This document shows, one piece after another, positions 1 to 64,000 of a DNA stretch of 64,000 nt. Position 1 is the stretch's first letter. Each line of letters begins with the position of its first letter. This stretch comes from Alphaproteobacteria bacterium. Lineage in GTDB: Bacteria; Pseudomonadota; Alphaproteobacteria; JAAXGF01. The notes under the pieces are model-generated. The model did not search any database, was not told the origin of the DNA, and worked only from the letters and a program-made list of their open reading frames with translations. The position numbers and the translations under genes were made by a program. The stretch covers positions 448,001 through 512,000 of the forward strand of contig CAUVXB020000001.1 of NCBI GenBank assembly GCA_963555825.3, in the 5' to 3' direction.

Positions 1-235
1 CCTCAACGCCTGCGGCTACACCATGGGGGCGACCTATCCGCCGACCTGGATGGACTGGCCGATGCTCTACACCGGCAACCCACAGGTCATCGAGCCGGGC
101 ATGGTGTTCTTCATGCACATGATCCTGCTCGACAACGAGACCGGCCTGACCATGTCGCTGGGCGAGACCGCGATCGTGACCGATGGCGCCTGCGAGCCAG
201 TCAACCACGCGCCGCGCGCGCTGGTCGTCAATTAA
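1..235 (+). CDS. Xaa-Pro peptidase (M24) family protein, C-terminal part (5' end outside window)
   Basis: GYxMG..YPPTW..PGMVFFMHM..GETAIVT motifs typical of the M24 C-terminus; frame open from the window edge. Confidence 0.75.
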   Translation, partial: LNACGYTMGATYPPTWMDWPMLYTGNPQVIEPGMVFFMHMILLDNETGLTMSLGETAIVTDGACEPVNHAPRALVVN

Positions 236-298
236 ATCTTGAAGCTCTATGAGCGGACTGCCATCTATTGAAAGGCGGATGATGGTAAGGGGACGATC

Positions 299-1171
299 GT
301 GAGCACAGCCGAAGCGCCGTCGGGCGGCAGCGAATTCGTCGATTTCTGGAACGAGATTCTGGTTCCGAAGTTCATCCGGTACCGCCACATTCTGGTCGGC
401 GGCCTAGCCCATCACAGCGCCAAGATATTTCCGTCGCTCGAGGTCGGTGAGGGTGACAGTGCGGTCGACGTCGGCTGCGGCTTTGGCGACACCGCGATCC
501 TGCTCGCCAAGCGGGTCGGCCCGGCCGGTTCGGTGCTCGGCATCGACTGCTGCGACGCGTTTCTCGAGCATGGCCGCGCGGACGCCGCCGCTGAAGGCAT
601 CGAGAACGTCAGCTTCGTCGAGGCCGACGTCCAGTCCTATCCTTTCGAAGCCGAGCACGACTTCTGCTTCTCGCGCTTCGGCACCCAGTTCTTCGAGAAC
701 CCGGTCGCCGGCCTCAGGAGCATGCGCCGCGCGCTCAAGCCGGGCGGCGTGATGACCATGATCGTGTGGCGCACGATCGACGACAACCCATGGCTCGGCC
801 TGCCGCGTGAGATCATCCTCCAATACCTGCCGCCGCCGGGCGAGGACGGCCGGACCTGCGGCCCCGGCCCGTTCTCGATGGCCAACCAGGAGTTGGTCAC
901 CAAGCAGCTCGAGGTCGCCGGCTACACCGGCATCGAGTTCGAACGCTTCGACGCGCCGCTGATGGTCGGCAATACGCCGAACGACGCGGTCAACTTCCAG
1001 ATCGCGCTCGGGCCGGCCGGCGAGGTCTATCGCGAGGCCGGCGACGAAGCCGTGCGGCGCCACGAGGAGATCGCCGGGGCGCTCGAGGCCGAGCTCGCCA
1101 AATACGAGACGCCCGAGGGCATCGTCCTGGGTTCGAGCTCATGGAAAGTCACCGCGCGTAACCCGAGTTAG
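299..1171 (+). CDS. Class I SAM-dependent methyltransferase
   Basis: VDVGCGFG motif [16 protein letters not shown]. Confidence 0.9.
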
Positions 1172-1184
1172 CTTGGTGGGCCCG

Positions 1185-1928
1185 ATGGACAAGGTCGCGA
1201 TCGTCACCGGCGCAGGCACAGGCATCGGCCGCGCCGCCGCATTGGCGCTGGCGCAGGCCGGCTACGCGGTCGCGCTCGCCGGGCGGCGCGCGGCACCGCT
1301 CGAGGAGACCGCCGCCGAAATGGTCGGCGCCGCCGCGCTGGTGGTGCCGACCGACGTCGCCGATCCGGCTTCGGTCGAGGCGCTGTTCGCCGCGACCAAG
1401 GAAGCGTTCGGCCGGCTCGACCTGTTGTTCAACAATGCCGGTCTTGGCGCGCCTGCGGTGCCGCTCGAGGAGCTGAGCGTCGAAAAGTGGCAATTGGTCA
1501 TCGACGTCAACCTGACCGGCGCCTTCCTGTGTACGCAAGCTGCGATCAGGCTGATGAAGGACCAGACACCGCGCGGTGGGCGCATCATCAACAACGGCTC
1601 GATCTCGGCCGACCGGCCGAGGCCCAACTCGGCGCCCTACACGGCGACCAAGCACGCAATCACCGGCCTGACCAAGTCGACCTCGCTCGACGGACGCGCC
1701 CATGACATCGCCTGCGGCCAGATCGACATCGGCAACGCTGCGACGCCGATGACCGCCAAGATGAGCGAAGGCATGCCCCAGGCCGACGGCTCGATCGCCC
1801 CGGAGCCGACCTTCGACGTCGCCGAGGTCGGCCGTGCGATTGTACATATGGCGAGCCTGCCGCTCGACGCCAACGTCCAGTTCATGACCATCATGGCGAC
1901 CAAGATGCCCTATATCGGGCGGGGATAG
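1185..1928 (+). CDS. Short-chain dehydrogenase/reductase (SDR)
   Basis: [17 protein letters not shown] catalytic motif. Confidence 0.92.
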
Positions 1929-1941
1929 AGGTCTTTGGTGC

Positions 1942-1972
1942 GGTCATCTTTACGCGTTGCGTAAAGATTACC
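1942..1972. terminator. Hairpin between convergent genes, possible bidirectional terminator
   Basis: ggtcatctttacgc-gtt-gcgtaaagattacc inverted repeat. Confidence 0.45.
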
Positions 1973-2092
1973 TGCGCTCAAACGCCGCGCATGCCAATCT
2001 TATGGGATCAAAGCTGGCCGAACGGTCGGCGGCCTGCGGTCGCAGGCTGGAAAATTGCGATCGAATCCAACTTTGATCGGATTATACGTTAG

Positions 2093-3529
2093 CTACCCGA
2101 ACGGCAGCGTCAGCGGAGCGACTTGGTGTGCCGAATGTCCGGCGTGGTGGCGTTCGGGCACCTTTTCCAGCACCTGTCTCTGGAGATCGGTGACGCGAGC
2201 GGCGATCTCGGCGAAGTCGAGCGTCAGGACCTCGCCGCTCTCGACGACCTTGACGCCGTCGACGTAGACATCGCGCACCGCGCGGTCGGCGGCGGTGTAG
2301 ATCAGGCAGCGGATCGGGTCGTAGACCGGTTGCATCGACGGCTCGGTCAGGTCGATCAGTACGATGTCGGCCTTGGCGCCGGGCGCCAGGCGTCCGATGT
2401 CGTCGCGCCCGAGCGCCCGCGCACCGCCCACCGTCGCCGCCTCGAACACCTGCGTCGTGGTCAGCGCGAACATGTTCTCGTCGGTGACGCGCGCCATGAT
2501 CGCCGCGGTGCGCATTTCCTCGATCATGTTGTGCGGCGAACAATCGGTGCCGATGCCGATGTTGATGCCGGCGTCGAGATAGGCGCCCAGGCTCTCGAGC
2601 GTGATGCCGTAGCGCGAGAACGGCGTCGGGCAATGGGCGACCGAGGTTTCCGTATCGGCGATCAGTCCAATGTCGTCGCGCGTTGCCCAATGCAGCCAGG
2701 AATGATGGTCGAGGAAGATGCCGTGGCCGATGATCGTGCGCGGACCGAGCAGGCCGAGTTCGGCGATCCACTGGATCTGGGTCTTGCCGGTGCGCCGGGT
2801 GATCTCGAGAAACTCCATCACCGCCTCGCCGGCATGCAGCTGTAACGGCAGGTCGCGCTCAACCGCCACCGCCATGCTGTCGCGCAGCAGATCGGCGGTG
2901 CATGTATCGACGGCCATCGGCGCGATCATGCCCGAGAGCCGGCCCGAGTTGTGATTTTCGGCCGCGTCGATCACGGCCAGCGCCTCGTCGAAGACCTTCT
3001 GGCCGTTGTCGTCATACCAGATGTAATCGAGGCGGTAGCCGTTCTCGGTATGCCAGACCGCCGATTCGTAGAGTGGTGCGAAGCACGTCCTGAGCCCCGA
3101 GTCGACGACCGCCTCGATCCAGCCGGGAAACGGCCGGCACATGTCGACGAAGGTCGTGACGCCGCTCTTGAGCAGCTCGCAATGGGCGAAGCGGGCGTTC
3201 CAAACGCGATCCTCGGGCGCCACGACGAACAGATTCCAGCCGTCGTAGAGCGCACTCATGTAAAAGCGCGGGTTGGCGAGTTCCTCGCGCAACCCCTTGA
3301 AAGTCGGCATCGACGAGGTGTGGTTGTGGATGTTGATAAGGCCAGGCATGACGCATACGCCGCTGCCGCCGATCTCCTCGTCGGCCGCGCCTTGATAACG
3401 GCCGCCGACATGGACGATCGCACCGTCGGTGAACGCGACGTCGGCGCCTTGCAGGTATTTGTGGCTCTGGGTCCCGTCGTCCCAGGCGACGACCCAGTCG
3501 GCGTCGCGAATGCAGGTGGTCCGTGTCAT
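2093..3529 (-). CDS. Amidohydrolase (SsnA/TRZ-ATZ deaminase-like)
   Basis: PGLINIHNH, LQLHAGE, IGHG, AHCP, GIGTD motifs; start taken at MTRTTC. Confidence 0.88.
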   Translation of the reverse strand: MTRTTCIRDADWVVAWDDGTQSHKYLQGADVAFTDGAIVHVGGRYQGAADEEIGGSGVCVMPGLINIHNHTSSMPTFKGLREELANPRFYMSALYDGWNLFVVAPEDRVWNARFAHCELLKSGVTTFVDMCRPFPGWIEAVVDSGLRTCFAPLYESAVWHTENGYRLDYIWYDDNGQKVFDEALAVIDAAENHNSGRLSGMIAPMAVDTCTADLLRDSMAVAVERDLPLQLHAGEAVMEFLEITRRTGKTQIQWIAELGLLGPRTIIGHGIFLDHHSWLHWATRDDIGLIADTETSVAHCPTPFSRYGITLESLGAYLDAGINIGIGTDCSPHNMIEEMRTAAIMARVTDENMFALTTTQVFEAATVGGARALGRDDIGRLAPGAKADIVLIDLTEPSMQPVYDPIRCLIYTAADRAVRDVYVDGVKVVESGEVLTLDFAEIAARVTDLQRQVLEKVPERHHAGHSAHQVAPLTLPFG

Positions 3530-3679
3530 GGCGCGCCTTCCTTGCCGCATGCGATGATGCGCACAGATTAGCGAGTAACCGGGTGCGGGGCGACCGCCGC
3601 GTCGCCACGCCGCTGGCGGGTGAAACGCCCGCCGTGTCGGGGTATGATCGACATCCGCCTCGAGAACGGGAGACAAGCG

Positions 3680-4327
3680 ATGCGTTCCTATCTACTTCTG
3701 CTCCGCTTCGTCGTGGTCAACGCCGTCGCGCTGGCCATCCTGGCGGTGCTCTGGCTGCAGGGCTGGGTGTCGCTGGTGTTTGAAAGCGACATTACCCATC
3801 TGACCGTGGTCATTTCCGCCGTGTTCGCCGTCGGGCTGGCGATCGCCACGGCCAAGGTGTGGCGCTGCAGCCACGAGCTCAACGCGGTGCGCGCCGACCG
3901 ACAGGGTGGCGAGACGCGGCTTCGCTGGTACCGCGACCTGACGGGTCGCGCCGCGGACGGCGCGCGCGGTATACTCGCCGACTGCCTGCGTTCAAGACTC
4001 TACGCGCGCATCGCCGTCGTGCGCACCATGGCCAACAGCCTGGTCGTACTCGGCCTGATCGGCACGGTGGTCGGCTTCATCATCGCGCTCTCGGGCGTCG
4101 ACGCGGGGGCGGCGACCGATGCCAGCACCGTCGGCACCATGGTCTCGACCCTGATCCAGGGCATGGCGGTGGCGCTCTACACCACGTTGGTCGGCGCGGT
4201 TCTGCACATCTGGCTGATGATGAACTACCAGGTGCTGGCGACCGGCACGGTCAATCTCGCCAACGCCATCATCGAGACGGTCGAGGCGCCCGGCGAAGCG
4301 GGCGGCCCGGCACTCGAAGCGGCATGA
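3680..4327 (+). CDS. MotA/TolQ/ExbB proton channel family protein
   Basis: LGLIGTVVGF and GMAVALYTTLVG signature helices, several TM segments. Confidence 0.85.
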   Translation: MRSYLLLLRFVVVNAVALAILAVLWLQGWVSLVFESDITHLTVVISAVFAVGLAIATAKVWRCSHELNAVRADRQGGETRLRWYRDLTGRAADGARGILADCLRSRLYARIAVVRTMANSLVVLGLIGTVVGFIIALSGVDAGAATDASTVGTMVSTLIQGMAVALYTTLVGAVLHIWLMMNYQVLATGTVNLANAIIETVEAPGEAGGPALEAA

Positions 4328-4941
4328 TCCCAGATCCCTTTCACGACACCGACGAGGCGAGCGGGACGGTCTTTCGCGATGTCCTGACGCTTGCACTGCT
4401 GGGCTTTCTGGCGGTCATCGTCATCCTGCTACCCTTCGTCAACCCAAAAGGGCGCAAGGCCGAATCGATGGCGCCGCCGCCCGGCAACGTCATCGTCGAG
4501 ATCACCTGGCCGGCCGAGATGAACGCCGACATCGACCTTTGGGTGCAAGCGCCGGGTGACGTGCCGGTCGGCTATTCGAACAAGGGAGGAATCGTGTTCA
4601 ACCTGCTGCGCGACGATCTTGGCAAGTTCATGGACCCGACCAATATCAACCACGAGGTGGCCTATACGCGCGGCCTGATACCGGGCGAGTACACGGTCAA
4701 CGTGCACGCCTATCGCATCGACACCAAGAACCCGCCACCGATCGAGGTCAATGCCGTGGTCAGCGTCAAGCAGGAGAGCGCCACGGCCGATGTCGTGCCG
4801 GTCCTCGGCGCGTCGGCGATGCTGGTCCGACTCGGCCAAGAGCTGACCATTTTCCGCTTCAAACTCGACGAAACGGGACGCGTCGTCGAAGGCTCCGTCC
4901 ACAGCCTGTTCCGACCACTCCGATCACTGGGGGTAAAATAG
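4324..4941 (+). CDS. Single-TM partner of the MotA/ExbB protein (MotB/ExbD-like N-terminal helix with Asp)
   Basis: ATGA overlap with upstream gene; FRDVLTLALLGF TM helix; DIDLWV..LLRDDLG..GEYTVNVH domain. Confidence 0.7.
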   Translation: MIPDPFHDTDEASGTVFRDVLTLALLGFLAVIVILLPFVNPKGRKAESMAPPPGNVIVEITWPAEMNADIDLWVQAPGDVPVGYSNKGGIVFNLLRDDLGKFMDPTNINHEVAYTRGLIPGEYTVNVHAYRIDTKNPPPIEVNAVVSVKQESATADVVPVLGASAMLVRLGQELTIFRFKLDETGRVVEGSVHSLFRPLRSLGVK

Positions 4942-4943
4942 CC

Positions 4944-5456
4944 ATGTTGCAACTGCCGCTACTCTACGCCTTGTTCGCCGTGCTCGCCGCGGCGCTGGCG
5001 ATCGTCGCGGTCTGGTCGCGGCGCTCGCTCGGCACCCGCGTCGGGAGCGTCGGACTGTTGGTGATCACCTTGGCCGTGGGCTATGTCGCCTATGCCGATC
5101 TCTTGAGCCGGCCCAAGCCGGCGATGCTCGAGTATCGGCGCGCCGGCATGGCCGAGGCGGATGTGCTCGCCGCGGCGCTGCGCGAGCACGAGGGCATTTA
5201 CCTGTGGCTCAAGCTGCCCGAGTTCATCGAGCCGCGCTATTACGTGCTGCCGTGGGACCGCTCGACCGCCCAACAGTTGCAGGACGCCATGCGCAAGGCC
5301 GACCGGGACAATTCGACGATCCGCATGCGCAACCCATTCGAGCCGTCGCTGGAATTGCGCGATGCGCCGCGCTTTTACGCGCTGCCGCAGCCGAAGCTGC
5401 CCGACAAGCCCTATCCGCCGCCACTCGAATACAACCACCCCAGCCTGGCGATCTAG
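4944..5456 (+). CDS. Conserved hypothetical membrane protein, third gene of the operon
   Basis: Two N-terminal TM helices, IYLW..EPRYYVLPW motif, 2-bp gap to upstream gene. Confidence 0.7.
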   Translation: MLQLPLLYALFAVLAAALAIVAVWSRRSLGTRVGSVGLLVITLAVGYVAYADLLSRPKPAMLEYRRAGMAEADVLAAALREHEGIYLWLKLPEFIEPRYYVLPWDRSTAQQLQDAMRKADRDNSTIRMRNPFEPSLELRDAPRFYALPQPKLPDKPYPPPLEYNHPSLAI

Positions 5457-5503
5457 CGCGGCGACGCCCTTCGCCACATCCCCAAAATATGGGATCACAA
5501 ATT

Positions 5504-5565
5504 ATGGGGTCAGACTCCTTTATTCTGATTTGTATTCAATCAATAAAAATAGAGTCTGACCCCAT
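5504..5565. repeat. AT-rich palindromic element with GGGGTCAGACTC arms (REP/REPIN-like)
   Basis: atggggtcagactc (5504-5517) and gagtctgaccccat (5552-5565) form a perfect 14-bp IR around an AT-rich core. Confidence 0.7.
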
Positions 5566-5626
5566 TAATAGGGAGTGGGTAGAATTGCGCCGCGCCGCGC
5601 CGCGCCGCGCCGCGGCCTGCTCTCGG

Positions 5627-6448
5627 TTAGGGCTGTTGGCGGCGTTCTTTCTGCTGGCCGAAATACTGGCCGATCATCAAAAGGGTAATCGAAACGACGA
5701 TCAGGCAGGTCGAGATCGCCGCGATCGTCGGGTCGATCTGGTCGCGCAGCGAATTGAACATGCGGCGCGTCAGCGTCGCGTTCTCGCCGCCCGAGATGAA
5801 CAGCGCGACGATGACCTCGTCGAGCGAGGTGATGAAGGCGAACAGCGCGCCGGCGATGACCGAGAACCGGATCTGCGGCAGGGTGATCGACAGGAAGGCG
5901 CGCAATCGCGGCGCGCCCAGGCTGCGCGCGACCATCTCCTGGTTCATGTCGTACGTCTTGAGCCCGGCGGTGACCGTGACCACGACGAAGGGAATCGCGA
6001 GCACGGTATGCGCCATGATCAGGCCGGTCAGCGTATAGTTCAGCCCCAGCTTGGCGTAGAGGAAGAAGACACCGATGCTGACCAGGATGATCGGCACCAT
6101 CAGCGGCATCATCAGCGCGACCTGGATCATGTTGGTGATACGGAAGCGCGATACCTGCAAGCCATAGGCGGCGGCCGTGCCGAGCGTGGTCGCGACGACC
6201 ATGGTGACGACCGCGACCTTGAGCGACACGACAGTCGCTTCGATCCATTCGAGCGAGCCGAAGTACTCCTCATACCAGCGGAAAGACCACTCGCGCGGCG
6301 GGAACTCGAGATAGGTCGAATCGGAGAACGACATCGGGATGACGATGAACGACGGCACGACCAGGAACAGCATCACCAGGCCGCAGGCGATATAGAGCCA
6401 GAGCCGCCTGAAGTGAGTGATCTGCGTATCTGAAGCCGGTCCGAACAT
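5627..6448 (-). CDS. Polyamine/opine-type ABC transporter permease (PotC-like)
   Basis: EMVARSLGA EAA-loop, FITSLDE, TM helices. Confidence 0.9.
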   Translation of the reverse strand: MFGPASDTQITHFRRLWLYIACGLVMLFLVVPSFIVIPMSFSDSTYLEFPPREWSFRWYEEYFGSLEWIEATVVSLKVAVVTMVVATTLGTAAAYGLQVSRFRITNMIQVALMMPLMVPIILVSIGVFFLYAKLGLNYTLTGLIMAHTVLAIPFVVVTVTAGLKTYDMNQEMVARSLGAPRLRAFLSITLPQIRFSVIAGALFAFITSLDEVIVALFISGGENATLTRRMFNSLRDQIDPTIAAISTCLIVVSITLLMIGQYFGQQKERRQQP

Positions 6449-6452
6449 CAGC

Positions 6453-8796
6453 CTATTTTCCGAAAACCTTGTCGAGCCCGAACAGCTTGTTCAGGCCATA
6501 GAGGATGGCCAGCGTGGCGATCAGCAGGACGACGCCCAGCGCGCTCGCCGCGCCCCAATTGGCGTAGAGGTTGATCGACGTTTCGATGCGCTGCGCCCAC
6601 ATGATGATCTTGCCGCCGCCCAACAGCGCCGGGGTGACGTAGAAGCCGAGGCAGAGCACGAAGACGAGCACGACGCCGGCGAACAGCCCGGGCAGCGACA
6701 GCGGGAAGAAGACCCGCCAGAAGGCGTTGATCGGACTGGCGCCAAGATTGGCCGCGGCCTTGAGGAAATCACGATCGATCGACTTCATCGCGGCATAAAG
6801 CGGCAGCACGAGGAAGGGCAGCAGGATTTGCACCATGCCGATCACCGTGCCGGTGAAGTTGTGCACCAGCCGGAGCGGTTCGTCGATGATGCCCGTCTCG
6901 ATCAGCCAGCCGTTGATCACCCCCTTGCGCTGCAGTAGGACGAGCCAGGCATAGGTGCGCACGAGCAGCGAGGTCCAGAACGGCAACAGCACGAAGATCA
7001 TGCAGATGCCCGCCGCGCGTTTGCCGAGTTGCGACAACATATAGGCGAGCGGATAGCCCATCAGGATGCAAATGCCGGTGACGACGAAGCTGATCTCGAA
7101 GGTCGTGCGGAAAGTCTTGATGTAGGACTTCGAGCCGAACATCCGCATAATTCTCGAGCGTCCAGTTGCCCTGGACGTCGAAGTGAGTCGGACCCGATTT
7201 CCTTGGACACAGAATTGGCTTAATCGAAGTGTCCAAGGAGGACCGGAACATGACCGACAATTTTGAGAACAAAGTTGCTGTTGATGGGCCTGTGGTAAAC
7301 GAGGGCGAGCTTGGCTCGTCCACGTTTTCCCCGGGCCAGGTTTCGCCGGCAGGCCCGCTGGGACTTGGCCAGCGGTGGACGGTGACGCGCAAGCGTGAGG
7401 TTGCCCTGCGGCTTTTGCGTGGCGAGCCGGTGGAACTTTTGTCGCGGCAGTTGGGCGTGGAGATTTTCCGGCTCGAGCAGTGGCGTGAGAAGGCGATCGC
7501 CGGGATCGATGCCTCGCTCAAGGAACGCAAGGGCGATCCGGTGAAGGCGGAACTGGACATCGCCATGAAGCGGATCGGGGAGTTGATCATGCAGGTGGAA
7601 CTGCTGGAGGCCAAGACGGAGACGTCCGGCCCTTTGGGGCGGCGGAGGTCGCGGCGATGAGTGCCGCCACCTCTCCCGGCACGGGTTTGGCCTACGGCCT
7701 CCAGCGGGTCTGTGCGGCCTGGGGTTTTGCCCGTTCCTCGTTCTACGCCATGAAATCCCGGCAGCAGGCCACCGCTGAGCGCCCACCAGCAAAGCGCCGG
7801 GGACCGAAGCCCTCGATCTCGGACGAGGCTCTGCTGGTGGCCATCGAGGCCGACCTGGAGGCATCCCCCTGGGAGGGCGAGGGACACCGCAAGGTCTGGG
7901 CTCGGCTTCGGGTCTGTCGTGGCATCCGTGTTTCCCGCAAGCGGGGGCTCCGGGTGATGCGCGAGAACAACCTGCTCTCGCCCCATCGCTGCCGCCGCCG
8001 TGGCGGAAATCCCCATGTCGGTGAGATCATCACCCATGCCCCCAACCTCATGTGGGGCACGGACGGCGTTCGGGTGTTCACGGTGGACGACGGCTGGGGC
8101 TGGATATTCACCGCCATCGAGCATTGGAACGCCGAGTGCGTCGGCTGGCATGTGTGCAAGCGAGGCGACCGCTTCGCCGCCCTTCAGCCGATCTCCATGG
8201 GGCTTGCGAGGCTGTATGCCTCGACCTCCGCCGGTGCGGCGCGGGGGCTGGCCTTGCGGATGGATCACGGCTCCCAGTATCTGTCGGACCACTTCACCAA
8301 CCAGATCAAGTTCTGGGGCATCCAGCCGTCCTACGCCTTCGTCGAACAGCCCCAGACCAACGGCGTCGCCGAGAGGTTCAATCGCACGCTCAAGGAACAG
8401 ATCATCCATGGCCGCATCTACCGCAACATCGCGGAGCTGCGGAACGCCGTCCGCGGGTTCGTCGAACAGTACAATGCCCAGTGGATCGTGGAGAAGAACG
8501 GCTACCTGAGCCCCGCTCAAGCTCGTCAGGCGTGGCACACCGCGATGTCACTCAGGCCCGCCGCATGAGACAAACTTGTGTCCAAGGAACCGGGTGCGAT
8601 ACACCTGGACGTCGAAGAACGACAGCCACATGAGCCAGCCGACAGGCAAGAACAGAATAAGCAGGACGAGGAACAGCGAGGGCGAGCACAGCGCGAAGAC
8701 GCTCTGATGCTCCCGCTTGGCGTCCTTGGTCAATCCCTCGGCGTTTTCGCGACTGGCCGGGACCGCCGCGACCTGGTCCGTGGTAATCGCCGTCAT
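6453..8796 (-). pseudogene. PotB-like ABC permease, split by an IS3-like element and also frameshifted near 7146
   Basis: N-term 8604-8796 (..WLSFFDVQ) rejoins GNWTLENY at 7183; frame then shifts into RMFGSKSY; PFWTSLLVRTYAW motif. Confidence 0.85.
7184..8603 (+). mobile_element. IS3-like element copy 1 (orfA 7229-7660, orfB 7657-8568), 14-bp target duplication
   Basis: Ends TGAGTCGGACCCGATTTCCTTGGACAC / GTGTCCAAGGAACCGGGTGCGATACA; DDE core (WGTD, MDHGSQY, AERFNRTLKE); DR cctggacgtcgaag at 7170-7183 and 8604-8617. Confidence 0.95.
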
Positions 8797-11218
8797 CGGT
8801 CGTCCGGCACGACGATCGTGTCCGCTGGATGCAGGCCGAGACGGATCGGCTCGCCGGGACCGGGAACCGCGGCGAGCGACTCGCGGCGGCTCGAGCTGCG
8901 CACGGCAATTTCGATGCCGCCCGTGAGCGCGACGTAGAACAGGAAGGGTTCGCCCTGGTAGACGAGCTCCTTGACCGTCCCGCTGAGCGTATTGAGGTTC
9001 TGGCCGTCGCCGTCGGCGAGCAGCTCGAGCTTTTCGGGCCGGACGACGAGAAGCTGCCGCTTGTCGGATGATATCGGTGGCTCGCCGAGCCGCAAGGTCG
9101 CGCCGTCGAGATCGACGCTTGAGCCATTCACCTCGACCGGCAGGAAGGACGATTCGCCGATGAAGTCGGCGACGAACTTGCTGCGCGGCCTTTCGTACAG
9201 CTCCTTGGGCGCGTCGATCTGCTGGAACTGTCCGAAATCGATGACCGCGACGCGGTCCGACATGGTCAGCGCCTCGCGCTGGTCGTGCGTCACGTAGACC
9301 GTGGTGCGGCCGAGTTTTTCATGCAAGTGCCTGATTTCGATCTGCATTTGCTCGCGCAGCTTCTTGTCGAGCGCCGAAAGCGGCTCGTCCATGAGCAGGA
9401 TTTGCGGGTCGAAGACGATCGCGCGCGCGAGCGCCACGCGCTGCCGCTGACCGCCCGAGAGCTGATCGACGCGGCGCTGCCCGAGATCGCCCAGCTGGAC
9501 CAGATCGAGCGCGCCCTGGACGCGCTCGGCGATTTCGTCCTGCGCGACGCGGCGCAGCTTGAGTGGAAAGGCGACATTGTTGTGGACGTTCATATGCGGG
9601 AACAGGGCGTAGTTCTGGAACACCATGCCCACGCCGCGCTTGTGCGGCGGTTTGCGAATGACCTCTTCGTCGCCGAACCTGACGCTGCCCGAATCGGGCC
9701 GCACGAAACCCGCCAACACCATCAAGAGCGTGGTCTTCCCCGAACCGGAAGGGCCGAGCAAGGTGACGAACTCGCCGCTTTTGACGTCGATGCTGACGTT
9801 ATCGAGGGCCTTCAGGCTGCCGTATGAGGTGGTCCCACTTTGTTGGACAGTTTGGCAGCGCGGTTAAGGTGTATTCCGTTGTTTGATCATGCTGCCAAAA
9901 TCCTTTTTATCACATCCTGTTGCTGTTGTTGAGCCTGTGGGGATGTGGGCAAGGCGCGAGCCTTGTCCATCATATCCACAGGTTGACCGGCCCCGTAGGC
10001 CTCGGCCGGCGTTTGACCGTCGAGGGACGAATGGGGCCGCTCGGTGTTGTAGAAGCCGATCCACTCGCCGATGACCCGTTCGGCGTGGAAGCCGTCGGTG
10101 AGCTCGTGTAGGTAGACCGCCTCATACTTGAGAGACCGCCACAGGCGCTCGATGAAGATGTTGTCCATGCAGCGGCCCCGACCGTCCATGGAGATGCGGA
10201 TGCTCGCGTTCTTGAGCACGCCGGTGAAGTCGAGGCTGGTGAACTGGCTGCCCTGATCCGTATTGAATATCTCCGGCTGGCCGTAGCGGGCCAGCGCGTC
10301 GCCCAAGGCCTCGGCGCAGAATCCAGCGTCCATGGTGTTCGACAGCCGCCAGGATAAAACGTGGCGCGTCGCCCAGTCCATGATCGCTACCAGGTACAGA
10401 AAGCCACGCTGGACGGGGATATAGGTGATGTCGGCGCACCAGACCCGATTGGGCTGGTCGATAGCCATCCCTTTGAGAAGATAAGGATAAATCCGGTGCA
10501 TGGGATGCGGCACGCTGGTTCTCGGCGCCTGATAGATCGCCTCCAGGCCTATCAATCGCATCAACCTGCGAACCCGGTGACGGCCGACGCAAACGCCGTC
10601 CCGCCGCAACTGGCGGACCATCTGGCGGCTGCCGTAGAACGGGTACTTCATGAACAACTCGTCGATCCGACGCATCAGCGCCAGACTCGAAGGGCTCTCC
10701 CCCCTGGGCGCATAATAGAACGAGGACCGGCCGATCGAAAGCAGGCGGCATTGACGGCTCAAGCTCAGCTCGGGGGCGTCGCGTGTGATCATCGCCTTGC
10801 GCTCCCCCCGGCTCATCGCTTGAGCCCTCTGGCTAAAAAATCCCGTTCCACCGTCAGCTCGCCGATCTTGGCGTGAAGGTCGCGGACCTCGGATTCATGA
10901 TCCCGGCAAGCGCGGTTGGCGCCGTTCGAAAACACTTCGCCCAGACCGTCCACCGCCTGGCGCTTCCAGGCGCTCACCTGGTTCGGATGCACCTTGTGCT
11001 TGGCCGCGATCTGCTGGATCGTCTTGTCGCCCCGCAGCGCTTCCAGCGCCACCCGGGCCTTGAATTCCGCCGTAAACCGGCGTCGATTCGTCATCTCGTA
11101 TTCCTCCGTTATCCGGTGGAATACACCTTAGCTCCCTGTCCGATTTTCTGGGACCACCTCAGTATGATTTCGTGACCCCGCTGATCGTCAGCGGTAATGA
11201 CTTGGCGTCGGACGACAT
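8793..11218 (-). pseudogene. PotA-like ABC ATPase split by IS3
   Basis: MSSDAKSLPLTISGVTKSY (11162-11218) joins GSLKALDN..GPSGSGKTT; LSGGQRQR, DEPLSALD. Confidence 0.9.
9825..11161 (-). mobile_element. IS3 family element (orfA 10813-11094, orfB 9887-10816)
   Basis: TIR TGAGGTGGTCCCA / TGGGACCACCTCA, 3-bp DR gta, WCADITY..NTDQGSQF..IERLWRSLKYE. Confidence 0.95.
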
Positions 11219-11248
11219 GGTCTCGCTTTACCCCGGTCTCAAGAGGTC

Positions 11249-11276
11249 GACGGGAGCGGCGGTTGCCGCTCCCGTC
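11249..11276 (-). promoter_or_regulatory. Intercistronic hairpin after the substrate-binding gene (mRNA stabiliser or partial terminator)
   Basis: gacgggagcggc-ggtt-gccgctcccgtc perfect 12-bp stem. Confidence 0.55.
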
Positions 11277-11308
11277 AATGCAATGTTAACCAACTATTCC
11301 TCGGCCAA

Positions 11309-12370
11309 CTACTCCTGGATCATCTCGTCGAAACGCTCCTGGAGCCCGTCGTAGCGCCCGACGTAGAAGGACGCATCGAGCACCAACTGAACCTTGGCGT
11401 TGGCCGGCGCCGAGTTGATGTCCTTCGCCTGTTCGGGCGAGATCTTGCCGGTCTCGAATGCCTTCTGGTTCACCGGGCCGTAAGCGATAAACTCAGGCAG
11501 GTTCGCCTGGTTCTCGGGGTTGATGAACTCGTTGATCGCCTTCATGGCGAGCTCCTTGTTCGGCGCGCCCTTGGGCACCATCACGCAATCGAAGTCGAAG
11601 ACACCCTCGTTGAAGGTAAAAGGCGGCCTTGGCGCCATCGTCGATCGCACCCTTGATGCGGCCGTTCCAGATCGAGATGATGTCGACCTCGCCGTCCTTC
11701 ATCAGCTGCATCGACTGCGCGCCCGACGTCCACCACACCGCGACATTCGGCTGGAGTTTCGCGAGCTTGGCGAAGGCGCGGTCCTGGCCCGCCTGGGTCA
11801 ACAGCGTTTCGTAGACCTTGTCCATCGGCACGCCGTCGGCCATCAGAGCGGCCTCGATGTTGTAGTAGGGCTTCTTGTACATCGCGCGCGAGCCCGGGAA
11901 CTTGTCTGTATCGAAGAAGTCCGCCCAGTTCTGCGGACCGTTGTCGCCGAATTTCTCGGTGCTCCAGGCGATGATCGTCGAATAGTAGATGATACCGACC
12001 CAATGGCTGCTGACCAGCGCGGGATCGATGCCGTCGGTGTTGATCACCGAATAGTCGAGCGGCTCGAGATGGCCTTCGTTCTGGAGCTGGACGCAGGTAT
12101 TGCTGCCCTGCTCGGTGATGTCCCACTTCACCGCATTGGCCATGACCTGCGCGCGCACGTCGGCGATGCCGTTGGTGGTGTCTTCCTTGATCGTGATGCC
12201 CAAGGTCTTCGCCGCCGGTATATAGAACGCATTGCGCTCGGCTTCCTGGAACGATCCGCCCCAGGACGACACGGTGATGCTGTCTTGTGCCTGGGCGGGG
12301 GTCGCGGCGAACCCCAGCAACGCGGCGCTGGCGATCGCGGCAGTAAGTGCTTTGACTTTTATGGTCTCAT
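11309..12370 (-). pseudogene. PotD-like ABC substrate-binding protein, apparently frameshifted twice
   Basis: Signal peptide, SWGGSF, WNGR, VPKGAPN; frame change at the A-run ~11618-11621; the ATG at 12370 after GGGAG is out of frame with the body. Confidence 0.8.
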
Positions 12371-12800
12371 GTTCTCCCGTACATCGTTGTTCTCGTTGCC
12401 GCGGCTCGCGGGTTCTTCCCGATGGCTCGATCGAGCAACAGCGACCGTACCGTCCGACCGGCGATCGGAAATCGCGATTCCCAACCCGCCAATTGCGGCA
12501 CTTGCATGCGATGTTACCACAACCTCGGAACCTTGCACCGTTCATTCCATCGCATGGTCGCAGCGCAGACTAGCCAACGTCGCGCTGGATCGGCAGTGCG
12601 GCGGGTGGCATGTTTTTGCAAGGCAGCTATGCGCCATGGCGAGTTCGCTCATCGCCTGTGACCCCCGTCACAGACAATCAAGCGCCCGTTCGCTAGTGTC
12701 CGGTCCCGAAACCACAGGGATGAACCGGGTGTAAGCCCCTGTTTTTCCCGGTTGGAGAACAAGGAGGGCCTCGACGGTCTGTACGACCCCGCCCCGGCGT

Positions 12801-12880
12801 CCTCGAAAGGGCAAACCGTCGGCGACGGCGGGACGCAAAGCCTCCGGCCTGGCATGTGTCAGGTAGCGGGGTTGCCGAAA
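12801..12880 (+). ncRNA. c-di-GMP-I (GEMM-I) riboswitch
   Basis: GGGCAAACC-gtcg-gcga-cggc-GGGACGCAAAGCCTCCGGCCT...AGGTAGCGGGGTTGCCGA closely follows the Vc2 aptamer consensus. Confidence 0.9.
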
Positions 12881-13318
12881 GGAGACGAACGACGTGCCAT
12901 TCGGCACGTATCCGCTCCTCAAGGACTTTTTCGAGGCCGCGTTTCGATTGGCGAGACGCGGGGTGTCTTGAACACCAGCGGAGGATCTATCGTTGCACCA
13001 CTCTCAACGTTCGATCAGGCCAGCGCGTCCCGCAACAACGGGCGTCGCCGGCCGCAATGGTCCTCCGGTCACGCAACCGTCCCACGCACGCCGCCATGCG
13101 CGTGCGGCGACGGCTTCGGACAACCGAGAACTGGCGGGACCCGCCATCCCTATCGATGGCGGATCGCACAACCCGATCGGCCGCCAATTCGCAACCCAGT
13201 AGGTGCCATGATCGATCAATATTATGACCCGACCCCTAGTTCGAGCCTCTTCGGTTCGGACCTGGACGCAGCCAACACAACGAGCGAGGAAACGCCCGAG
13301 GAGAGCCGGCGGCAGCCG

Positions 13319-14083
13319 ATGCGCGTCATCGTTTTCGCCTCGCAGAAGGGCGGTTCCGGCAAGACGACGCTGTGTGGCCAGCTCGCCGTCGAGGCCGACC
13401 GCGCCGGCGCCGGCCCTGTCGCGCTGATCGACACCGACCCGCAGGGCAGCCTCGCCGACTGGTGGAACGCGCGCGCCTCCGATACGCCGGCATTCGTCAA
13501 GACCTCGTTCGCGCACATGAAGGAAGACCTCGAGGAACTGCGCGCGCAGGGCACCAAGCTGGTCTTCATCGACACGCCGCCGGCGGTCGCCGACACGATC
13601 AAGGCGGTTGTCGGCCACGCCGATCTGGTCGTCATCCCGACGCGGCCCAGTCCGCACGACCTGCGCGCCGTCGGCGCCACCGTCGACATCATCGAGGGCC
13701 TCGGCAAGCCGCTGGTTTTCGCCGTCAACGGCGCGACGCCTCGCGCGCGGATCACCGGCGAGGCCGCCGTCGCGCTGTCGCAGCACGGTACCGTCGCGCC
13801 GGTCACCGTGCACCAGCGGATCGACTTCGCGACCAGCATGATCGACGGCCGGACGGTCAGTGAGATCAACGCGGCCTCGCGCTCGGCCGAAGAGGTCGAT
13901 GGGCTCTGGCAGTACCTCTCGACCCGTCTCGGCAAGGTCGAGCGGCGTATGGCGCGGCTGCCCTTCGACGGTCTCGACAGGCGTCATCCCGACCATGGCC
14001 GCCCGTTCGCGGGCCCGGTCGCGCGCCCGCCTTTCGGGCGGCGCGTCGAGCGCATGGCGGCCGCCCACCAGATCGCCGAGTAG
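13319..14083 (+). CDS. ParA family ATPase (short ParA/ParF type) with Arg-rich C-terminal tail; alternative in-frame start at 13208
   Basis: QKGGSGKTT deviant Walker A, DTDPQG, IDTPP. Confidence 0.9.
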   Translation: MRVIVFASQKGGSGKTTLCGQLAVEADRAGAGPVALIDTDPQGSLADWWNARASDTPAFVKTSFAHMKEDLEELRAQGTKLVFIDTPPAVADTIKAVVGHADLVVIPTRPSPHDLRAVGATVDIIEGLGKPLVFAVNGATPRARITGEAAVALSQHGTVAPVTVHQRIDFATSMIDGRTVSEINAASRSAEEVDGLWQYLSTRLGKVERRMARLPFDGLDRRHPDHGRPFAGPVARPPFGRRVERMAAAHQIAE

Positions 14084-14110
14084 AACCCTAGCGAGGAGTT
14101 AAAAAGTACA

Positions 14111-16079
14111 ATGATTGACCATAACGCAACCTCGCTCGCGACGGCGCTGTTCGCGCGCAAGGGCGAAGCCATACCGTCGCCTGCCGTCAGCTATGTCAGC
14201 ATCACCCAGCTCGAGGCCGGAACCGACGAACGGCACGCGCCTGCGTCGCTTTGCCTGATCGGCGAAACCGATCTCGAGCCGACCGTCGACGACGCCGAGC
14301 GACCGCTGTCGTCGTTGATTCACAGGCACCGTCCGCGCCCGGCGCCCGTGACCCTGTCGGCCCCGGCCCCGGCCAACGACACGACGACGGCGGCGTGGGA
14401 GCGGTCCGACCGCCAGGGCACGACGATCGATATCATGCGCTATCTCAGCGTCGCATCGGGTCGTGCCAACGACGATGCCGGCAGTGGTGAGCGCGTGGTC
14501 GAGACGAGCTATGTCCGAAAGTTGGTGACGGAGCTATCAGGCGGCGTGTTTGGTTATCTTGATTCCGTCCTTGAACGGCACTCCTTCGACGAGTTCGGCG
14601 AGTTGATTTGATCCGTCCAGCTTCCGCCATTTCCGCCTGGCACTCAAGATCAGTTTGAAGGCCATGGCGAGCGCCGTCTTGCGGCTCAGGCACCCCTTGG
14701 TCTTCACGGTCCTCAGGCGCACCGTGGCGAAGGTGCTTTCGATGGGGTTGGTGGTGCGGATGTGCTTCCAGTGCTCGGCCGGGAAGTCGTAGAAGCTCAG
14801 CAGGCGTTCACGGTCCTTGACCAGGCGCTCTGCGGCCTTGTGGTATTTTGCGCCGTAGGCTGCGATGAAGAAGTCGAAGGCGGCTTCGGCGTCGGCCCTA
14901 GTCTCGGCCATCCAGATGTCGTGCAGATGGCCCTTGGCTTTGGCCTGCAGGGATTTGGGCATCTGGTTGAGCACGTTGGCGGTCTTGTGGACCCAGCAAC
15001 GCTGCACCCTGGTCTCTCCGTAAACCTCGCGTAGCGCCTTCCAGAAGCCCAAGGCGCCGTCGCCGACGGCCAACTCGGGGCCGGTCTCCAAGCCCCGGCG
15101 CTTGAGATCAAGCAGCAGTTCCTTCCAGCTTTGCGCGCTCTCTCGATAACCGTCGACCATGCCGACGATGTCCTTGTTGCCCATGGCGTCGGCGCCGATG
15201 ATCACCAGAACACACTGTTTGTCATGGTCCATGCGAGGCGAGAAGTAGACCCCGTCGGCCCAAAAATAGACGTAGCGCCGAGCCGAAAGGTCGCGCTTTT
15301 GCCAGGCTTCGTATTCGTCCCACCAGACCGCTTTCAGCCGGCCAATGGTGCTGGCCGTCAGGCCCGGCGCGTCCGGTCCCAGCAGCGCCGCCAGGGCCTC
15401 CGAAAAGTCGCCGCTGGAGATGCCCTTCAGATAAAGCCAGGGCAGAAGCGCCTCGACCGACTTGGCGCGCCTGAGATAAGGCGGCAGGATCGATGACGTG
15501 AAACGGATGCGCCCGCCCGTGGCCTGTGGATCTCGGTCTCGCACTCTTGGCCGCTTCACCGTCACAGCTCCGATCCCGGTCTGAACCTCGCGTTCCGGCA
15601 TGTGCCCGTGACGGACAATACGGCGCCGGCCCGAAGCGTCGGTCAAATCGGCATGGGCTTCAATATGGGCGGCAACTTCCGCTTCAATCGCCTGGCCAAG
15701 CAACTGCCGGGCGCCGGCGCGCAATATCTCCGTCAGCGGATCGTCGGAAAATGACTCTGGCTGGCGCAACGCAACAACTGTATCGTCTTTCATGGCGTAT
15801 CCCTTTCTTCGGAAAATTGGCGTCTTCATCAACGCCAGGATACGCCGCCTTCATTCTCCATCACCAAGATTCAGCTATAGCTCGGTCGAGACGCCGCCGC
15901 TCCGACTGTCGCGTCGCCACAAGCGCAAGCAACTCACCATGCGTCTCGGCTACGACGCGTTCCGGCATCTCCAGAACATCTCGTACGTATCGGACGCGAC
16001 GTACCAGAGCCTGCTCGAGGCCGCGGTGTTGGCCTACCTCGAGACCCTCGATACGGAACACGCCGCCGAGGCGGGATAG
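14111..16079 (+). pseudogene. ParA-associated protein (probable C-terminal ribbon-helix-helix), split by IS256
   Basis: ALFARKGEA N-terminal motif; removing the IS gives ..ERVVET-PPLRLSRRHKRKQLTMRLG..YQSLLEAAVLAYL*. Confidence 0.7.
14506..15883 (-). mobile_element. IS256 family element (tnp 14537-15793)
   Basis: Imperfect TIR GAGCTAT..; 9-bp DR ggtcgagac at 14497-14505 and 15884-15892; WADG, QRCWVH, RTTNPIES. Confidence 0.95.
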
Positions 16080-16224
16080 GCGCGAGCGGCGGGCGGGATC
16101 GAACGCGCCTTGTTTGATCGGTCGGGCGCCTGATCCTTGGTATGGGGTCCCGCCCGCCGCCGCTTTATTCCTTTGCGAAATCCGGGCTAGAGTGCGGCAG
16201 CTTTCAGCTGCCGTAGGAAGGCCG

Positions 16225-17949
16225 ATGGCGTTTATCCGACTCCGTACCCCGGCGCGCGCCGCAGCTTGGCTGCTCGGCGCGCTGCTGCTGTGGCAAGCCG
16301 CCGCCCAGGCCGATCAGGCGCCGGCCCGCGCCGAGCGCTACATGATCGCGACCGCCAATCCGCTGGCCGCCCGCGCCGGGCTCGAGATTCTGCGCGCCGG
16401 CGGCAGTGCGGTCGACGCGGCGATCGCCGCGCAAATGGTGCTCAATCTGGTCGAGCCCCAGTCGTCGGGCATCGGCGGTGGCGGCTTCATGCTGCATTAC
16501 GACGCCGAAACGCGGCGCGTGACGGCCTATGACGGGCGCGAGACCGCGCCGGCCGCCGTGACACCCGGGCTGTTCCTCGACGCCGGCGGCGCGCCTCTCG
16601 GCTTCTGGGACGCGGTGATCGGCGGCCGTTCGGTCGGCGTGCCGGGACTGCTGAGCATGCTCGCCCTGGCGCAACGCGACCACGGCCGGCTGCCCTGGCC
16701 TCGCCTATTCACGCGCGCCATCGACCTGGCCGAGACCGGTTTCGCGGTGTCGCCCAGGCTTCATGAGTTGATTGCGGGCGCCAAGGGGCTCGATACCTTC
16801 GAGGCGGCGGGCGACTATTTCTTCACGCCCGACGGCGCGCCGCTCGCGATCGGCGCGCGGCGCGACAATCCGGCGTTCGCGACGACGCTGCGCACGATCG
16901 CGCGCGAGGGCGTCGCGCCGTTCTACGCGGGCGCCATCGCCGCCGACATCGTCGCCGCGGTGCGGCGCGCCAGACGCAACCCCAGCGTCATGACGGCCGC
17001 GGACATGGCGGGCTTCGACGCCCGCGCGCTGGAGCCCGTCTGCGCCGACTACCGGGTGTGGCGCGTCTGCGGCATGGGGCCGCCGAGCTCGGGCGCGGTC
17101 GCCACGCTGCAAACGCTCGGTATCCTGAACGCCTTCGACCTCGCCGCGCTGGCGCCGGGTTCGGCCGACGCGGTGCATCTGATTTCCGAGGCGAGCCGTC
17201 TCGCCTTCGCCGACCGTGCGCGCTATCTGGCCGACGACGCATTCGTCGATGTGCCCGTGCGCGGTCTCCTCGACCCGGGATATCTCGCGCGCCGCGCGGC
17301 GCTCATCGATCCCACGCGAAGCATGGGCAGGGCCGAGGCGGGTAAGCCGCCGTGGCGCGAAGGACGGCTCGGTGATCCCGGCGACGGACAGGAAGGGCCG
17401 TCGACCACCCATCTCAGTGTGGTCGATGCCGCGGGCAATGCCGTGTCGATGACGACCAGCATCGAGAGCGCGTTCGGTTCGCGCCTCATGGTGCGCGGCT
17501 TCATGCTCAACAACCAGCTGACCGACTTTTCGTTCCGTCCGGTGGTCGACGGTATGCCGGTCGCCAACCGGGTCGAGCCCGGCAAGCGGCCACGCTCGTC
17601 GATGGCGCCGACGTTGGTGCTCGACGGCGCGGGCAGGCTGGTGTTGGTCGTCGGCTCGCCGGGCGGCTCGCGTATCATCGGCTATGTCGTCCAGGCGCTG
17701 ATCGCCCAGCTCGATTGGGGTCTCGACGCGCAGCAGGCGCTCAGCCTGCCGCACCACGTCAACCGCAACGGCCCGACCGATCTCGAGTCGGCGAGGGGTT
17801 TTGCGCCGGTCGCGGCGGATCTGGCGTCGCGCGGCCACGAGATCAGGGTGCGCCCGCTGACCAGCGGATTGCACGCCATCGCCGTCACCGAAGACGGCCT
17901 CGAAGGCGGCGCCGACCCACGCCGCGAGGGCGTCGCGCTGGGCGATTGA
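16225..17949 (+). CDS. ggt: Gamma-glutamyltransferase
   Basis: GGSAVDAAIA, EPQSSGIGGG, STTHLSVVD autoprocessing site, PGKRPRSSM, GSPGG. Confidence 0.93.
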   Translation: MAFIRLRTPARAAAWLLGALLLWQAAAQADQAPARAERYMIATANPLAARAGLEILRAGGSAVDAAIAAQMVLNLVEPQSSGIGGGGFMLHYDAETRRVTAYDGRETAPAAVTPGLFLDAGGAPLGFWDAVIGGRSVGVPGLLSMLALAQRDHGRLPWPRLFTRAIDLAETGFAVSPRLHELIAGAKGLDTFEAAGDYFFTPDGAPLAIGARRDNPAFATTLRTIAREGVAPFYAGAIAADIVAAVRRARRNPSVMTAADMAGFDARALEPVCADYRVWRVCGMGPPSSGAVATLQTLGILNAFDLAALAPGSADAVHLISEASRLAFADRARYLADDAFVDVPVRGLLDPGYLARRAALIDPTRSMGRAEAGKPPWREGRLGDPGDGQEGPSTTHLSVVDAAGNAVSMTTSIESAFGSRLMVRGFMLNNQLTDFSFRPVVDGMPVANRVEPGKRPRSSMAPTLVLDGAGRLVLVVGSPGGSRIIGYVVQALIAQLDWGLDAQQALSLPHHVNRNGPTDLESARGFAPVAADLASRGHEIRVRPLTSGLHAIAVTEDGLEGGADPRREGVALGD

Positions 17950-18026
17950 CGGCGTTGGTCTGTCTCCGGTGAGAATTTCGGGCTAGATTGGGCCGTCCTG
18001 CGGCCAACCAATCAGAGGAGGGAACC

Positions 18027-18716
18027 ATCGGTAAGACAGTTCTGATCACCGGCGCCAATCGAGGTCTCGGGCTGCAATTCGCCAAGCAATACGCCGACGA
18101 CGGCTGGCGCGTCCACGCCGCCTGCCGAACGCCGGACGCCGCCGGGGCGTTGAACGAGGCCGCGGCCGGCGGCGCGATGACGCTGCACCGGCTCGATATT
18201 TGCGACGGCGACCAAGTCGGCGCGCTCGCCGCGGCGCTCGCCGGTGAGGCGATCGACGTGCTGCTCAACAATGCCGGCGTGATCGGCGACCGCAGCGCGT
18301 TCGGCGCCACCGACTATACGGTGTGGGAAGCGACGCTGCGGACCAACACGTTGGCGCCGATGCGCATGGCCGAGGCCTTCGCCGACCACGTCGTGGCGAG
18401 CGCGCGCAAGCAGATGGTTTTCGTCTCGAGCCGCATGGGCAGCATCGGCGACAACGGCGAAGGCGGCTCCTACGTCTACCGCTCGTCCAAGGCGGCGCTC
18501 AACGCCGTGATCAAGAGCCTGTCGATCGATCTCGCCGTGCGCGGCGTCACCGCCGTCGCCTTCCACCCGGGTTGGGTGTCGACCGACATGGGCGGCGCGT
18601 CGGCGCCGATCGGCCCGGCCGAGAGCGTCGGCGGCATGCGCCGGGTCATCGAACGGCTGACGCCGGCCGACAACGGCCGCTTCATCAACTACGACGGTTC
18701 GGAAATTCCCTGGTAG
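18027..18716 (+). CDS. SDR family oxidoreductase (C-factor/CsgA-like); the codon at the expected start is ATC
   Basis: TGANRGLG, NNAG, YRSSK, HPGWVSTDMG; RBS GAGGAGG precedes ATC. Confidence 0.85.
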   Translation: MGKTVLITGANRGLGLQFAKQYADDGWRVHAACRTPDAAGALNEAAAGGAMTLHRLDICDGDQVGALAAALAGEAIDVLLNNAGVIGDRSAFGATDYTVWEATLRTNTLAPMRMAEAFADHVVASARKQMVFVSSRMGSIGDNGEGGSYVYRSSKAALNAVIKSLSIDLAVRGVTAVAFHPGWVSTDMGGASAPIGPAESVGGMRRVIERLTPADNGRFINYDGSEIPW

Positions 18717-18737
18717 GGAGGGCGCCGCTCCGGCCAA

Positions 18738-19000
18738 TACCAAGGATCAGTGATAAAGGCCCATAGAGATCGCGGCCGCTTTTCGCCGGTGAGGCAAGGG
18801 AGCCGCGGACGATGCAGCGCATCGGCTAGGCAACCTGGCGCCCTCCGGCGATAAGCGGCCGCGACCCGAATGGCGACCTGCCGTGGCTCTCGGACGTCGT
18901 TCCACCCGTCTTGCGATGCGCTGCATCGCCACGACGGGCGCGCCTAGCCGAAAAACCACGGCAAGCCGTCTCTATGGGTCTTTATCACTGATCCTTGGTA
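18738..19000. mobile_element. MITE-like highly palindromic element with TA ends
   Basis: ~32-bp TIR taccaaggatcagtgataaaggcccatagaga / tctctatgggtctttatcactgatccttggta (1 mismatch); nested internal IRs; no ORF. Confidence 0.85.
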
Positions 19001-20200
19001 TCAACGGACGTAGACGTGGACCTCGTTGGTCTGGATCGAGGTGCTGATCGCCGCCGACAGCGTCATGCGGTCGCCCGGCAGGCCCATCTCCGAGAGTGAG
19101 CGGAAGACCTGCTCGGCGTTGCGCTTCGAGAGGTTGCTCTTGACAACGACTTGGGCGGGCGTGCCCGAGTTGGCGGTGTAGGCGACGATGTCGAACGCGG
19201 CCGACGGCCTGCTGCCGAGAACCTGGGAGATGGCCGAATAGAGTGCCTGCTTATAAGGCACGTCGGGACGATCGAATCGGATCACGACGAGCGGCCGGCG
19301 CAACGAGCCCAGCGCGCTGCCCGACACCGGGCCCTGCGCGGCCGGCGCGGCGTAGTACGCGCTGTTCGACGAGAAACCGCTGTTGGCGAGCGGTGGGCCG
19401 AACATCTGGCCGTTCTTGATGCCGAGCGAGAGCGTCGTCAGGTGGCGTCGTTCGTTGTTGGCGTACGACGTCTGGCGCATCACCGTATCGTTGAGCTCGC
19501 CGAGCAGCCGGTCGATCAGGACGATCGTGCGGTTGACCTCGTCCTCGACCCTGGCGAGCTGGCGGTGGTCTTCGTCGACCGCGCCCGACAGCCCATAGGC
19601 CGCGCGGATCGATTCGAGCAGATAGGCCGACATGGCCGCCTTGGCGGCGACATCGTTGGCCAGCGTATTGAGCGCCGCAATGTCGGTCAGGATGCGGTCG
19701 AGCTCGCTCTGCGCGGTGTTCCACTGGCTGACCAGCACCGGGTTGCCCGGCGTCGTGCCGATCTGCAGGCGCGCGTTGACCGCCGCGACGATGGCGTAGT
19801 AGCGCTGCGCGTTTTGCTCGGTAATGCCGCGCAACTGTTGGAAGCGCGCCATGTCATTGGTCATCGACGCCTTGAGCGTCTCGAGTTCCTGCGCGTGCTG
19901 GGCGACCTTTGCGCCGACGAAGGTGCCGGTCGCGCCCATCGGCATGGTCGGCGCCGGCATCGTCGTGGCCGCCGGCATGACCGGCGCCGGCGCGGGCGCA
20001 TAAATCGGCGGCGGCGCGGGCGCATAGCTCGGCGTCGGCGAAAACACCGGCGCCGGTTGCTCCGCGGCCGACGGCCCGACGACGATCGTCTCACTCGGCT
20101 CGTCGCCGGTCAGCGTCGGCCAGAGGTCGTCCATCGACGAGCATCCCGCCAGGATCAGCGCTGCGCCGACGACCGCACCACAACTTCTATGACGTACCAT
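19001..20200 (-). CDS. Conserved alphaproteobacterial lipoprotein (coiled-coil, OmpA-like C-terminus)
   Basis: Lipobox LAGC, Pro-rich linker, GTTPGNP, PLVVIRF..NEVHVYVR. Confidence 0.75.
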   Translation of the reverse strand: MVRHRSCGAVVGAALILAGCSSMDDLWPTLTGDEPSETIVVGPSAAEQPAPVFSPTPSYAPAPPPIYAPAPAPVMPAATTMPAPTMPMGATGTFVGAKVAQHAQELETLKASMTNDMARFQQLRGITEQNAQRYYAIVAAVNARLQIGTTPGNPVLVSQWNTAQSELDRILTDIAALNTLANDVAAKAAMSAYLLESIRAAYGLSGAVDEDHRQLARVEDEVNRTIVLIDRLLGELNDTVMRQTSYANNERRHLTTLSLGIKNGQMFGPPLANSGFSSNSAYYAAPAAQGPVSGSALGSLRRPLVVIRFDRPDVPYKQALYSAISQVLGSRPSAAFDIVAYTANSGTPAQVVVKSNLSKRNAEQVFRSLSEMGLPGDRMTLSAAISTSIQTNEVHVYVR

Positions 20201-20485
20201 CCGCACGGCCTGCCTTTTTATTTTCGGGTCCCGACATGCTTTCGTTCAAATCCCAAGGTGCCGCGCGCATGTCCAGACGCGACGCAATATCGAACGAAAG
20301 CGCTTGATTCGATCGGGCCCCCAACTGCTCGCCGAGTGTACTCAAAGGGTTTGGGATCTACAAGTCTGTTTTAGCGGCGCGATTTGCAGGCGTTTCGCGG
20401 CCCGAAACTGCGGCTATCATGCGTCTGCGGGCTTGCTTTGGCGCGCGGAGATGAGTAGGTTCCGCCGACCAATGGCACAGCCATG

Positions 20486-20562
20486 GCGCCCGTAGCTCAG
20501 CTGGATAGAGCACCAGACTACGAATCTGGGGGTCGGGAGTTCGAATCTCTCCGGGCGCGCCA
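20486..20562 (+). tRNA. tRNA-Arg(ACG)
   Basis: GCGCCCG acceptor stem, TAGCTCAGCTGGATAGAGC D-arm, CCAGA-CT-ACG-AA-TCTGG, GTTCGAATC, encoded CCA. Confidence 0.97.
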
Positions 20563-20570
20563 ATTAAAAC

Positions 20571-20607
20571 AAGGTCTTAGCTGGAAACAGCTAGGGCCTT
20601 GTTCTTT
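20571..20607 (+). terminator. Probable terminator after the tRNA
   Basis: aaggtcttagctg-gaaa-cagctagggcctt followed by gttcttt. Confidence 0.5.
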
Positions 20608-20759
20608 GGAATTGTGGTTTGGCTAACAGCGGGCTATCAGGAGGCCCGGAAGAGTCTGGCCGGTACTCCCGTGTGCACAACCGGACCCCGTTTCGCGCGT
20701 TCTACCCCCCTAAAGTGGGCCGGCGCATGGTACTCTGGCCCAACGGTGATGAAAGAATT

Positions 20760-22985
20760 ATGACCGAGCACGAGATTGAGGACTGGCCACAGTTTGTACG
20801 GATCGCCGAAGCGCTAGACGTTGGTGACCCGTCAAAATTGACGTATGCCTTCCGGGGGCACTCCAATGATGGTTGGGAGCTTCTGCCGTCACTTCTTCGA
20901 GGTATAGGCCAGGAGATTTCAGAAGAACGGGCGCTCGATAACGAGGGCAGCGCGCGAGTAGAGTTTCTGGCACAGGCGCACTTACATCTCAATCCACAAA
21001 CGTTGCCGGCACAGAAAGACGCCATCGGTTGGTGGACATTGATGCAGCATCACGGTGCTCCGACCCGCCTCCTGGACTGGACCGAATCCTTCTATGTCGC
21101 GGCGTACTTCGCGGTTGCAGGTCAGCCAGAATCGGCGGGCGCAATTTGGTGCGTCCAGGTAGGGGTGGCTCATGAGCAAGCGGTAGCGAAATACAAATGG
21201 GCCGGGAATCCGGAAACCGTCAGAGAGATTGAGAAGGAATACCTCCAATCCGGTGCGCCGCAGGTAGTGCATTTCCTGCATACAAAATTGAAAACAAATC
21301 GGGTCGTTGTTCAGCAGGGGCTGTTCAGCATCTGTCGTAACGTGCTCGGGGATCACGGTGCTATCCTCGAAGAGACCATGCCGGCTGGCGGAGGAAAAAT
21401 GGTCTTCCAAAAATTTGTGATCCCCGCTCATCTCAAGACCGTTATTTGTATCGCACCCGGTTCCTTGGACACAAGTTTGTCTCATGCGGCGGGCCTGAGT
21501 GACATCGCGGTGTGCCACGCCTGACGAGCTTGAGCGGGGCTCAGGTAGCCGTTCTTCTCCACGATCCACTGGGCATTGTACTGTTCGACGAACCCGCGGA
21601 CGGCGTTCCGCAGCTCCGCGATGTTGCGGTAGATGCGGCCATGGATGATCTGTTCCTTGAGCGTGCGATTGAACCTCTCGGCGACGCCGTTGGTCTGGGG
21701 CTGTTCGACGAAGGCGTAGGACGGCTGGATGCCCCAGAACTTGATCTGGTTGGTGAAGTGGTCCGACAGATACTGGGAGCCGTGATCCATCCGCAAGGCC
21801 AGCCCCCGCGCCGCACCGGCGGAGGTCGAGGCATACAGCCTCGCAAGCCCCATGGAGATCGGCTGAAGGGCGGCGAAGCGGTCGCCTCGCTTGCACACAT
21901 GCCAGCCGACGCACTCGGCGTTCCAATGCTCGATGGCGGTGAATATCCAGCCCCAGCCGTCGTCCACCGTGAACACCCGAACGCCGTCCGTGCCCCACAT
22001 GAGGTTGGGGGCATGGGTGATGATCTCACCGACATGGGGATTTCCGCCACGGCGGCGGCAGCGATGGGGCGAGAGCAGGTTGTTCTCGCGCATCACCCGG
22101 AGCCCCCGCTTGCGGGAAACACGGATGCCACGACAGACCCGAAGCCGAGCCCAGACCTTGCGGTGTCCCTCGCCCTCCCAGGGGGATGCCTCCAGGTCGG
22201 CCTCGATGGCCACCAGCAGAGCCTCGTCCGAGATCGAGGGCTTCGGTCCCCGGCGCTTTGCTGGTGGGCGCTCAGCGGTGGCCTGCTGCCGGGATTTCAT
22301 GGCGTAGAACGAGGAACGGGCAAAACCCCAGGCCGCACAGACCCGCTGGAGGCCGTAGGCCAAACCCGTGCCGGGAGAGGTGGCGGCACTCATCGCCGCG
22401 ACCTCCGCCGCCCCAAAGGGCCGGACGTCTCCGTCTTGGCCTCCAGCAGTTCCACCTGCATGATCAACTCCCCGATCCGCTTCATGGCGATGTCCAGTTC
22501 CGCCTTCACCGGATCGCCCTTGCGTTCCTTGAGCGAGGCATCGATCCCGGCGATCGCCTTCTCACGCCACTGCTCGAGCCGGAAAATCTCCACGCCCAAC
22601 TGCCGCGACAAAAGTTCCACCGGCTCGCCACGCAAAAGCCGCAGGGCAACCTCACGCTTGCGCGTCACCGTCCACCGCTGGCCAAGTCCCAGCGGGCCTG
22701 CCGGCGAAACCTGGCCCGGGGAAAACGTGGACGAGCCAAGCTCGCCCTCGTTTACCACAGGCCCATCAACAGCAACTTTGTTCTCAAAATTGTCGGTCAT
22801 GTTCCGGTCCTCCTTGGACACTTCGATTAAGCCAATTCTGTGTCCAAGGAAATCGGGTCCGACTCAGCAAGACCGTTATTCTACGGCGCCTGAGAAACAT
22901 GAACATCACCGCGAACTCACTTTTTCCAGGTCTTGATGGTCTAGGGATGTCTATCCGCGAGTACGTTCAGGTGATGCTCGGTTAG
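20760..22985 (+). pseudogene. FRG domain protein split by IS3-like copy 2
   Basis: FRGH..LLPSL, MQHHGAPTRLLDWT, QQGLF; C-term LRRLRNMNITANSLFPGLDG resumes at 22881. Confidence 0.9.
21447..22866 (-). mobile_element. IS3-like element copy 2
   Basis: Same ends and proteins as copy 1; DR caagaccgttatt (13 bp) at 21434-21446 and 22868-22880 plus one extra or mismatched base. Confidence 0.95.
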
Positions 22986-23328
22986 CGCGACATCGTCGCC
23001 GCCATAGAGAAAGACGACGCCCTTGAGACAGCGAGGCCCGTTCGTCACGTCCCGGAGTCGAGGATATATACGATGGATGATGAGCATATCGTAGAGACCA
23101 TATAGGCGCAGGAGCGCGAGCGGTGCGCCCAAGTCGTCGAACGACTGGCGAATTGCTACAAGGATGAGCGGCGCAAGAACGCTGCCAGGGATGCGGCGTT
23201 CTTGGTTCGCCATGGCAGGATTGAGACTTAGGCTTCGACGCGGCGATGACCCGCGCGGAATTCGCCGGGCCAGGCTTAGGGTAATGACGCCCAGCAAACC
23301 GTAACGACGCTTCATTGGCGACGCGAGC

Positions 23329-23889
23329 ATGGCCAAAATTCAAGTCAACAAGATTGAAGGCGCACAGCGCCAAATCGATACGGCCATTCGCCTGCTGTTT
23401 GCGAACGAAGATCCGCTAGCAATTCTCACCTTGGCTTCCGGCGCGTTCCGCGTTTTGCGTGATCTCTCGGAATTTCGAGGCGCTGGGCCTCTCTGGGTAG
23501 GTTTCAAAGATGTGATCAAGCCTGGAATGGAGGGCGAGTTTTTTGCTGCTCTTCATATGCCTGCGAACTTCCTCAAGCATGCCGACCGAGCCCCCGATGG
23601 TGTCTTAGACAACCTTGATGAGGCTGCGATCGATGGCATTCTCCAGATGGCGACAGTCCTGTATCGCGATTTGTGCAATGAGATCACCGTGGAGATGAAC
23701 GCATTTACCCTATGGAACGCTGCGATGAGGCCGCATTTTTTTAATTTCCAGGGCGAGGCTAAAGAACGTGTCGACGTCGCAGCGGAAGCCCTGAAGGGCC
23801 TTAGCAGCAGGGCCGAACAGCTTTCGTTTGGAGGGCACCTTCTCGAAGAGCTGCGAGCTAAAGGCGTCGATAGGATACCAATGCCCTAA
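23329..23889 (+). CDS. Hypothetical protein of island/prophage type
   Basis: K..A.RQI.TAI.L.F..D..AI.TLA..A and NFLKHADR pattern; lower GC. Confidence 0.7.
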   Translation: MAKIQVNKIEGAQRQIDTAIRLLFANEDPLAILTLASGAFRVLRDLSEFRGAGPLWVGFKDVIKPGMEGEFFAALHMPANFLKHADRAPDGVLDNLDEAAIDGILQMATVLYRDLCNEITVEMNAFTLWNAAMRPHFFNFQGEAKERVDVAAEALKGLSSRAEQLSFGGHLLEELRAKGVDRIPMP

Positions 23890-24376
23890 AATCGTCACTC
23901 ATTACGCACGGTCCTCTGCGCCGGGACGTGCTGATATGATGGTTGGAGGATTTCGTCGATAAACTCGTGAAGGAAGGCTAGCGGCGCATGGGCATCTTAC
24001 CGCCGAAGAGCGTCTACAGCCGTATCCGCCGCACTCCTTGGCCGAAGGATCAACGGCTTGAGCCGGTATATGAGAATTTGGAACCCGGCGACGAGGGATA
24101 CGAAGAGGCGGACAATCCGCAAGGCGAGCTTACGGACGATTAGCCGCCGAAACTCGCGCCGCGCGTTGCGTAGTTAGCTCTAAGCTTCATTTTTGTGCTG
24201 TCTAGAGACCTATTTGTCTGATGTATGATGGTCGCTCTGTCGCGAGAACCAGACCTTAAATTTCGAACACGGAACTTCGGCAGCGGTATCCAAATAGTTT
24301 GGTAACAAGCTGGCTAATTCCTCTAGTCCGAGTAAAATTGACGATAGGATGTAGCAAATTGGCGAGAGGAGCGACC

Positions 24377-24952
24377 ATGATGCTCACCTTCTTCGTTCCA
24401 ACGATCTTCACATTTTCAACACTCGTGGCTAGCTTCGGCGTTATCGCTGGAGCTGAACTAGACAAACAAACAATCCTGGTTAGTTCAATTCCTAATATAA
24501 CGGGTAGTGTATACCCTCCCCATTACAAAATGCCACGGCGGAATTTTATGATATTTGTTCCCAATGATCATACGTTTTACATGCAACAAGTGGCGAGCGA
24601 GACGTCCTCGCCAACCACGCTGTCCGATGAAGATGCCCGTGATCTGATCGAACTCGAGTGGAATGCGTATTCAATTCCAATTTGGTTGGGTAATTTTCAG
24701 GTCGGCAAGTGGAAGGACGATTTTGAAAATCGGAAGATGTCGTATGACTCTTTCAAATATTATAAAATGGTTCATCATGCGGGATTGGTATCTATCACAA
24801 TACGCGATAAATTGACAAGTTCATTAGACGAGTCATTCTCATGGAATGATTGGTTGAAGTTGAACAAACACGGCAATGTACTACAAATTAACATTTTTCC
24901 GACAAAAAAATGGGTTGTCATTGCAGATGAACGGCAAACCGGGGCTGAATGA
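24377..24952 (+). CDS. Hypothetical low-GC protein with N-terminal hydrophobic segment
   Basis: AGGAG RBS before ATG; AT-rich ORF; overlapping ORF to 25175 may be its frameshifted continuation. Confidence 0.5.
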   Translation: MMLTFFVPTIFTFSTLVASFGVIAGAELDKQTILVSSIPNITGSVYPPHYKMPRRNFMIFVPNDHTFYMQQVASETSSPTTLSDEDARDLIELEWNAYSIPIWLGNFQVGKWKDDFENRKMSYDSFKYYKMVHHAGLVSITIRDKLTSSLDESFSWNDWLKLNKHGNVLQINIFPTKKWVVIADERQTGAE

Positions 24953-25375
24953 CAACCTACTGACTGTGAAAGAGGGGCATTATGAAATTAGCCGGATCGT
25001 TCGCAACGAGGAGATTGTACGGGGTTCATCAGTATATAGACTTGTAATGGGAGAGCATCATGCGGAAATTGACACAAGTATTGCAAAATATTTTGAACTA
25101 AGACATGGTATGACAATGGGTCGAGATAGAAAATTTATTGTACTTCTTGAATATGATTATTTTGATGGTGTTTAGAAGATAAAGGCTGGAGATTACGCCA
25201 ATAGGGATGCCGAGTTTTCTACCAACAAAGTGAAAAAAACATTGGCGGCCAATTAGGTGGATTGAGGTGCAGATTTCGGATTGGATGCCCCGTGGAAACT
25301 TTGCGAGCGCGCATGTCATAATCGGCCGCATGATGTGACGGGTTGCAGCATACGTGTGGAGAGAAGGAGCCGGAG

Positions 25376-26200
25376 ATGGCACGGCTCGCTCTATTCAAAC
25401 ACGGGACATTTACTCGCCGAATGTTGAAGGCAGGCGTTCTTCTATTCTTGGGCTTGGCGCTGGGCGGATCCGGCTGGGCCATTGTGCCGATGGCCATAAA
25501 GCCGGACGATACAGCGGCCAAAACCTTTACGCCCGCGCCCGGCCAATCGAACATCTATGTTTACCGGGAACGGGAATTGATTGGCGCGCCCCTGCACCTG
25601 TTTCAGCTTGTGGTCGACGGCCTGTTCGTCGGCGGGATCGCGCCCGAGACCTATCACCTCATCGAAGCCGCGCCCGGCTTACATGTGCTCTCAGTCCTCG
25701 CCGTCGCGAATCAACGAGATACCCAGATTTTCGTCGAGGCCGGCAAGAACTACTTTGCCATCGTGATCGGTCTCGAGGGGGAAGGATTTGCGCCGCGCGT
25801 CAACATCTGGCAGGTATCGGACGAAGAGGGCATGGCTGGCGTTTTGGAGGCCAAGCGCGCGGAAGGGTCACCGGTGAAGTTCTTCGCGCCGATCGACAGC
25901 GAGCCGGCTCCCGAATATCTGTCCCATAGGGACGCGATCCTGGCCGATCCGAATTTAGAAAGGGCGTTGACCAGATACTACAATAGCAACCGAGTGCGGA
26001 GAAAACTGCGAGACGGTACGATGAGAGGGGGGCTTTCGAAGATGGAGTCGATTTCAGATTTGAAATTTTCCGGTGTCAACAAAGACTATTTGAAAATACA
26101 GGGAAAATACACCTGGCGCTTTGATAGTAGTTTCGATGCAAAATTTTCAGACTACATTGTATTTACATTGAAAAAACGGGTGAAGATTACGACATATTAG
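25376..26200 (+). CDS. DUF2846-like exported protein with low-GC C-terminal extension
   Basis: AKTFTPAPGQSNIYVYR..PG.H..EAGKNYF..VSDEEG pattern. Confidence 0.65.
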   Translation: MARLALFKHGTFTRRMLKAGVLLFLGLALGGSGWAIVPMAIKPDDTAAKTFTPAPGQSNIYVYRERELIGAPLHLFQLVVDGLFVGGIAPETYHLIEAAPGLHVLSVLAVANQRDTQIFVEAGKNYFAIVIGLEGEGFAPRVNIWQVSDEEGMAGVLEAKRAEGSPVKFFAPIDSEPAPEYLSHRDAILADPNLERALTRYYNSNRVRRKLRDGTMRGGLSKMESISDLKFSGVNKDYLKIQGKYTWRFDSSFDAKFSDYIVFTLKKRVKITTY

Positions 26201-26278
26201 GTTTCGAGTTGGGGGCGTGGCCGTTCTAGGCTACGCGCCGTGATCGCCCGATTCCCCGGGTCGGCACGACCGGCGATC

Positions 26279-27451
26279 TCACAACACGTCGAAGGCGACG
26301 TCGCCGCCGCCGACCAGCATATGCGGGCCGTCGTCGGTCAGCGCGTAGGTGCCGCCCTGGACGATGCCGATGCCCTCGTCGGGCAGCTCGATGCAGGCGT
26401 GCAGCACGAAGACCATGCCGGGCTCGAGCCGGCGGACGAAGCCGCGGCTGATCTGCAGCGATTCGAGCCAGATCGGCGGGTAGGCGACGCCGATGCCGTA
26501 GCCGAAGCGCATCTGTGCGAACTCGACCAGCCCGGCGGCGGCGAGCGGCTCGAGCGACGCCTCCTCGACCGCGTCGACCGGCACGCCAGGCTCGATGACC
26601 GCGATGCCGGCGGCCAGCGAGGCACGCGCGATGTCGTAGACCTGGCGGACGCGCGGGCCCGGCTCGCCGGCCGCCATGGTGTGCACCGCGACGGCGTGAT
26701 AGCGGTGCGAGACGCCGGCGAACTCGAGGTGCACCAGATCGCCCGGCTCGATGAGGCGCTCGCGTGGCGTGGCGTGGCCGCCCGGCGTGCGCGGCCCGCT
26801 GGCGAGCTCGGTCGGGACCGCCCAGAAGTCGCTGCCGGCGAGCCGCATGGCGCGCTCGACCTCGCCGGCGAGCGCGATCTCGGTCATGCCGGGCCGCAAA
26901 CTGCGGCGCGCCGCCGCCAAGCCGATCGAAGCGAAATCGGCAGCCTCGCGCAGATAGTCCATCTCGCGCGCCGACTTGATCAGCCGCAGATCGCCCAACA
27001 GCCCGGTGGCGTCGGCGACGCGGGCCGGCGCGAGCGCCGCTTCGAGCGCGATGCCGAAGGCGTGGGGCAGGGCGTAGGACTGCAATTCGACCGCGACGCG
27101 GCCGTCGGCCATGCCTTTCTCGCGCGCGATTCCGGCGATCAGGGCGGGCGCATCGTCGGCGTGCAAATGATACTCCCGGACGTCGTCGAGCCACGAGGTC
27201 TCGGCGGCGAGCGGCCGGTCGACGTTGCGCACCAACAGGGTCGGCGCGTCGTCGCCGGTGGTGAACACCAGGGCTTGCGGGCTGTTGACGCTGACCCAGC
27301 TGTCGTAGCCGGCGAGGTAGTAGAGATGCTCGGGCGCGACCGAGACGCAGCCGGCGAACCCGGCGTCGGCCAGGCTGGCCCGCGCCCGCGCCAGTCGCTC
27401 GCGATGCTCGGCATCGGAAAACGCCGCGAAGACCGGTCCGCCCTGGCTCAT
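26279..27451 (-). CDS. Xaa-Pro peptidase / creatinase-like (M24) protein
   Basis: FSDAEHRERL, YYLAGY, LIKSARE, FGYGIGVAYPPIW, PGMVFVLH. Confidence 0.88.
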   Translation of the reverse strand: MSQGGPVFAAFSDAEHRERLARARASLADAGFAGCVSVAPEHLYYLAGYDSWVSVNSPQALVFTTGDDAPTLLVRNVDRPLAAETSWLDDVREYHLHADDAPALIAGIAREKGMADGRVAVELQSYALPHAFGIALEAALAPARVADATGLLGDLRLIKSAREMDYLREAADFASIGLAAARRSLRPGMTEIALAGEVERAMRLAGSDFWAVPTELASGPRTPGGHATPRERLIEPGDLVHLEFAGVSHRYHAVAVHTMAAGEPGPRVRQVYDIARASLAAGIAVIEPGVPVDAVEEASLEPLAAAGLVEFAQMRFGYGIGVAYPPIWLESLQISRGFVRRLEPGMVFVLHACIELPDEGIGIVQGGTYALTDDGPHMLVGGGDVAFDVL

Positions 27452-27571
27452 CGTCGCCTCTCGGTATGTTCTGTCGGTCGCACGCCAATATAGCATGGCA
27501 GGCGTGGAACGGCGGCGCTTGACGGGCGGCACGCCGGCACCGAGAGTGCGCCTGCAATCGAAGGGGGTCAC

Positions 27572-29098
27572 ATGGCGGCAACGAACGATTTCCAGATCAT
27601 TCGCGGCGGGCGGCTGCTCGACGTCGAAGCCCGGACGGCGGCGCCGGCGGATATCCTGGTCGAAGGCGCGCGCGTCCGCGAGATCGGTGCCGCGGGGCTC
27701 GCGGTGCCCGAGGGCGCGCGCGCGGTCGATGCCGAGGGGCGTCTGCTCATTGCCGGCCTGGTCAATGCCCACACGCACGGACACGGCGCCCTGGCCAAGG
27801 GCGTCGGCGATCGCTGGTCGCTCGAGCTGCTGCTCAACGCCGGGCCGTGGATCAGCGGCAACCGCTCGCTCGACGACAAATTCCTGTCGGCCCAGTTGAA
27901 CGCCGCCGAGATGCTGCGCAAGGGCTGCACCGCGGCTTACGATCTCTATCTCGAGATCCCGCTGCCGACCGCCGATGGCATGGCGGCGGTCGGCCGCGCC
28001 TATGCCGACGTCGGCATCCGCGCGGTGATCGCGCCGATGATGGCCGACCGGTTGTTCTACGCGGCGATCCCGGGCCTCATTGACGCGCTGCCCGACGATC
28101 TGCGCGCCCGGGTCGAGACGGTCAGCGCGGCGCCCTACGCCGAGAGCGTCGCCGCGGCGCGCGAGATCCTGCACGGCTGGTCGCTCGACCGGGGCCAAGT
28201 CAAGCCGGCGCTGGCGCCGACCATTCCGCTGCATTGCTCGGACGATTTCATCGTCGCCTGCCGCGACCTGGCCGACGAGTACGGCGTCGGCCTGCACATG
28301 CACCTCGGCGAATCCCGCACCCAGGCGGTCTCGGGCATGCGCCGCTACGGCAAGACGCTGACCGCGCATCTCGATGCACTCGGCTTCCTGGCGCCCAATT
28401 TCACCGGCGCGCATTGCGTCTGGCTCGACGACGACGACATCGCGCGCATGGCCGACGCGGGCGCCTCGGTGGCGCATAACCCGGGCAGCAACTTGCGGCT
28501 CGGCTCGGGTATCGCGCCGGCTGGCGCCATGCGACGGCGCGGCGTCAACGTCGGTGTCGGCACCGACGGCTCGAACTGCTCGGACAATCAGAACATGTTC
28601 GAGGCGATGCGCATCGCCTCGTTCGCCTCGCGCGTCGTGACGCCCGATACGGACGGCTGGCTGGCGACCGGCGAGGTCGTGCGGATGGCGACCGAGGGCA
28701 GCGCGCAAGCGCTCGGCTGGGCCGGCGAGATCGGCCGTATCGCGCCGGGCTACCTCGCCGATATCGTGTTCCTCGACCTCGCCAACATCAACTACGTGCC
28801 GCTCAACGACGCGACCAATCAGATCGTCCATTGCGAGGATTCGAGCGCCGTCGAGAGCGTCATGGTCGGCGGCCGCATGGTGCTCGATGCCGGCCGCTTC
28901 ACGAGCTTCGACTACGACAAGCTGAGGCGCGACGCCGAGGCCGCCTGCGAGCGTCTGCGTGGCGCCAACGCCAGCGCCCGCGAGCTTGCCGAGAAGCTCG
29001 AACGACACGTCGGGCGCTTTTGCGTCGGCCTGGCGCGCGAGCCCTATCACATTCACCACCTGGGTGGTCATGCCGACGGCTGGGGTGGTCATGGCTGA
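27572..29098 (+). CDS. Amidohydrolase (AtzA/TrzA/MTA-deaminase-like)
   Basis: GLVNAHTH, HMHLGES, AHCVW, HNPGSNLRLGSG, GTDG. Confidence 0.9.
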   Translation: MAATNDFQIIRGGRLLDVEARTAAPADILVEGARVREIGAAGLAVPEGARAVDAEGRLLIAGLVNAHTHGHGALAKGVGDRWSLELLLNAGPWISGNRSLDDKFLSAQLNAAEMLRKGCTAAYDLYLEIPLPTADGMAAVGRAYADVGIRAVIAPMMADRLFYAAIPGLIDALPDDLRARVETVSAAPYAESVAAAREILHGWSLDRGQVKPALAPTIPLHCSDDFIVACRDLADEYGVGLHMHLGESRTQAVSGMRRYGKTLTAHLDALGFLAPNFTGAHCVWLDDDDIARMADAGASVAHNPGSNLRLGSGIAPAGAMRRRGVNVGVGTDGSNCSDNQNMFEAMRIASFASRVVTPDTDGWLATGEVVRMATEGSAQALGWAGEIGRIAPGYLADIVFLDLANINYVPLNDATNQIVHCEDSSAVESVMVGGRMVLDAGRFTSFDYDKLRRDAEAACERLRGANASARELAEKLERHVGRFCVGLAREPYHIHHLGGHADGWGGHG

Positions 29099-29813
29099 CG
29101 ATACGGTGACGCTGACCATCGACGCGGTCGCCACCGACTACCCGGCATTCCGCGTTGGCTTCGCGGTCGTCCGCGGCATGCGGATGGATGGCGGCGCCTG
29201 CCCGGCGATCGACGCGCTGGTCGCCGAGGCCGAGGCGCTGACCGCCGAGCGTCTGGCGGCGCACGACATCGCCGCGCTTGATGAAATCGCCGACTGGCGC
29301 GCCGCCTACCGCTCGTTCGGCATCAAGAAGACCAGTTACCGCAACGCGTGCGAGGCGCTGTTGCGCCGGCTGCGCGGCGGCGCGGGTCTGCCGCGCGTGC
29401 TGCCGCTTGTCGACCTCTACAACGCGCTGTCGGTCAAGTACCTGATCCCGGTCGGCGCCGACGACGTCGCGTTGCTCGCGCCGCCGCTCGCGTTTCGCTA
29501 CGCGCAGCCCGGCGACAGTTTCCACGACCTCGCCGGCGACCACGAGATCGACGACCCGCCCAAGCCGGGCGAGGTGGTGCTGGCCGACGCGGCACACGTG
29601 CTGTGCCGGCGCTGGAACTGGCGTCAGGACGCGCGCAGCCGGATCCGCCCCGAGACGCGCGCCGCGACCCTGGTGCTGCAGACGCTCGCGCCCGACGGCG
29701 CGGCCAGGCTCGCGGCCGCCGCCGAGGAACTCGCGGCCTGCGCCGCCGCCGACCTCGGCGCCGCGTGCCGCTGGGCGATCGCCAGCGCCGAAGCGCCACG
29801 GGTCGAGGTGTGA
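29091..29813 (+). CDS. B3/4 domain protein (tRNA-editing-like)
   Basis: WRAAYRSFG, EALLRR, LVDLYN, CRRWNWRQ. Confidence 0.88.
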   Translation: MADDTVTLTIDAVATDYPAFRVGFAVVRGMRMDGGACPAIDALVAEAEALTAERLAAHDIAALDEIADWRAAYRSFGIKKTSYRNACEALLRRLRGGAGLPRVLPLVDLYNALSVKYLIPVGADDVALLAPPLAFRYAQPGDSFHDLAGDHEIDDPPKPGEVVLADAAHVLCRRWNWRQDARSRIRPETRAATLVLQTLAPDGAARLAAAAEELAACAAADLGAACRWAIASAEAPRVEV

Positions 29814-29835
29814 ACCGGAGTATGGGAGGCAAGGC

Positions 29836-30259
29836 ATGGAACAACGCCTGAGCATCATCACGCTGGGCGTCGCCGACGTGGCGCGGGCGCGCGGCTTCTA
29901 CGAGGCGCTCGGCTGGACCGCGTCGCGCGCGAGCAGACGAGATCGTCTTCTTCCAGCTCGCCGGCATGGCGCTCGCGCTCTATGCCGGCGACGACTTGGC
30001 CGAGGACGCCCGCGTCTCGTCCGGGGGCGCCGGTTCGGCGCGCATCACCCTGGCCCATAACGCGCATGACCGCGCCGAGGTCGATGCCCTGCTGGCCGCG
30101 GCGGAGCGGCCCGGCGCGACCATCGTGAAGCCCGCCGAGGACGTCTTCTGGGGCGGCTATTCGGGTTACTTCTGCGATCCGGACGGCCACGCCTGGGAGA
30201 TCGCCTGGAACCCGCACACGCCGCTCCAGGCCGATGGCGGCTTCGTGCTCGCCGACTAG
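29836..30259 (+). pseudogene. VOC/glyoxalase family protein, frameshift near 29935
   Basis: MEQRLSIITLGV..FYEALGW then FWGGYSGYF.DPDGH.WE in another frame. Confidence 0.8.
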
Positions 30260-31191
30260 ATTCATTCTGCATCCCGCGCCTCGACGCGTCAGCGGGCCAT
30301 ATCGGCGCAATATGTTGGGATCAGACTCCATTTAATTTGACGAACACACTTAATGAACAAAGTTGTCTGACAGGATTCAGTCCACGATCCATTTGGCGCG
30401 GTTAGTGCTGGCGCGCACTTTGTGCTACTATCGGTCGCAAACGTAGCGAGCAATCCGCGGAATTCCGACCATAAGGTATCTGATCGATCGCTCGAATCCG
30501 GGTTAGAGGCAGCCATGGCCACTCGCATCGGCATCCTATTGGTTCACGGCATCGGGGAGCAGCGGCGCTTCGAGCACTTGGAAGGTGAGGCGCGGAATAT
30601 CGCTTCTGCGTTGAAAGACGCCCCGACGTTGACGGCACGGGTCGAGGTCCGTACCAGCCCCACCGCCGCATTCGCGGCCGAACAGCAGACCTGGCAGGCC
30701 GAGGGCGTCGCCCCGGTGATGGTCGAGGTGACCGACGACGATGGCGTCGTGACCGAACTCCACTTTCACGAGGTGTGGTGGGCCGATCTCGACGAGCCAG
30801 CGACCCTATGGGTGCGCATCAAATTCTGGATGTGGGGCCTGTCGATGTGGAGCCTCCGCGGTCACCTGGAGAGTAGCCGGACGGGATACGCCGAAATGCG
30901 GCCGCCCGCCAATATCGACAGAAAGCGGCCGCGGATCCGCCTGTGGTCGCGCGTTCGACTGTTCGTGGTCGGCATGATCATCCTGCTGATCCTTCTGACA
31001 ATTTCCCTTTTGAACCTTGTTCTTCGCCGCGTTCTCAACCTCAACATCCCAGGGCCTGAAATACTGGTCGACTACATCGGCGACGTGAAACTGTTCCAGC
31101 AGAAAAGCCGGAGCGGGAAGGGCCCCCTGGCCGTAAGCGTTCGTTCAGGCCGTGGAATCAGCGCGGGCGTTTCCATTCGCCCCGGCCGATT

Positions 31192-32073
31192 TTAGCGATT
31201 GAGGGTGCGTTTCCAATCCCGTCGCAGGGGCCGGAGCCAGACATCCTTTTTAGGCTTGTCGGACTGCCTGTCCCGGTCGTAGCGCCCGCGCCCCTGGGTG
31301 GTCCCGACGCGGGTCCAGCCGGAGGCCCTGTAAACGGCGCCGGTGTAGCGCGGGGTCTCGACGAAGGTCTCGATGAGCACGGGCGTGGTGTTGTAGCGCT
31401 CGGTCCAGTCATCGGGCAGGCGCCGGCGGATGATGGCCAGGATGTGCGAACCCAGGTTGGGGATATTGATCCAGGGCAGGATCAGGAATCTCGGGTTGTC
31501 GACCACGAAGGGAAGGTTCTTCTCGCGCTTCTGCCGTGTCCATCCGATGAAGTTGTCGCGCGGGGCGAGCTTCCACGCGGCGGTGGAGAAGCCGAGCATG
31601 GCGAGCGGCCAGCCGTCGCGGTCGTGGACGGCGTAGCGCATCTGGGCGCCGACCAGGGTCTTGTATCCGAGATAGTGGTAGCGGGCGACGAACTCGTTCC
31701 AGAGCTTGCTCTCCCGGGTGCCGCGCACGACGGGGCGCAGGTCGAGCGGACGGACCTCGTCGAGGGTCGTCGGGGCCGGGAACAGCGGCGCTTCGGTGTC
31801 CGGCCCGAAGACGATCGGCCCGGGCCGGTTCTGCCGTCCCTGCGGCGCCGGCAGGGCGATCAGGCCGTCCCTGTGCATGGCCAGCATGGCGACCCTGGCC
31901 ATCATGTCCTTGAGGCCGCCGTCGGGCTTGAACCAGCCGATGCGCCGGCAGAACTCCTTCGACAGCATATGGCGGTTCAACGGCGGCGGCCCGGCGATCA
32001 GCGCGCGCAGCAGCGCCATTTCCCCGGCGGTGAAGTCGCGGCCGTAATAACGGCACTCGATCGCGCCGGTCAC
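31192..32073 (-). CDS. DUF4338 (Druantia DruA-like, Mom/GNAT-like) protein inside IS66
   Basis: HYLGY, RDNFIGW, NPRFLILPW, ETFV, GAVYRASGWTRVGTTQGRG, K.VW motifs; GTG overlaps the tnpC stop (GTGA). Confidence 0.85.
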   Translation of the reverse strand: MTGAIECRYYGRDFTAGEMALLRALIAGPPPLNRHMLSKEFCRRIGWFKPDGGLKDMMARVAMLAMHRDGLIALPAPQGRQNRPGPIVFGPDTEAPLFPAPTTLDEVRPLDLRPVVRGTRESKLWNEFVARYHYLGYKTLVGAQMRYAVHDRDGWPLAMLGFSTAAWKLAPRDNFIGWTRQKREKNLPFVVDNPRFLILPWINIPNLGSHILAIIRRRLPDDWTERYNTTPVLIETFVETPRYTGAVYRASGWTRVGTTQGRGRYDRDRQSDKPKKDVWLRPLRRDWKRTLNR

Positions 32074-34733
32074 GCCGGCGCCATGAGTTCGCGCCTGCGC
32101 TCCTCGCTCATCGACCATGGCAGCCACGGCGACAGGTCGTCCGGTGGTTTGCGATCGTTCTCCGCGCACGCTGCGAGCCACGTGTCCAGCCAGCTCAGGA
32201 TGTCGATGCCATTCATCGAGAGCGTGCCCACCACCGAGTACATGATCGCCGTGAACCTGGCGCCGTCCTCGCTGTCGGAACCGAACGACAGCCGTCGCCC
32301 TATGGCCGGACCTCGTAACAATCTTTCGGCGCGATTGTTATCCAGAGGCACCTGCGGGCGGTCGACGAACACGCTCAGCCCTTCGCGATGGTTCAGCAGC
32401 GAGCGCAGCGCCCTGCCCTGGCGCGCCTGGTCCGGCAGGCCGGCCAACTCCCGGGCGGCCTCCGCGAACAGGCCGTCGAGCGCCGCCTTCAACGCGCCCT
32501 GCGCCGCGTCGAACGCCGGCGTCTGGCGCTTGATCACGGGGTCGTAATGAGCCAACCTCGCCTCGTTCAGGCGGTAGACCGACGCGATCCGCTCGATCCA
32601 TCCCTGGCACCAGTCCGTCAGTCTCACCTGGCCGGCCGCGCACTCGACAAAATCGCGGCGCATATGGGACCAACAGAATGCAAGGGTCACTTTGCCCTCG
32701 CGAAGGCGAGCGAGTCGCTTGTAGGCGCTATAGCGATCGCAGACGATGACCGTGTCGAGGAGAGCGTCGCCGAACAGCTTCTGCGCCGCCTCGGCGCTGC
32801 GCGAGGGGTCGATATGGAAAGAGACCGCGTCATTGCTGACCGAGACCCACAGCCAGGCGCGGCTCGAGCGGTCTTCCCCGCGAAGTTCCTGGACGCGCCA
32901 GCTGGTCTCGTCGGCATGGCGCAGCGCCGCCTTGTTCTGGTGCGCAAGGATCGCCTCGGCCAGCGGCTCGAGCAGCGGCACGAACCGCTTCAGGCTGTCG
33001 GCCAGCGTCCCCGGCGAGACCGTCAGCCCTTGGGCGGACATCCACGCGGCAACGCGGTGCACGGGGCGGAAGCAGGCACAGTGCTCGAACAGGAAGCGTG
33101 CCCAGAAGCTGGTCCCGTAGAGCGTCCTGGGGAACAGCCGCGGCACCGGGGGCGCCGACACTTCCATGGGCGACGACGCGCACTCGCAGGTCCGGCGCCA
33201 GCGCGGACGGCGGATCACGCGCTTGTAGGCCTTGACCTCGATCTCGACGAGGGTGGATTCCTCGGCGCCGTTCGGCGCATAGGGCTGCCCGCACCGGCCG
33301 CAGACGCACGCATCCGGCGGCGGGTTGTGCTCTTCGGTGCGCTCATCGAGCCCGGGCCGCTGGGTGCGGCCGTGGCCGGGCGCGCCGCGCTGCTGGCCGC
33401 GCTTGTGTTCCGAGCCCGGCTTGTCCTGCTGCTCGCTCTTGCGGCCGTAGAGCGCCCTCGACAGCACCGCCCCGGTCGCACGAAGCCTCTCAAGCTGGAC
33501 TTCCAGCGTCTCGATCCGGTTCCGCGACGTCTTCGCGCCCTTGCGCAGGCGGGCGTTCTCCCGGGACAGCGACTTGATCGTAGCCTTCTGGCGCCGCGAC
33601 CTTCGCAGAGCCCTGCGGAGATCGGCGTCTGCAACGGACAGCGACTTCGACAACGTCTTCCTGACCGCTCGAAGCCCGGCAAGCTCGGACTCGAGTGCCT
33701 TCCTGATCGCGCGAAGCTTGGCAGGCTGAACCTCCAGCGCCGCTTTCCGGGTCTCCAACTTCCGCATGGTCCTGCGCAGACGGCCGTTGTCCTTGCGCAG
33801 CGCCTCGATCGTCGTCTTCTGGCGCCGCGATCGCCTCAACGCCGCGCGCAGTTGAGCAGCCTCGTCGGACGGCAGCTTCGACAGCGTCGCCCCGGCCGCC
33901 CGAAGCTTGGCGAGCCGGGCCTTCAACTTCTCCTTACCGGCTTTGGACACCTCCAGGGCATGGCGCAGCCAGAAAACCTCGTCGGACAGCGACCGGGCGC
34001 GGGCCTCGGCGTCGCCCAGTATCCTCACCTCCCGGTGGAGCCGAAGGGACTCGCTGGACAGCTTCTTCGCGGTCTCCCTGATGCGCTCCGTCCTCTCCTT
34101 CTCCTGGTCGAGGCGCGTGTTCAGCCGGGCGTTCTCCTTGTCCCGCCGGACCACCTCCTTGTCGAGCCGGCGGAGTTCCGTGCGAAGCGACCTGACGGTC
34201 TCCTTCTGGTCCGGGGAAGGCTCCAGGACGGTGCGCCGCCGGGGCGGAGCGGGCCACGGCCCGGTCGCGCCCTCACGGGCCTTCGATGCCGCCAGGGCCT
34301 TGCGCAGCCGGGCGTTCTCCTTGCGCAGCGCCCCGGCCGTATCGAAGGCCGACGCGATGCCGGCTTCAGAAAGGAGCGTCTCCAGGCGCGCCACTTCCGC
34401 CTGCAAGGACGGCACGTCCCTTGCCGTGCGGCGGGCTTCCTTCGTCTCTTCGACGGCCTCACTCAGCCTGCGCCGGCAGGCCTTGAACCGAGACTTCCAC
34501 GAACCGCCATCGCTGCGGGCGGCCACTTCCGCCCAGCGCAGCTCTTCCGCGCGCGCTTCGGCCGCGTCCGCCCGCGCCCGTTCCCGCTCACACTGTGACC
34601 GCCAGTCGCGCGGCGCGTGCTCCGGCACCGACACGGGGGACAACCGGACCCCGCCATTACCCTCGACCAGCGTCAGGTTGGTGCCAAAATCCTCGTCCAG
34701 AACCACCATGCGCACGACGATAGCGCATGGCAA
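32070..34733 (-). CDS. IS66 transposase TnpC with very long coiled-coil N-terminus
   Basis: YGRKSE, GHGR, CGRCG zinc finger, HADET, CDRYSAY, CWSHMRR, DNNRAERLLR; exact start uncertain. Confidence 0.9.
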   Translation of the reverse strand: MPCAIVVRMVVLDEDFGTNLTLVEGNGGVRLSPVSVPEHAPRDWRSQCERERARADAAEARAEELRWAEVAARSDGGSWKSRFKACRRRLSEAVEETKEARRTARDVPSLQAEVARLETLLSEAGIASAFDTAGALRKENARLRKALAASKAREGATGPWPAPPRRRTVLEPSPDQKETVRSLRTELRRLDKEVVRRDKENARLNTRLDQEKERTERIRETAKKLSSESLRLHREVRILGDAEARARSLSDEVFWLRHALEVSKAGKEKLKARLAKLRAAGATLSKLPSDEAAQLRAALRRSRRQKTTIEALRKDNGRLRRTMRKLETRKAALEVQPAKLRAIRKALESELAGLRAVRKTLSKSLSVADADLRRALRRSRRQKATIKSLSRENARLRKGAKTSRNRIETLEVQLERLRATGAVLSRALYGRKSEQQDKPGSEHKRGQQRGAPGHGRTQRPGLDERTEEHNPPPDACVCGRCGQPYAPNGAEESTLVEIEVKAYKRVIRRPRWRRTCECASSPMEVSAPPVPRLFPRTLYGTSFWARFLFEHCACFRPVHRVAAWMSAQGLTVSPGTLADSLKRFVPLLEPLAEAILAHQNKAALRHADETSWRVQELRGEDRSSRAWLWVSVSNDAVSFHIDPSRSAEAAQKLFGDALLDTVIVCDRYSAYKRLARLREGKVTLAFCWSHMRRDFVECAAGQVRLTDWCQGWIERIASVYRLNEARLAHYDPVIKRQTPAFDAAQGALKAALDGLFAEAARELAGLPDQARQGRALRSLLNHREGLSVFVDRPQVPLDNNRAERLLRGPAIGRRLSFGSDSEDGARFTAIMYSVVGTLSMNGIDILSWLDTWLAACAENDRKPPDDLSPWLPWSMSEERRRELMAPA

Positions 34734-35980
34734 ATCGCGTTACCAGCAGAAAGACAGCACCTTGTGGGGCCTCGCCTCAACGTGGGAGATGCGCTTGACG
34801 GGACCCATTCCACGGCCTGAACGAACGCTTACCCCTGGCCGGCCTCGGTGAGCCACCGCGCGTGACATTGCGGCGGCGAATGGTGCAGGCGCTGGTCCAT
34901 ATGGCCATGGCGGACTATGAGAGGTGGTACGTCTTCGCCCACAGCCAGGGCACCGTGCTCGCCTTCAACGGCCTCATGGAGACCGGGAACACCCTGCCGA
35001 ACTATCTCGACGAAGCGCATTGGACCGCGGCCAAGGACGAGATCGGGGGCAGGGCGCCGACGCGCCTATCCGACGAAGACGCGGGCGACATGATGCCGAC
35101 CCGCCCGGCCTGGCTGGCGCGAGACGACATCATCGACCGCCAGAAACTGTTCGCCGGGCTTGCCGGCTTCATGACCTACGGCTCGCCGCTCCATAAGTTC
35201 GCTGTGCTGTGGCCGGCGATCGTGCCGTTGAACAACGACGAGACCGTGTTCCGGGACGACTTCGAGTGGATCAACGTCTACGACGCCACGGACCCGGTGG
35301 CCGACCGTCTACAATACTTCGGACCCGAGTCGCCGTCCGGCCCCGCGCCGCAGAACGTCTCCTACAAGGCGGGCGGGGTGCACTTGCTGAGCCACATCAA
35401 GTATCTGAGCTTCAAGGCGAAGCGACGCGATAGGCTCGTCAACGTGGTGGCGAGCTGGCTTACCAAGGGCGGGCGCTTCTCGCGACCGGCGCCGTCGGGT
35501 TGGCGCTGGCCGTCGGCCGGATTGACCCGCGTGTACGACTTCGCCCGCTATGTCATGTGGATCGTTCTTGGCCTGGTCCTCGCGGCCATTCTGGGGCTTT
35601 GGTTCGGCCTGTTGGTGGACGCCGTCAAAGAGGGGATCGCCGATGTCCCCCTTGTCGGTAACTGGTTCGGTTGGCTGGTCGGCACGCTTCGCGAATGGAT
35701 CGGCGCCACGAGCGATGCCTTGCAAATCCCACTTTGGCTGGTGAAATCCGTGTTCTACATCATCGGGGCGGCGCTCGCCGTGTTCATCGCGGGGCTCGGG
35801 CGAAAACTGCGACACTGGTCCCCTAAGTAAGGAGCCGGAGACGCCGCAAGCCTGATTCCGTCGGCGATCCTCGTAGTGCATTCCGGTTTAATTCCGGTTT
35901 GAGTCAGGCATCAAATCCCCGAAATTCCATCGCTGGAACTCGGGTGTCGGATAGACGCAAGGCGAAATGGACGACGCGGC

Positions 35981-36667
35981 TCACCCGCTGTCGCGTTGCG
36001 CGGCGGTGCGGTAGCCCAGGCGGACGGCGCTGATCGCCATGCCGACGGCGGCCTGGGTCGGGTCGACGACGGGGATCGCGAGGGTGTCCTCGAGCCGATC
36101 CCGGTAGCGCGCCATGCCGGCGCAGCCCATGATCACCGCGTCGGCGCCGTCGTCGTCCTTGAGCGCGCGGCCGACTTCGATCATGCGCGAGAGCGTGACG
36201 CCCTCGTCGGCGAGTTCGGTGACGCCCAGGCCGACCGACCGGCCGCCGGCGAACCGGCTCTCGAGGCCCATCGCCCGGACGAAGCGCCGCTGGCGCCCCA
36301 GCGAGGTCGCGAGGATGGCGACGATGCCGAAGCGCTCGCCCAGCGTGAGCGCCGTGGCGATGCCCGATTCGGCGATGCCGAGGACGGGCTTGCGTGTCGT
36401 CTCGCGCGCCGATTGCAGGCCGGGGTCCGAGAAGCAGGCGATGACGAAGGCCGACGCGCGGTTGTCCTGCGCTTCGACCAAGCGGCAGAGCGGCCCGATG
36501 ACGCCGTCGACGTGGCGCTGGCTTTCGATGCCGGGTGGGCCCTCGGCCAGCGTCAGGCAGTCGATCTCGGGGCCGCCGTCGAAGCGCAGGTGGTCCAACG
36601 CGGCGTCGATGCCGTCGGTGACCTCCTGCGAGGAGTTCGGGTTGATGACGACGATGCGCTCGCCCAT
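35981..36667 (-). CDS. Asp/Glu/hydantoin racemase family protein
   Basis: INPNS, IACFSDPG, MGCAGM. Confidence 0.92.
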   Translation of the reverse strand: MGERIVVINPNSSQEVTDGIDAALDHLRFDGGPEIDCLTLAEGPPGIESQRHVDGVIGPLCRLVEAQDNRASAFVIACFSDPGLQSARETTRKPVLGIAESGIATALTLGERFGIVAILATSLGRQRRFVRAMGLESRFAGGRSVGLGVTELADEGVTLSRMIEVGRALKDDDGADAVIMGCAGMARYRDRLEDTLAIPVVDPTQAAVGMAISAVRLGYRTAAQRDSG

Positions 36668-36671
36668 GATC

Positions 36672-37532
36672 TCACGCCTCCGCTTGGCTCTTCGCGGCGG
36701 GTGCCAGGTCATAGACCCGGTAGCCGCAGGCCTCGTTATACCCCAAACGGCGATAGATTTTGTTCGACGTCGGATTATCGACGTCGGCGAACAGCGCGCA
36801 CCAGTCGACGCCGGCGTGAAGCAACTCGCCGGTCAGCCGTCCGACCGCGGCCGAGGCGTAACGCCTGCCGCGCAACGCCGGCGGCGTCCAGACCGGCGCG
36901 ATACGCGCGCCCTCCTTGGTGACGTATCGGAAGCAGACCATCGAGACCGGTGCGCCGGCGTCCTCCCACAAGTAGACCAGGCCGCGGCGCAGCATGCCGG
37001 CGGCGGTGCCTCGCGCGGCGCTGCGTTCGTGTTCCTCGGCCTCGATCTCGTCGTAGAACGCAACGTAGGCGTCGGCCACCCAATCGGCGTCCGTATCGGT
37101 CGCCGCGCGCAGCGTGCCGGGAACGCCGTCCGGCGCGATCGCCTCGCGGGTCGCGTAGAGTGTCATGGCTGTCGCCGGGGTGGCTGTCCCGCCGGTCGCT
37201 GCGCGCCACGCCTCGGCGAAGGCGTCGGCCATGTTGTCGAGCCCGAGCATGCCCGACACCGGGAGGCCGGCCTCCAAGACTCCGGCGATCAAGCTCGGGA
37301 TCGCCGCCGCGTCGCCGGCCGACAGCAGCAGTTTGAAGGGCGGCGTCATCACGGCGGCCAGACAAGGCCGGTTGCCGCGGTCGACGGTGAGCAGCAGGAC
37401 GTTCGTCTTGGGCTGCGCCTTGAGGCCGCGGATCAGGCCGAGGATGACGTTGTTCTCGAGCGCGTTGTCGGCCAGGAACGGCCCGGCGTAGCGCTCGAAC
37501 GCCGCCACATCGTCGAACCGAACGCAGTCCAT
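36672..37532 (-). CDS. GNAT acetyltransferase
   Basis: VWTPPALRGRRYA, LFADVDNPTSNKIYRRLGY. Confidence 0.88.
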   Translation of the reverse strand: MDCVRFDDVAAFERYAGPFLADNALENNVILGLIRGLKAQPKTNVLLLTVDRGNRPCLAAVMTPPFKLLLSAGDAAAIPSLIAGVLEAGLPVSGMLGLDNMADAFAEAWRAATGGTATPATAMTLYATREAIAPDGVPGTLRAATDTDADWVADAYVAFYDEIEAEEHERSAARGTAAGMLRRGLVYLWEDAGAPVSMVCFRYVTKEGARIAPVWTPPALRGRRYASAAVGRLTGELLHAGVDWCALFADVDNPTSNKIYRRLGYNEACGYRVYDLAPAAKSQAEA

Positions 37533-37551
37533 CAGGCTTTGCGTCCCGGCC

Positions 37552-38490
37552 TCACTCGGGCGGCGGCTCGGCGCCGGTCTGTTCGGTGATCAGGCCGTAG
37601 TGCTCGATGCGCCGGTGCGCGGCGAAGTCGAAGATCGTCTCCTTGCCGAAGGCGCAGGCGTCCAAGTCGCAATCGGCGACGATCAGCTCGTCGCCGAGCG
37701 TGCGGGCCTGGGCGACGATCTCGCCGGCCGGCGAGACGATGCACGAGCCGCCCATCAGCTCGTAGCCGTCCTCGCTGCCCGCCTTGGCGACGCCGATGAC
37801 CCATGTCGAGTTCTGATAGGCGCCGGCCTGCATCGACATCTGATTGTGGAACATGCGCAGATGTGCCGCCTCGTCCGACTGCGAGTTGCCCGTCGGCGTG
37901 TTGTAACCGAGCACGACCAGTTCGACGCCTTGGAGACCCATGACGCGGTAGGTCTCGGGCCAGCGTCGGTCGTTGCAGATGCACATGCCGACGATGCCGC
38001 CGAATTCGCGCCACACCGGGAAGCCCAGGTTGCCGACCTCGAAATAACGCTTCTCTAAGTGCTGGAAGTCGCGCTCGGGGTCGAACTCGGCGTGGCCCGG
38101 CAGGTGCACCTTGCGGTACTTGGCGACGATCTCGCCCGACTTGTCGACCAGGATCGCGGTATTGTAGCGGTGCGTCTCGCCGTCCTCGTGGATCAGCTCG
38201 GCATAGCCGAGATGGAAGCCCATGCCGTACTCGACGGCGCGGTCGAACAGCGGCTGGGTCGTGTTCGACGGCATCGAGGACTCGAACCACTGGTCGACCT
38301 CGTCCTGATCCTCCATGAGATAGCGCGGGAAGAAGGTGGTCAGCGCCAGCTCGGTGAAGACGATCAAGTCGCAGCCCTTGGCATGCGCCTTGTCCATCAG
38401 CGCGAGCATGCGCCCGACCACCACCTCGCGGCCCTCGGCCTTCTGGATCGGCCCCATCTGCGCCGCGCCGATGGTGATGTTCCTGGCCAT
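37552..38490 (-). CDS. N-carbamoyl-D-amino-acid hydrolase (nitrilase family)
   Basis: FTELALTTFFPR, YRKVHLPG, ICNDRRWPE. Confidence 0.92.
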   Translation of the reverse strand: MARNITIGAAQMGPIQKAEGREVVVGRMLALMDKAHAKGCDLIVFTELALTTFFPRYLMEDQDEVDQWFESSMPSNTTQPLFDRAVEYGMGFHLGYAELIHEDGETHRYNTAILVDKSGEIVAKYRKVHLPGHAEFDPERDFQHLEKRYFEVGNLGFPVWREFGGIVGMCICNDRRWPETYRVMGLQGVELVVLGYNTPTGNSQSDEAAHLRMFHNQMSMQAGAYQNSTWVIGVAKAGSEDGYELMGGSCIVSPAGEIVAQARTLGDELIVADCDLDACAFGKETIFDFAAHRRIEHYGLITEQTGAEPPPE

Positions 38491-38584
38491 ATCGCTCACG
38501 TGATTGTTGGCGTTAAGGGCGGCGATGGTGGCAGGATTTGTGGGAGGGGGCAATAGCCGCACGCGACCGACCGACCGGCCTAAT

Positions 38585-39631
38585 TCAATCTTCGCGCGGG
38601 ACACCCGCCGGATCGGGGATCCAGCTTTTCTTCACACCGTCGTATTCCACGCCGGGGTTGCCGCTGACCGTGGTGCGCCACATCAGGCGATCGTGTCGGG
38701 TCGCGTCGAACCATGTCGCCGCATGCACCAGCGAGCGATTGTCGTAGATCACGATATCGCCGGCGTCCCAGTCGTGGGCGTAGGTGAAGCGCGGCTGGGT
38801 GAGATGCGTCATGAGCTCGTAGAGCAGCGCCGCGCCGGCGCCGTCCGGACCGGGCGCCATGCCGGCGAAGGGTCCGTCGATCCAGTCCATCTGGCCTGCT
38901 TCGCACAGATAGAGCGCGGGCTTCCCGGTCACCGGGTGGACCCGCACGACGGGCTGGCGCTGCGGCCGCTCGTGCGGCTCGAGGCTGTCCGGCGCCTCGC
39001 CCGCCCGCACCGCCGATTCCGAGCGCCCGGAATAGGGCATGACGTGGATGCCCACGAGGCCCTCGATGCGCGCCTTCAATGCCGGCGGCAGGGCCTCGTA
39101 GGCCGCGGCGCCGTCGGCGTAGAGCGTCTGCCCCTGCCCCTTGGGCGCCGGGGTCACGGCATAGAAGAGCGACAGGTCGGGCGGCGGCCGCCGGAAGCTC
39201 TGGTCGGTATGCCAGCCCCGGCGGTGCGGGAACCGGGTCGGCAGGCCGCCATCGGCGGTGCGCGGCGGGTCCGGGTGCGGCGGCGGCATCTGGTTGGCCG
39301 GCGCCATGTTCGAGATGACGAGGATTTCGGCCACGCTCTCGTGCAGCTTGGTCTTCTCCGTCAGGGTCTCGTGATAATTCTCGACCTCGGGACCGAACAG
39401 ACGGCTCAGCCGCACCAGCAACTCGGGCTGTTCGGTTATCCCCTGCATCGCCGGCACCAGCAGCAAGCCTTGCGAGGCGTGGAGCGCACGCGGCAACAGC
39501 TCGGGCTCGGCCTCCGCCGCGGCGACCGCCGCGCGGGCGTCGGGCGCGCCCGTGAAGCGCGCGACGCGACCGAAACTCGCGCCCGCCAGGGGCCCGAACT
39601 CGAAGCCGCCGTTTGCTACAGGGTTCGGCAC
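38585..39631 (-). CDS. TauD/TfdA 2OG-Fe(II) dioxygenase
   Basis: WHTD, PVVRVHPVTG, YDNRSLVH..R; GTG start overlaps upstream gene. Confidence 0.88.
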   Translation of the reverse strand: MPNPVANGGFEFGPLAGASFGRVARFTGAPDARAAVAAAEAEPELLPRALHASQGLLLVPAMQGITEQPELLVRLSRLFGPEVENYHETLTEKTKLHESVAEILVISNMAPANQMPPPHPDPPRTADGGLPTRFPHRRGWHTDQSFRRPPPDLSLFYAVTPAPKGQGQTLYADGAAAYEALPPALKARIEGLVGIHVMPYSGRSESAVRAGEAPDSLEPHERPQRQPVVRVHPVTGKPALYLCEAGQMDWIDGPFAGMAPGPDGAGAALLYELMTHLTQPRFTYAHDWDAGDIVIYDNRSLVHAATWFDATRHDRLMWRTTVSGNPGVEYDGVKKSWIPDPAGVPRED

Positions 39632-41658
39632 AGCCTGAGTGCGTCGTAGACCGCCGCGGCGATGTTGCGCGACGCGACGCAGTCGCCGATGCGGTAGAGC
39701 TCGTACGCGCCGCCGGCGTTCCGGTCGGCCGGTTGCCGTGCCCCGGCGAGCAGCGCGTCGATGTCGGTGACGCCCAGATTGCGCGCCTCGCCCGTGAGTT
39801 CGTGGAAGATCGCGTCGGCCGGCCGGGTGCCGTGCTCGACGACGATCTGGTCGGTCTCCTCCTCGGTGGTCTCCTTGGTGGCCAGATTCTCGAACACCGC
39901 GACCAACCGGTTGCCGGCCTTGGCGACGCGCAGCAATTGCCGGTCGAAGCGGCAGGGGATGTCGAGCTCGTAGAACCGCTTCTTCCAGACGAAGCGCTCG
40001 GCGTAGGACATCTCGGGCGTCAGCGCGTCGTCGATCGCGACATAGCTGACCGGCCGGCCCGCCATCGCCAGGCGCTCGGCCGCGGTCGCCGCCGCGTGGC
40101 GCCCGGTGCCGTCGTAGACGATCACTGCGCCGCTGCCCGCGGCCTCGCCCGTCAGTGTCTCCCAGGGGTCCGCGACATGCTCGCGGCCGTCGAGCCAGTC
40201 GAGATCGGGGACGCCGCCGGTCGCGACGATGACGACGTCGGCATCGAGCGCCCGCACGTCGTCGGGCCCGGCGAAGACGTTCATCCGGACGTCGACGCCG
40301 AGGCGGTCGAGTTCGAGTGCCCGCCAATCGGCGATGGCGATGACGTCCTTGCGCCAGCTCGCCGCCTGCGCAAGCCGGAGCTGGCCGCCGAGCTGCGTCG
40401 CGGCTTCCAAGAGCGTGACGTCGTGGCCGCGCTCGGCAGAGACGCGAGCCGCCTCGAGGCCGGCCGGCCCGCCGCCGACAACGACCACGCGGCGCGCGGC
40501 GCCGGCGCGTTCGATGTCGTGCGCCACGATGGTCTCGCGGCCGGTCGCGGCGTTGTGGATGCAGACCGGCCGGTGCTCGCTCATGCAATGCGTCATGCCG
40601 ACGCAGGGGCGGATATGCGCTTCCATGCCGGCTTCGAGCTTACGCACGATGTGGGGGTCGGCGATATGCGCGCGGGTCATCGCCACCATGTCGAGAAAGC
40701 CCTCGCGGATGGCGTGGCGCGCGGTCGCGATGTCGATGATGCGCGTGGCGTGGAAGACCGGCAGCGACACCTCGCGTTTGAATGCGGCGGCCATGTTGAG
40801 CCAAGGCGCGATCGGCGACGCCATGCCGGGCATACAGTCGATAGCGAGGCCGCGCGGGGTATCCGTGCTGCCGTAAATGGCGTTGAAAAAATCGATCAGC
40901 CCGCTCGCCTCGAACGCCCGACCGATCTCGACGCAGTCGTCGAAACCGAGGCCGCCGGCAGTGTTCTCGTCGACGGCATAGCGCAAGCCGACGACGAAGT
41001 CGTCGCCGACGCGGCGCCGAATTTCCTCGTGTACCATCAGCGGAAAGCGACAGCGGTTGGCCAGCGAGCCGCCGAAGCGGTCTGAGCGCTGGTTGGTGAC
41101 GGGCGACAGGAACTGGCCGATCAGATGGCTGCTGGCGAGCGTCTCGATGCCGTCCAAGCCGCCCTCCTTGCAGCGCAGAGCGGCGGCGCCGAAGGCCGCG
41201 ACGACGCGCGCGATGTCGTGCTCGTCCATCTCGCGGGCGAACGAACGGTGCAGTGTTTCGCGGCTCGGCGACGCGGATATCACCGGCAGCCAGTTGTCGG
41301 CGTAAGCGTTGCCGCGCCTGCCGAGATGGGTGATCTGGCACATCAACGCCGCGCCGTGGCGGTGCATGCGCTCGGAAAATTGCTGCAGATAGGCGATGCA
41401 CGCGTCGTCGCCGACATTGAGCTGCCCGAAGGTATCGGGGCTGTCCGGCGCGACGTACGACGAGCCGCCGAACATCGAGAGCGCGATGCCGCCCTTCGCT
41501 TTCTCCTCGTGGTAGCGTTGGTAGCGTGCCGCCGGCATGCCGCCGTCGAGCAGGCCGCAGGCATGGCTCGTGCTCATGACCCGGTTCTTGAGCGTCAGAT
41601 GCTTGAGCCGGAACGGCCGAAGCAGGGGGTCGACCGCGCTGTCGCCGCCAGTGCTCAT
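39616..41658 (-). CDS. NADH:flavin oxidoreductase (N-methylproline demethylase StcD/HpbA-like)
   Basis: LKNRVMSTSH, QITHLGRR, RPCVGMTHC..CIHN Fe-S motif, VGGGPAGLEAA. Confidence 0.88.
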   Translation of the reverse strand: MSTGGDSAVDPLLRPFRLKHLTLKNRVMSTSHACGLLDGGMPAARYQRYHEEKAKGGIALSMFGGSSYVAPDSPDTFGQLNVGDDACIAYLQQFSERMHRHGAALMCQITHLGRRGNAYADNWLPVISASPSRETLHRSFAREMDEHDIARVVAAFGAAALRCKEGGLDGIETLASSHLIGQFLSPVTNQRSDRFGGSLANRCRFPLMVHEEIRRRVGDDFVVGLRYAVDENTAGGLGFDDCVEIGRAFEASGLIDFFNAIYGSTDTPRGLAIDCMPGMASPIAPWLNMAAAFKREVSLPVFHATRIIDIATARHAIREGFLDMVAMTRAHIADPHIVRKLEAGMEAHIRPCVGMTHCMSEHRPVCIHNAATGRETIVAHDIERAGAARRVVVVGGGPAGLEAARVSAERGHDVTLLEAATQLGGQLRLAQAASWRKDVIAIADWRALELDRLGVDVRMNVFAGPDDVRALDADVVIVATGGVPDLDWLDGREHVADPWETLTGEAAGSGAVIVYDGTGRHAAATAAERLAMAGRPVSYVAIDDALTPEMSYAERFVWKKRFYELDIPCRFDRQLLRVAKAGNRLVAVFENLATKETTEEETDQIVVEHGTRPADAIFHELTGEARNLGVTDIDALLAGARQPADRNAGGAYELYRIGDCVASRNIAAAVYDALRLCRTL

Positions 41659-41888
41659 GTCGTGCGTCGTCCTCCAGGGTACCGAGGCGTCGTGGTCGGC
41701 TGCCTCGGTCTTGCACCGGTATTACTTACACGAACCGCTCCTCCTTTGCCGCCGCATTCTCGACCCGGAGCGGACAAACGGTCGATCATTCGATTCGGTA
41801 TGCATTCACCGATCGGCGGCAGATGATTGCGGCCGCACCGACCGAGTGCCAACGGCCTCGGAAGGAGTCCGCGCCGCCGACCCGGCGC

Positions 41889-42527
41889 TCAGTCGACGAG
41901 TTCGAAGCGCTGCTGGACGGGGTCGTAGATGTGCAAGGAGCAAGAGCGGATGTCGATGTACCAGCCGTGCAGGTGAAGCCGCCTGTCGCTGACCCGCTCG
42001 CGAATGGCCGGGAAGGTCATCAGATTCTCGAGCGAGACGAGTACCGCGCTTTGCTCGCAGGCGCGGGCCTTTTCGTCCTCCGACGCGTTGGGCATGGTGC
42101 CCTGGACCCGAAGGTAGGCAGAACGGACGAGGCTCATCCAAGGCAGCACGAACTGGCTGCCCTCGCTTCCCTCGCCCGTCTTCGCGAACATGGAACGGAT
42201 GCCACCGCAGTGGGCGTGGCCAAACACGATGAGGTGCCCGACCTCCAGATGCTCGACCGCGTACTCCAACGCGGCGCTGGTGCCGTGATACTGGCCGTCC
42301 CGCTCGTCGGGCGGCACCAGGTTGGCGACATTGCGGACGACGAACAAGTCGCCGGGATCGGCCTGCAGCACCGTGGCCGGATCGACCCGGGAATCGGAAC
42401 AGGCGATGAGGGCCACCTTGGGATTCTGGCCCCGGTCCACAAGCGCCTCGTAGGTGGCGCGCTTCTCTTCGAATCCATCGTCGCGAAATTTCTTGAAACC
42501 GGCGGTGAGCTTGGCAACGGAATCCAT
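41889..42527 (-). CDS. Beta-class carbonic anhydrase
   Basis: ACSDSRV, RNVAN, GHAHCGG. Confidence 0.95.
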   Translation of the reverse strand: MDSVAKLTAGFKKFRDDGFEEKRATYEALVDRGQNPKVALIACSDSRVDPATVLQADPGDLFVVRNVANLVPPDERDGQYHGTSAALEYAVEHLEVGHLIVFGHAHCGGIRSMFAKTGEGSEGSQFVLPWMSLVRSAYLRVQGTMPNASEDEKARACEQSAVLVSLENLMTFPAIRERVSDRRLHLHGWYIDIRSCSLHIYDPVQQRFELVD

Positions 42528-42729
42528 GGTCCTACGTTTCTCCAGATGACACTCGGTATCGGCCCCGATGGTAGTCGAACCGACCCGCGCTGGAAATCAT
42601 CAACCGCCCGCCCGGCCCCATGGCATGGAATTGGTCGGCCCGAGGGTGCAGCAGTCCACGTCGACCGGGCGGGCATCGAGTGGTATGCTCAAATCCTCGG
42701 ACCAATGATGGCTTGAACCGACTCTCGAG

Positions 42730-43197
42730 GTGAGCAAAATGCATCGTTCCATTGCCGCGCTTGTGTTTGGCCTTGGTCTCTTCGTCACGGCGTGCGGCAG
42801 CAGTACCGGCGATCGTACGCTGTCGGGCGCGGGGATCGGCGCCGGGATCGGCACGATTGTCGGCGCCGTTACCGGGCTTTCCCTGCTCGAAGGCGCGTTG
42901 ATCGGGGCCGCCGCCGGTGGCCTGACCGGCGCGCTGACGACCGAGGACGCGGTCAATCTTGGCGACCCGATCTGGGCATCGGACTCGGGCGACGCGAACG
43001 GCACCGCGGTCAGCCAGATCCAGGCCGGGCTGACCGAGCTGGGCTACCAACCCGGCCCGATCGACGGCACCATGGGTTCGCAGACCGGCGCGGCGATCCG
43101 CGCCTACCAGCGCGACAACAAGCTGCTTGTCGACGGCCGCCCGACCTACCAACTCGCGCAGCACATCGACGGCCAGCTCCGGGCCGCCAGCGGATAG
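42730..43197 (+). CDS. Glycine-zipper lipoprotein with peptidoglycan-binding domain
   Basis: Lipobox VTAC, Gly zipper, IQ..L..LGY.PGPIDG.MG..T..AIRAYQ. Confidence 0.85.
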   Translation: MSKMHRSIAALVFGLGLFVTACGSSTGDRTLSGAGIGAGIGTIVGAVTGLSLLEGALIGAAAGGLTGALTTEDAVNLGDPIWASDSGDANGTAVSQIQAGLTELGYQPGPIDGTMGSQTGAAIRAYQRDNKLLVDGRPTYQLAQHIDGQLRAASG

Positions 43198-43452
43198 CGG
43201 GATCGCCGAGACGGTTGCTCGTTTGGCGACGACAACCAGGCGTTCGGGCGAGGCCTAGGGCAAGCCGGCTCGTCGTGCTGGCGCGCGCTCGCGCGCGAAC
43301 AACAGACGTCCACTCGGCCGCTGTCGGCGAGCGGCAGACAACGGCGCGGTCGAGGCGCGGCGACGGCGCGCCACGCCAGGCTCGTGACCCGATTATCTTG
43401 ATTGAAAACAATGTGATACACTACGGAACTCGCGCTTCCTACGGGGCTCGCC

Positions 43453-44325
43453 ATGGCTTGGCGATGGCTACACCACAGCATCCTCTTTCTCACGGTGGGC
43501 TTATGGCTCGCGGGGTGCAGCAAATGCACGACGACGGAATGCCTGGATGCCCCCAATTTACCGGCAGACAAGACGGCGAGTATTCAGGGTTACGTGCCGC
43601 TTTTGCACGGCACACCGTTCGGTGAAATCGTCAAGATCGAGTATATCGACGAGAAGCTCCATAGCTCGTTGAAGTACGGTAACGAGGCGCGTGTCCTGCC
43701 CGGCATCCATAGCATTCAACTGTACAATTGCTCTTCTTGGGGGCCGGTTCTCTTCGGTGACCGTACGTGCCTGCAAGAATACAGGACGCTAATAACATTC
43801 AACTTGAAAGCCGGACATTCATACGACGCGTTCAGTGATGGTGATGGCCAGTTCTGGATCGTCGACACCGATAGTGGCGCGGTGGTCGTCGGCGAGACAC
43901 CGCCGGTCGATGTGGCGGCCTATGAGTTGTTGCCCGAGCATGAGCCCGGCGACGACGCATCCACGCTGGATCAATTTCTGCCGCTTGCCAATGAGGGCAA
44001 TGCCACCGCTCAGAACATCCTCGGCAGGTTGTACGTCACCGGCGAGGTCGTTCCGCAAGATTACGCCGAAGCGGTCAAGTGGTTTCGCCTGGCCGCCGAG
44101 CAGGGCCATCGCGGCGCCATGAAAACGCTCAGCTTCTTGTACTGGGGTGGCGAGGGCGTCGCGCGCGACTACGTCGAGGCCTACATGTGGTACAGCCTCG
44201 CCGCGACCCTGGGCAACGAGCCGACGCGCGACGCGCGCGACGTGATCGCCGGGGCGATGTCGCCCGCCCAGATCGCCGAGGCCGAACGGCTGGCGCGCGA
44301 GTGGCTGGAGGTGCACGCGGAGTGA
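43453..44325 (+). CDS. Sel1-repeat lipoprotein
   Basis: Lipobox LAGC; AQ..LG..Y..G..VPQDYAEAVKWFRLAAEQG; M.PAQIAEAERLAREW tail. Confidence 0.88.
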   Translation: MAWRWLHHSILFLTVGLWLAGCSKCTTTECLDAPNLPADKTASIQGYVPLLHGTPFGEIVKIEYIDEKLHSSLKYGNEARVLPGIHSIQLYNCSSWGPVLFGDRTCLQEYRTLITFNLKAGHSYDAFSDGDGQFWIVDTDSGAVVVGETPPVDVAAYELLPEHEPGDDASTLDQFLPLANEGNATAQNILGRLYVTGEVVPQDYAEAVKWFRLAAEQGHRGAMKTLSFLYWGGEGVARDYVEAYMWYSLAATLGNEPTRDARDVIAGAMSPAQIAEAERLAREWLEVHAE

Positions 44326-44507
44326 CGCTGTCTGGATGTGCGCCCCCGTATATCAGCGCATCATGCCTGCGTTGCGCGCGACAGCAGATCTTGGCGCGCG
44401 GTCATCGGCACAGCCGCTTTTACCCTACGCGGACATCGGCAACATCGCGCACTCCGTGTGCTAACGTACCCGCCACCGCTCTCATCCACCGGGAATGCAG
44501 CTAAGCA

Positions 44508-45397
44508 TGTTCACCCGTCGGACACTGGCGCTCGTGTTTGCCATCCTGTGGCCGTGGTCCTCAAGCCTGCACGCCCAGTCCGAGGCGTTGATGGAGGCCT
44601 ACCGCCAGGGCGAAACCCTCTACCATGCGGGCCAATACGAGCAAGCCATCCCGCTCTTTCGTAAGGCGCTTGAACTCGGTGAGCAGGAGTTCGGCCCTGA
44701 GCATCCCACGACGGCGGCCTTGCTGAACAGCCTGGCCCTGCCGTACGAAAAGCAGGGCCGCTACGAGGCGGCGGAGCCGCTCTACAAGCGGGCGCTGGCA
44801 GTGCGAGAGAAGGTTCTCGGGCCGGACCATCCCGATGTCGCCACGAGCCTCAACAACCTCGCCGTGCTGTACGGTGACCAGGGTCGCTACGAGGCGGCGG
44901 AGCCGCTCCACAGGCGGGCGCTGGCCATCCGGGAGAAGGCTCTCGGGCCGGAACATCCCCATGTCGCCCTAAGCCTCAACAACCTCGCCGCGCTGTACTT
45001 AGCCCGGGGCCGCTACCAGGCGGCAGAGCCGCTCTACAAGCGGGCGCTGGCGATCCGGGAGAAGGCTCTCGGGCCGGAACATCCCCATGTCGCCCTAAGC
45101 CTCAACAACCTCGCCGCGCTGTACTTAGCCCGGGGCCGCTACCAGGCGGCAGAGCCGCTCTACAAGCGGGCGCTGGCGATCCGGGAGAAGGCTCTCGGGC
45201 CGGAACATCCCGATGTCGCCGCGAGCCTCAACAGCCTGGCCCTGCTGTACAAAAGGCAGGGTCGCTACGAGGCGGCAGAGCCGCTCTACAAGCGGGCGCT
45301 GGCAGTGCGAGAGAAGGTTCTCGGGCCGGACCATCCCTCGGTCGCCCTAAGCCTCAACAACCTCGCCGTGCTGTACTACACCCAGGGTCGCTACGAG
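44508..45397 (+). pseudogene. Secreted 42-aa TPR repeat protein, truncated by IS256
   Basis: Signal peptide; tandem 126-bp GPEHP.VA.SLNNLA.LY..QGRY.AAEPLYKRAL units, two nearly identical; stops at the IS256 end GAGCTATAACC. Confidence 0.85.
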
Positions 45398-48300
45398 GAG
45401 CTATAACCGAATCTTGACGGGGCGGTAAAAAGTCGATTCCTCATGAGAGTCGGCTGGATTATAATTGTGCATGTTTACTTTACGCGACCGACGGACTGGG
45501 GAATTGTTTGATCGCTGGTCCGATTTCGGGGACAAACGTCGGCGCCTGATGGAGCAATCCTGGGCCGGGGTTTTTCGGAACCATCTGCTTGTCGAACTTC
45601 CGGTTGACGATCTTTGCCGTCACCTTGATGAACGCATGGGCCGACCATCGAAGGATCTACACGTTGTCATCGGGGTCTTGCTTTTGCAGCAGCTGCACGA
45701 TCTGAGCGATGCAGAGACCGTCGAGGCCCTGGCCTTCAATATGGCGTGGCACTATGCCTTGGACGTGCGCAGCGAAGCGGACAGCTATTTCTGTGAGAAA
45801 ACCCTGCGCAACTATCGCCGTCTGTTTATCGAACAAGGTCTCGATGAATTGCTGTTCCGGTGTTTGACGGATCGGCTGGTGCAGGGGTTCTCTGTCGATA
45901 CCAGCCACCAACGCATGGATTCGACGGCCCTTCGTTCGGCAATGCGGGCGCTGACACGACTTGGTATCGTTGTTGAGAGCATCTCGAAGTTTGCCCGTGA
46001 GCTTGAGCGATATCATCCCGGTCTGCACGAGCAGATCAGCAAGGAGGTGATCCGCCGCTATGTCGATCGCGAGGGTAATGGCGCGTTCGCGAATACGGCG
46101 CCGAGTGTTTCAAAACGGCGCCTCGGCGAAGCGGGTCAGTATCTCCTAGCCCTGGTGCTGCAATTCCGTGACACGGCGGCGGCAAAGCTTTCCAGTTTTG
46201 CGATCCTGGAGAGGGTTCTGCGCGATCAGTTCGAGATCGTTGATGATGAGTATGGCGATCGTGACGCAACGCGCGCCGCGATTCGAGATCCAAAGGATGT
46301 GCCGTGCGATACCGTCGGCAATCCGGCCGACCCGGACGCGAGCTACAACGCGCACAAGGGTCAAGGATACATGGCGCAGATCGTCGAAACCTATTGTGAA
46401 GATGTCAGTAACGAGGCGGTTGCCGCGACACCGGACCTCATCACCCACGTGGAGGTCCACAAGATGACGGTGCATGACGGCCATCGCTTAGCCGATGCGC
46501 TGGATGATCTGAGCGAGCGCGCGCTGACGCCGGCGGTGATGCTGGGTGATTCACATTACGGTTCCAGTGACAACATGGCTCTGACGCGCGAACAGAACAT
46601 CAATCTCGTGGCGCCCGCACGACCGCCGAAAGGCGCCGTCTCGGGACGGTTGACGTTGGAGGATTTCACTCTCAACGAAGAAGGCTTGGTCTTGCGCTGT
46701 CCCAATAACGTCGAACCGGTTTCAGCCTCGCTCGCCAAAGCCAAGCTGCAGGCCCGTTTCGACCTCTCCATCTGCCAAAAATGTCCCGATATACTGCGAT
46801 GTCCCGTGCAGGCGGCCAAGCGTGACGGCCAATTTTCCCGCTTTCAATATACCCCGGCCAGGGCTGCCAACCAAAAGCGCCGGCTTTATGAACAAAGCGA
46901 TGCCTTCCGCAACGTCTACAGATGGCGGGCCGGCATAGAAGCGACCATGTCGCGATTAAAGTACCAGATGAACCTGGCTCACCTACGCATTCGCGGCATG
47001 CCGGCCATGCGCTACGTGGTCAATCTGCGTGCCCTCGGCCTCAATATCCGACGCTGCGCGGCAATCGCACCATAAAAAACGAAGCCAAGGAGAAGCCAAG
47101 GGTAGGTAATATCAGGTTTTATCCACCAGCAACGCGGAGACAGGCAAATATTCTTCACCGAACCGCAAAGACCTGTACAAGCACGCCATCGGCCAACAAC
47201 TTTTTATCGCCCCGTCGAATCTTGTGTACGGCGTTGAAATGAAGGCGGCGTATCCTGGTGATTGTTGATGTCACCACTTGAGCTAAGCCAAGGAAGGATA
47301 CGCCATGAAAGAGAATACCGTTGTTGCTTTTCAAAACCCATCTGATTTTCAGAAAGATCCGTTGACGGAAGTCCTACAAGCTGGAGCTCGCGAGTTGTTG
47401 GCCCAAGCCGTTGAGGCCGAGGTCTCCGTGTTTTTGGGTAGCCATGCGGCGCTTGTTGACGCCGCCGGCCGCCGCCGGGTTGTCCGCAATGGATATCTGC
47501 CGGAACGCTTCATCCAGACCGGGATCGGCCCGGTGAGCGTGCGCCAACCCCGTGTGCGGGACCGGGGGGACGGCGCCATCCGCTTCACGTCGGCGATCCT
47601 GCCGCGCTATCTGCGCCGCGCCAAGAGCCTGGAAGACCTTTTGCCATGGCTGTATCTGAAGGGCATTTCCACCGGCGACTTCGGGGAAGCCTTGGCGGCG
47701 CTCCTGGGGAGCTCCGCGCCGGGGCTTTCGGCCTCCACGATCACCCGGCTGAAAGAGGTCTGGGGGGTTGAGGCGGAGCGCTGGCAACGGCGCGACCTCA
47801 CGGCCAAGCGCTACGTCTATTTCTGGGTGGACGGCATCTATTTCAGCGCCCGCATGGAGGAAGAGAAGCAGTGCATCCTGGTGATCGTCGGGGCCACGGA
47901 CAAGGGACAGAAGGAACTGATCGCCATCGCCGACGGCTATCGCGAAAGTGAGCAGTCCTGGCTCGAAGTTCTGCTCGATCTCAAGCGGCGCGGCCTTGAA
48001 ATGGGTCCGCAACTGGCGCTCGGCGACGGCGCGCTCGGCTTCTGGAAGGCGCTCCGCCAAGTCTACCCAGGCGCCCGCGAGCAACGCTGCTGGGTTCACA
48101 AGACGGGCAACGTCTTGAACAAGCTGCCCAAGGGTCTGCAAAAGAAAGCCAAGGGGCGCCTGCAAGACATCTGGATGGCCGAAACCAGGAAGGATGCCGA
48201 GAGCGCCTTCGACTTCTTCCTGGAAGCCTACGGGCCGAAGTACGACAAGGCCGCGGCCTGCCTGGCCAAGGACCGCGACGTCCTGCTGACGTTCTACGAC

Positions 48301-48570
48301 TTCCCCGCCGAGCACTGGAAGCATGTACGCACGACCAACCCCATCGAGAGCACGTTCGCCACGGTTCGTCTGCGCACCTACCGGACCAAGGGCTGCCTGT
48401 CGCGCAAGACGGCGATGGCCATGGTCTTCAAACTATGCCAGTGCGCTCAGAGAAAATGGAGAAAACTCGATGGATCGAACCATCTCGCCGAGATCATTCG
48501 CGGCGTCAAATTCGTAGATGGAGAACGCCAGGATCGCGCCGCCGCATGATCAGCCCATACACAACTTTTG
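45398..48570 (+). mobile_element. IS256 family element 2 (tnp 47305-48549), both TIRs interrupted by IS1182-like copies
   Basis: Restored left end gagctataaccgaatcttgtgtacgg..aaggcggcgtatcctgg resembles the end of the IS256 at 14.5-15.9 kb; WVDG, QRCWVH, RTTNPIES. Confidence 0.9.
45416..47216 (+). mobile_element. IS1182/IS5-like element copy 1 (tnp 45465-47075)
   Basis: TIR GACGGGGCGGTAAAAAGT / ACTTTTTATCGCCCCGTC; DR (c)gaatctt(g); GRPS..LLQ..LSD N-domain, DPDASY, DSHYG, YRWRAGIEAT. Confidence 0.88.
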
Positions 48571-50100
48571 ACGGGGCGGTAAAAAGTTGTTGGCCGATGG
48601 CGTGCTTGTACAGGTCTTTGCGGTTCGGTGAAGAATATTTGCCTGTCTCCGCGTTGCTGGTGGATAAAACCTGATATTACCTACCCTTGGCTTCTCCTTG
48701 GCTTCGTTTTTTATGGTGCGATTGCCGCGCAGCGTCGGATATTGAGGCCGAGGGCACGCAGATTGACCACGTAGCGCATGGCCGGCATGCCGCGAATGCG
48801 TAGGTGAGCCAGGTTCATCTGGTACTTTAATCGCGACATGGTCGCTTCTATGCCGGCCCGCCATCTGTAGACGTTGCGGAAGGCATCGCTTTGTTCATAA
48901 AGCCGGCGCTTTTGGTTGGCAGCCCTGGCCGGGGTATATTGAAAGCGGGAAAATTGGCCGTCACGCTTGGCCGCCTGCACGGGACATCGCAGTATATCGG
49001 GACATTTTTGGCAGATGGAGAGGTCGAAACGGGCCTGCAGCTTGGCTTTGGCGAGCGAGGCTGAAACCGGTTCGACGTTATTGGGACAGCGCAAGACCAA
49101 GCCTTCTTCGTTGAGAGTGAAATCCTCCAACGTCAACCGTCCCGAGACGGCGCCTTTCGGCGGTCGTGCGGGCGCCACGAGATTGATGTTCTGTTCGCGC
49201 GTCAGAGCCATGTTGTCACTGGAACCGTAATGTGAATCACCCAGCATCACCGCCGGCGTCAGCGCGCGCTCGCTCAGATCATCCAGCGCATCGGCTAAGC
49301 GATGGCCGTCATGCACCGTCATCTTGTGGACCTCCACGTGGGTGATGAGGTCCGGTGTCGCGGCAACCGCCTCGTTACTGACATCTTCACAATAGGTTTC
49401 GACGATCTGCGCCATGTATCCTTGACCCTTGTGCGCGTTGTAGCTCGCGTCCGGGTCGGCCGGATTGCCGACGGTATCGCACGGCACATCCTTTGGATCT
49501 CGAATCGCGGCGCGCGTTGCGTCACGATCGCCATACTCATCATCAACGATCTCGAACTGATCGCGCAGAACCCTCTCCAGGATCGCAAAACTGAAAAGCT
49601 TTGCCGCCGCCGTGTCACGGAATTGCAGCACCAGGGCTAGGAGATACTGACCCGCTTCGCCGAGGCGCCGTTTTGAAACACTCGGCGCCGTATTCGCGAA
49701 CGCGCCATTACCCTCGCGATCGACATAGCGGCGGATCACCTCCTTGCTGATCTGCTCGTGCAGACCGGGATGATATCGCTCAAGCTCACGGGCAAACTTC
49801 GAGATGCTCTCAACAACGATACCAAGTCGTGTCAGCGCCCGCATTGCCGAACGAAGGGCCGTCGAATCCATGCGTTGGTGGCTGGTATCGACAGAGAACC
49901 CCTGCACCAGCCGATCCGTCAAACACCGGAACAGCAATTCATCGAGACCTTGTTCGATAAACAGACGGCGATAGTTGCGCAGGGTTTTCTCACAGAAATA
50001 GCTGTCCGCTTCGCTGCGCACGTCCAAGGCATAGTGCCACGCCATATTGAAGGCCAGGGCCTCGACGGTCTCTGCATCGCTCAGATCGTGCAGCTGCTGC
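48570..50100 (-). mobile_element. IS1182/IS5-like element copy 2, inverted and 5'-truncated
   Basis: Near-identical reverse complement of ~45686-47216; cut by IS3-like copy 3. Confidence 0.9.
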
Positions 50101-51520
50101 TGAGTCGGACCCGATTTCCTTGGACACAGAATTGGCTTAATCGAAGTGTCCAAGGAGGACCGGAACATGACCGACAATTTTGAGAACAAAGTTGCTGTTG
50201 ATGGGCCTGTGGTAAACGAGGGCGAGCTTGGCTCGTCCACGTTTTCCCCGGGCCAGGTTTCGCCGGCAGGCCCTCTGGGACTTGGCCAGCGGTGGACGGT
50301 GACGCGCAAGCGTGAGGTTGCCCTGCGGCTTTTGCGTGGCGAGCCGGTGGAACTTTTGTCGCGGCAGTTGGGCGTGGAGATTTTCCGGCTCGAGCAGTGG
50401 CGTGAGAAGGCGATCGCCGGGATCGATGCCTCGCTCAAGGAACGCAAGGGCGATCCGGTGAAGGCGGAACTGGACATCGCCATGAAGCGGATCGGGGAGT
50501 TGATCATGCAGGTGGAACTGCTGGAGGCCAAGACGGAGACGTCCGGCCCTTTGGGGCGGCGGAGGTCGCGGCGATGAGTGCCGCCACCTCTCCCGGCACG
50601 GGTTTGGCCTACGGCCTCCAGCGGGTCTGTGCGGCCTGGGGTTTTGCCCGTTCCTCGTTCTACGCCATGAAATCCCGGCAGCAGGCCACCGCTGAGCGCC
50701 CACCAGCAAAGCGCCGGGGACCGAAGCCCTCGATCTCGGACGAGGCTCTGCTGGTGGCCATCGAGGCCGACCTGGAGGCATCCCCCTGGGAGGGCGAGGG
50801 ACACCGCAAGGTCTGGGCTCGGCTTCGGGTCTGTCGTGGCATCCGTGTTTCCCGCAAGCGGGGGCTCCGGGTGATGCGCGAGAACAACCTGCTCTCGCCC
50901 CATCGCTGCCGCCGCCGTGGCGGAAATCCCCATGTCGGTGAGATCATCACCCATGCCCCCAACCTCATGTGGGGCACGGACGGCGTTCGGGTGTTCACGG
51001 TGGACGACGGCTGGGGCTGGATATTCACCGCCATCGAGCATTGGAACGCCGAGTGCGTCGGCTGGCATGTGTGCAAGCGAGGCGACCGCTTCGCCGCCCT
51101 TCAGCCGATCTCCATGGGGCTTGCGAGGCTGTATGCCTCGACCTCCGCCGGTGCGGCGCGGGGGCTGGCCTTGCGGATGGATCACGGCTCCCAGTATCTG
51201 TCGGACCACTTCACCAACCAGATCAAGTTCTGGGGCATCCAGCCGTCCTACGCCTTCGTCGAACAGCCCCAGACCAACGGCGTCGCCGAGAGGTTCAATC
51301 GCACGCTCAAGGAACAGATCATCCATGGCCGCATCTACCGCAACATCGCGGAGCTGCGGAACGCCGTCCGCGGGTTCGTCGAACAGTACAATGCCCAGTG
51401 GATCGTGGAGAAGAACGGCTACCTGAGCCCCGCTCAAGCTCGTCAGGCGTGGCACACCGCGATGTCACTCAGGCCCGCCGCATGAGACAAACTTGTGTCC
51501 AAGGAACCGGGTGCGATACA
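50101..51520 (+). mobile_element. IS3-like element copy 3, no matching DR (adjacent deletion or rearrangement)
   Basis: Same ends and proteins as copies 1 and 2; flanks unrelated. Confidence 0.95.
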
Positions 51521-51523
51521 ATT

Positions 51524-51826
51524 GTCTGCTCAGCCCTAGAATCCAGACGTTGGCGACTCAAGCACACGGCGTCCGCTTTCGAGCAGAAAGCCGACATGGA
51601 ACGTCTTGTCCCGCGATTCAGTGTCTCTAAGGTCTGCTAACGAGCGGGAAGCGGACGTTGCCGCTCAGCCTCACAAGCAGACCTCAAGCGATCTCGTCGC
51701 CGACGTCCGCTTCGGAGCGGTAAGCAGACGTAAATCGCGCACCTTCCGAAATTGGCGGCAGGTACGTCTGCTTCCGAGCAGAAAGCGGACCTCGCGGCGT
51801 GGGCCGCCTAATGTCTGCAAATAGCC
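51524..51826. repeat. Array of seven GTCYGC-N12/13-GCRGAC palindromes (the seventh completed at 53511-53527)
   Basis: Units at 51524, 51571, 51632, 51659, 51705, 51766, 51813; spacers 22, 36, 2, 22, 36, 22 bp. Confidence 0.8.
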
Positions 51827-53510
51827 CAGACTGTGTAAGAACGTTTGCTGCGTGATCTGTACGGCGCGTCTTTGGCTTCGATGATCCGTCGCGGCGGGTA
51901 TTCCGGGATTAAGGATTTTCGCCACTCGTGCGGACCTGTCGGCCGGCTGGCGCCGGTGTGAGCTGCGATTTGGCCGGATATGGGCGCAATTTGCGGCGCA
52001 GAGAGGCCTATGCGGTCCTCATCGCCGCGATCAGCGGGTCGATGCCCGTGATGTTCATGACGCGCTTGAGATTGTAGGCCAGCACGTGCAGGGCCATCTC
52101 GGTCCTCACCCGTTTCAGCGTCTTCGTCTGGAAATGCGTCGCGCCCATCCAGGACTTGATGGTGCCGAAGGGATGCTCGGCCGTCTCGCGCCGCCGACGC
52201 ATCGCCTCCGGGTGCTCGTCGAGCCGCCTCTCGACGGCCTCGAGAACATGCTCGTGCTGCCAGCGGGTGATGCGGCGCTGCTTGGCCGTGGTGCAGCGAT
52301 GCTTGATGGCGCATCCCTGACAGGCGTTGGTCCAGTAGCGCCGCATGCTCAGCCCCCTCTCCTGGCTGGTGAAGCGGTAGACCAAACGCTCGCCGGCCGG
52401 GCAGCGATAGACATCGTCGGCGGCCAGATAGACGAAGTCCTGTTTGCCGAAGCGGCCCTTGGCCTTGGCTCCAGAGGTCAGCGGCTTAGGCAATGTGACG
52501 GTGATGCCGGCCTCATCGCAGGCCAGAATCTCCTTGCCGTTGTAGTAGCCGCGATCGGCAACGACATCCAACTCGTCGGTCTCCAGAGCCGCCTTGGTCC
52601 GCTTCGCCATGGCTGAGAGCTGGGCGCGGTCGGTGCCCTGATTGGTCACCTCGTGGGCGACGATCAGGTGGTGCTTGGTGTCGACGGCGGCCTGAACGTT
52701 GTAGCCGACCACGCCGGAACCCCGGCCGCTCGTCGCCATCGAGCGGGCATCGGGATCGCTCAGAGAGATCTGCTGGTCCGGGCTCGCACGCCGCTCGACT
52801 TCAAGCGCCTTCAGGCGCCGCATCTCCTGCTTGAGGATCGCGATCTTGTCGGCCAGACGAGTCGTCTTGGTCGTGCGCGCCAGCGACGGCTCTTGCCGGT
52901 CGGCGCTGTCCAACTGGTCCAGATAGCGCGCAACGCTCTCCTCGATCTGCGCCACCCGCCGCGCCATCTTGGCCCGCGTGAAGTTCCTGTCCCGGCTGTT
53001 GACCGCCTTGAACTTCGAGCCATCGATCGCCACGCTCGCCTCGGCGAACAGCCCGAGTTGCCGGCACAGCGCGACGAACCGGGCGCAGACCTTGCGGATC
53101 GCACGGCCGTTGTCCTTGCGGAAGTCGGCGATCGTCTTGTGATCCGGCGCCAGCCGGCCGACCAGCCACATCACTTCCACATTGCGCCCGGCCTCCCTCT
53201 CGAGCCGACGGCTCGACTGAACCCGGTTGAGATAGCCGTAGATGTAGAGCTTCAACAAATCGCAAGGATGATAGGCCGGCCTGCCGGTCGCCAGCGGCTC
53301 GACCCGGTCGAACCCGAGGCCGCCAAGATCGAGCTCATCGACGAAGACGTCGATCGCCCGAACCGGGTTGTCGTCGCCGATCCAGTCTTCCAGGCGCTCC
53401 GGAAACAACGTGCCCTGGCTGCGATCGACACCCTCGACAAAACGCTTCATCAGACCCTCCCGCCAAAGCACGAGAGAATCATAACACCATCGACGTTTTT
53501 ACACAGGCTG
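51827..53510 (-). mobile_element. IS1182 family element (tnp 52008-53450)
   Basis: TIR CAGACTGTGTAAGAACG / CGTTTTTACACAGGCTG, 4-bp DR agcc, GRPAYHP, IDGSK, DPDARSM, ADRGY, EHPFGTIK. Confidence 0.95.
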
Positions 53511-53597
53511 AGCCAAGAGCAGACATTCCGCCCCTCTCGAAGCACATGGATTTTCGACCTCCCAGAAGATAGCCTACCGCTATAGGGGGGACTGCTA

Positions 53598-53738
53598 ATG
53601 GAACGCCGTTTGGCCGCGATCCTGTCCGCCGACGTGGTCGGGTATAGCCGGCTCATGGAGGCCGACGAGGAAGCAACGATCCGTGTACTGAGCGAATGCC
53701 GCCAGGTCATCGACGAGCTAGTCGCAAACCATCATGGC
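53598..53738 (+). pseudogene. Class III adenylate/guanylate cyclase N-terminal fragment, truncated by IS21
   Basis: MERRLAAILSADVVGYSRLMEADEEAT..HHG stops at the IS21 end. Confidence 0.85.
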
Positions 53739-54147
53739 TGAGAACGGCAGAGCAATAATCCCTCACTGAAGCGGCCGGTCGATCCGGCTGCGGCGGACCA
53801 AAATGGGACCGCGTATAGCCTTCTGTCAGGGTTGCTCTGACTGGAAGGCGGGGGGGATGTATCGGGTGGAGTTGTACGCACGGGTTCGGTGGGCGTGTCA
53901 TGTCGAGGGGATGAGCACCCGCGAGGCCTCGCGGGTGTTTGGTGTAGACCGCAAGACGGTCCGTAAGATGCTGTCGTTCTCGGTGCCGCCAGGGTATCGC
54001 CGAAGCGCGCCGCCGAGGCGGCCAAAGCTGGGTCCGTTCACGGGAATCATCGATCGGATCTTGGAAGACGATCGGACCAGCCACCGCAAGCAACGGCACA
54101 CTGCGAAGCGCATCTTCGACCGCCTCCGGGACGAGTACGGTTTCACG
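53739..54147 (+). mobile_element. IS21 left-end remnant (5' of istA)
   Basis: Near-identical to the reverse complement of 57833-58241. Confidence 0.9.
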
Positions 54148-55753
54148 TGTCAATGGCGGAGCAAAAAGGGACCACCTCGGCGGTGTAAGAAGGGACCGCT
54201 TGGCGGCTGCGGGCTTGTCCCCGTAGTCCACGGGAGGGCCCCGCGCGCGACGCGGCGTGCCCTCAACAGGCTGACGCGGCGGCGCGCGCGGGAGGGACCT
54301 GTGGGCCCACGGGGTCAAGCGTGGGCTGGGTGGTCGGTTCAGTTAGCAGTCGGGGTTTGACGCCTGCGGCTCTGGTTGAGCCTGTAGCTGTCACCGTTCA
54401 TCTCGAGGATGTTGACGTGGTGGGTGAGGCGATCGAGGAGCGCGCCGGTGAGGCGCTCGGAGCCGAACACCTCGGTCCATTCGTCGAAGGGCAGATTGGT
54501 GGTGACCAGGGTCGAGCCCCGCTCGTAGCGTTGGCTGAACACCTCGAACAACAGCTCGGCGCCGGTCTTCGACAGCGGCACGAAGCCGAGTTCGTCGACG
54601 ATCAGAAGCTTGTAGGTGGCGAGCTTCTTCTGGAACCTCAGCAGCTGCTTGTCATCGCGGGCCTCGATGAGTTCGTGGACCAGCGCGGCGGCGGTGATGA
54701 AGCCGACCGAGAGGCCCTTCTGGCAGGCCGCCAGGCCGAGACCGAGGGCGATGTGGGTCTTGCCGGTCCCACTGTTGCCGAGCGCGATGAGGTTCTCGCG
54801 GCGCTCGATGTACTCGCAGCGGGCCAGCTCCAGGACCAGCGCCTTGTTGAGCGAGGGGATGACCTTGAAGTCGAAGCTGTCGAGGCTCTTGACCACGGGG
54901 AAGCGCGCCGCCTTGATGCGCCGCTCGACCATGCGGCGCTCGCGGTCGATCAGCTCGAGCTCGGCGAGTCTCAACAGGTAGCGGACGTGATCGACGCCTT
55001 CCGAGGCGCACTGCCGGGCGATCTTGTCGTACTCGCGCAGGAAGGTCGGCAGCTTCAGCGTCTTGAGGTGGTGGGCGAGCAGCACTTGCGGTGTGTCGGT
55101 CATGCGCCGAGCCCCGACAGCAGGCTCATGTACGACTTGGCGGACGTCATCGCGACCCGGGCGCGCGGCAGATACGGATAGACGTCGAGGTTGAGCCTGG
55201 GCGGCCGCCGCTCGATGCGGCACAGTACCAGGTGCTTCACCGCATCAAAGCCGATTGCGCCGAGCCGCAGGGCGTCGCCGACCGCACCCTCGACCTCCTC
55301 GAGCCGGAAGGTCTCCAGTAGACGGAGCACCTGGACGTACTCGCGCTTGCCTGCCTTGCCCATACGAGCTTCGAGGAGCCGCCGCAGAGTGATGAAGGCC
55401 TCGGGCAGGTCCCAGCCCGCCAATGGCGCGGCCTGGTCGAGGGCGCCGATCTTCTGCTCGATCAAGGGCAGGTAATGCAGCGGGTCGAAGATCAGGTCCT
55501 CGCTGTCGTAGGACCGGCGGTGCCGGGCGATCACCTCGGCCCCGCAGCTGATCACCACCTCATCGACGTAGCCCCGGATGAGCACCTCACGGTGGCCGTA
55601 GGCCACGGGCACGGAATAGTCGTTGCTGCGGTAACGCACCAGCGACAGCGAACTCGCCCGTCCAGGGCGCTTATCGCAGGCATCATAGGGAGCAGGCGGC
55701 AATGGCAAGAGAACTTGACGATCCCGCTCGAGACGCTCGCCGATGGTCTCCTT

Positions 55754-57277
55754 ATATGAGGCGTTTGCTGTCAAGGTGGATTTAATCTACGCCACATGAT
55801 CGTCTCTTCCATTGGTTATGGCTTTGTATCCAGGGCGGGTCTTGCGATGAGTTCCGTGTTTCGTGCGAGTGATCGCATCACCTTATATCCGGCAGCTCCG
55901 ATCCGGCTTGCCACAATGCTGTATACATGGACCATCACAGGACGGGGATGGGACTAATCTTGTGGACGGCACCTTCGCCAAGGAGACATGCAGTCACACA
56001 TCCAACCTGCCAACAAGCGTTCCCATCGGGGAATGAAGCCCGTTAGAACGCTGAGCTGATCCGCAGTCCTATTTGACGACAGCACCCACCGGGATCAGCC
56101 CGGTTTCCAGATACCGCCAAAGCGCGATCGCCAGTTTGCGGGCCAGGGCGACGATCATGACGCGCCTGATGCGCCCCTTCTGACCTTGGGTGCGGTCATG
56201 GAACCACTGGGTCAGAGCGCTATCGGGTTGATGGCGGACCCAAAGCCATGCGGCTTCGATCATGGCAACCCGTGCCAGCCGATTGCCCGCCTTGGAGATG
56301 CCTTGGCTGCGGCGCCCGTCGCCGCTGTCATAGGCACTGGGCGTGATCCCGATATAGCTTGCCACCTGTCGGCGATTGGCGAACTGGCGATAATAGACTT
56401 CCCGTGCGAGCGTCGTGGATAAGGCCGGGCCGAGGCCCTTTAAGCGCAGCAGCTGGTGACGCTTGCTTTCCGTGGCCACACACGGTGTCGGCGCTTGATC
56501 ACGCTCACGCTCGACCTCGACGATCTGCGCTTGGACCTGGGCCAGTCTCGCGATCTCCCGCGCGATCTCGCGGCCGAGACGGTCCGGCAGGGGTCGGCCG
56601 TCTCCGGTGACCAGCGCCGCCGGTGTCAAGGTCTTGTAGCGCGCCTTGACATTGATGCCGCGAATGCCCTGACCGAATAGCAGACCCTTGATCCGGTTGA
56701 TGTGGGCGGTTCGCTCGCGGACCAATCGGTCACGTTCCCGATGAGAGCGGCGAAGGTCCTCCTCCGCGACGCTCGGAATCACCACCATGGAGCAGACATG
56801 ACGCTCGCCGCGGCACCAGGCGATCAGCGTATGAAGAATATTCTCGACATCGATGCGGTCGGTCTTCACCCGCCGCGCCCGGCGGTTGACCCGCAAGCTG
56901 GCCGGCTCCATGACCAGACACTCGATGCCGCGCTGCTCGAGGAACCGCGCCAACCAGAAGCCGTCGTAGCCGGCCTCGTAGCACAGCGTTATCGTCGGCG
57001 TTCGACCCGTCACCTTGACCACCCGGTCCCGCGCCGCGTCCAGCTTGGCCATCAGTCCTTCAGCGTCGCCGCCCTTGATCGGATGCAAGCTCGGATTGCC
57101 CCGCCCCGGAGCCTGGATCGCCAAAAGCCAGCTGTTCTTGCTCAACTCCAGTGCCGCATAAATAGCGTGTTCATTGGAGGTCGATACCGGAAACTGTGCC
57201 ATCGTGTCGCTCCTTCTGATCGAGGTTGAAATAAGCGAAGGAGCTTGAGGCTGCGTCCTTCAGCCTCATAGCATCTT
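55754..57277 (-). mobile_element. IS110 family, IS1111-type element (recombinase 56069-57202)
   Basis: ALELSK, CYEAG, KTDRID, SAYDSG..GISKAGN, ALARK; subterminal IR tatgaggc/gcctcata; core ctt at both ends; 315-bp downstream non-coding end. Confidence 0.93.
55850..56060 (-). ncRNA. Predicted bridge/seekRNA of the IS110 element
   Basis: Paired guide segments match the target junction (gtctc-ctt-gtgg) and the donor circle junction (agcat-ctt-atat); RNA ends approximate. Confidence 0.75.
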
Positions 57278-59425
57278 GTGGCCCCGCAGCCGCGCCGCCT
57301 GGCGCCGGCGGCACTGTTCGGCGAGAGCATCGTTGAGGGCCGCGAAGCTCTCGGCACGCGGGACGGGGACCAGGAAGTTCCGCCGGATGAAGCCGACCAG
57401 TCCCTCGACCTTGCCCTTGTCGTTGCCCTTGCCCGGCCGGCCGAACCTGTCCTCGAACAGATAGTGGGACTGAAGCTCCGTGAAGACGCGCGTTCGCTGC
57501 CGCTTCCCATCGCCCAGGATCCGGGCAACCGCCAGCTTGGTGTTGTCGTACAGGATGGATCGGGGGACGCCGCCGAAGAAGGCAAACGCCGCGTTGTGGC
57601 CATCGCAGAATGCTTCGGTCGTCTCCGCCGGATAGGCCGCAACAAAGCAACCATCACTGTGGGGAAGGTCGAAGGCAAGGAAGTGGATCTTCCGTAACGC
57701 GCCGCCGATCACCGCCATCGCTTCGCCGAAGTCCGCCTGGGCGTGACCGGGGGAATGGGAGAGTGGCACGAACACCTCACGCGACCGAAGCCCCTGCTCA
57801 CGAACGTAGTCCTTCACGATGGTGTAGCCGCCCGTGAAACCGTACTCGTCCCGGAGGCGGTCGAAGATGCGCTTCGCAGTGTGCCGTTGCTTGCGGTGGC
57901 TGGTCCGATCGTCTTCCAAGATCCGATCGATGATTCCCGTGAACGGACCCAGCTTTGGCCGCCTCGGCGGCGCGCTTCGGCGATACCCTGGCGGCACCGA
58001 GAACGACAGCATCTTACGGACCGTCTTGCGGTCTACACCAAACACCCGCGAGGCCTCGCGGGTGCTCATCCCCTCGACATGACACGCCCGCCGAACCCGT
58101 GCGTACAACTCCACCCGATACATCCCCCCCGCCTTCCAGTCAGAGCAACCCTGACAGAAGGCTATACGCGGTCCCATTTTGGTCCGCCGCAGCCGGATCG
58201 ACCGGCCGCTTCAGTGGGGGATTATTGCTCTGCCGTTCTCAACCGACTGACAACATGCGATAATTCGTAGCCCCCCGGCGCACATTCCCTGTTATTTTGC
58301 ATTATTTCCCTGTAAATCGGGGGTTATCAGGGAATTTGGCCGGAGACGGGTTCGCTCCAGACTGGCTCCACCACCAATTATATCAATGGGTTATGTGAAT
58401 AATCCAAGAGATCAAAATTTATCAGGTAGCAAATAGGTAGCAGTAGCTTGGGTATCGCGGTGTCGGCGAACCAGTCCCTTGGGTCGGTGAAAACGTAGTA
58501 AAACGATGCTGTAGCCGGGAACTGAGGAACCGGTGACATCCGATGATCCGGTCGCGATCCGATATGACCAGAAAGGGTGCGCAAATCGTCCCTGTCCCAT
58601 CGCCCAACTGACGGGGAATGGCGTCTAGGGAAGGAGACTCGGTATGGGTTGTGTCGGTACGAACGGAGCCATACCAGGGACTCGGTGACATCGCGGCGTG
58701 CGAGACCAATCAAGCCCCTTACGATGTCAATCGGGTCGAAGCCAAATCACATTGTGATGGCCTCCGAGGCTCTCGAAGGTCGGACATCACTGATCCAGCA
58801 TCGCTCGGCACGGGGAAAACCTTGCCGGGTGATACGAGGCCCATGGGTGGTGGTGCCGGCGCAAATCGGGGGTCATGTCGTCGGCGCGCGCCACGTTCAA
58901 TCATTCGTCCACGAAACTGTGGAGCGTGCATGGTGGTCGATTTGGGCCGCCGCACCCGCGTGTGTCGACGAGCCGCCTGCCTGCCCAAATCGCGGTCCAT
59001 GACAAACCACGTGCGTCGATCCGACCGTGTGAATTTGCAACGGATAGTCAAAGGCCGGCCCCATAAAGCCAGTCCGCTCCCAATCTACATGGTCGTGATG
59101 TCGGGCGTCGGCTAGCCGGCCGCGCTGTTCCGCCGCCACCTCTCGGGCCACCACTCCAAGTTGTGCACGAGTTCCGGGCAAAAAGTCCGGCCAAACACGT
59201 GCGGTCGTTTACCCGCTTCGCAAATTTTCAGAAAAATAGCGCTCTCTACGCCTTGGTCGGCAGTTTTGCAAGTCAGCGGAATTGCCGCCCCCTCCGCGCA
59301 CTACGCAACCGAGTGTGGAGAAATCGATGCTCGCCCGTCGAAATTTTCCGAATTAACCTGTATTTTCTCACGCTGAGCCATTGCTGCAGGAAAGTATGCA
59401 AGCTGATATCATTACCATCAATTAA

Positions 59426-60586
59426 TACCAACGGCACTAATTATTGACCTGAAATCGCCCAATCTCTCATTCCGATGGACATGATCGTCTCGGGCTGGTC
59501 GATTAGTTTGTTCCAGGCTTGGCAACCGGCCTCGATGATGGCGTCGTAATCTTCGAAGACGCGGTTAGAGAGCCAATTCTGGCGGAGGTATTGCCAGATG
59601 TTCTCGACCGGGTTCAGCTCGGGCGAGCGCGATGGCAGCAGGATGATGGTGAGGTTCTTGGGGACCTTGAGCTGGTCGGTGCTGTGCCACCCGGCGCGGT
59701 CCATCAGGACGACGCCATGGGCCTTGGCGGCGACGTTGCAGCTGATCTCGTCGAGATGCATCTGCATGGCGGCTGTGTTGGCGAAGGGGAGCATGAGAGC
59801 GGCACCCTTGGCTCCCATGGGACAGATTGCGCCAAAGAGGTAGGCGTTCGTGTAGCGCTGATCGGCGGGCAGGCGTGGCCTTGTTCCCTTCTTCGCCCAA
59901 ATGCGCACACGCCCGTTCTTCTGTCCCAGCCTGGCCTCGTCTTGGAACCAGATCTCGACCCGCTTGGTCTTGGGCAGACCGGCTAGGTGGGCAGCGAGCG
60001 TGCGGGGGAAGTTTTTTTGAACGCCTCGATCACCCGCTGGTCCTGCTTGGGGTGCTGCGGCCGGGCGCTGATGTGGGAGAAGGACAGCGCGACGAGAAGG
60101 TCGGAGATCGCCCGCTCGCTATAGATCACGCCAAAGCGTTCTTCGATCACCCGTTTCAGGTCAACCCGCCGCCAGCGAACCACACCGTCAATCTCTGGAT
60201 CGGGGCCCGTTTCGACGATCACCGACAGTTCGCCCATCTGCTCGTCGGTCAAGAGCCGGGGGCGGCCCGCACCGGGACGGTTCTTCAAGCCGTCTGCCCC
60301 TTCATCGTTGAAGCGGTGCGCCCAGTCTCTCAGCGTCTGGCGATCCATGCCGCCGACCTTAGCGGCTTCCGCTCGGCTCATGCCGTCGTAAACCGCCGCC
60401 AAGGCCAAAAGCCGGCGAACTTGGCGGGGATCGCGACTGTGCTTGGCCAAACACCGGAGCTCAATGCTGTCGTAGTCGTCCCGAAGAGCAATGCATACTG
60501 ACATGGCGAATCTCCTTCGCCAGCCTTGAATCACATCCAGCCCAAAAAGGGAATCCCTTGCGAGTCAGAATTTTGCGCCGTTGGTA
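59426..60586 (-). mobile_element. IS630 family element (orfA 59983-60504, orfB to 59441, -1 frameshift)
   Basis: TA-CCAACGGC / GCCGTTGG-TA ends, A7C slippery site at ~60011-60018, WFQDEAR, MDRAGWH, SPELNPVE. Confidence 0.93.
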
Positions 60587-61711
60587 TAAGTCGCTGACTA
60601 TCTGAACCCGCATTTCCCAAGTATCGTCGATATTCAGTGCGGCGAGAAGGCGATTCTGCTATAAGAATCATGAAGTTGTAGCATACATGGAGCGGCGGAT
60701 ATGGCACACCCGATGGGTGAATCGAAACCGGGGTGCCTTCGGGTCGTTTTTGACTGTCGATTGAAGCTTGAATTCCACGGTTCCAAGATCACCTCTGATG
60801 CCGGGTTGCTCGCCTACCGGGAGCTTGACGATGCCCTCGGCCTGACTGAGATGGCCGAGGGTGTTTTCCAGGACAGCCGTACCGGCAAGAACGGATGGCA
60901 CGGCATGACGGGGCAGTTCCGTCAGTCGGTGTTTGGTCGCCTTGGTGGTTATGAGGACGTAAACGACGCCGGGCGTCTCGGACGTGATCCTGCCATGCGG
61001 TGGATTGTTGGTGGCAAGGCCGTCGAAAGACAGGCTGCATCCACCAGCCAGATGGGACGGTTCGAGACGGAGCTTCTGGCGACCGATGCGAACATTGAAG
61101 TTCTGGCCGACATGAACGGGGCGTGGATCGACAAGGTTCATGACCGCCGCCCACCGAAGATGATCGTGCTCGACATGGACAGTTCCGTCAGCCCGACCCA
61201 TGGCGAGCAGCAAGGCACGGCCTATAACGGCCATTTCGGCTGCACCTGCTATCACCCGTTGTTCGTGTTCAACCAGTTCGGCGATCTGGAGCGGTGTTCC
61301 CTTCGCCCTGGCAATGTCCACAGCGCCGACGGTTGGCGTGAGGTTCTGGAACCGGTCGTTGAGCGTTATCGGGAACGGAACCTGCGCCGCTACTTCCTAG
61401 GGGACGCCGCCTTTGCCGCACCGGACATCTACGAGTTCCTGGAAAGTGAGGGTTTTCTCTACGCGATCCGGTTGCCGAAGAACCAAATTCTTCAGGAAAG
61501 CATTGCCCACCTGCTGACCCGCCCCGTCGGTCGTCCGCCGAACCATGTGCGGCGCTATTACGCCAGCTTCAGCTATCAGGCTGGAAGTTGGGACAGGAAG
61601 CGGCGCGTGGTGGCCAAGGTGGAATGGCACCCCGGCGAGTTGTACCCCCGCGTCGGCTTTATCGTCACCAACCTGTCGCGGCCCGCCGAACGGGTGGTGG
61701 CGTTTTATAAT

Positions 61712-62406
61712 GGGGCTTACAAAGAAGGGTTGACGGCTGGATCGAATTCCGCCGGTGCTTATGCCTGCTACTTGACGGGCTTCCTTAGTAGGGACACGGT
61801 GCGGGGATGTGGAAATCACCCGCTTTTGTCTTCGCCTTCGCAGGGGTTGTGCTCTTGGTGTCTCTCCCTGAGGTCCCCTCGCAAATTCGTGCATTGGCGG
61901 AGGCTCTGGGCGTGACCGGCGCAGAGTGGCATTGGTGGAACTATGCAGGGGTTCTGCTTGCCCTATTCCTCATGCTGCTTTCGTCTTATCCGGCGTGGAA
62001 GTGGGTAACCAAGAACGCCAGAATCAGGATTGAGCCGCCACCGTCGCCTCGTGACATCATCCTCCTCATTACAATAGCCGTCGCGTTTGTGGGGATCGTT
62101 GCCCTGTTTCTGACAACCGACTGGTCTAAGCCCATCTACGTGTGGAAACATCCTAAATTGACCTTAGACGAGCAAATTCAGGTGAAGGCGAAATGTCGGA
62201 TCGCCGCGTATGACGCGATCGGTGCGGGCCGAGGTGGTCTTAGGGACCCTACTTCCGTAGCCCGAAGCAATTACGTGAGGGATTGCCTGACCATCAAGGG
62301 ATTCACATTTATAGAAGTCCGAGAAAGCGACGGCCAATCATGAAACCGATCCTCGACCCCAAGCGCGACCTTGTGCTGGAAATGTCAACCCTTCTTTGTA
62401 AGCCCC
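61712..62406. mobile_element. Non-autonomous passenger cassette (MIC-like, IS1595-type ends)
   Basis: Perfect 23-bp TIR GGGGCTTACAAAGAAGGGTTGAC; 8-bp DR tttataat at 61704-61711 and 62407-62414; no transposase. Confidence 0.92.
61807..62343 (+). CDS. Hypothetical 3-TM membrane protein with soluble C-terminal C..C domain (cassette passenger)
   Basis: 178-aa ORF fills the cassette; three hydrophobic segments; KAKCRIAA..YVRDCLTIKGF tail. Confidence 0.7.
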   Translation: MWKSPAFVFAFAGVVLLVSLPEVPSQIRALAEALGVTGAEWHWWNYAGVLLALFLMLLSSYPAWKWVTKNARIRIEPPPSPRDIILLITIAVAFVGIVALFLTTDWSKPIYVWKHPKLTLDEQIQVKAKCRIAAYDAIGAGRGGLRDPTSVARSNYVRDCLTIKGFTFIEVRESDGQS

Positions 62407-63132
62407 TTTATAATCACCGTGGGACAGCGGAGCAGTACATCAAGGAAGGCAAATACGCCATCAAGTGGACCCGGCTGTCATGCAGCAAGTTCCGCAACAA
62501 CGAGGTTCGGCTCCAGCTTCACGCCCTGGCCTACAATCTGGGCAACTTCATGCGGACGCTTGCGTTGCCGAAGGAGGTGGAACACTGGTCGCTGACCACG
62601 CTACGGGAGAAGCTGGTTAAGATCGGGGCCAAAGTTGTCCGCCATGGCCGTTATGTCACGTTCCAATTAGCCGAGGTCGCCGTGTCGAAAAGCTTGTTCC
62701 AGAAAATCTTGGCCTTGATTGATGATCTACGCCGAAGCCCCGTCCCGGCGTAGGCCGAGGAAATTGACGGCAAGGTGGAAAAGACAGGAGAGGTGTGTCT
62801 GGATGACGACAAATTTGGCCAAATGGGCTTCCAACAACGGCCAAATCATCAAATCGGGGCTGCCGAATGACCGCAGAGCGAAATTCCTTCCATCGGTGTT
62901 CGGGTTCGCCTACGATTTGCTCCGATACGAATGCTATCTGGGAAATATCGGCTGCTACGAGTTATGTATGTTGCGTCCGGGTTCATCCGAAGGCGCGGGG
63001 ACGATGAACAAGCGGACGGAAGTAGCCGGCCGAGCGCGCCGGGCGTCGAGTCGCGTCACAGCGTGCAAACCGGCTTCGCGTGAACGCGATGAACCGTCAT
63101 CGCCGTCGGAACAGCAGGACGAGGAGGCCAAG

Positions 63133-64000
63133 ATGAGCATCGAACATCGCGCGCGGCCCAAGCTGCTCGAACCCGGCCTGCTGCCCTTCGTGCCGGGGCT
63201 CGAACGCCACCGCGCGCCGGGCGGCGGCGCCTGCGTCGTTTCGCTCGCGCCGGGCGACGAGATCGCGCTGACCGACCACGAGGGTTGCCAGCGCTGCGAG
63301 GTCGTCGTGCTGGGCGCCGATGGCGGCGAGGATTTCGGCGCGCTGGGCCTCGACGCGCGTGAGCCGGCGAGCGGGCTCGCCGCGCTGGCCGGCGGGGCCA
63401 GCGACGACGGCCGAATGATTTCGCAGGCGCTCAAGGCGGCCGGACTCGAGCCCAGCACGGTCAACGCGTCTGTGTTGTTCGGCGACGGTACACCGGCGGG
63501 CGAGACCGCCTCGTTCACCGCCGATCGGGCCGCGTTGTGTATCGTCGTCGCGCCGGGCGGGCCGATGCGGGTCGACCAACAGGACCCGCCGACGGCGATA
63601 CGGGTCACGGTGCAGCGCGCCACGGTCGACCCCGGGATCGAGCGGCCGCTGCCGCCGCCGTTGGCCGATCCGCGCCTCGACAGCCGGATCCGAAAGGCGA
63701 CCGCCCAGGCCTACGAGGTCAAGGCTGGCGAATTCATCCAGGTGATCGACGTCGACGGCCGCGAGTGTTCCGACTTCCAGGCGTTTCACCGCGGCGACCT
63801 CGAGCGGGGTGTCGTCAGCGAACTCGACGCCACGACGACGCGCTATATCATGGGCGCGCTCTATCCGGGACCCGGCCTGTTCTCGAAATTCTACGACGAG
63901 GCGCAACGGCCGCTCGTCGAGGTCGTCCGCGATACCTGCGGCCGGCACGATACCTTCGGCCTCGCCTGCACCGCCAAGTATTACGAGGACATGGGCTATC
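63133..64000 (+). CDS. DUF1989/aminomethyltransferase, TMAO demethylase (Tdm)-like, runs off window
   Basis: GAGGAGG RBS; MSIEHRARPKLLEPG..AYEVKAGEFIQVIDVDGRECSDF..RDTCGRHDTFGLACTAKYYEDMGY. Confidence 0.8.
   Translation, partial: MSIEHRARPKLLEPGLLPFVPGLERHRAPGGGACVVSLAPGDEIALTDHEGCQRCEVVVLGADGGEDFGALGLDAREPASGLAALAGGASDDGRMISQALKAAGLEPSTVNASVLFGDGTPAGETASFTADRAALCIVVAPGGPMRVDQQDPPTAIRVTVQRATVDPGIERPLPPPLADPRLDSRIRKATAQAYEVKAGEFIQVIDVDGRECSDFQAFHRGDLERGVVSELDATTTRYIMGALYPGPGLFSKFYDEAQRPLVEVVRDTCGRHDTFGLACTAKYYEDMGY

Follow-up and report, generated by a model that had tools for sequence, protein, structure and literature searches.

Insertions of an IS1182-like element at a fixed position within the terminal repeats of IS256-family elements in an alphaproteobacterial genome

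The window, which is the whole stretch of 64,000 nucleotides analyzed here, contains a nested arrangement of insertion sequences (IS) beside a host gene. According to the ORF list, a host ORF of 303 aa with a 126-bp tandem-repeat array is located at positions 44495-45406 on the plus strand; the array corresponds to direct-repeat family D1 (126-bp spacing, 44597-45526). This ORF was considered to be a gene interrupted by an IS256-family element, named IS256-A, since it now ends within the left terminal repeat of that element. The outer 18 nt of this repeat (45398-45415, plus strand) match perfectly those of 25 IS256-A left ends that are not interrupted in this genome, and are cut off from the remainder by a complete copy of a second element, named ISX (copy 1, 1801 bp with G...C ends, 45416-47216, plus strand), which carries a transposase ORF of 536 aa (45465-47075, plus strand). 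Copy 1 is bracketed by the target duplication GAATCTT (45409-45415 and 47217-47223). On either side lies the left IS256 repeat, with its outer 11 nt at 45398-45408 and its inner part (GTGTACGG...) from 47224 onwards.

The remainder of IS256-A (47217-48569, plus strand) is bounded by position 12 of each of the two repeats and comprises the second GAATCTT, the transposase ORF of 414 aa (47305-48549, plus strand) and the heptamer AACTTTT (48563-48569), which is the duplication copy of a second ISX insertion. This second copy is inverted (48570-50100, minus strand; inverted repeat I1; 99.87% BLAST identity), covers ISX positions 271-1801 and adjoins AACTTTT with its right end, which is the equivalent position (12-18) of the IS256-A right repeat. 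The occupation of the same position in both end repeats of one IS256 copy, as described in an earlier note on this DNA, is present in the sequence. The note had also placed both left ends outward. The right end of copy 2 indeed faces the IS256-A right repeat, but its outer left end is missing: the left 270 nt are absent, and an IS3-type element of 1420 bp (orfA/orfB, TG...CA ends, 50101-51520, plus strand) interrupts the copy at ISX position 271. The missing 270 nt were not found beyond the IS3-type element, where the sequence is unrelated.

Genome-wide, the IS3-type element occurs in 79 full-length copies, and duplications of 13-14 bp flank many of these. No target duplication is seen for the copy at the window locus, which suggests that a rearrangement took place later. 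Its two overlapping ORFs, orfA and orfB, show the Pfam domains rve, rve_3 and HTH_21, and the match to NF033516 (150.4 bits) is just under the cut-off of 160 bits; duplications of 13-14 bp are atypical. A further IS256-family element, IS256-B (1378 bp), is located at 14506-15883 on the minus strand, with both repeats intact and a 9-bp duplication (GGTCGAGAC).

Uninterrupted IS256-A is 1375 bp in length and generates 9-bp target duplications. The end repeats derived from uninterrupted copies comprise 26 nt and extend further than those recognized in the note, with GAGCTATAACCGAATCTTGTGTACGG on the left and GAGCTATTGTCAAAAGTTGTGTATGG on the right side. The transposase matches Pfam Transposase_mut with 199 bits and the NCBIfam model IS256 (NF033543) with 320 bits (cut-off 150). 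Members of the IS256 family have imperfect terminal repeats of about 26 bp and target duplications of 8-9 bp. These traits are found here: the repeats have 26 nt, and perfect duplications of 9 bp flank 12 of 15 IS256-A copies without interruption as well as the IS256-B of the window.

ISX is an IS1182-like element of 1801 bp with terminal inverted repeats of about 18 bp (GACGGGGCGGTAAAAAGT...) and a 7-bp target duplication; 26 full-length copies with 97.2-100% identity are found in the genome. Its length and inverted repeats agree with the IS1182 family, for which the length range in ISfinder is approximately 1.3-1.95 kb. The transposase contains the Pfam domains DUF772 (47.4 bits), DDE_Tnp_1 (35 bits) and DDE_Tnp_1_6 (50.7 bits), all above the cut-offs. 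The NCBIfam model IS1182 (NF033551) gave the best score of six IS models (173.9 bits over residues 42-533), which is below the curated cut-off of 270 bits. The identity to annotated IS1182-family transposases on plasmids is only 27-28%. Because of the score below the family cut-off and this low identity, ISX was filed as IS1182-like and as a separate deep clade.

The duplication around copy 1 had previously been given as 9 bp (cgaatcttg). There is a duplication, but it consists of 7 bp, joined by the terminal C and G of the element. This length follows from sites with differing neighbours, since a T is found before the duplication in the B-type repeat and a T after it at locus L007.

A search of the genome for the ISX end motif resulted in 78 matches, three of which were non-ISX (3 mismatches), leaving 75 real termini. 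Genome-wide, 72 of these 75 adjoin halves of IS256 repeats of type A or B, always at the same position; 39 of them lie on the outer and 33 on the inner half. One terminus adjoins a further outer fragment of the GAGCTAT type, which is TIR-like. The other two flank one single non-IS site between glutamine-synthetase-like and amidohydrolase genes, which resembles the motif and shows a perfect GATCATC duplication. Perfect 7-bp duplications were found for 24 full-length copies, each beside a different 12 nt of host sequence. These 24 simple insertions (A-left 10, A-right 6, B-left-type 8) are independent events at 24 different loci. For about 110 such IS256 ends in 6.04 Mb, the chance probability is ~1.8e-5 per insertion and ~1e-114 for 24 insertions. 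Site-specific targeting of IS256 ends, as suggested in the earlier note, is therefore supported by 72/75 termini and recurs in other genomes.

Two other suggestions of the note did not hold. An orientation-specific insertion is contradicted by the end facing the IS256 body, which is the left one in 17 and the right one in 17 cases, with both orientations at each of the three repeat types. In another MAG (locus L031), an IS256 is hit at both ends in the arrangement opposite to that of the window, with the ISX left ends inward. For the proposed formation of a composite transposon there was no evidence: every ISX copy has its own 7-bp duplication, and copy 2 of the window is without its outer end.

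The IS256-B element at 14.5-15.9 kb had been described as not hit owing to its divergent repeats. It is unoccupied, but a sparing of this type owing to divergence is not supported, since the GAGCTATAGCTGAATCTT end of the same type is occupied by ISX in 10 of 15 copies elsewhere. The other end of this type is never occupied (0/16), and the difference between the two ends is significant (Fisher p = 6.8e-5), a contrast that was taken to favour reading of the sequence over a protein partner. The IS256-B right end (GAGCTATGTCCGAAAGTT) nevertheless fits the target consensus, which was derived from occupied sites only, at 14 of 15 scored positions. A sequence model therefore leaves this asymmetry unexplained. 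A G at position 8 is tolerated at some ISX sites in other genomes. A founder effect was rejected as a sufficient cause of the untouched right end, since the ISX copies at B-left carry at least four haplotypes; some of the haplotypes at this end also occur in other target classes.

In other genomes, GAGCTAT-type flanks were identified at 53 loci of ISX relatives with 52-99% protein identity. Using the ISX left end alone as query, 12 metagenome contigs were retrieved. Among their 20 readable ISX flanks, 15 are repeat halves (9 outer, 6 inner) and five look unrelated. On a plasmid of the cultured Microvirga sp. VF16, which holds only one full ISX relative and a fragment, outer fragments are found on both sides of the relative, and a perfect direct repeat of 9 bp, of the IS256 type, encloses this unit. 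ISX was not found in 20 other genomes searched; as most of these are fragmented MAGs, the absence carries little weight.

An Amylibacter-labelled MAG contains at least 21 ISX copies with 7-bp duplications. In this MAG, for which completeness was not reported, no match to the IS256 family model was obtained, and an IS256 transposase was found within 3 kb of ISX at none of the 21 loci. The repeat consensus is matched at 9 or more of 15 positions by 13 of the 21 sites, compared to 0.8% of 20,000 random positions. The remaining eight sites score below 9/15 which, together with the five unrelated metagenome flanks, indicates that the preference of ISX is not absolute.

Taken as a whole, we consider it probable that the ISX transposase selects its target by DNA sequence, namely a motif of about 19 bp in the IS256 repeat, and inserts in either orientation, including the history of the window locus. 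ISX would be an autonomous DDE insertion sequence belonging to a deep lineage that is related to the IS1182 family. The putative target is asymmetric, roughly GAGCTATA-N-CC-GA-NNN-TT-G. In one lineage of IS256-family elements, it would account for the outer two thirds of the terminal inverted repeats. ISX would cut with a 7-bp stagger at repeat positions 12-18 and then insert either way round. Judged from the sites used, the recognition most likely depends on the DNA sequence rather than on a protein partner, and it is presumably the ISX transposase itself that recognizes this DNA. At the window locus, IS256-A would first have inserted into the repeat-rich host gene and would then have been entered twice by ISX, independently and once per terminal repeat. 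Later, the IS3-type element would have inserted into ISX copy 2, and a rearrangement there would have removed the outer 270 nt.

Alternatively, a small number of ISX insertions could have been followed by transposition of IS256::ISX units via the 18-19 retained outer nucleotides, so that most junctions are copies. At the outer junction, the outer 18 nt are restored together with a G, and the Microvirga unit within its 9-bp repeat agrees with such movement. The same applies to three ISX copies sharing a unique right-end SNP: in all of them the right end adjoins the inner half of an A-left repeat, which would also fit movement of an IS256::ISX unit. Of nine IS256-A copies that are hit once and whose outer flank is readable, seven retain the 9-bp IS256 duplication on both sides of the composite as a whole, compared with 12 of 15 unhit copies. 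These duplications are equally expected, however, if ISX entered resident IS256 copies, in favour of which they are counted here. Moreover, the ISX haplotypes are not class-specific: one SNP haplotype is shared by three target classes, and several haplotypes occur within single classes. At least eight target-by-orientation classes exist in this genome alone, so that targeting would still be required, and the same position is used in different repeats of other genomes. Founding insertions with subsequent amplification are therefore regarded as an unlikely source of most junctions.

The earlier note had left open whether targeting occurs by sequence or via bound IS256 transposase; the former is favoured by the data and the latter disfavoured. 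A precedent for protein guidance are the Tn5053-type "res hunters", which are said to use the resolvase of their target. In the present case, IS256 transposase bound to the IS256 ends would attract ISX to them. Nearly all sites in the genome are indeed ends of elements with intact, identical transposase genes, and the IS256-B asymmetry could reflect an unequal transposase occupancy of the two ends. On the other hand, the copies in the MAG without an IS256-family match, together with the non-IS look-alike site used in this genome, make such guidance very unlikely. Three unlike IS256 types (69-100% transposase identity) are entered at the same nucleotide, and tandem ISX-7 bp-ISX arrangements (loci L004, L036 and L051) possibly represent the re-use of a half-site without the inner repeat. 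An assembly artefact, or a reverse causality with IS256 inserting beside ISX ends, is extremely improbable. It is true that both elements are high-copy repeats, that the order at the window locus rests on one assembly and that the public-run contigs, with a few hundred bases in repeats, never bridge ISX, IS256 and ISX. However, the same kinds of junction were observed at dozens of loci, each with unique flanks, and again in independent assemblies and among the loose ends of the organism-labelled runs X15 and X20. ISX is also enclosed by a 7-bp duplication of its own, beyond which the outer 11 nt of the IS256 repeat are found, and this marks an entry of ISX into IS256 rather than the other way round.

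Under sequence-directed insertion, the splitting of the 26-bp repeat after position 18 would disable the respective IS256 end, and an immobilization of IS256 by ISX is plausible. For ISX, the repeats may represent a harmless, multi-copy "safe haven". If ISX has entered both repeats in one and the same orientation, recombination of its two copies would remove the IS256 body and leave an ISX capped by 18-nt IS256 tips. Such a tip-capped element could still be moved in trans by the IS256 transposase, which would give it a second way to travel. Arrangements consisting of outer fragment, ISX and outer fragment were found in three cases in this genome, at loci L032, L037, L045, L050 and L058 and in Microvirga. 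That the ISX clade consists of dedicated hyperparasites of one IS256 lineage, which kill and exploit it and are moved in trans in the tip-capped form, is rather doubtful.

The pair of ISX and IS256 is a further case of a known theme, the targeting of transposon ends by an IS. IS4321 and IS5075 (IS1111 group, IS110 family) insert into the 38-bp terminal repeats of Tn21-family transposons. In both systems, insertion habitually takes place at one fixed point within a terminal inverted repeat that belongs to another transposable element, and the likely consequence is a disabled end of the target element. IS4321 and IS5075 use an RNA-guided DEDD recombinase, produce no target duplication and insert in a single orientation, whereas ISX has DDE domains and a 7-bp duplication and uses both orientations equally. 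In addition, the target of ISX is an IS and not a Tn3-family transposon. ISX is therefore similar to these IS1111-type repeat hunters in outcome, but it is no member of them.

IS231A (IS4 family) prefers the ends of Tn4430. Like ISX, it is a DDE IS with a sequence-defined preferred target in the terminal repeat of another transposon, but transposase family and target element differ, and the target class of ISX comprises 72/75 ends in this genome. By transposase profile and domain make-up, IS1272/TnSha1 and other IS1182 members are nearest to ISX, in a family known for unusual target choice. In two reports, IS1272 is described to insert into hairpins or inverted repeats (PMC5678879, PMC4923244), and according to a review cited in the latter some IS1182-family members target palindromes. 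According to PMC4923244, IS1272 has no primary-sequence specificity and produces no duplication, with part of the hairpin deleted. ISX differs from IS1272 in its asymmetric, non-palindromic target sequence and its clean 7-bp duplication, and hairpin or palindrome targeting was rejected for this asymmetry. In a literature search, with ISfinder/TnPedia and subscription journals outside its scope, no published IS1182-like element targeting IS256 repeats was found.

If sequence-directed insertion is true, the target of ISX (~19 bp, one phosphodiester pair, 72/75 ends in one genome) would, in terms of sequence specificity, rank among the most exclusive known for any ordinary DDE IS, and it raises the question of how a DDE transposase reads a long asymmetric target. 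The target is itself another IS, and the pair would be a clear natural example of IS-on-IS parasitism: harmless landing sites in many copies become available to ISX, and the element that it enters is probably disabled. The repeats of 1.8 kb that result at the ends of IS256 become substrates for deletions, inversions and IS256 loss, and the insertion rule is useful to annotators and assemblers for nested IS junctions.

IS911 and IS30 insert beside sequences resembling their own ends (for IS30, see PMC9333248). A mechanism common to these elements and ISX is possible, in which the end-binding domain of a DDE transposase picks end-like targets. The 9-mer AAAAGTTGT is offset by one base from the tips and absent from the other hit repeats (GAATCTT type); it is found both at the right end of ISX and in the right repeat of IS256-A, where it spans the insertion site. 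This match may serve as a lead towards end-like target choice. The host represents an IS-laden symbiont genome from sponge metagenomes, and the only run listed as a sponge metagenome was X1.

The segment of the window between 45.4 and 51.5 kb was found to be a nested set of insertion sequences, based on its sequence, ORFs and repeats. A complete copy of ISX, an IS1182-like insertion sequence of 1,801 bp, lies on the forward strand (copy 1, 45416-47216) and has terminal inverted repeats of ~18 bp and one ORF of 536 aa (45465-47075). It is bracketed by GAATCTT (45409-45415 and 47217-47223), and the 11 nt upstream read GAGCTATAACC (45398-45408). Downstream follow a 414-aa IS256-family transposase ORF (47305-48549) and an inverted ISX copy 2 (48570-50100), the right end of which adjoins AACTTTT (48563-48569). 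Copy 2 ends at ISX position 271, where an IS3-type element of 1,420 bp starts (50101-51520). The missing 270 nt were not found in the sequence after 51520. The order of the elements is that of the assembly; no contig of the public runs spans the locus.

In the profile search, the ISX transposase showed the domains DUF772, DDE_Tnp_1 and DDE_Tnp_1_6. Its best NCBIfam model was IS1182 with 173.9 bits, which is below the cut-off of 270. The transposase of the middle element reached 320 bits on the IS256 model (cut-off 150). The host ORF interrupted by this element (IS256-A) contains repeats of 126 bp (42 codons) in tandem (44597-45526) and looks by eye like a putative TPR-type repeat protein. A 412-nt inverted repeat pair with 99% complementarity is located at 53736-54147 and 57833-58244, 3.7 kb apart.

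The whole genome (6.04 Mb, 2 contigs) was searched by BLAST with both elements and by scanning for the start of the repeat. Uninterrupted IS256-A has a length of 1,375 bp, starts with GAGCTATAACCGAATCTTGTGTACGG and ends with the reverse complement of GAGCTATTGTCAAAAGTTGTGTATGG. Since these ends are defined, ISX copy 1 could be assigned to the left and copy 2 to the right repeat. Repeat positions 12-18 are duplicated at both, which confirms that the same position of both IS256 repeats was hit. The duplication, described as 9 bp in the earlier note, is in fact 7 bp, because sites with other neighbouring bases show the extra C and G to be the terminal bases of ISX itself.

Full-length ISX is present in 26 copies with 97.2-100% identity, in addition to many fragments. 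Of the 78 matches to the ISX end motif, 75 were real termini; the other three, with three mismatches, were unrelated sequences. Site-specific targeting of IS256 ends, as proposed from the window, is supported by 72 of these 75, which adjoin one half (outer or inner) of a repeat of IS256-A or IS256-B, cut at the same position. One further terminus lies at another outer fragment of the GAGCTAT type; its surroundings are rich in IS elements and contain no IS256 gene. The other two belong to a single insertion outside any IS, between a glutamine-synthetase-like gene and an amidohydrolase gene, in a repeat-like sequence with a perfect GATCATC duplication.

The left repeat of IS256-A was intact in 25 and interrupted in 13 cases, the right repeat in 27 (plus 2 variants) and 14 cases, respectively. 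For IS256-B, the second element type (14506-15883, reverse strand, in the window), 5 left repeats were intact and 10 interrupted, so this type is not spared as had been assumed; all 16 right repeats were intact. The end-motif search yielded two more interrupted outer fragments, both degenerate, one from an IS256-A left repeat and one from an IS256-B left repeat. Among 32 complete IS256-A bodies, 15 have both ends intact, 8 carry ISX at the left end only, 4 at the right end only and 4, including the window copy, at both ends (other state: 1).

Perfect 7-bp duplications flank 24 full-length ISX copies, each beside different host sequence. With ~110 repeat ends in 6.04 Mb, the probability that 24 random insertions all fall on them is near 1e-114. 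The junctions do not simply descend from a single first insertion, since one ISX SNP haplotype occurs in three target classes and several haplotypes occur within single classes. All three repeat types that are hit carry ISX in both orientations. Orientation-specific insertion is not supported: the left and the right ISX end face the IS256 body 17 times each, and an IS256 relative in another genome (L031), hit in both repeats, has the left ISX ends inward, opposite to the window. ISX entered IS256 and not the reverse. Among the IS256-A copies that were hit once, the outer flank is readable in 9, and 7 of these keep the 9-bp IS256 duplication across the composite; it is present in 12 of 15 unhit copies.

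We favour direct reading of the target sequence by ISX over the suggested targeting via bound IS256 transposase, because sites are used in a MAG with no detectable IS256 transposase and outside any IS, and the two IS256-B ends behave oppositely. The IS256 family model had no hit in this Amylibacter-labelled MAG, and no IS256 transposase lies within 3 kb of any of its 21 ISX loci. Nevertheless, 13 of the 21 sites agree with the repeat consensus at at least 9 of 15 scored positions, compared to 0.8% of 20,000 random positions treated in the same way. In the host genome, insertion at the non-IS look-alike site produced a clean duplication. The IS256-B left end is occupied in 10 of 15 cases versus 0 of 16 for the right end (Fisher p = 6.8e-5).

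The reconstructed empty sites, which represent occupied sites only, suggest a target motif with GAG-TATA near positions 1-8, CC at 10-11, GA at 12-13 and TT at 17-18. Position 19 is usually a G (15 of 19 sites from other genomes, own count). The never-occupied IS256-B right end GAGCTATGTCCGAAAGTTGGTGACGG (e.g., window 14506-14531) agrees with the consensus at 14 of the 15 scored positions. Some occupied sites elsewhere have a G at position 8. Neither the target consensus nor a founder effect accounts for its zero use. The 9-mer AAAAGTTGT, common to the ISX right end and the IS256-A right repeat and spanning the insertion site, hints that targeting may occur through the end-binding domain of the transposase itself; contrary to this, it is absent from GAATCTT-type targets.

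Elements that habitually insert into the terminal repeats of another transposon are already known, namely IS4321/IS5075 for Tn21-type transposons and IS231 for the Tn4430 ends. Compared to these, ISX combines DDE chemistry with a 7-bp duplication and no orientation bias. Unusual target choice is known for members of the IS1182 family. IS1272 inserts into hairpins without duplication (PMC5678879, PMC4923244), whereas ISX reads an asymmetric primary sequence. No published description of the ISX/IS256 pair was found in the literature, ISfinder being outside the reach of the search.

A repeat split after position 18 would reasonably be a non-functional end for IS256. The supposed composite transposon ISX-IS256-ISX shows no sign of movement as a unit; each ISX has its own duplication, and the outer end of the window's copy 2 is missing. 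ISX copies have evidently recombined with one another. In one full copy, the outer flank is of the A-right and the inner flank of the A-left type. Three ISX copies here and several in other genomes lie between two outer fragments, with no IS256 body left.

The IS3-type element (TG...CA ends, orfA/orfB; NF033516 with 150.4 bits, just under the cut-off of 160) is also present at 7184-8603 and 21447-22866. Many of its 79 full-length copies genome-wide have 13-14-bp target duplications, including one that is inserted at this same position of ISX on the other contig (14 bp). IS3-family duplications usually have 3-5 bp. Since the IS3-type element in ISX copy 2 has no duplication, the truncation of this copy is best read as a later rearrangement at that element. 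In a contig of public run X16, the outer IS256-A left repeat plus TG is joined directly to the IS3-type start (45416 to 50101), which suggests an IS3-type element inside an IS256-A repeat in another sample.

A protein-based scan of one-genome-per-species contigs resulted in 53 loci. ISX with 97-99% protein identity (L001-L036, L043, L047, L049, L052) was found in several MAGs labelled Amylibacter, Paracoccaceae, Rhodospirillales, Alphaproteobacteria and even Thermodesulfobacteriota, with relatives down to 52%. This may be due to recent horizontal spread within one habitat (sponge communities) or to binning or assembly cross-contamination. Public runs that contain most of the window include sponge metagenomes and several organism-labelled samples. 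ISX was found in none of the 20 closest searched relatives of the host genome, most of which are fragmented. Flanks in other genomes again show GAGCTAT-type outer fragments and GGTGA/GTGTA-type inner halves. Using the 25-nt ISX left end alone, 12 metagenome contigs were found; of 20 readable flanks, 9 were outer halves, 6 inner halves and 5 neither.

Head-to-tail ISX pairs with exactly 7 bp of GAATCTT-like sequence between them were found in L004 (2944-2952), L036 (3462-3470) and L051 (2746-2754). Re-insertion into a half-site regenerated by the first insertion and an IS-dimer intermediate are both possible. On plasmid pMVF16-1 of the cultured Microvirga sp. VF16, an ISX relative (71% identical; L066, 2434-4253) is capped on both sides by 18-nt IS256-type outer fragments, and the unit is flanked by a perfect 9-bp direct repeat ATGGAGTGG. 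Either the IS256 body would have been deleted in place or the unit would have been moved by IS256 transposase.

Follow-up and report, generated by a model that had tools for sequence, protein, structure and literature searches.

A palindrome array interrupted by an IS1182-family element probably represents two copies of a REP/BIME-like mosaic repeat

What kind of DNA is a row of short palindromes set at recurring distances, with spacers that differ from one another and an insertion sequence (IS) inside the last unit? We addressed this question for a locus in a 64,000-nucleotide stretch of an alphaproteobacterial genome (hereafter, the window). An initial annotation had described seven units with GTCYGC and GCRGAC arms, separated by spacers of conserved length but free sequence, and had proposed protein-bound recombination sites or a processed RNA array. 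Our analysis indicates that the locus very probably consists of two neighbouring copies, not identical to each other, of a REP/BIME-like mosaic repeat that is non-coding, dispersed through the genome and specific to the lineage, and that acts as an IS landing pad. The locus would then belong to a kind of bacterial DNA that is already known, the lineage-specific mosaic of palindromes, and would not be a new spacer-collecting array.

Layout of the locus

The seven units lie at 51524–51548, 51571–51595, 51632–51656, 51659–51682, 51705–51729, 51766–51790 and, split by the IS, 51813–51826 plus 53511–53524 of the window. The gaps between them are, in order, 22, 36, 2, 22, 36 and 22 nt. We distinguish two types of unit, P palindromes and H hairpins, in the following layout.

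50101–51520, forward strand: rve-type (IS3-like) IS that adjoins the array and is not part of the repeat
51521–51551, forward strand: P-type palindrome (earlier unit 1, 51524–51548), consisting of ATTGTCTGC, a 13-nt loop with AGCC, and CCAGACGTT; opens copy 1
51549–51570, forward strand: 22-nt P-to-H linker of copy 1; a 22-nt gap lies upstream of 29 H hairpins genome-wide
51571–51595, forward strand: H hairpin 1 of copy 1 (unit 2), with a nominal 10-bp stem and loop GAGCA
51596–51631, forward strand: 36-nt spacer of copy 1, with close homologues at C2:1374437, C2:1011336 and C1:337876
51632–51656, forward strand: H hairpin 2 of copy 1 (unit 3), loop GAGCG
51657–51682, forward strand: junction of copies 1 and 2 (unit 4), a 16-nt linker remnant followed by ACAA-GCAGAC, the P right half
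51683–51704, forward strand: 22-nt linker of copy 2
51705–51729, forward strand: H hairpin 1 of copy 2 (unit 5)
51730–51765, forward strand: 36-nt spacer of copy 2; its subtype has an AT-rich centre, GAAATT
51766–51790, forward strand: H hairpin 2 of copy 2 (unit 6)
51791–51809, forward strand: H-to-P linker, 22 nt when measured to GTCTGC at 51813
51810–51826, forward strand: left half of the terminal P palindrome (unit 7), AATGTCTGC-AAAT-AGCC, of which the final 4 nt are the target duplication
51827–53510, reverse strand: IS1182-family IS of 1684 bp, with a transposase gene from 53471 to 52008 (487 aa)
53511–53527, forward strand: right half of the terminal P palindrome, AGCC (duplicated)-AAGA-GCAGAC-ATT
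53598–53741, forward strand: 47-codon gene start truncated by the next IS; the native downstream neighbour of the array

The coordinates and gaps of the seven-unit array stand as first described, but the strict motif fits only three of the seven units (units 3, 5 and 6); unit 2 deviates by GCCGAC and unit 1 by CCAGAC. Unit 4 had been taken for a palindrome with an AGCC loop, a reading that we abandon: its left arm is TGCCGC, and its ‘AGCC’ belongs to the linker remnant because the linker of the closest relative, at C2:1374437, has the same tcAGCCtc. Compared with that relative, the junction lacks about 20 nt, corresponding to the P left arm and loop. On a profile of 170 positions, copy 1 (nhmmer match, 51537–51669) stops at position 139 and copy 2 starts at position 4. 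The proposed period of about 134 bp holds for units 2 to 5, 3 to 6 and 1 to 4 (134 or 135 nt), but not for units 4 to 7 (154 nt).

The two copies are 62% identical to each other, whereas their best matches elsewhere in the genome reach 87% and 79%, and on these figures we rejected a recent local duplication as the source of the tandem pair. The pair would instead derive from rearrangement or deletion between two neighbouring elements. Tandem Repeats Finder returned nothing for 51300–52000 because the copies are too diverged. Folded as single-stranded DNA, the array as a whole gives −68.5 kcal/mol (z = −2.99), a value matched by 1 of 100 shuffles, but the local hairpins are not returned because arms from different units pair together, so we did not count this fold as evidence of structure. 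The 47-aa gene start at 53598–53738 has no Pfam match; it may be the beginning of a nucleotide cyclase. A repeated IS21-like element begins at about 53738.

A dispersed family of composite repeats

The full element, of about 215 bp, is a P palindrome, 22 nt, an H hairpin, 36 nt, a second H hairpin, 22 nt and a second P palindrome, with all four units in one direction. The P palindrome reads CCAATGTCYGC, a 12–13-nt loop and GCRGACATTGG, and the H hairpin reads GTCCGCTTNC-GAGCG-GNAAGCGGAC. Half modules (P-H or H-P) are also found alone, often right behind gene ends. A genome search with an nhmmer profile built from 23 doublets gave 79 matches at 65 loci, 26 with both H hairpins and 39 partial (20 left halves and 19 right halves); doublets never occur more than two together.

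Simple pattern counts show a motif in excess of chance: GTCYGC-N13-GCRGAC occurs 38 times in the genome and its reversed control 7 times, and other loop lengths from 6 to 21 give 0–5 occurrences. The H pattern occurs 26 times, compared with 0 for its reversed control. Further palindrome types with the same arms are present in 13 and 9 copies.

All 65 loci lie between open reading frames, with four marginal overlaps, according to a rough GC3-heuristic gene call that covers only 75% of the genome. By the same rough call, the gene ends that face the loci are 36 3′ ends and 17 5′ starts. The orientation of the element relative to the neighbouring gene is unbiased (16 same, 20 opposite). Over approximately 170 nt, no pair of elements is more than 75% identical (median, 53%; 253 pairs), and the family therefore gives no indication that it spread recently, as an active REP/REPIN or MITE family would.

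Fixed spacing and homologous spacers

The conserved spacing noted in the window extends across the genome. Gaps beside 85 H hairpins are either 22 nt (29 upstream, 16 downstream) or 35–36 nt (19 upstream, 16 downstream), and no other value occurs more than once. Among hairpin pairs within 400 nt of each other, same-strand or mixed, 24 of 32 start 60–61 nt apart (61 nt in 21 cases and 60 nt in 3), with nothing else from 1 to 72 nt. The spacers themselves are 36 nt long in 30 of 32 cases and 35 nt in the other two.

The spacers had been said to differ from one another and to be free in sequence. They do differ inside the window, but homologues of each of them are present at other places in the genome, and a common consensus underlies them: pairs have a mean identity of 0.47, compared with 0.26 for random DNA, and best-neighbour identity is 0.73, compared with 0.42. 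The claim of free sequence therefore falls, and spacers that are diverged homologues identify a dispersed composite repeat and not a spacer-collecting array. The 22-nt linkers are homologous too (mean pair identity, 0.45 versus 0.26 for random DNA). Conservation is also seen in the loop GAGCG and in the AT-rich centre of the spacer.

Within a copy, H stems form on average 6.69 of 10 Watson–Crick pairs, compared with 7.03 ± 0.08 when arms are swapped between copies, and 1000 of 1000 shuffles reach the observed value. Stem position 6 is CG in 45 hairpins, CC in 21, GG in 15 and GC in none, and no compensatory changes were found in H hairpins genome-wide. As stems pair no better than swapped arms, there is no sign that hairpin formation itself is selected.

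That the 22/36/22 spacing is kept in old copies suggests that the units are still read together, and the reader would be a DNA-binding protein or a mobilizing enzyme. One way to extend this idea is to regard the units as duplex binding sites of a host or mobile-element protein in a fixed nucleoprotein geometry, kept for a present function in chromosome organization, recombination or gene control. This reading overlaps with the preferred one and differs from it by claiming present function; we consider it unlikely. In its favour, the spacing is kept despite divergence, in that spacers only 47% alike are exactly 36 nt long in 30 of 32 cases and the hairpin gaps depart from 22 or 35–36 nt in single exceptions at most. 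Since no copies are more than 75% alike, selection on a recently active master copy would hardly explain this regularity. The half-sites also vary independently and uncompensated at position 6, which would be expected if a dimer read duplex DNA but not if a hairpin formed; the conserved loop and spacer centre and the unbiased orientation relative to genes are likewise consistent with protein-read sites.

Against present function, we found neither a binding protein nor a recurrent non-transposase neighbour. The suggested look at gene families that co-occur with arrays brought none to light: 52 of the flanking proteins occur once, and the sole recurrences are GST and GFA proteins, two of each. 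Among 12 relatives from the same order, none yielded the H pattern (‘not found’ and not ‘absent’, because most of these genomes are fragmented MAGs and such assemblies often leave repeats out), so any function would be dispensable or lineage-specific. Moreover, the indel rate that the argument expects is an assumption. A more elaborate version, which we regard as decidedly doubtful, is that P-H-H-P forms a functional four-site scaffold in which a host architectural factor or a non-RAYT recombinase reads half-sites at a 47/61/47-bp geometry. Selection would have held 22/36/22 while the intervening sequence drifted to approximately 47% identity, and several IS families would have adapted to the exposed P loop, a safe landing site present in many copies. 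If so, this would be a REP-like system with its own new reader.

Insertion sequences in the P loops

The 1684-bp element in unit 7 belongs to the IS1182 family. Its transposase scores 452.7 bits against NF033551 (cut-off, 270) and matches Pfam DUF772, DDE_Tnp_1 and DDE_Tnp_1_6; the ends of the element, CAGACTGTGTAA... and ...TTACACAGGCTG, are 80% complementary, and AGCC is present on both sides (51823–51826 and 53511–53514). The same locus also exists without the IS: a metagenome contig from run X6 shows 0 differences over 51521–51822 and from there passes straight to 53511; the 1688 nt in between are absent, and 4 letters are ambiguous. The restored palindrome is thus found as DNA. Together with the family score and the AGCC on both sides, this empty site confirms the earlier proposal that an IS1182 element entered the loop of unit 7 and duplicated AGCC.

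Across the genome, the IS1182-family element accounts for 31 BLAST rows and 21 copies with both ends. Identical 4-bp flanks surround 18 of these 21 copies (15 GGTC and one each of AGCC, GTTC and GGAC). A GTCYGC arm precedes 20 of 24 left ends. Of 28 right ends, 22 run into a GCRGAC arm and 21 into an H hairpin. Insertion is at the loop centre with a 4-bp stagger (GGTC, or AGCC in the window), always in one orientation. The same P loops are used by a second IS1182-family element, by MITE-like short derivatives of both and by IS110-family elements. The P loops are specific insertion sites. IS1182-family copies are 99.5–99.9% identical to one another, and the P-H-H-P copies (at most 75% identical) would predate the IS burst that produced them.

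We suppose that the IS1182-family transposase would recognize the palindrome, arms and asymmetric loop together, possibly as an extruded hairpin of the kind proposed for IS1272. The available part of PMC5678879 reports that IS1272, also of the IS1182 family, targets stem-loops. The IS tips (CAGAC...GTCTG) appear to copy the palindrome arms, in which case each insertion would rebuild two half-palindromes.

Transposase-like genes make up 63 of 130 flanking open reading frames: 25 IS1182, 16 IS110, 7 of the rve type seen in the window, 6 other rve, 4 Mutator, 3 DDE_Tnp_1_4 and 2 DDE_3. The rve-type IS next to the array encodes an OrfB (50574–51485) with rve/rve_3 domains, which scores 150 bits against NF033516, under the cut-off of 160. 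It has 79 full copies in the genome with duplications of about 14 bp, and the flanks of the window copy do not match. We considered a preference of this IS for palindromes and rejected it, as the flanks of the 79 full copies are unrelated.

Other origins for the element

The element could also be a MITE, moved in trans by an IS transposase acting on terminal inverted repeats, but we judge this improbable. Its length of about 215 bp, intergenic position and multiple copies would suit a MITE, true MITE-like derivatives of IS1182-family elements do occupy P loops in this genome, and the outer P halves of intact MAG copies give the inverted ends GCCAATGTC...GACATTGGC. However, the end units are themselves palindromic, so that inverted ends arise automatically, and the IS1182-family element has only CAGAC in common with the palindrome arm. 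In addition, half modules are found alone, there are no recent copies, and no flanking duplication was seen by eye around seven intact MAG copies.

It is very improbable that the array is transcribed and processed to small RNAs, whether CRISPR-like, another repeat–spacer array or a structured regulatory RNA. The 25-nt repeat and 36-nt spacer resemble CRISPR dimensions, and a contig from the RNA library X14 spans 51521–51661 at a depth of 2.4, although an assembled contig does not show transcription. The repeats, however, are merely 64–79% alike, at most two doublets occur together, the spacers are homologous to one another, and no Cas1 was found in the 99.3%-complete genome, in line with the earlier remark that no cas gene lies nearby. 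A possible phage or plasmid origin of the spacers gained no support: 51521–51826 matched no record in the plasmid and phage collections. A search of Rfam gave 0 matches up to E = 10 in 51300–52000 and 0 up to E = 1 in three intact MAG copies, and a scan of 51400–51900 found no promoter-like or terminator-like site. With neither compensatory pairs in the stems nor an orientation bias relative to genes, the proposal of a processed RNA array finds no support.

That the doublets are passengers of the IS1182-family element, carried by read-through transposition to a downstream GTCTG as an alternative end, is hardly credible: the same P half and H hairpin do follow 21 of 28 intact IS right ends in one orientation, and the right tip GTCTG equals the P left arm, but intact elements occur without any IS in other genomes, the X6 empty site reflects an IS that moved alone, and the gap between the near-identical IS copies and the adjacent doublets (at most 75%) contradicts transduction.

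We found no enzyme in the genome that would mobilize the element. A link to RAYTs was tried and rejected: none of the three Y1_Tnp genes has GTCYGC palindromes within 900 nt (the one at C2:2727747 is flanked by a different palindrome), in agreement with the first impression that no RAYT gene lies near the array, and similar Y1_Tnp genes are present in 8 of the 12 relatives without the H pattern. REPs have a cognate RAYT flanked by two inverted REP copies, whereas here no RAYT is so flanked. In REPINs, which are mobilized by RAYTs, palindrome doublets with a kept spacer length form the family unit, as they do here. Inverted doublets and a cognate single-copy RAYT characterize REPINs, whereas these doublets are direct and a cognate RAYT was not found. 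With its exact spacing in old, diverged copies and no RAYT, the element could reasonably serve as bait in the search for a new repeat-binding protein in a genome swamped by ISs.

Comparison with known repeats and insertion sequences

The preferred reading, a dispersed REP/BIME-like mosaic, draws on several likenesses. The REP/BIME sequences of enterobacteria and pseudomonads, as presented in the available part of PMC2817692, are also short, imperfect, extragenic palindromes with many copies per genome that form regularly spaced mosaics, are specific to species or lineages and are IS hot spots. Unit sizes here (H, 25 nt; P, 24–31 nt) fall in the REP range of short imperfect palindromes (~20–40 nt), and a modest count of approximately 90 H hairpins over 65 loci compares with the ‘>100’ copies per genome that the same source gives for REPs. 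BIMEs are bound by IHF, gyrase or Pol I. Their units alternate in orientation, whereas these are direct: both H loops read GAGCG on one strand, and GGGTCA and TAGCCA, the loops of P, are homologous in direct orientation. The element also departs from REP/BIME in having two types of unit with common arms but different loops, and in its old, diverged copies.

Br-REP1 of Bradyrhizobium, in the available part of PMC5082802, is similarly an alphaproteobacterial intergenic multi-palindrome repeat, with three stem-loops. It resembles our element in standing alone or with flanking palindromes, in its location at gene 3′ ends and in the fast change of its abundance among relatives. The Br-REP consensus sequences quoted there differ from P and H, and that part of the paper describes neither a 22/36/22 geometry nor IS1182 targeting. 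These differences and the blank Rfam search uphold the initial annotation in assigning the units to no described family.

According to the available part of PMC1525189, REPs are targets for five IS families (IS3, IS110, IS4, IS256 and IS5). As in our genome, the REP-targeting elements treated there (IS1397, ISKpn1, IS621, ISPpu9/10, ISPa11 and ISRm19/22) split a palindrome that the joined flanks restore, are highly selective (all or nearly all copies) and include the IS110 family prominently. In contrast to those five families, the main user here is an IS1182-family element with a 4-bp loop-centre duplication and strict orientation. IS1272 of staphylococci, another IS1182-family member, likewise has an inverted-repeat or stem-loop target; in the available part of PMC5678879, it replaces the target stem-loop, makes no target duplication and accepts unrelated sequences. 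Here, by contrast, insertion leaves the arms in place, duplicates 4 bp of the loop and keeps to one sequence family, an outcome that equals ‘pathway c’ (loop duplicated) in the model figure of that paper. The genome thus provides an unusually clean natural data set (21 two-ended copies, one loop position, a 4-bp stagger, one orientation and an empty site) on IS1182-family target choice, which is otherwise described only for IS1272, with a different outcome.

Occurrence in other genomes and metagenomes

The search of metagenome collections consisted of one exact-pattern scan, and nine of its ten pattern matches collection-wide were intact elements whose GGGTCA and TAGCCA loops carry no insertion, located in MAGs of a few uncultured Alphaproteobacteria. 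The H pattern occurs 10 times in genome G031, 4 times in G032 and once each in G033 and G034, with pairs again 60–61 nt apart. A 241-nt query gave weak matches in only 2 of 30 other genomes; here too the remainder count as ‘not found’, since most are fragmented MAGs. None of the X19 contigs spans the array. The X6 and X14 contigs both begin to match at 51521 and carry different sequence ahead of it. Assembly breaks and rearrangements in these genomes are explained by such repeats and the ISs nested in them. Sponge metagenome is the label of some of the runs in which the stretch occurs.

Repeat units in the window

The locus consists of two copies of a new, lineage-specific mosaic repeat that resembles REP/BIME sequences and is a landing pad for insertion sequences of the IS1182 and IS110 families. 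Its value lies in the clean target rule that it provides for an IS1182-family transposase and in an unexplained conservation of spacing. The window spans C1:448001–512000 of the source genome, and the features to which we refer are as follows.

Features of the window (window positions)
47305–48546, IS256/Mutator gene
48568–50100, high-copy insertion sequence (IS)
50101–51520, rve-type (IS3-like) IS
51827–53510, IS1182-family IS, 1,684 bp, encoding a 487-amino-acid transposase
53598–53741, gene start of 47 codons, the native downstream neighbour of the array, truncated by the IS21-like element
from ~53738, IS21-like element, interrupted at 54147
54147–55753, second high-copy IS, inside the IS21-like element
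56072–57202, IS110 gene

Direct reading of 51000–54200 recovered the seven units of 24–25 nt described in the initial annotation, separated by the gaps that it gave (22, 36, 2, 22, 36 and 22 nt). Four of them, at 51571, 51632, 51705 and 51766, combine a nominal stem of 10 bp with a GAGCR loop (H hairpins), and a repeat search placed them in one family with start-to-start distances of 61, 73 and 61 nt and identities of 64–79%. The remaining three (units 1, 4 and 7) are of an ‘AGCC’ type: unit 1 has a single arm mismatch, unit 4 has TGCCGC as its left arm where GTCYGC is expected, and unit 7 is interrupted by the 1,684-bp element, with AGCC at either side. The strict motif proposed for the units is far above chance in the 6.04-Mb genome, in which GTCYGC-N13-GCRGAC occurs 38 times, compared with 0–5 times for each other loop length from 6 to 21 nt and 7 times for the reversed control, but only three of the seven window units match it.

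A dispersed mosaic repeat

In a fuzzy scan of the source genome with the H consensus, hairpin pairs start 61 nt (n = 21) or 60 nt (n = 3) apart, and no other distance is shorter than 73 nt; a group of four occurs only in the window. When 23 of these doublets (two H hairpins and their spacer) were aligned with their flanks, homology extended nearly gapless from ~40 nt before the first hairpin to ~45 nt past the second. The core profile built from this alignment gave 79 nhmmer matches at 65 loci, comprising 26 with both hairpins, 20 left halves (P–H, where P is a terminal palindrome) and 19 right halves (H–P). Scanning 185,579 species genomes for the exact pattern returned ten loci. Nine are intact elements in metagenome-assembled genome (MAG) records: one ‘Alphaproteobacteria bacterium’ MAG holds six, another holds one, and the other two lie on contigs placed in other bins. 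The tenth, on a Burkholderiaceae contig, is a chance match. Uninterrupted MAG copies reveal the complete unit, P1, 22 nt, H1, 36 nt, H2, 22 nt, P2, with all four parts in identical orientation.

Terminal palindromes, from intact MAG copies
P1: CCAATGTCYGC, loop YTNS-GGGTCA-RAAG, GCRGAC
P2: AATGTCNGC, loop NNNT-AGCCA-NNNN, GNAGACATT

The H pattern occurs 26 times in the source genome (reversed control, 0) and 10, 4, 1 and 1 times in the other genomes that carry the element (G031, G032, G033 and G034, respectively), again with 60–61-nt pairs; it was found in none of 12 other genomes of the same order, mostly fragmented MAGs.

The initial annotation was largely right in what it observed, but the locus, which it read as an array with free spacers, is instead two copies of this dispersed repeat. 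Copy 1 covers profile positions 7–139 (51537–51669) and copy 2 positions 4–169 (51668–51833). They are 62% identical to each other and match other loci more closely (copy 1, C2:1374429, 87%; copy 2, C2:2407582, 79%), so the locus juxtaposes two distinct members of the family. Unit 4, previously taken for an ordinary AGCC-type palindrome, is the junction of the copies, in which 16 nt of copy-1 linker meets the right half of a P palindrome, with ~20 nt missing; the tcAGCCtc of its linker part also occurs in the linker at C2:1374437.

Additional palindrome families with GTCYGC/GCRGAC arms and different loops occur genome-wide, including one with the loop GTTGCGCGCGACA (13 copies at ≤4 mismatches, one at 44362–44392 in the window), a GACCGC...GCCGAC type (9 copies) and a few others with C-rich or G-rich loops. 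The common arms may define a palindrome superfamily.

Conservation of spacing

The conserved spacing holds genome-wide. For 85 H hairpins, the nearest arm-like hexamer lies 22 nt away (29 upstream, 16 downstream) or 35–36 nt away (19 upstream, 16 downstream), with each other distance occurring at most once. The doublet spacer is 36 nt long in 30 of 32 cases and 35 nt in the other two. The sequences between are not free: mean pairwise identity is 0.47 for the spacers and 0.26 for 36-mers drawn at random from the genome, identity to the best neighbour is 0.73 as against 0.42, and a single cluster takes in 29 of the 32, with an AT-rich consensus centre (GAAATTC). The 22-nt linkers show the same pattern of fixed length and homologous sequence. 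Spacers appeared free in the window because only two diverged copies are in view.

Corrected divergence between spacers is roughly 0.9 substitutions per site. Assuming one indel per 10–20 substitutions, we estimate that each copy should have changed in length about once, but 30 of the 32 spacers are still 36 nt long. The genome has three Y1_Tnp genes, none with these palindromes close by (genes of this kind are present in 8 of the 12 relatives without the H pattern), and Cas1 was not found genome-wide, in keeping with the earlier statement that no cas or RAYT gene accompanies the array. The comparison with phage and plasmid databases suggested in the initial annotation returned no matching record, and no recent copies of the element were seen among 253 doublet pairs. 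Of the features seen, strict length conservation is thus the only one left unexplained by plain decay.

A target rule for the IS1182-family element

On NF033551, the IS1182-family model with a cut-off of 270 bits, the transposase reaches 452.7 bits. This result, with AGCC on both sides, bears out the reported insertion into the loop of unit 7. The filled and empty sites could also be compared, as had been proposed: a contig from a metagenome run (X6) matches 51521–51822 with zero differences and then resumes at 53511. Such an empty site shows directly that the IS arrived on its own.

The element gives 31 BLAST rows in the genome, most with >99.5% identity. Matching 4-bp flanks border 18 of the 21 copies with both ends (15 GGTC, 1 GTTC, 1 GGAC and 1 AGCC, the window copy); because the two flanks vary together, they are a true target duplication. 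A GTCYGC arm lies at −14 to −9 before 20 of 24 left ends, GCRGAC at +9 to +14 after 22 of 28 right ends, and an H hairpin ~22 nt further on after 21 of those 28, in constant relative orientation. The window copy is unusual only in its AGCC-type (P2) loop; the others sit in loops of the GGTC type (P1), and in the MAG copies these loops are still empty. As the IS tips (CAGAC...GTCTG) share their letters with the palindrome arms, insertion rebuilds two half-palindromes, and such mimicry may guide targeting.

The loops also receive other elements. In several P2 loops, TAGCC is followed by a second IS1182-family element (452 amino acids, 401 bits) or by short derivatives that have the ends GAGGSTGTTGAAGAAGT, and IS110-family elements (340 bits on NF033542) occupy P2 loops at C2:1014401 and C2:1018394 or lie within IS1182-like derivatives. 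Carriage of the doublets by the IS is rejected, as IS copies are near-identical whereas adjacent doublets are at most 75% identical (median, 53%); a burst of IS therefore struck pre-existing elements.

In six IS1182-family copies (for example, C1:399266–400951 and C2:1506830–1508511), the left tip has lost its first 3–5 nt and adjoins one of two other repeats (three copies each); a different mobile element seems to insert at this tip or to take its place. Derivatives of ~200 bp that carry the terminal repeats of either IS1182-family element occupy P loops (C2:2180340–2180583 and C1:343996–344325), with IS110-family elements nested inside or beside some. A ~133-nt segment from the non-coding end of a repeated element adjoining an IS110 gene stands in tandem ahead of a full copy at C1:169785–170598 and C2:2098027–2099393 (starts 134–138 nt apart, some ~296 nt at the C2 site), and may be a duplication of an IS110 end region.

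Structure and strand

No compensatory change was found in the stems of 89 distinct H hairpins. Watson–Crick pairs within a copy average 6.69 of 10, compared with 7.03 ± 0.08 when arms are shuffled among copies, and all 1,000 shuffles reached the observed pairing. Counts at stem position 4 are CG 33, TG 19, CA 16 and TA 3, and at position 6 are CG 45, CC 21, GG 15 and GC 0. As to the loops, 46 hairpins carry GAGCG and 12 carry GAGCA. Where the element lies at the 3′ end of a gene, it runs in the direction of that gene in 16 cases and against it in 20. The element matches no Rfam family, and no promoter-like or terminator-like sites were found at the locus. Together, these observations speak against a strand-specific structured RNA; the stem and strand data would suit either two half-sites that drift independently or half-sites that are recognised as duplex DNA.

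Genomic context

A rough, GC3-based gene call, which covers 75% of the genome, places all 65 loci between genes. The 130 flanking open reading frames comprise 63 that are transposase-like, 36 gene 3′ ends (≤400 nt), 17 gene 5′ starts and 14 further off. Transposase-like neighbours include IS1182 (25), IS110 (16; 12 distinct proteins), the window rve type (7), other rve or IS21-like (6), Mutator (4), DDE_Tnp_1_4 (3) and DDE_3 (2); the remaining neighbours are unrelated ordinary genes, with 52 singletons.

The genome is swamped by insertion sequences (79 full rve-type copies alone). At least seven form a nest around the locus (47305–57202), several with dozens of near-identical genome copies. 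Direct repeats of ~14 bp, long for the IS3 family, flank most rve-type copies; those of the window copy do not match, which suggests later rearrangement. The truncated gene start at 53598–53741 has no Pfam match and may represent the beginning of a nucleotide cyclase domain.

Comparison with known repeats

According to PMC2817692 and PMC1525189, REP/BIME sequences are short extragenic palindromes with regular mosaic spacing, lineage-specific and hot spots for IS. The P/H element shares all of these traits, but its units do not alternate in orientation and no RAYT gene lies between copies of its palindromes, two features that define the class. Composite repeats built from several palindromes (Br-REP1/2) are known in Alphaproteobacteria, and the consensus sequences quoted in PMC5082802 are unlike the P/H units. 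IS1272, an IS1182-family member, targets inverted repeats and replaces the stem-loop without duplication, according to PMC5678879, whereas the 1,684-bp IS keeps the palindrome arms and duplicates the loop centre. No description of the P/H element was found in the literature, although a literature search is blind to sequence motifs and is weak evidence of absence in print.

Elsewhere in the genome, a Y1_Tnp (RAYT-like) gene (L003, C2:2727488–2728078) has a different GC-rich palindrome on both sides (stem of up to 14 bp, core GGGCGGGTTTCAAACCCGCCC) and looks like a classical REP–RAYT pair that is unrelated to the P/H family.

What the first reader, a model, noticed from the sequence alone, without database searches (positions are those of the whole stretch)
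55746..57283. IS1111-type element with a readable bridge RNA programmed against IS21 istA
Seen: the empty site is gtctc-ctt-gtgg (+ strand). In the downstream non-coding end, cttgtgg (55959-55965) and caaggagac (55979-55987) flank a small ggc..gcc hairpin inside a gact/agtc stem, so the minus-strand RNA reads GUCUCCUUG..CCACAAG and covers both target halves. A second loop has cttatat (55882-55888) and atgct (55916-55920), matching the circle junction agcat-ctt-atat in the same layout. Known: IS110/IS1111 recombinases use bridge/seekRNAs, encoded downstream of the gene in IS1111. Inference: this is an RNA-guided parasite of another IS, from the ALELSK (first D replaced by E) subgroup, and a candidate programmable recombinase.
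Basis: partly seen in the sequence, partly recalled or inferred. Interest (0 to 1): 0.78.

Follow-up and report, generated by a model that had tools for sequence, protein, structure and literature searches.

The report
RNA-guided insertion sequence targeting IS21
This is a small mobile element of the IS110/IS1111 kind whose own guide RNA region spells out the 12-base site in another mobile element (IS21) where it inserts, so it is a well-supported new example of a known system rather than a new kind.

Summary
The element is 1524 bp (window 55754-57277, minus strand) and interrupts IS21 istA at GTCTC-CTT-GTGG. It encodes a 377-aa IS110-family recombinase, with a 72-nt left end and a 315-nt non-coding right end.

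In the right end, GUCUCCUUG and CCACAAG flank a GGC/GCC hairpin inside a GACU/AGUC stem and cover both target halves. AGCAU and AUAUAAG cover the circle junction.

The genome holds 11 full-length copies. Seven sit in the identical istA site. Four sit elsewhere, at sites matching 12/12 or 11/12 of the target. All 69 unoccupied perfect 12-mers lie in IS21.

Across 80 homologous loci the two target guides covary with the flanking host DNA: 96/110 and 114/171 positions, against 36 and 56 under permutation, 0 of 10,000 permutations as high. Relatives 83-89% identical aim at a REP-like palindrome, so this copy was retargeted by a few guide bases.

E19 replaces the first catalytic Asp throughout the clade. 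The predicted fold matches IS621 and ISCro4 bridge recombinases.

The RNA itself, its ends and its activity are inferred, not shown. IS110 elements that target other IS elements are already known (ISEc21, IS4321). Verdict: new member of a known kind; moderate interest.

The parts
55746..55753 (+). Target half GTCTC plus the CTT core copy: the istA flank on the right-end side of the element.
   Evidence: Identical in 8 occupied and 69 empty IS21 sites.
55754..57277 (-). The insertion sequence, 1524 bp counting one CTT core.
   Evidence: Empty-site comparison. Contig joints skip 1524 nt. 11 full-length copies at 99.8% identity or more.
55755..55762 (.). Subterminal inverted repeat, right-end arm (TATGAGGC on the + strand), 1 nt from the core.
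   Evidence: Read. Its reverse complement is at 57263-57270.
55769..55774 (-). Outward-facing -35-like TTGACA, 15 nt plus the core from the element's end. It would pair with the left end to form a promoter only in the excised circle (inferred).
   Evidence: TTGAC sits at this exact offset in 30 of 37 distinct right-end tails of homologs. No sigma-70-like promoter is found in the linear copy.
55829..56011 (-). Predicted bridge/seekRNA, about 183 nt, closed by stem P0 (GGCAGGUU with GACCCGCC). The RNA ends are not determined.
   Evidence: RNAalifold on 13 and on 22 homologs. Pair counts.
55946..56003 (-). Target-binding module. P1 is GGAUG/CAUCC, P2 is GACU/AGUC, with an internal loop holding the two guides around hairpin P3 (55968-55979).
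   Evidence: P2 pairs 22/81 (AU 13, GC 8) and 24/79 (UA 13, CG 9) change on both sides. P1 and P3 are conserved.
55979..55991 (-). 5' target guide GCAU-GUCUCCUU-G. GUCUCCUUG is complementary to the top strand (element orientation) of core plus right flank.
   Evidence: Covaries with the right flank in homologs: 114/171 against 55.9 +/- 7.1.
55959..55965 (-). 3' target guide CCACAAG, identical to the top strand of left flank plus core, so it pairs with the bottom strand.
   Evidence: Covaries with the left flank: 96/110 against 36.4 +/- 5.5.
55915..55920 (-). 5' donor guide AGCAU(U), complementary to the left-end terminus (G)ATGCT.
   Evidence: Its middle base covaries with left-end position 3 (G-C, C-G, T-A), with exceptions.
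55882..55888 (-). 3' donor guide AUAUAAG, identical to the right-end terminus plus core.
   Evidence: Both the guide and the right-end terminus are conserved in nearly all homologs, so there is no covariation test.
55889..55913 (-). Hairpin P5 between the two donor guides.
   Evidence: pairs 138/162, 140/161 and 142/159 change on both sides in 8-10 of 22 sequences.
55865..55876 (-). Hairpin P6 (GCGA/UCGC), 3' of the donor guides.
   Evidence: pair 184/195 is AU in 11 and GC in 10 sequences.
56069..57202 (-). Recombinase gene, 377 aa. Proposed catalytic residues are E19, E76, D115, D118 and S293-G294.
   Evidence: Pfam PF01548 and PF02371. Invariant columns. hhalign. AlphaFold2 model, pLDDT 84.2. 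Foldseek.
57203..57274 (-). Left end, 72 nt, with terminus AGCAT (57270-57274 on the + strand) and the subterminal repeat arm GCCTCATA (57263-57270).
57275..57281 (+). Second CTT core copy plus target half GTGG (istA flank).
57266..58177 (-). N-terminal fragment of the interrupted IS21 istA, read through into the element to a stop (303-aa ORF).
   Evidence: rve domain.
55100..55774 (-). C-terminal fragment of istA (the ORF starts inside the element). istB follows at 54339-55223.
   Evidence: Mu-transpos_C_2, IstB_IS21.

Best explanation
This is an active IS110-family insertion sequence with IS1111-type architecture: a short left end, an 8-bp subterminal inverted repeat, and a guide RNA region downstream of the gene.

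Proposed mechanism (inferred by homology with IS621, ISEc11 and ISEc21). The element excises as a circle whose junction reads ...CATAT-AAG-ATGCT.... Joining the ends places a conserved TTGACA of the right end upstream of the left end and switches on the recombinase.

The 377-aa recombinase has a RuvC-like domain with E19-E76-D115-D118 and a Tnp domain with S293. It binds a structured RNA of about 180 nt made from the right end. One internal loop of that RNA pairs with both strands of the target around the core: GUCUCCUUG with the top strand and CCACAAG with the bottom strand of CCAC-AAG-GAGAC. A second, multi-branched region pairs with the element's own joined ends (AGCAU(U) and AUAUAAG). Strand exchange in the shared core inserts the element without a target duplication.

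The specified 12-bp site lies in the coding region of IS21 istA, between the integrase core and the C-terminal domain. The element therefore lands in, and knocks out, copies of an IS21 that has expanded to about 79 copies in this genome.

What is shown: the boundaries, the empty site, the copy distribution, the guide-target and guide-donor matches and their covariation, the protein family and the fold. What is inferred: that the guides act as RNA, the circle and its promoter, and the chemistry.
For: 1. Pfam DEDD_Tnp_IS110 and Transposase_20 both match.

2. The AlphaFold2 model has pLDDT 84.2. Its 10 best PDB matches are all ISCro4/IS621 bridge RNA complexes, E about 1e-11, TM 0.53-0.64 over about 370 columns.

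3. There are 11 full-length copies at 99.8% identity or more. Seven have identical istA flanks. Four sit in unrelated DNA at GTCTCCTT...CTTGTGG (12/12), CTTGTGA (twice) and CTTATGG (11/12).

4. 69 of 69 unoccupied perfect 12-mers lie in IS21. The only perfect 12-mer outside IS21 is occupied. About 0.75 such sites are expected from base composition.

5. Covariation across homologs. Taking one flank per distinct guide, the 3' guide matches the left flank at 96 of 110 positions (22 guides; permutation mean 36.4, sd 5.5; 0 of 10,000 as high). The 5' guide matches the right flank at 114 of 171 positions (19 guides; 55.9, sd 7.1; 0 of 10,000).

6. Relatives with 83-89% identical recombinases carry GUCCGCUU / CC(A/C/G)AAAG and sit in ATGTCCGCTTT...AAAG|CGGACAT palindromes.

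7. Donor guide against left end: 22 of 42 rows are perfectly complementary, including the switch ATGCT/AGCAU (13 rows) to ATCCT/AGGAU (9 rows), plus ATTCT/GGAAU (1 row).

8. Compensatory pairs occur in stems P2, P5 and P6: 10 of 25 RNAalifold pairs.

9. The guide order and the downstream location match the IS1111 description in PMC11187229 (sections 6 and 9) and PMC11208160 (section 12).
Against: No RNA was observed. Rfam has no matching family. The whole non-coding end does not fold better than shuffles (z = 0.91). The runs laid were contigs, which cannot show an RNA's ends, strand or level, and no circle junction was reported in them.

The donor 5' guide is only 5 nt (6 with a G-U pair). It is imperfect in 20 of 42 rows: 11 rows match 4/5 and 9 rows match 3/5. 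These include L043, L046 and L048, where ATGCT faces AGGAU.

The long-range stem that would make the donor region a multiloop is only 80% paired and barely covaries within the close subgroup. RNAalifold prefers a different pairing there.

Four bases of the 5' guide (GCAU) do not match IS21. They match 2-3 of 4 bases at the other sites, so the guide is not perfectly tuned to IS21.

The regular-expression extraction of guides and flanks failed or was out of register in several loci. For example L034, L042 and L070 scored 1-2 of 9. These were kept in the counts.

The transposase is longer than the IS1111 range and only about 24% identical to named IS1111 members.
Confidence: 0.9

Rival explanations
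1. The several IS21-embedded copies are not repeated RNA-guided hits. They descend from one insertion, after which the interrupted IS21 was copied by IstA/IstB supplied in trans from the many intact IS21 copies. Targeting may still be RNA-guided, but the copy count would overstate its frequency.
For: IS21 copies are nearly identical. Over 1750 nt around the site, 46 empty and 6 occupied copies share one haplotype, so independent origin of the occupied copies cannot be shown. The element sits at the same base and in the same orientation in all of them.
Against: Same base and same orientation are equally what a guide would give. One occupied copy shares a variant haplotype with 2 empty copies, and another has 4 private differences. 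The 4 insertions outside IS21, at 11-12 of 12 matching sites, cannot be explained this way.
Confidence: 0.3
2. The target-like and end-like segments act at the DNA level, for example as protein-binding sites or through single-stranded DNA pairing as in IS200/IS605, and no guide RNA is involved.
For: No transcript was demonstrated here. The segments are short.
Against: The segments sit in loops of a stem-loop architecture whose stems keep pairing through compensatory changes. The fold is that of recombinases solved with bridge RNA. In five related elements the non-coding region was shown to give an RNA that co-purifies with the transposase and is needed for transposition (PMC11187229, abstract and sections 9 and 12 read).
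Confidence: 0.04
3. The matches are chance, or a relic of captured target DNA, with no function.
For: Individual matches are short: 9, 7, 7 and 5 nt.
Against: 36 of 20,000 shuffles met even a lenient criterion. The two halves are swapped and on opposite strands, which a captured target would not be. Guides change together with flanks in about 20 lineages.
Confidence: 0.01

Closest known systems
IS1111-group elements with a downstream seekRNA/bridge RNA: ISEc11, ISPa11, ISKpn4 (Siddiquee et al. 2024, PMC11187229) and the predicted right-end bridge RNAs of Durrant et al. 2024 (PMC11208160)
   Same: The non-coding RNA region is downstream of the gene, in a long right end (315 nt against a 72-nt left end). 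There is a subterminal inverted repeat (8 bp). The top-strand-complementary segment lies 5' of the bottom-strand one. The two target matches overlap at the core. Donor-matching bases lie between hairpins rather than in a simple internal loop. Close relatives target REP-like palindromes, as ISPa11 does.
   Different: The recombinase is 377 aa (IS1111 family: 330-350). It is only about 24-25% identical to IS4321 and IS5708. The first catalytic residue is Glu, not Asp. The target is an IS21 gene. Transposase phylogeny against ISfinder references was not done.
IS621 and ISCro4 bridge recombinases (IS110 group; PDB 8wt6 and 9t56)
   Same: Same overall fold. Same C-terminal Tnp domain with the SG motif. 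Same two-module logic of a target loop and a donor loop, each reading both strands around a short core.
   Different: In IS621 the bridge RNA is upstream, in the left end, and the guide order is reversed. The N-terminal domains are not alignable by HMMER. IS621 has Asp at the first catalytic position (this last point is recalled, not from a call).
ISEc21 (IS110 family) and IS4321/IS5075 (IS1111 family): IS110-family elements that insert into other mobile elements
   Same: Sequence-specific insertion into a conserved site of another transposable element. ISEc21 inserts into the transposase gene of IS3-family elements (PMC11187229, section 12). IS4321/IS5075 insert into the terminal repeats of Tn21-family transposons (title of reference 10 in PMC11208160).
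   Different: The host element here is IS21, at a site between the integrase core and the C-terminal domain of IstA. My two literature searches found no report of an IS110-family element aimed at IS21 istA (2 papers, both unrelated by title and abstract).
ISPpu9 of Pseudomonas putida (PMC12288879; search listing and abstract only)
   Same: An IS110-family element with a small RNA gene downstream of the transposase gene, several genomic copies, and circular intermediates.
   Different: ISPpu9 sits in REP sequences. I did not compare sequences.

Membership tests
IS110 family (DEDD transposases) | N-terminal DEDD_Tnp_IS110 (PF01548) plus C-terminal Transposase_20 (PF02371) domains | tested here: met
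   PF02371 at 60.9 bits (cut-off 21.3) and PF01548 at 38.7 bits (cut-off 29). The PF01548 match starts only at profile position 42.
IS110 family (DEDD transposases) | Catalytic D-E-D-D tetrad | tested here: not met
   The first position is Glu (E19), invariant in 38 of 38 relatives. It aligns to the GxD Asp of 9 canonical IS110 proteins of the same genome (hhalign probability 99.7%) and of IS4321, IS5708 and ISPsy16. E76 and D118 are invariant and D115 is nearly invariant. This is a conservative variant (E-E-D-D), not a loss.
IS110 family (DEDD transposases) | Conserved G..P....SG motif in the C-terminal domain | tested here: met
   GITPSAYDSG, with S293-G294 invariant.
IS110 family (DEDD transposases) | Site-specific insertion without target duplication, with a short core shared by donor and target | tested here: met
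   The empty site is GTCTC-CTT-GTGG. Occupied sites carry one CTT at each junction. The joint has 3 ambiguous bases.
IS1111 group | Subterminal inverted repeats of 7-17 bp | tested here: met
   TATGAGGC (55755-55762) and GCCTCATA (57263-57270): 8 bp, set 1 and 4 nt in from the core.
IS1111 group | Longer non-coding region and guide RNA downstream of the transposase gene | tested here: met
   Right end 315 nt, left end 72 nt. The guide segments are in the right end.
IS1111 group | Top-strand-complementary segment 5' of the bottom-strand-complementary segment in the RNA | tested here: met
   GUCUCCUUG (55987-55979) precedes CCACAAG (55965-55959) in the minus-strand RNA, with the target written in the orientation of the transposase gene (criterion from PMC11187229, sections 9 and 12).
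IS1111 group | Transposase related over its full length to IS1111-type transposases and of 330-350 aa | tested here: inconclusive
   The protein is 377 aa. tblastn gives 25.5% to IS5708 over 86% of the query and 23-24% to IS4321/IS5075 over 81%. IS621 aligns only over the C-terminal half. No tree with ISfinder references was made.
Bridge RNA / seekRNA | A loop whose two arms pair with opposite strands of the target on either side of the core, reprogrammed in relatives with other targets | tested here: met
Bridge RNA / seekRNA | A second region whose two arms pair with the joined ends of the element | tested here: inconclusive
   There is a 7-nt and a 5(6)-nt match. The 5' arm is perfectly complementary in 22 of 42 rows, with three-state covariation but 20 imperfect rows. 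The enclosing structure is not settled.
Bridge RNA / seekRNA | The RNA is made, binds the recombinase and is required for recombination | not testable with these tools
   Only contigs of RNA libraries were available. No Rfam family matched.

The most novel reading that the evidence does not exclude
The element belongs to a widespread, mostly alphaproteobacterial branch of bridge recombinases in which the first catalytic aspartate is always glutamate (E-E-D-D). The branch is demonstrably active in vivo and can be retargeted by a handful of guide substitutions. Here it moved from REP-like palindromes, which this genome lacks, to a 12-bp site in IS21. In doing so it became a hyperparasite that disables about a tenth of an IS21 expansion. 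If E19 is truly the metal-binding residue, this branch is a naturally distinct active-site variant and a source of new programmable recombinases.
Probability: 0.5. Interest if true: 0.45.

Novelty: new member of a known kind. Interest (0 to 1): 0.35.

Why it matters
It gives a clean natural example in which the guide, the target, the donor and many genomic insertions can all be read from sequence alone.

It shows natural reprogramming between close relatives. Recombinases 83-89% identical have different guides and different targets.

It adds an IS21 gene to the list of mobile elements that IS110-family elements parasitise.

It marks a Glu-for-Asp clade of bridge recombinases that may be worth testing as genome-editing enzymes.

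It does not change the understanding of how these systems work.

Tried and rejected
Single-sequence folding of the 315-nt right end was uninformative: -92.1 kcal/mol, z = 0.91 against shuffles.

The Rfam scan of 55500-57500 at E up to 1 gave 0 matches.

The promoter scan of the linear copy found 0 sigma-70-like sites and one terminator-like site, which is no more than the shuffles give.

Finding the right end from the reverse complement of the left subterminal repeat failed in most homologs. The conserved CATATAA(G/A) terminus was used instead.

A HMMER profile of the clade against PDB aligned only the C-terminal half to IS621 and ISCro4. E19 could therefore not be mapped onto a solved structure residue by residue.

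Haplotyping of IS21 copies, to test whether the insertions are independent, was inconclusive because the copies are nearly identical. The first attempt used flanks that ran beyond IS21.

RNA-library contigs. In run X18 contigs were laid on 55700-56146 and 57275-57330, and none on 56195-57239. In X11, X16 and X17 contigs covered most of the stretch. Contigs cannot show transcription, ends or level, and DNA can be present in such libraries, so I draw nothing from cover or its absence. No circle-junction joint was listed.

Searching 40 relatives' genomes with the element's DNA found only diverged relatives (66-88% identity, mostly at contig ends) in 7 of 40, and no second genome with the IS21-directed guide.

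In L038 and L051 there are two tandem target-loop modules. I could not find L038's right end, so whether both modules are used is open.

I did not build a covariance model or a transposase tree with ISfinder references. No supplementary files of papers were seen. The supplementary phylogeny and target logos of PMC11187229 and Supplementary Table 5 of PMC11208160 may already list members of this clade.

Full report
**What is there.** The window region 55100-58177 holds an IS21 element on the minus strand. Its istA is split into an N-terminal fragment (57266-58177, rve domain) and a C-terminal fragment (55100-55774, Mu-transposase C-terminal domain), followed by istB (54339-55223). Between the fragments lies a 377-aa ORF (56069-57202, minus strand) with both IS110-family Pfam domains.

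**Boundaries and empty site.** Of 79 places in the genome that carry the 20-nt istA flank, 69 continue directly with GTCTCCTTGTGG and the rest of istA. Eight carry an insert: six of 1524 nt, one of 1526 nt and one of 1468 nt. Two lack the far flank within 1.7 kb. The element is therefore 55754-57277, 1524 bp counting one of the two CTT copies. Contigs from three RNA-library runs independently join 55750 to 57275, skipping 1524 nt with 3 ambiguous bases.

**The observation.** Read as minus-strand RNA, the region is as follows. Stem P1 is GGAUG and stem P2 is GACU. Then comes the 5' guide GCAU-GUCUCCUU-G, hairpin P3 (GGC GAAGGU GCC) and the 3' guide CCACAAG. The return strands are AGUC and CAUCC. 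Written in the orientation of the recombinase gene, the target is CCAC-AAG-GAGAC. The first guide is complementary to the top strand of core plus right half, and the second is identical to the top strand of left half plus core. The two overlap at the core. Further 3' lie AGCAU(U), a conserved hairpin, and AUAUAAG. These match the joined ends ...CATAT-AAG-ATGCT... in the same layout. A lenient shuffle test gave 36 of 20,000. The 5-nt donor match is not significant on its own.

**Other copies in the genome.** BLAST finds 11 full-length copies at 99.8% identity or more, two long truncated copies and several fragments. Seven full copies have identical istA flanks. Four lie in unrelated DNA. Their junctions read GTCTCCTT...CTTGTGG (12 of 12)...CTTGTGA (twice) and ...CTTATGG (11 of 12 each). 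All 69 unoccupied perfect 12-mers in the 6.04-Mb genome lie in IS21. Base composition predicts about 0.75 such sites by chance.

One caveat applies. The IS21 copies are so alike that I cannot tell repeated insertion from trans-mobilisation of one interrupted IS21. Over 1750 nt, 46 empty and 6 occupied copies share one haplotype. The four non-IS21 sites do not have this problem.

**Homologs and covariation.** A scan of one genome per species returned 80 loci encoding relatives 49-89% identical, mostly from alphaproteobacterial genomes. I extracted guides and flanks by fixed anchors. Of 81 rows including the window, both a 3' guide and a left flank were obtained in 52. Both a 5' guide and a right flank were obtained in 30.

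Taking one flank per distinct guide, the five variable bases of the 3' guide equal the left flank at 96 of 110 positions (22 guides). Permuted pairings give 36.4 +/- 5.5, and 0 of 10,000 permutations reach the observed value. The nine bases of the 5' guide beyond the core complement the right flank at 114 of 171 positions (19 guides), against 55.9 +/- 7.1 and again 0 of 10,000. Rows where the anchors were out of register (L034, L042 and L070, scoring 1-2 of 9) were left in. Because the flanks are host DNA unrelated to the element, relatedness among the elements does not inflate this test.

**Natural retargeting.** The closest relatives (L022-L030, 76-89% identical) carry GUCCGCUU and CC(A/C/G)AAAG. 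They sit in the 3' arm of ATGTCCGCTTT...AAAG|CGGACAT palindromes, with up to 12 of 12 complementarity on the 5' guide. Related elements in genomes of the same bacterial family carry the same REP-type guide or flank (L133 shows both guides; in L124 only the flank was seen). The window's genome has only 6 such REP-type sites, against about 2 expected by chance. The IS21-directed guide thus differs from the REP-directed one by about 3-4 bases and gives access to about 79 sites. The GCAU part of the 5' guide is inherited from the REP type. It matches IS21 at only 1 of 4 bases but matches three of the four other sites at 2-3 of 4 bases.

**Donor side.** The right-end terminus CATATAA(G/A) and the 3' donor guide AUAUAAG are both nearly constant, so they give no covariation test. 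The 5' donor guide tracks the third base of the left end. ATGCT pairs with AGCAU in 13 rows, ATCCT with AGGAU in 9 rows and ATTCT with GGAAU in 1 row. In all, 22 of 42 rows are perfectly complementary, 11 match 4 of 5 and 9 match 3 of 5. I rate the donor loop as probable, not proven.

**RNA structure.** RNAalifold on 22 diverse homologs predicts P1/P2, P3, P5 and P6. Ten of its 25 pairs keep pairing through changes on both sides. Examples are P2 (AU 13, GC 8), three P5 pairs and one P6 pair. Within the close subgroup the sequences are too similar to test further. With my hand-drawn structure, 92.8% of cells pair, against 34-43% when the partners are slid. That comparison is biased, because the structure was derived from the window sequence, and the covariation measures do not exceed shuffles. 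The closing stem P0 is found by RNAalifold. The long-range stem that would make the donor region a three-way junction is only 80% paired, and RNAalifold prefers another pairing. Durrant et al. note that in many IS1111 orthologues the donor-binding bases lie in a multiloop (PMC11208160, section 12 read).

**The protein.** In 38 aligned relatives E19, E76, D118 and S293-G294 are invariant and D115 is nearly so. A profile-profile alignment with nine canonical IS110-family proteins of the same genome (probability 99.7%) puts E19 on the Asp of their GxD motif and E76 on their Glu. A multiple alignment shows Asp at this position in IS4321, IS5708 and ISPsy16, and Glu in a 37.5%-identical Bradyrhizobium relative. 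In the AlphaFold2 model (pLDDT 84.2) E19 ends strand 1 and E76 ends strand 4. By recall, not from a call, this is where an RNase H-like fold places these residues. The ten best PDB matches are all ISCro4 or IS621 synaptic complexes. A text search for IS110 together with EEDD found no paper. I did not search other wordings, and I saw no supplements.

**Expression logic (inferred).** No sigma-70-like promoter precedes the gene in the linear copy. A TTGAC(A) box lies at a fixed distance from the core (starting 21 nt before it) in 30 of 37 distinct right-end tails. It is one base off in 5 more, five bases off in 1, and absent in 1. After circularisation it would stand 17 nt from the conserved left-end terminus. 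This matches the junction promoter reported for ISEc21 and, as the text implies, ISEc11 (PMC11187229, section 12).

**Comparison and verdict.** By architecture this is an IS1111-type member of the IS110 family with a bridge/seekRNA. By transposase length and identity its place among named IS1111 elements is open. Elements of this family that insert into other mobile elements are known: ISEc21 into IS3-family transposase genes, and IS4321/IS5075 into Tn21 ends. The IS21 target is a new instance, not a new principle. My search for IS110, IS21, istA and 'target site' found two papers, both unrelated by title and abstract.

The finding is correct and unusually complete for a reading made without tools. 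I class it as a new member of a known kind, with moderate interest that rests on the natural retargeting and the Glu-for-Asp clade.

Noticed in passing
L038:2622-2960 and L051:2605-2900 (downstream of the recombinase gene): Two relatives carry two tandem target-loop-like modules before one donor module. In L051 both flanks match the guides of the second module. In L038 the left flank (CGTGGAG) matches the 3' guide of the first module, while the second module keeps the L051-type guide. This could be a route to new or dual targets. L038's right end could not be found.
   Followed up: partly
G000:C1:1730267 and G000:C1:1251402 (outside the window): Another mobile element, whose end reads (G)TAAGCGTTCGTTCAGG, abuts a 5-nt stub of this element in one istA site and truncates a diverged copy of this element at another site. 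In the second case the break falls exactly inside the 5' target guide (after CAAGG). From memory, the end resembles IS66-family termini.
   Followed up: no
window 53803-54360 (+): A second, truncated IS21 istA 5' fragment in the opposite orientation lies next to the end of istB. Its first ~115 residues are near-identical to IstA (one difference seen), after which the reading frame diverges.
   Followed up: no
whole genome G000: The genome is very rich in insertion sequences. About 79 near-identical IS21 copies are present, 52 of them identical over 1750 nt. There are 46 matches to the IS110 catalytic domain, from several distinct families. Runs labelled sponge metagenome hold the element.
   Followed up: partly
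window 59441-60534 (-): Two adjacent ORFs on the minus strand, of 183 and 155 aa. From their sequences alone they look like the two halves of another transposase gene. No family search was run.
   Followed up: no
L039-L053 (for example L040:3020-3040): In one subclade the right junction reads CATATAA-A, while the left junction still reads AG|AT. The two core copies would then differ at one base. The exact core (AG, AA or AAG) is therefore not settled for the family.
   Followed up: partly
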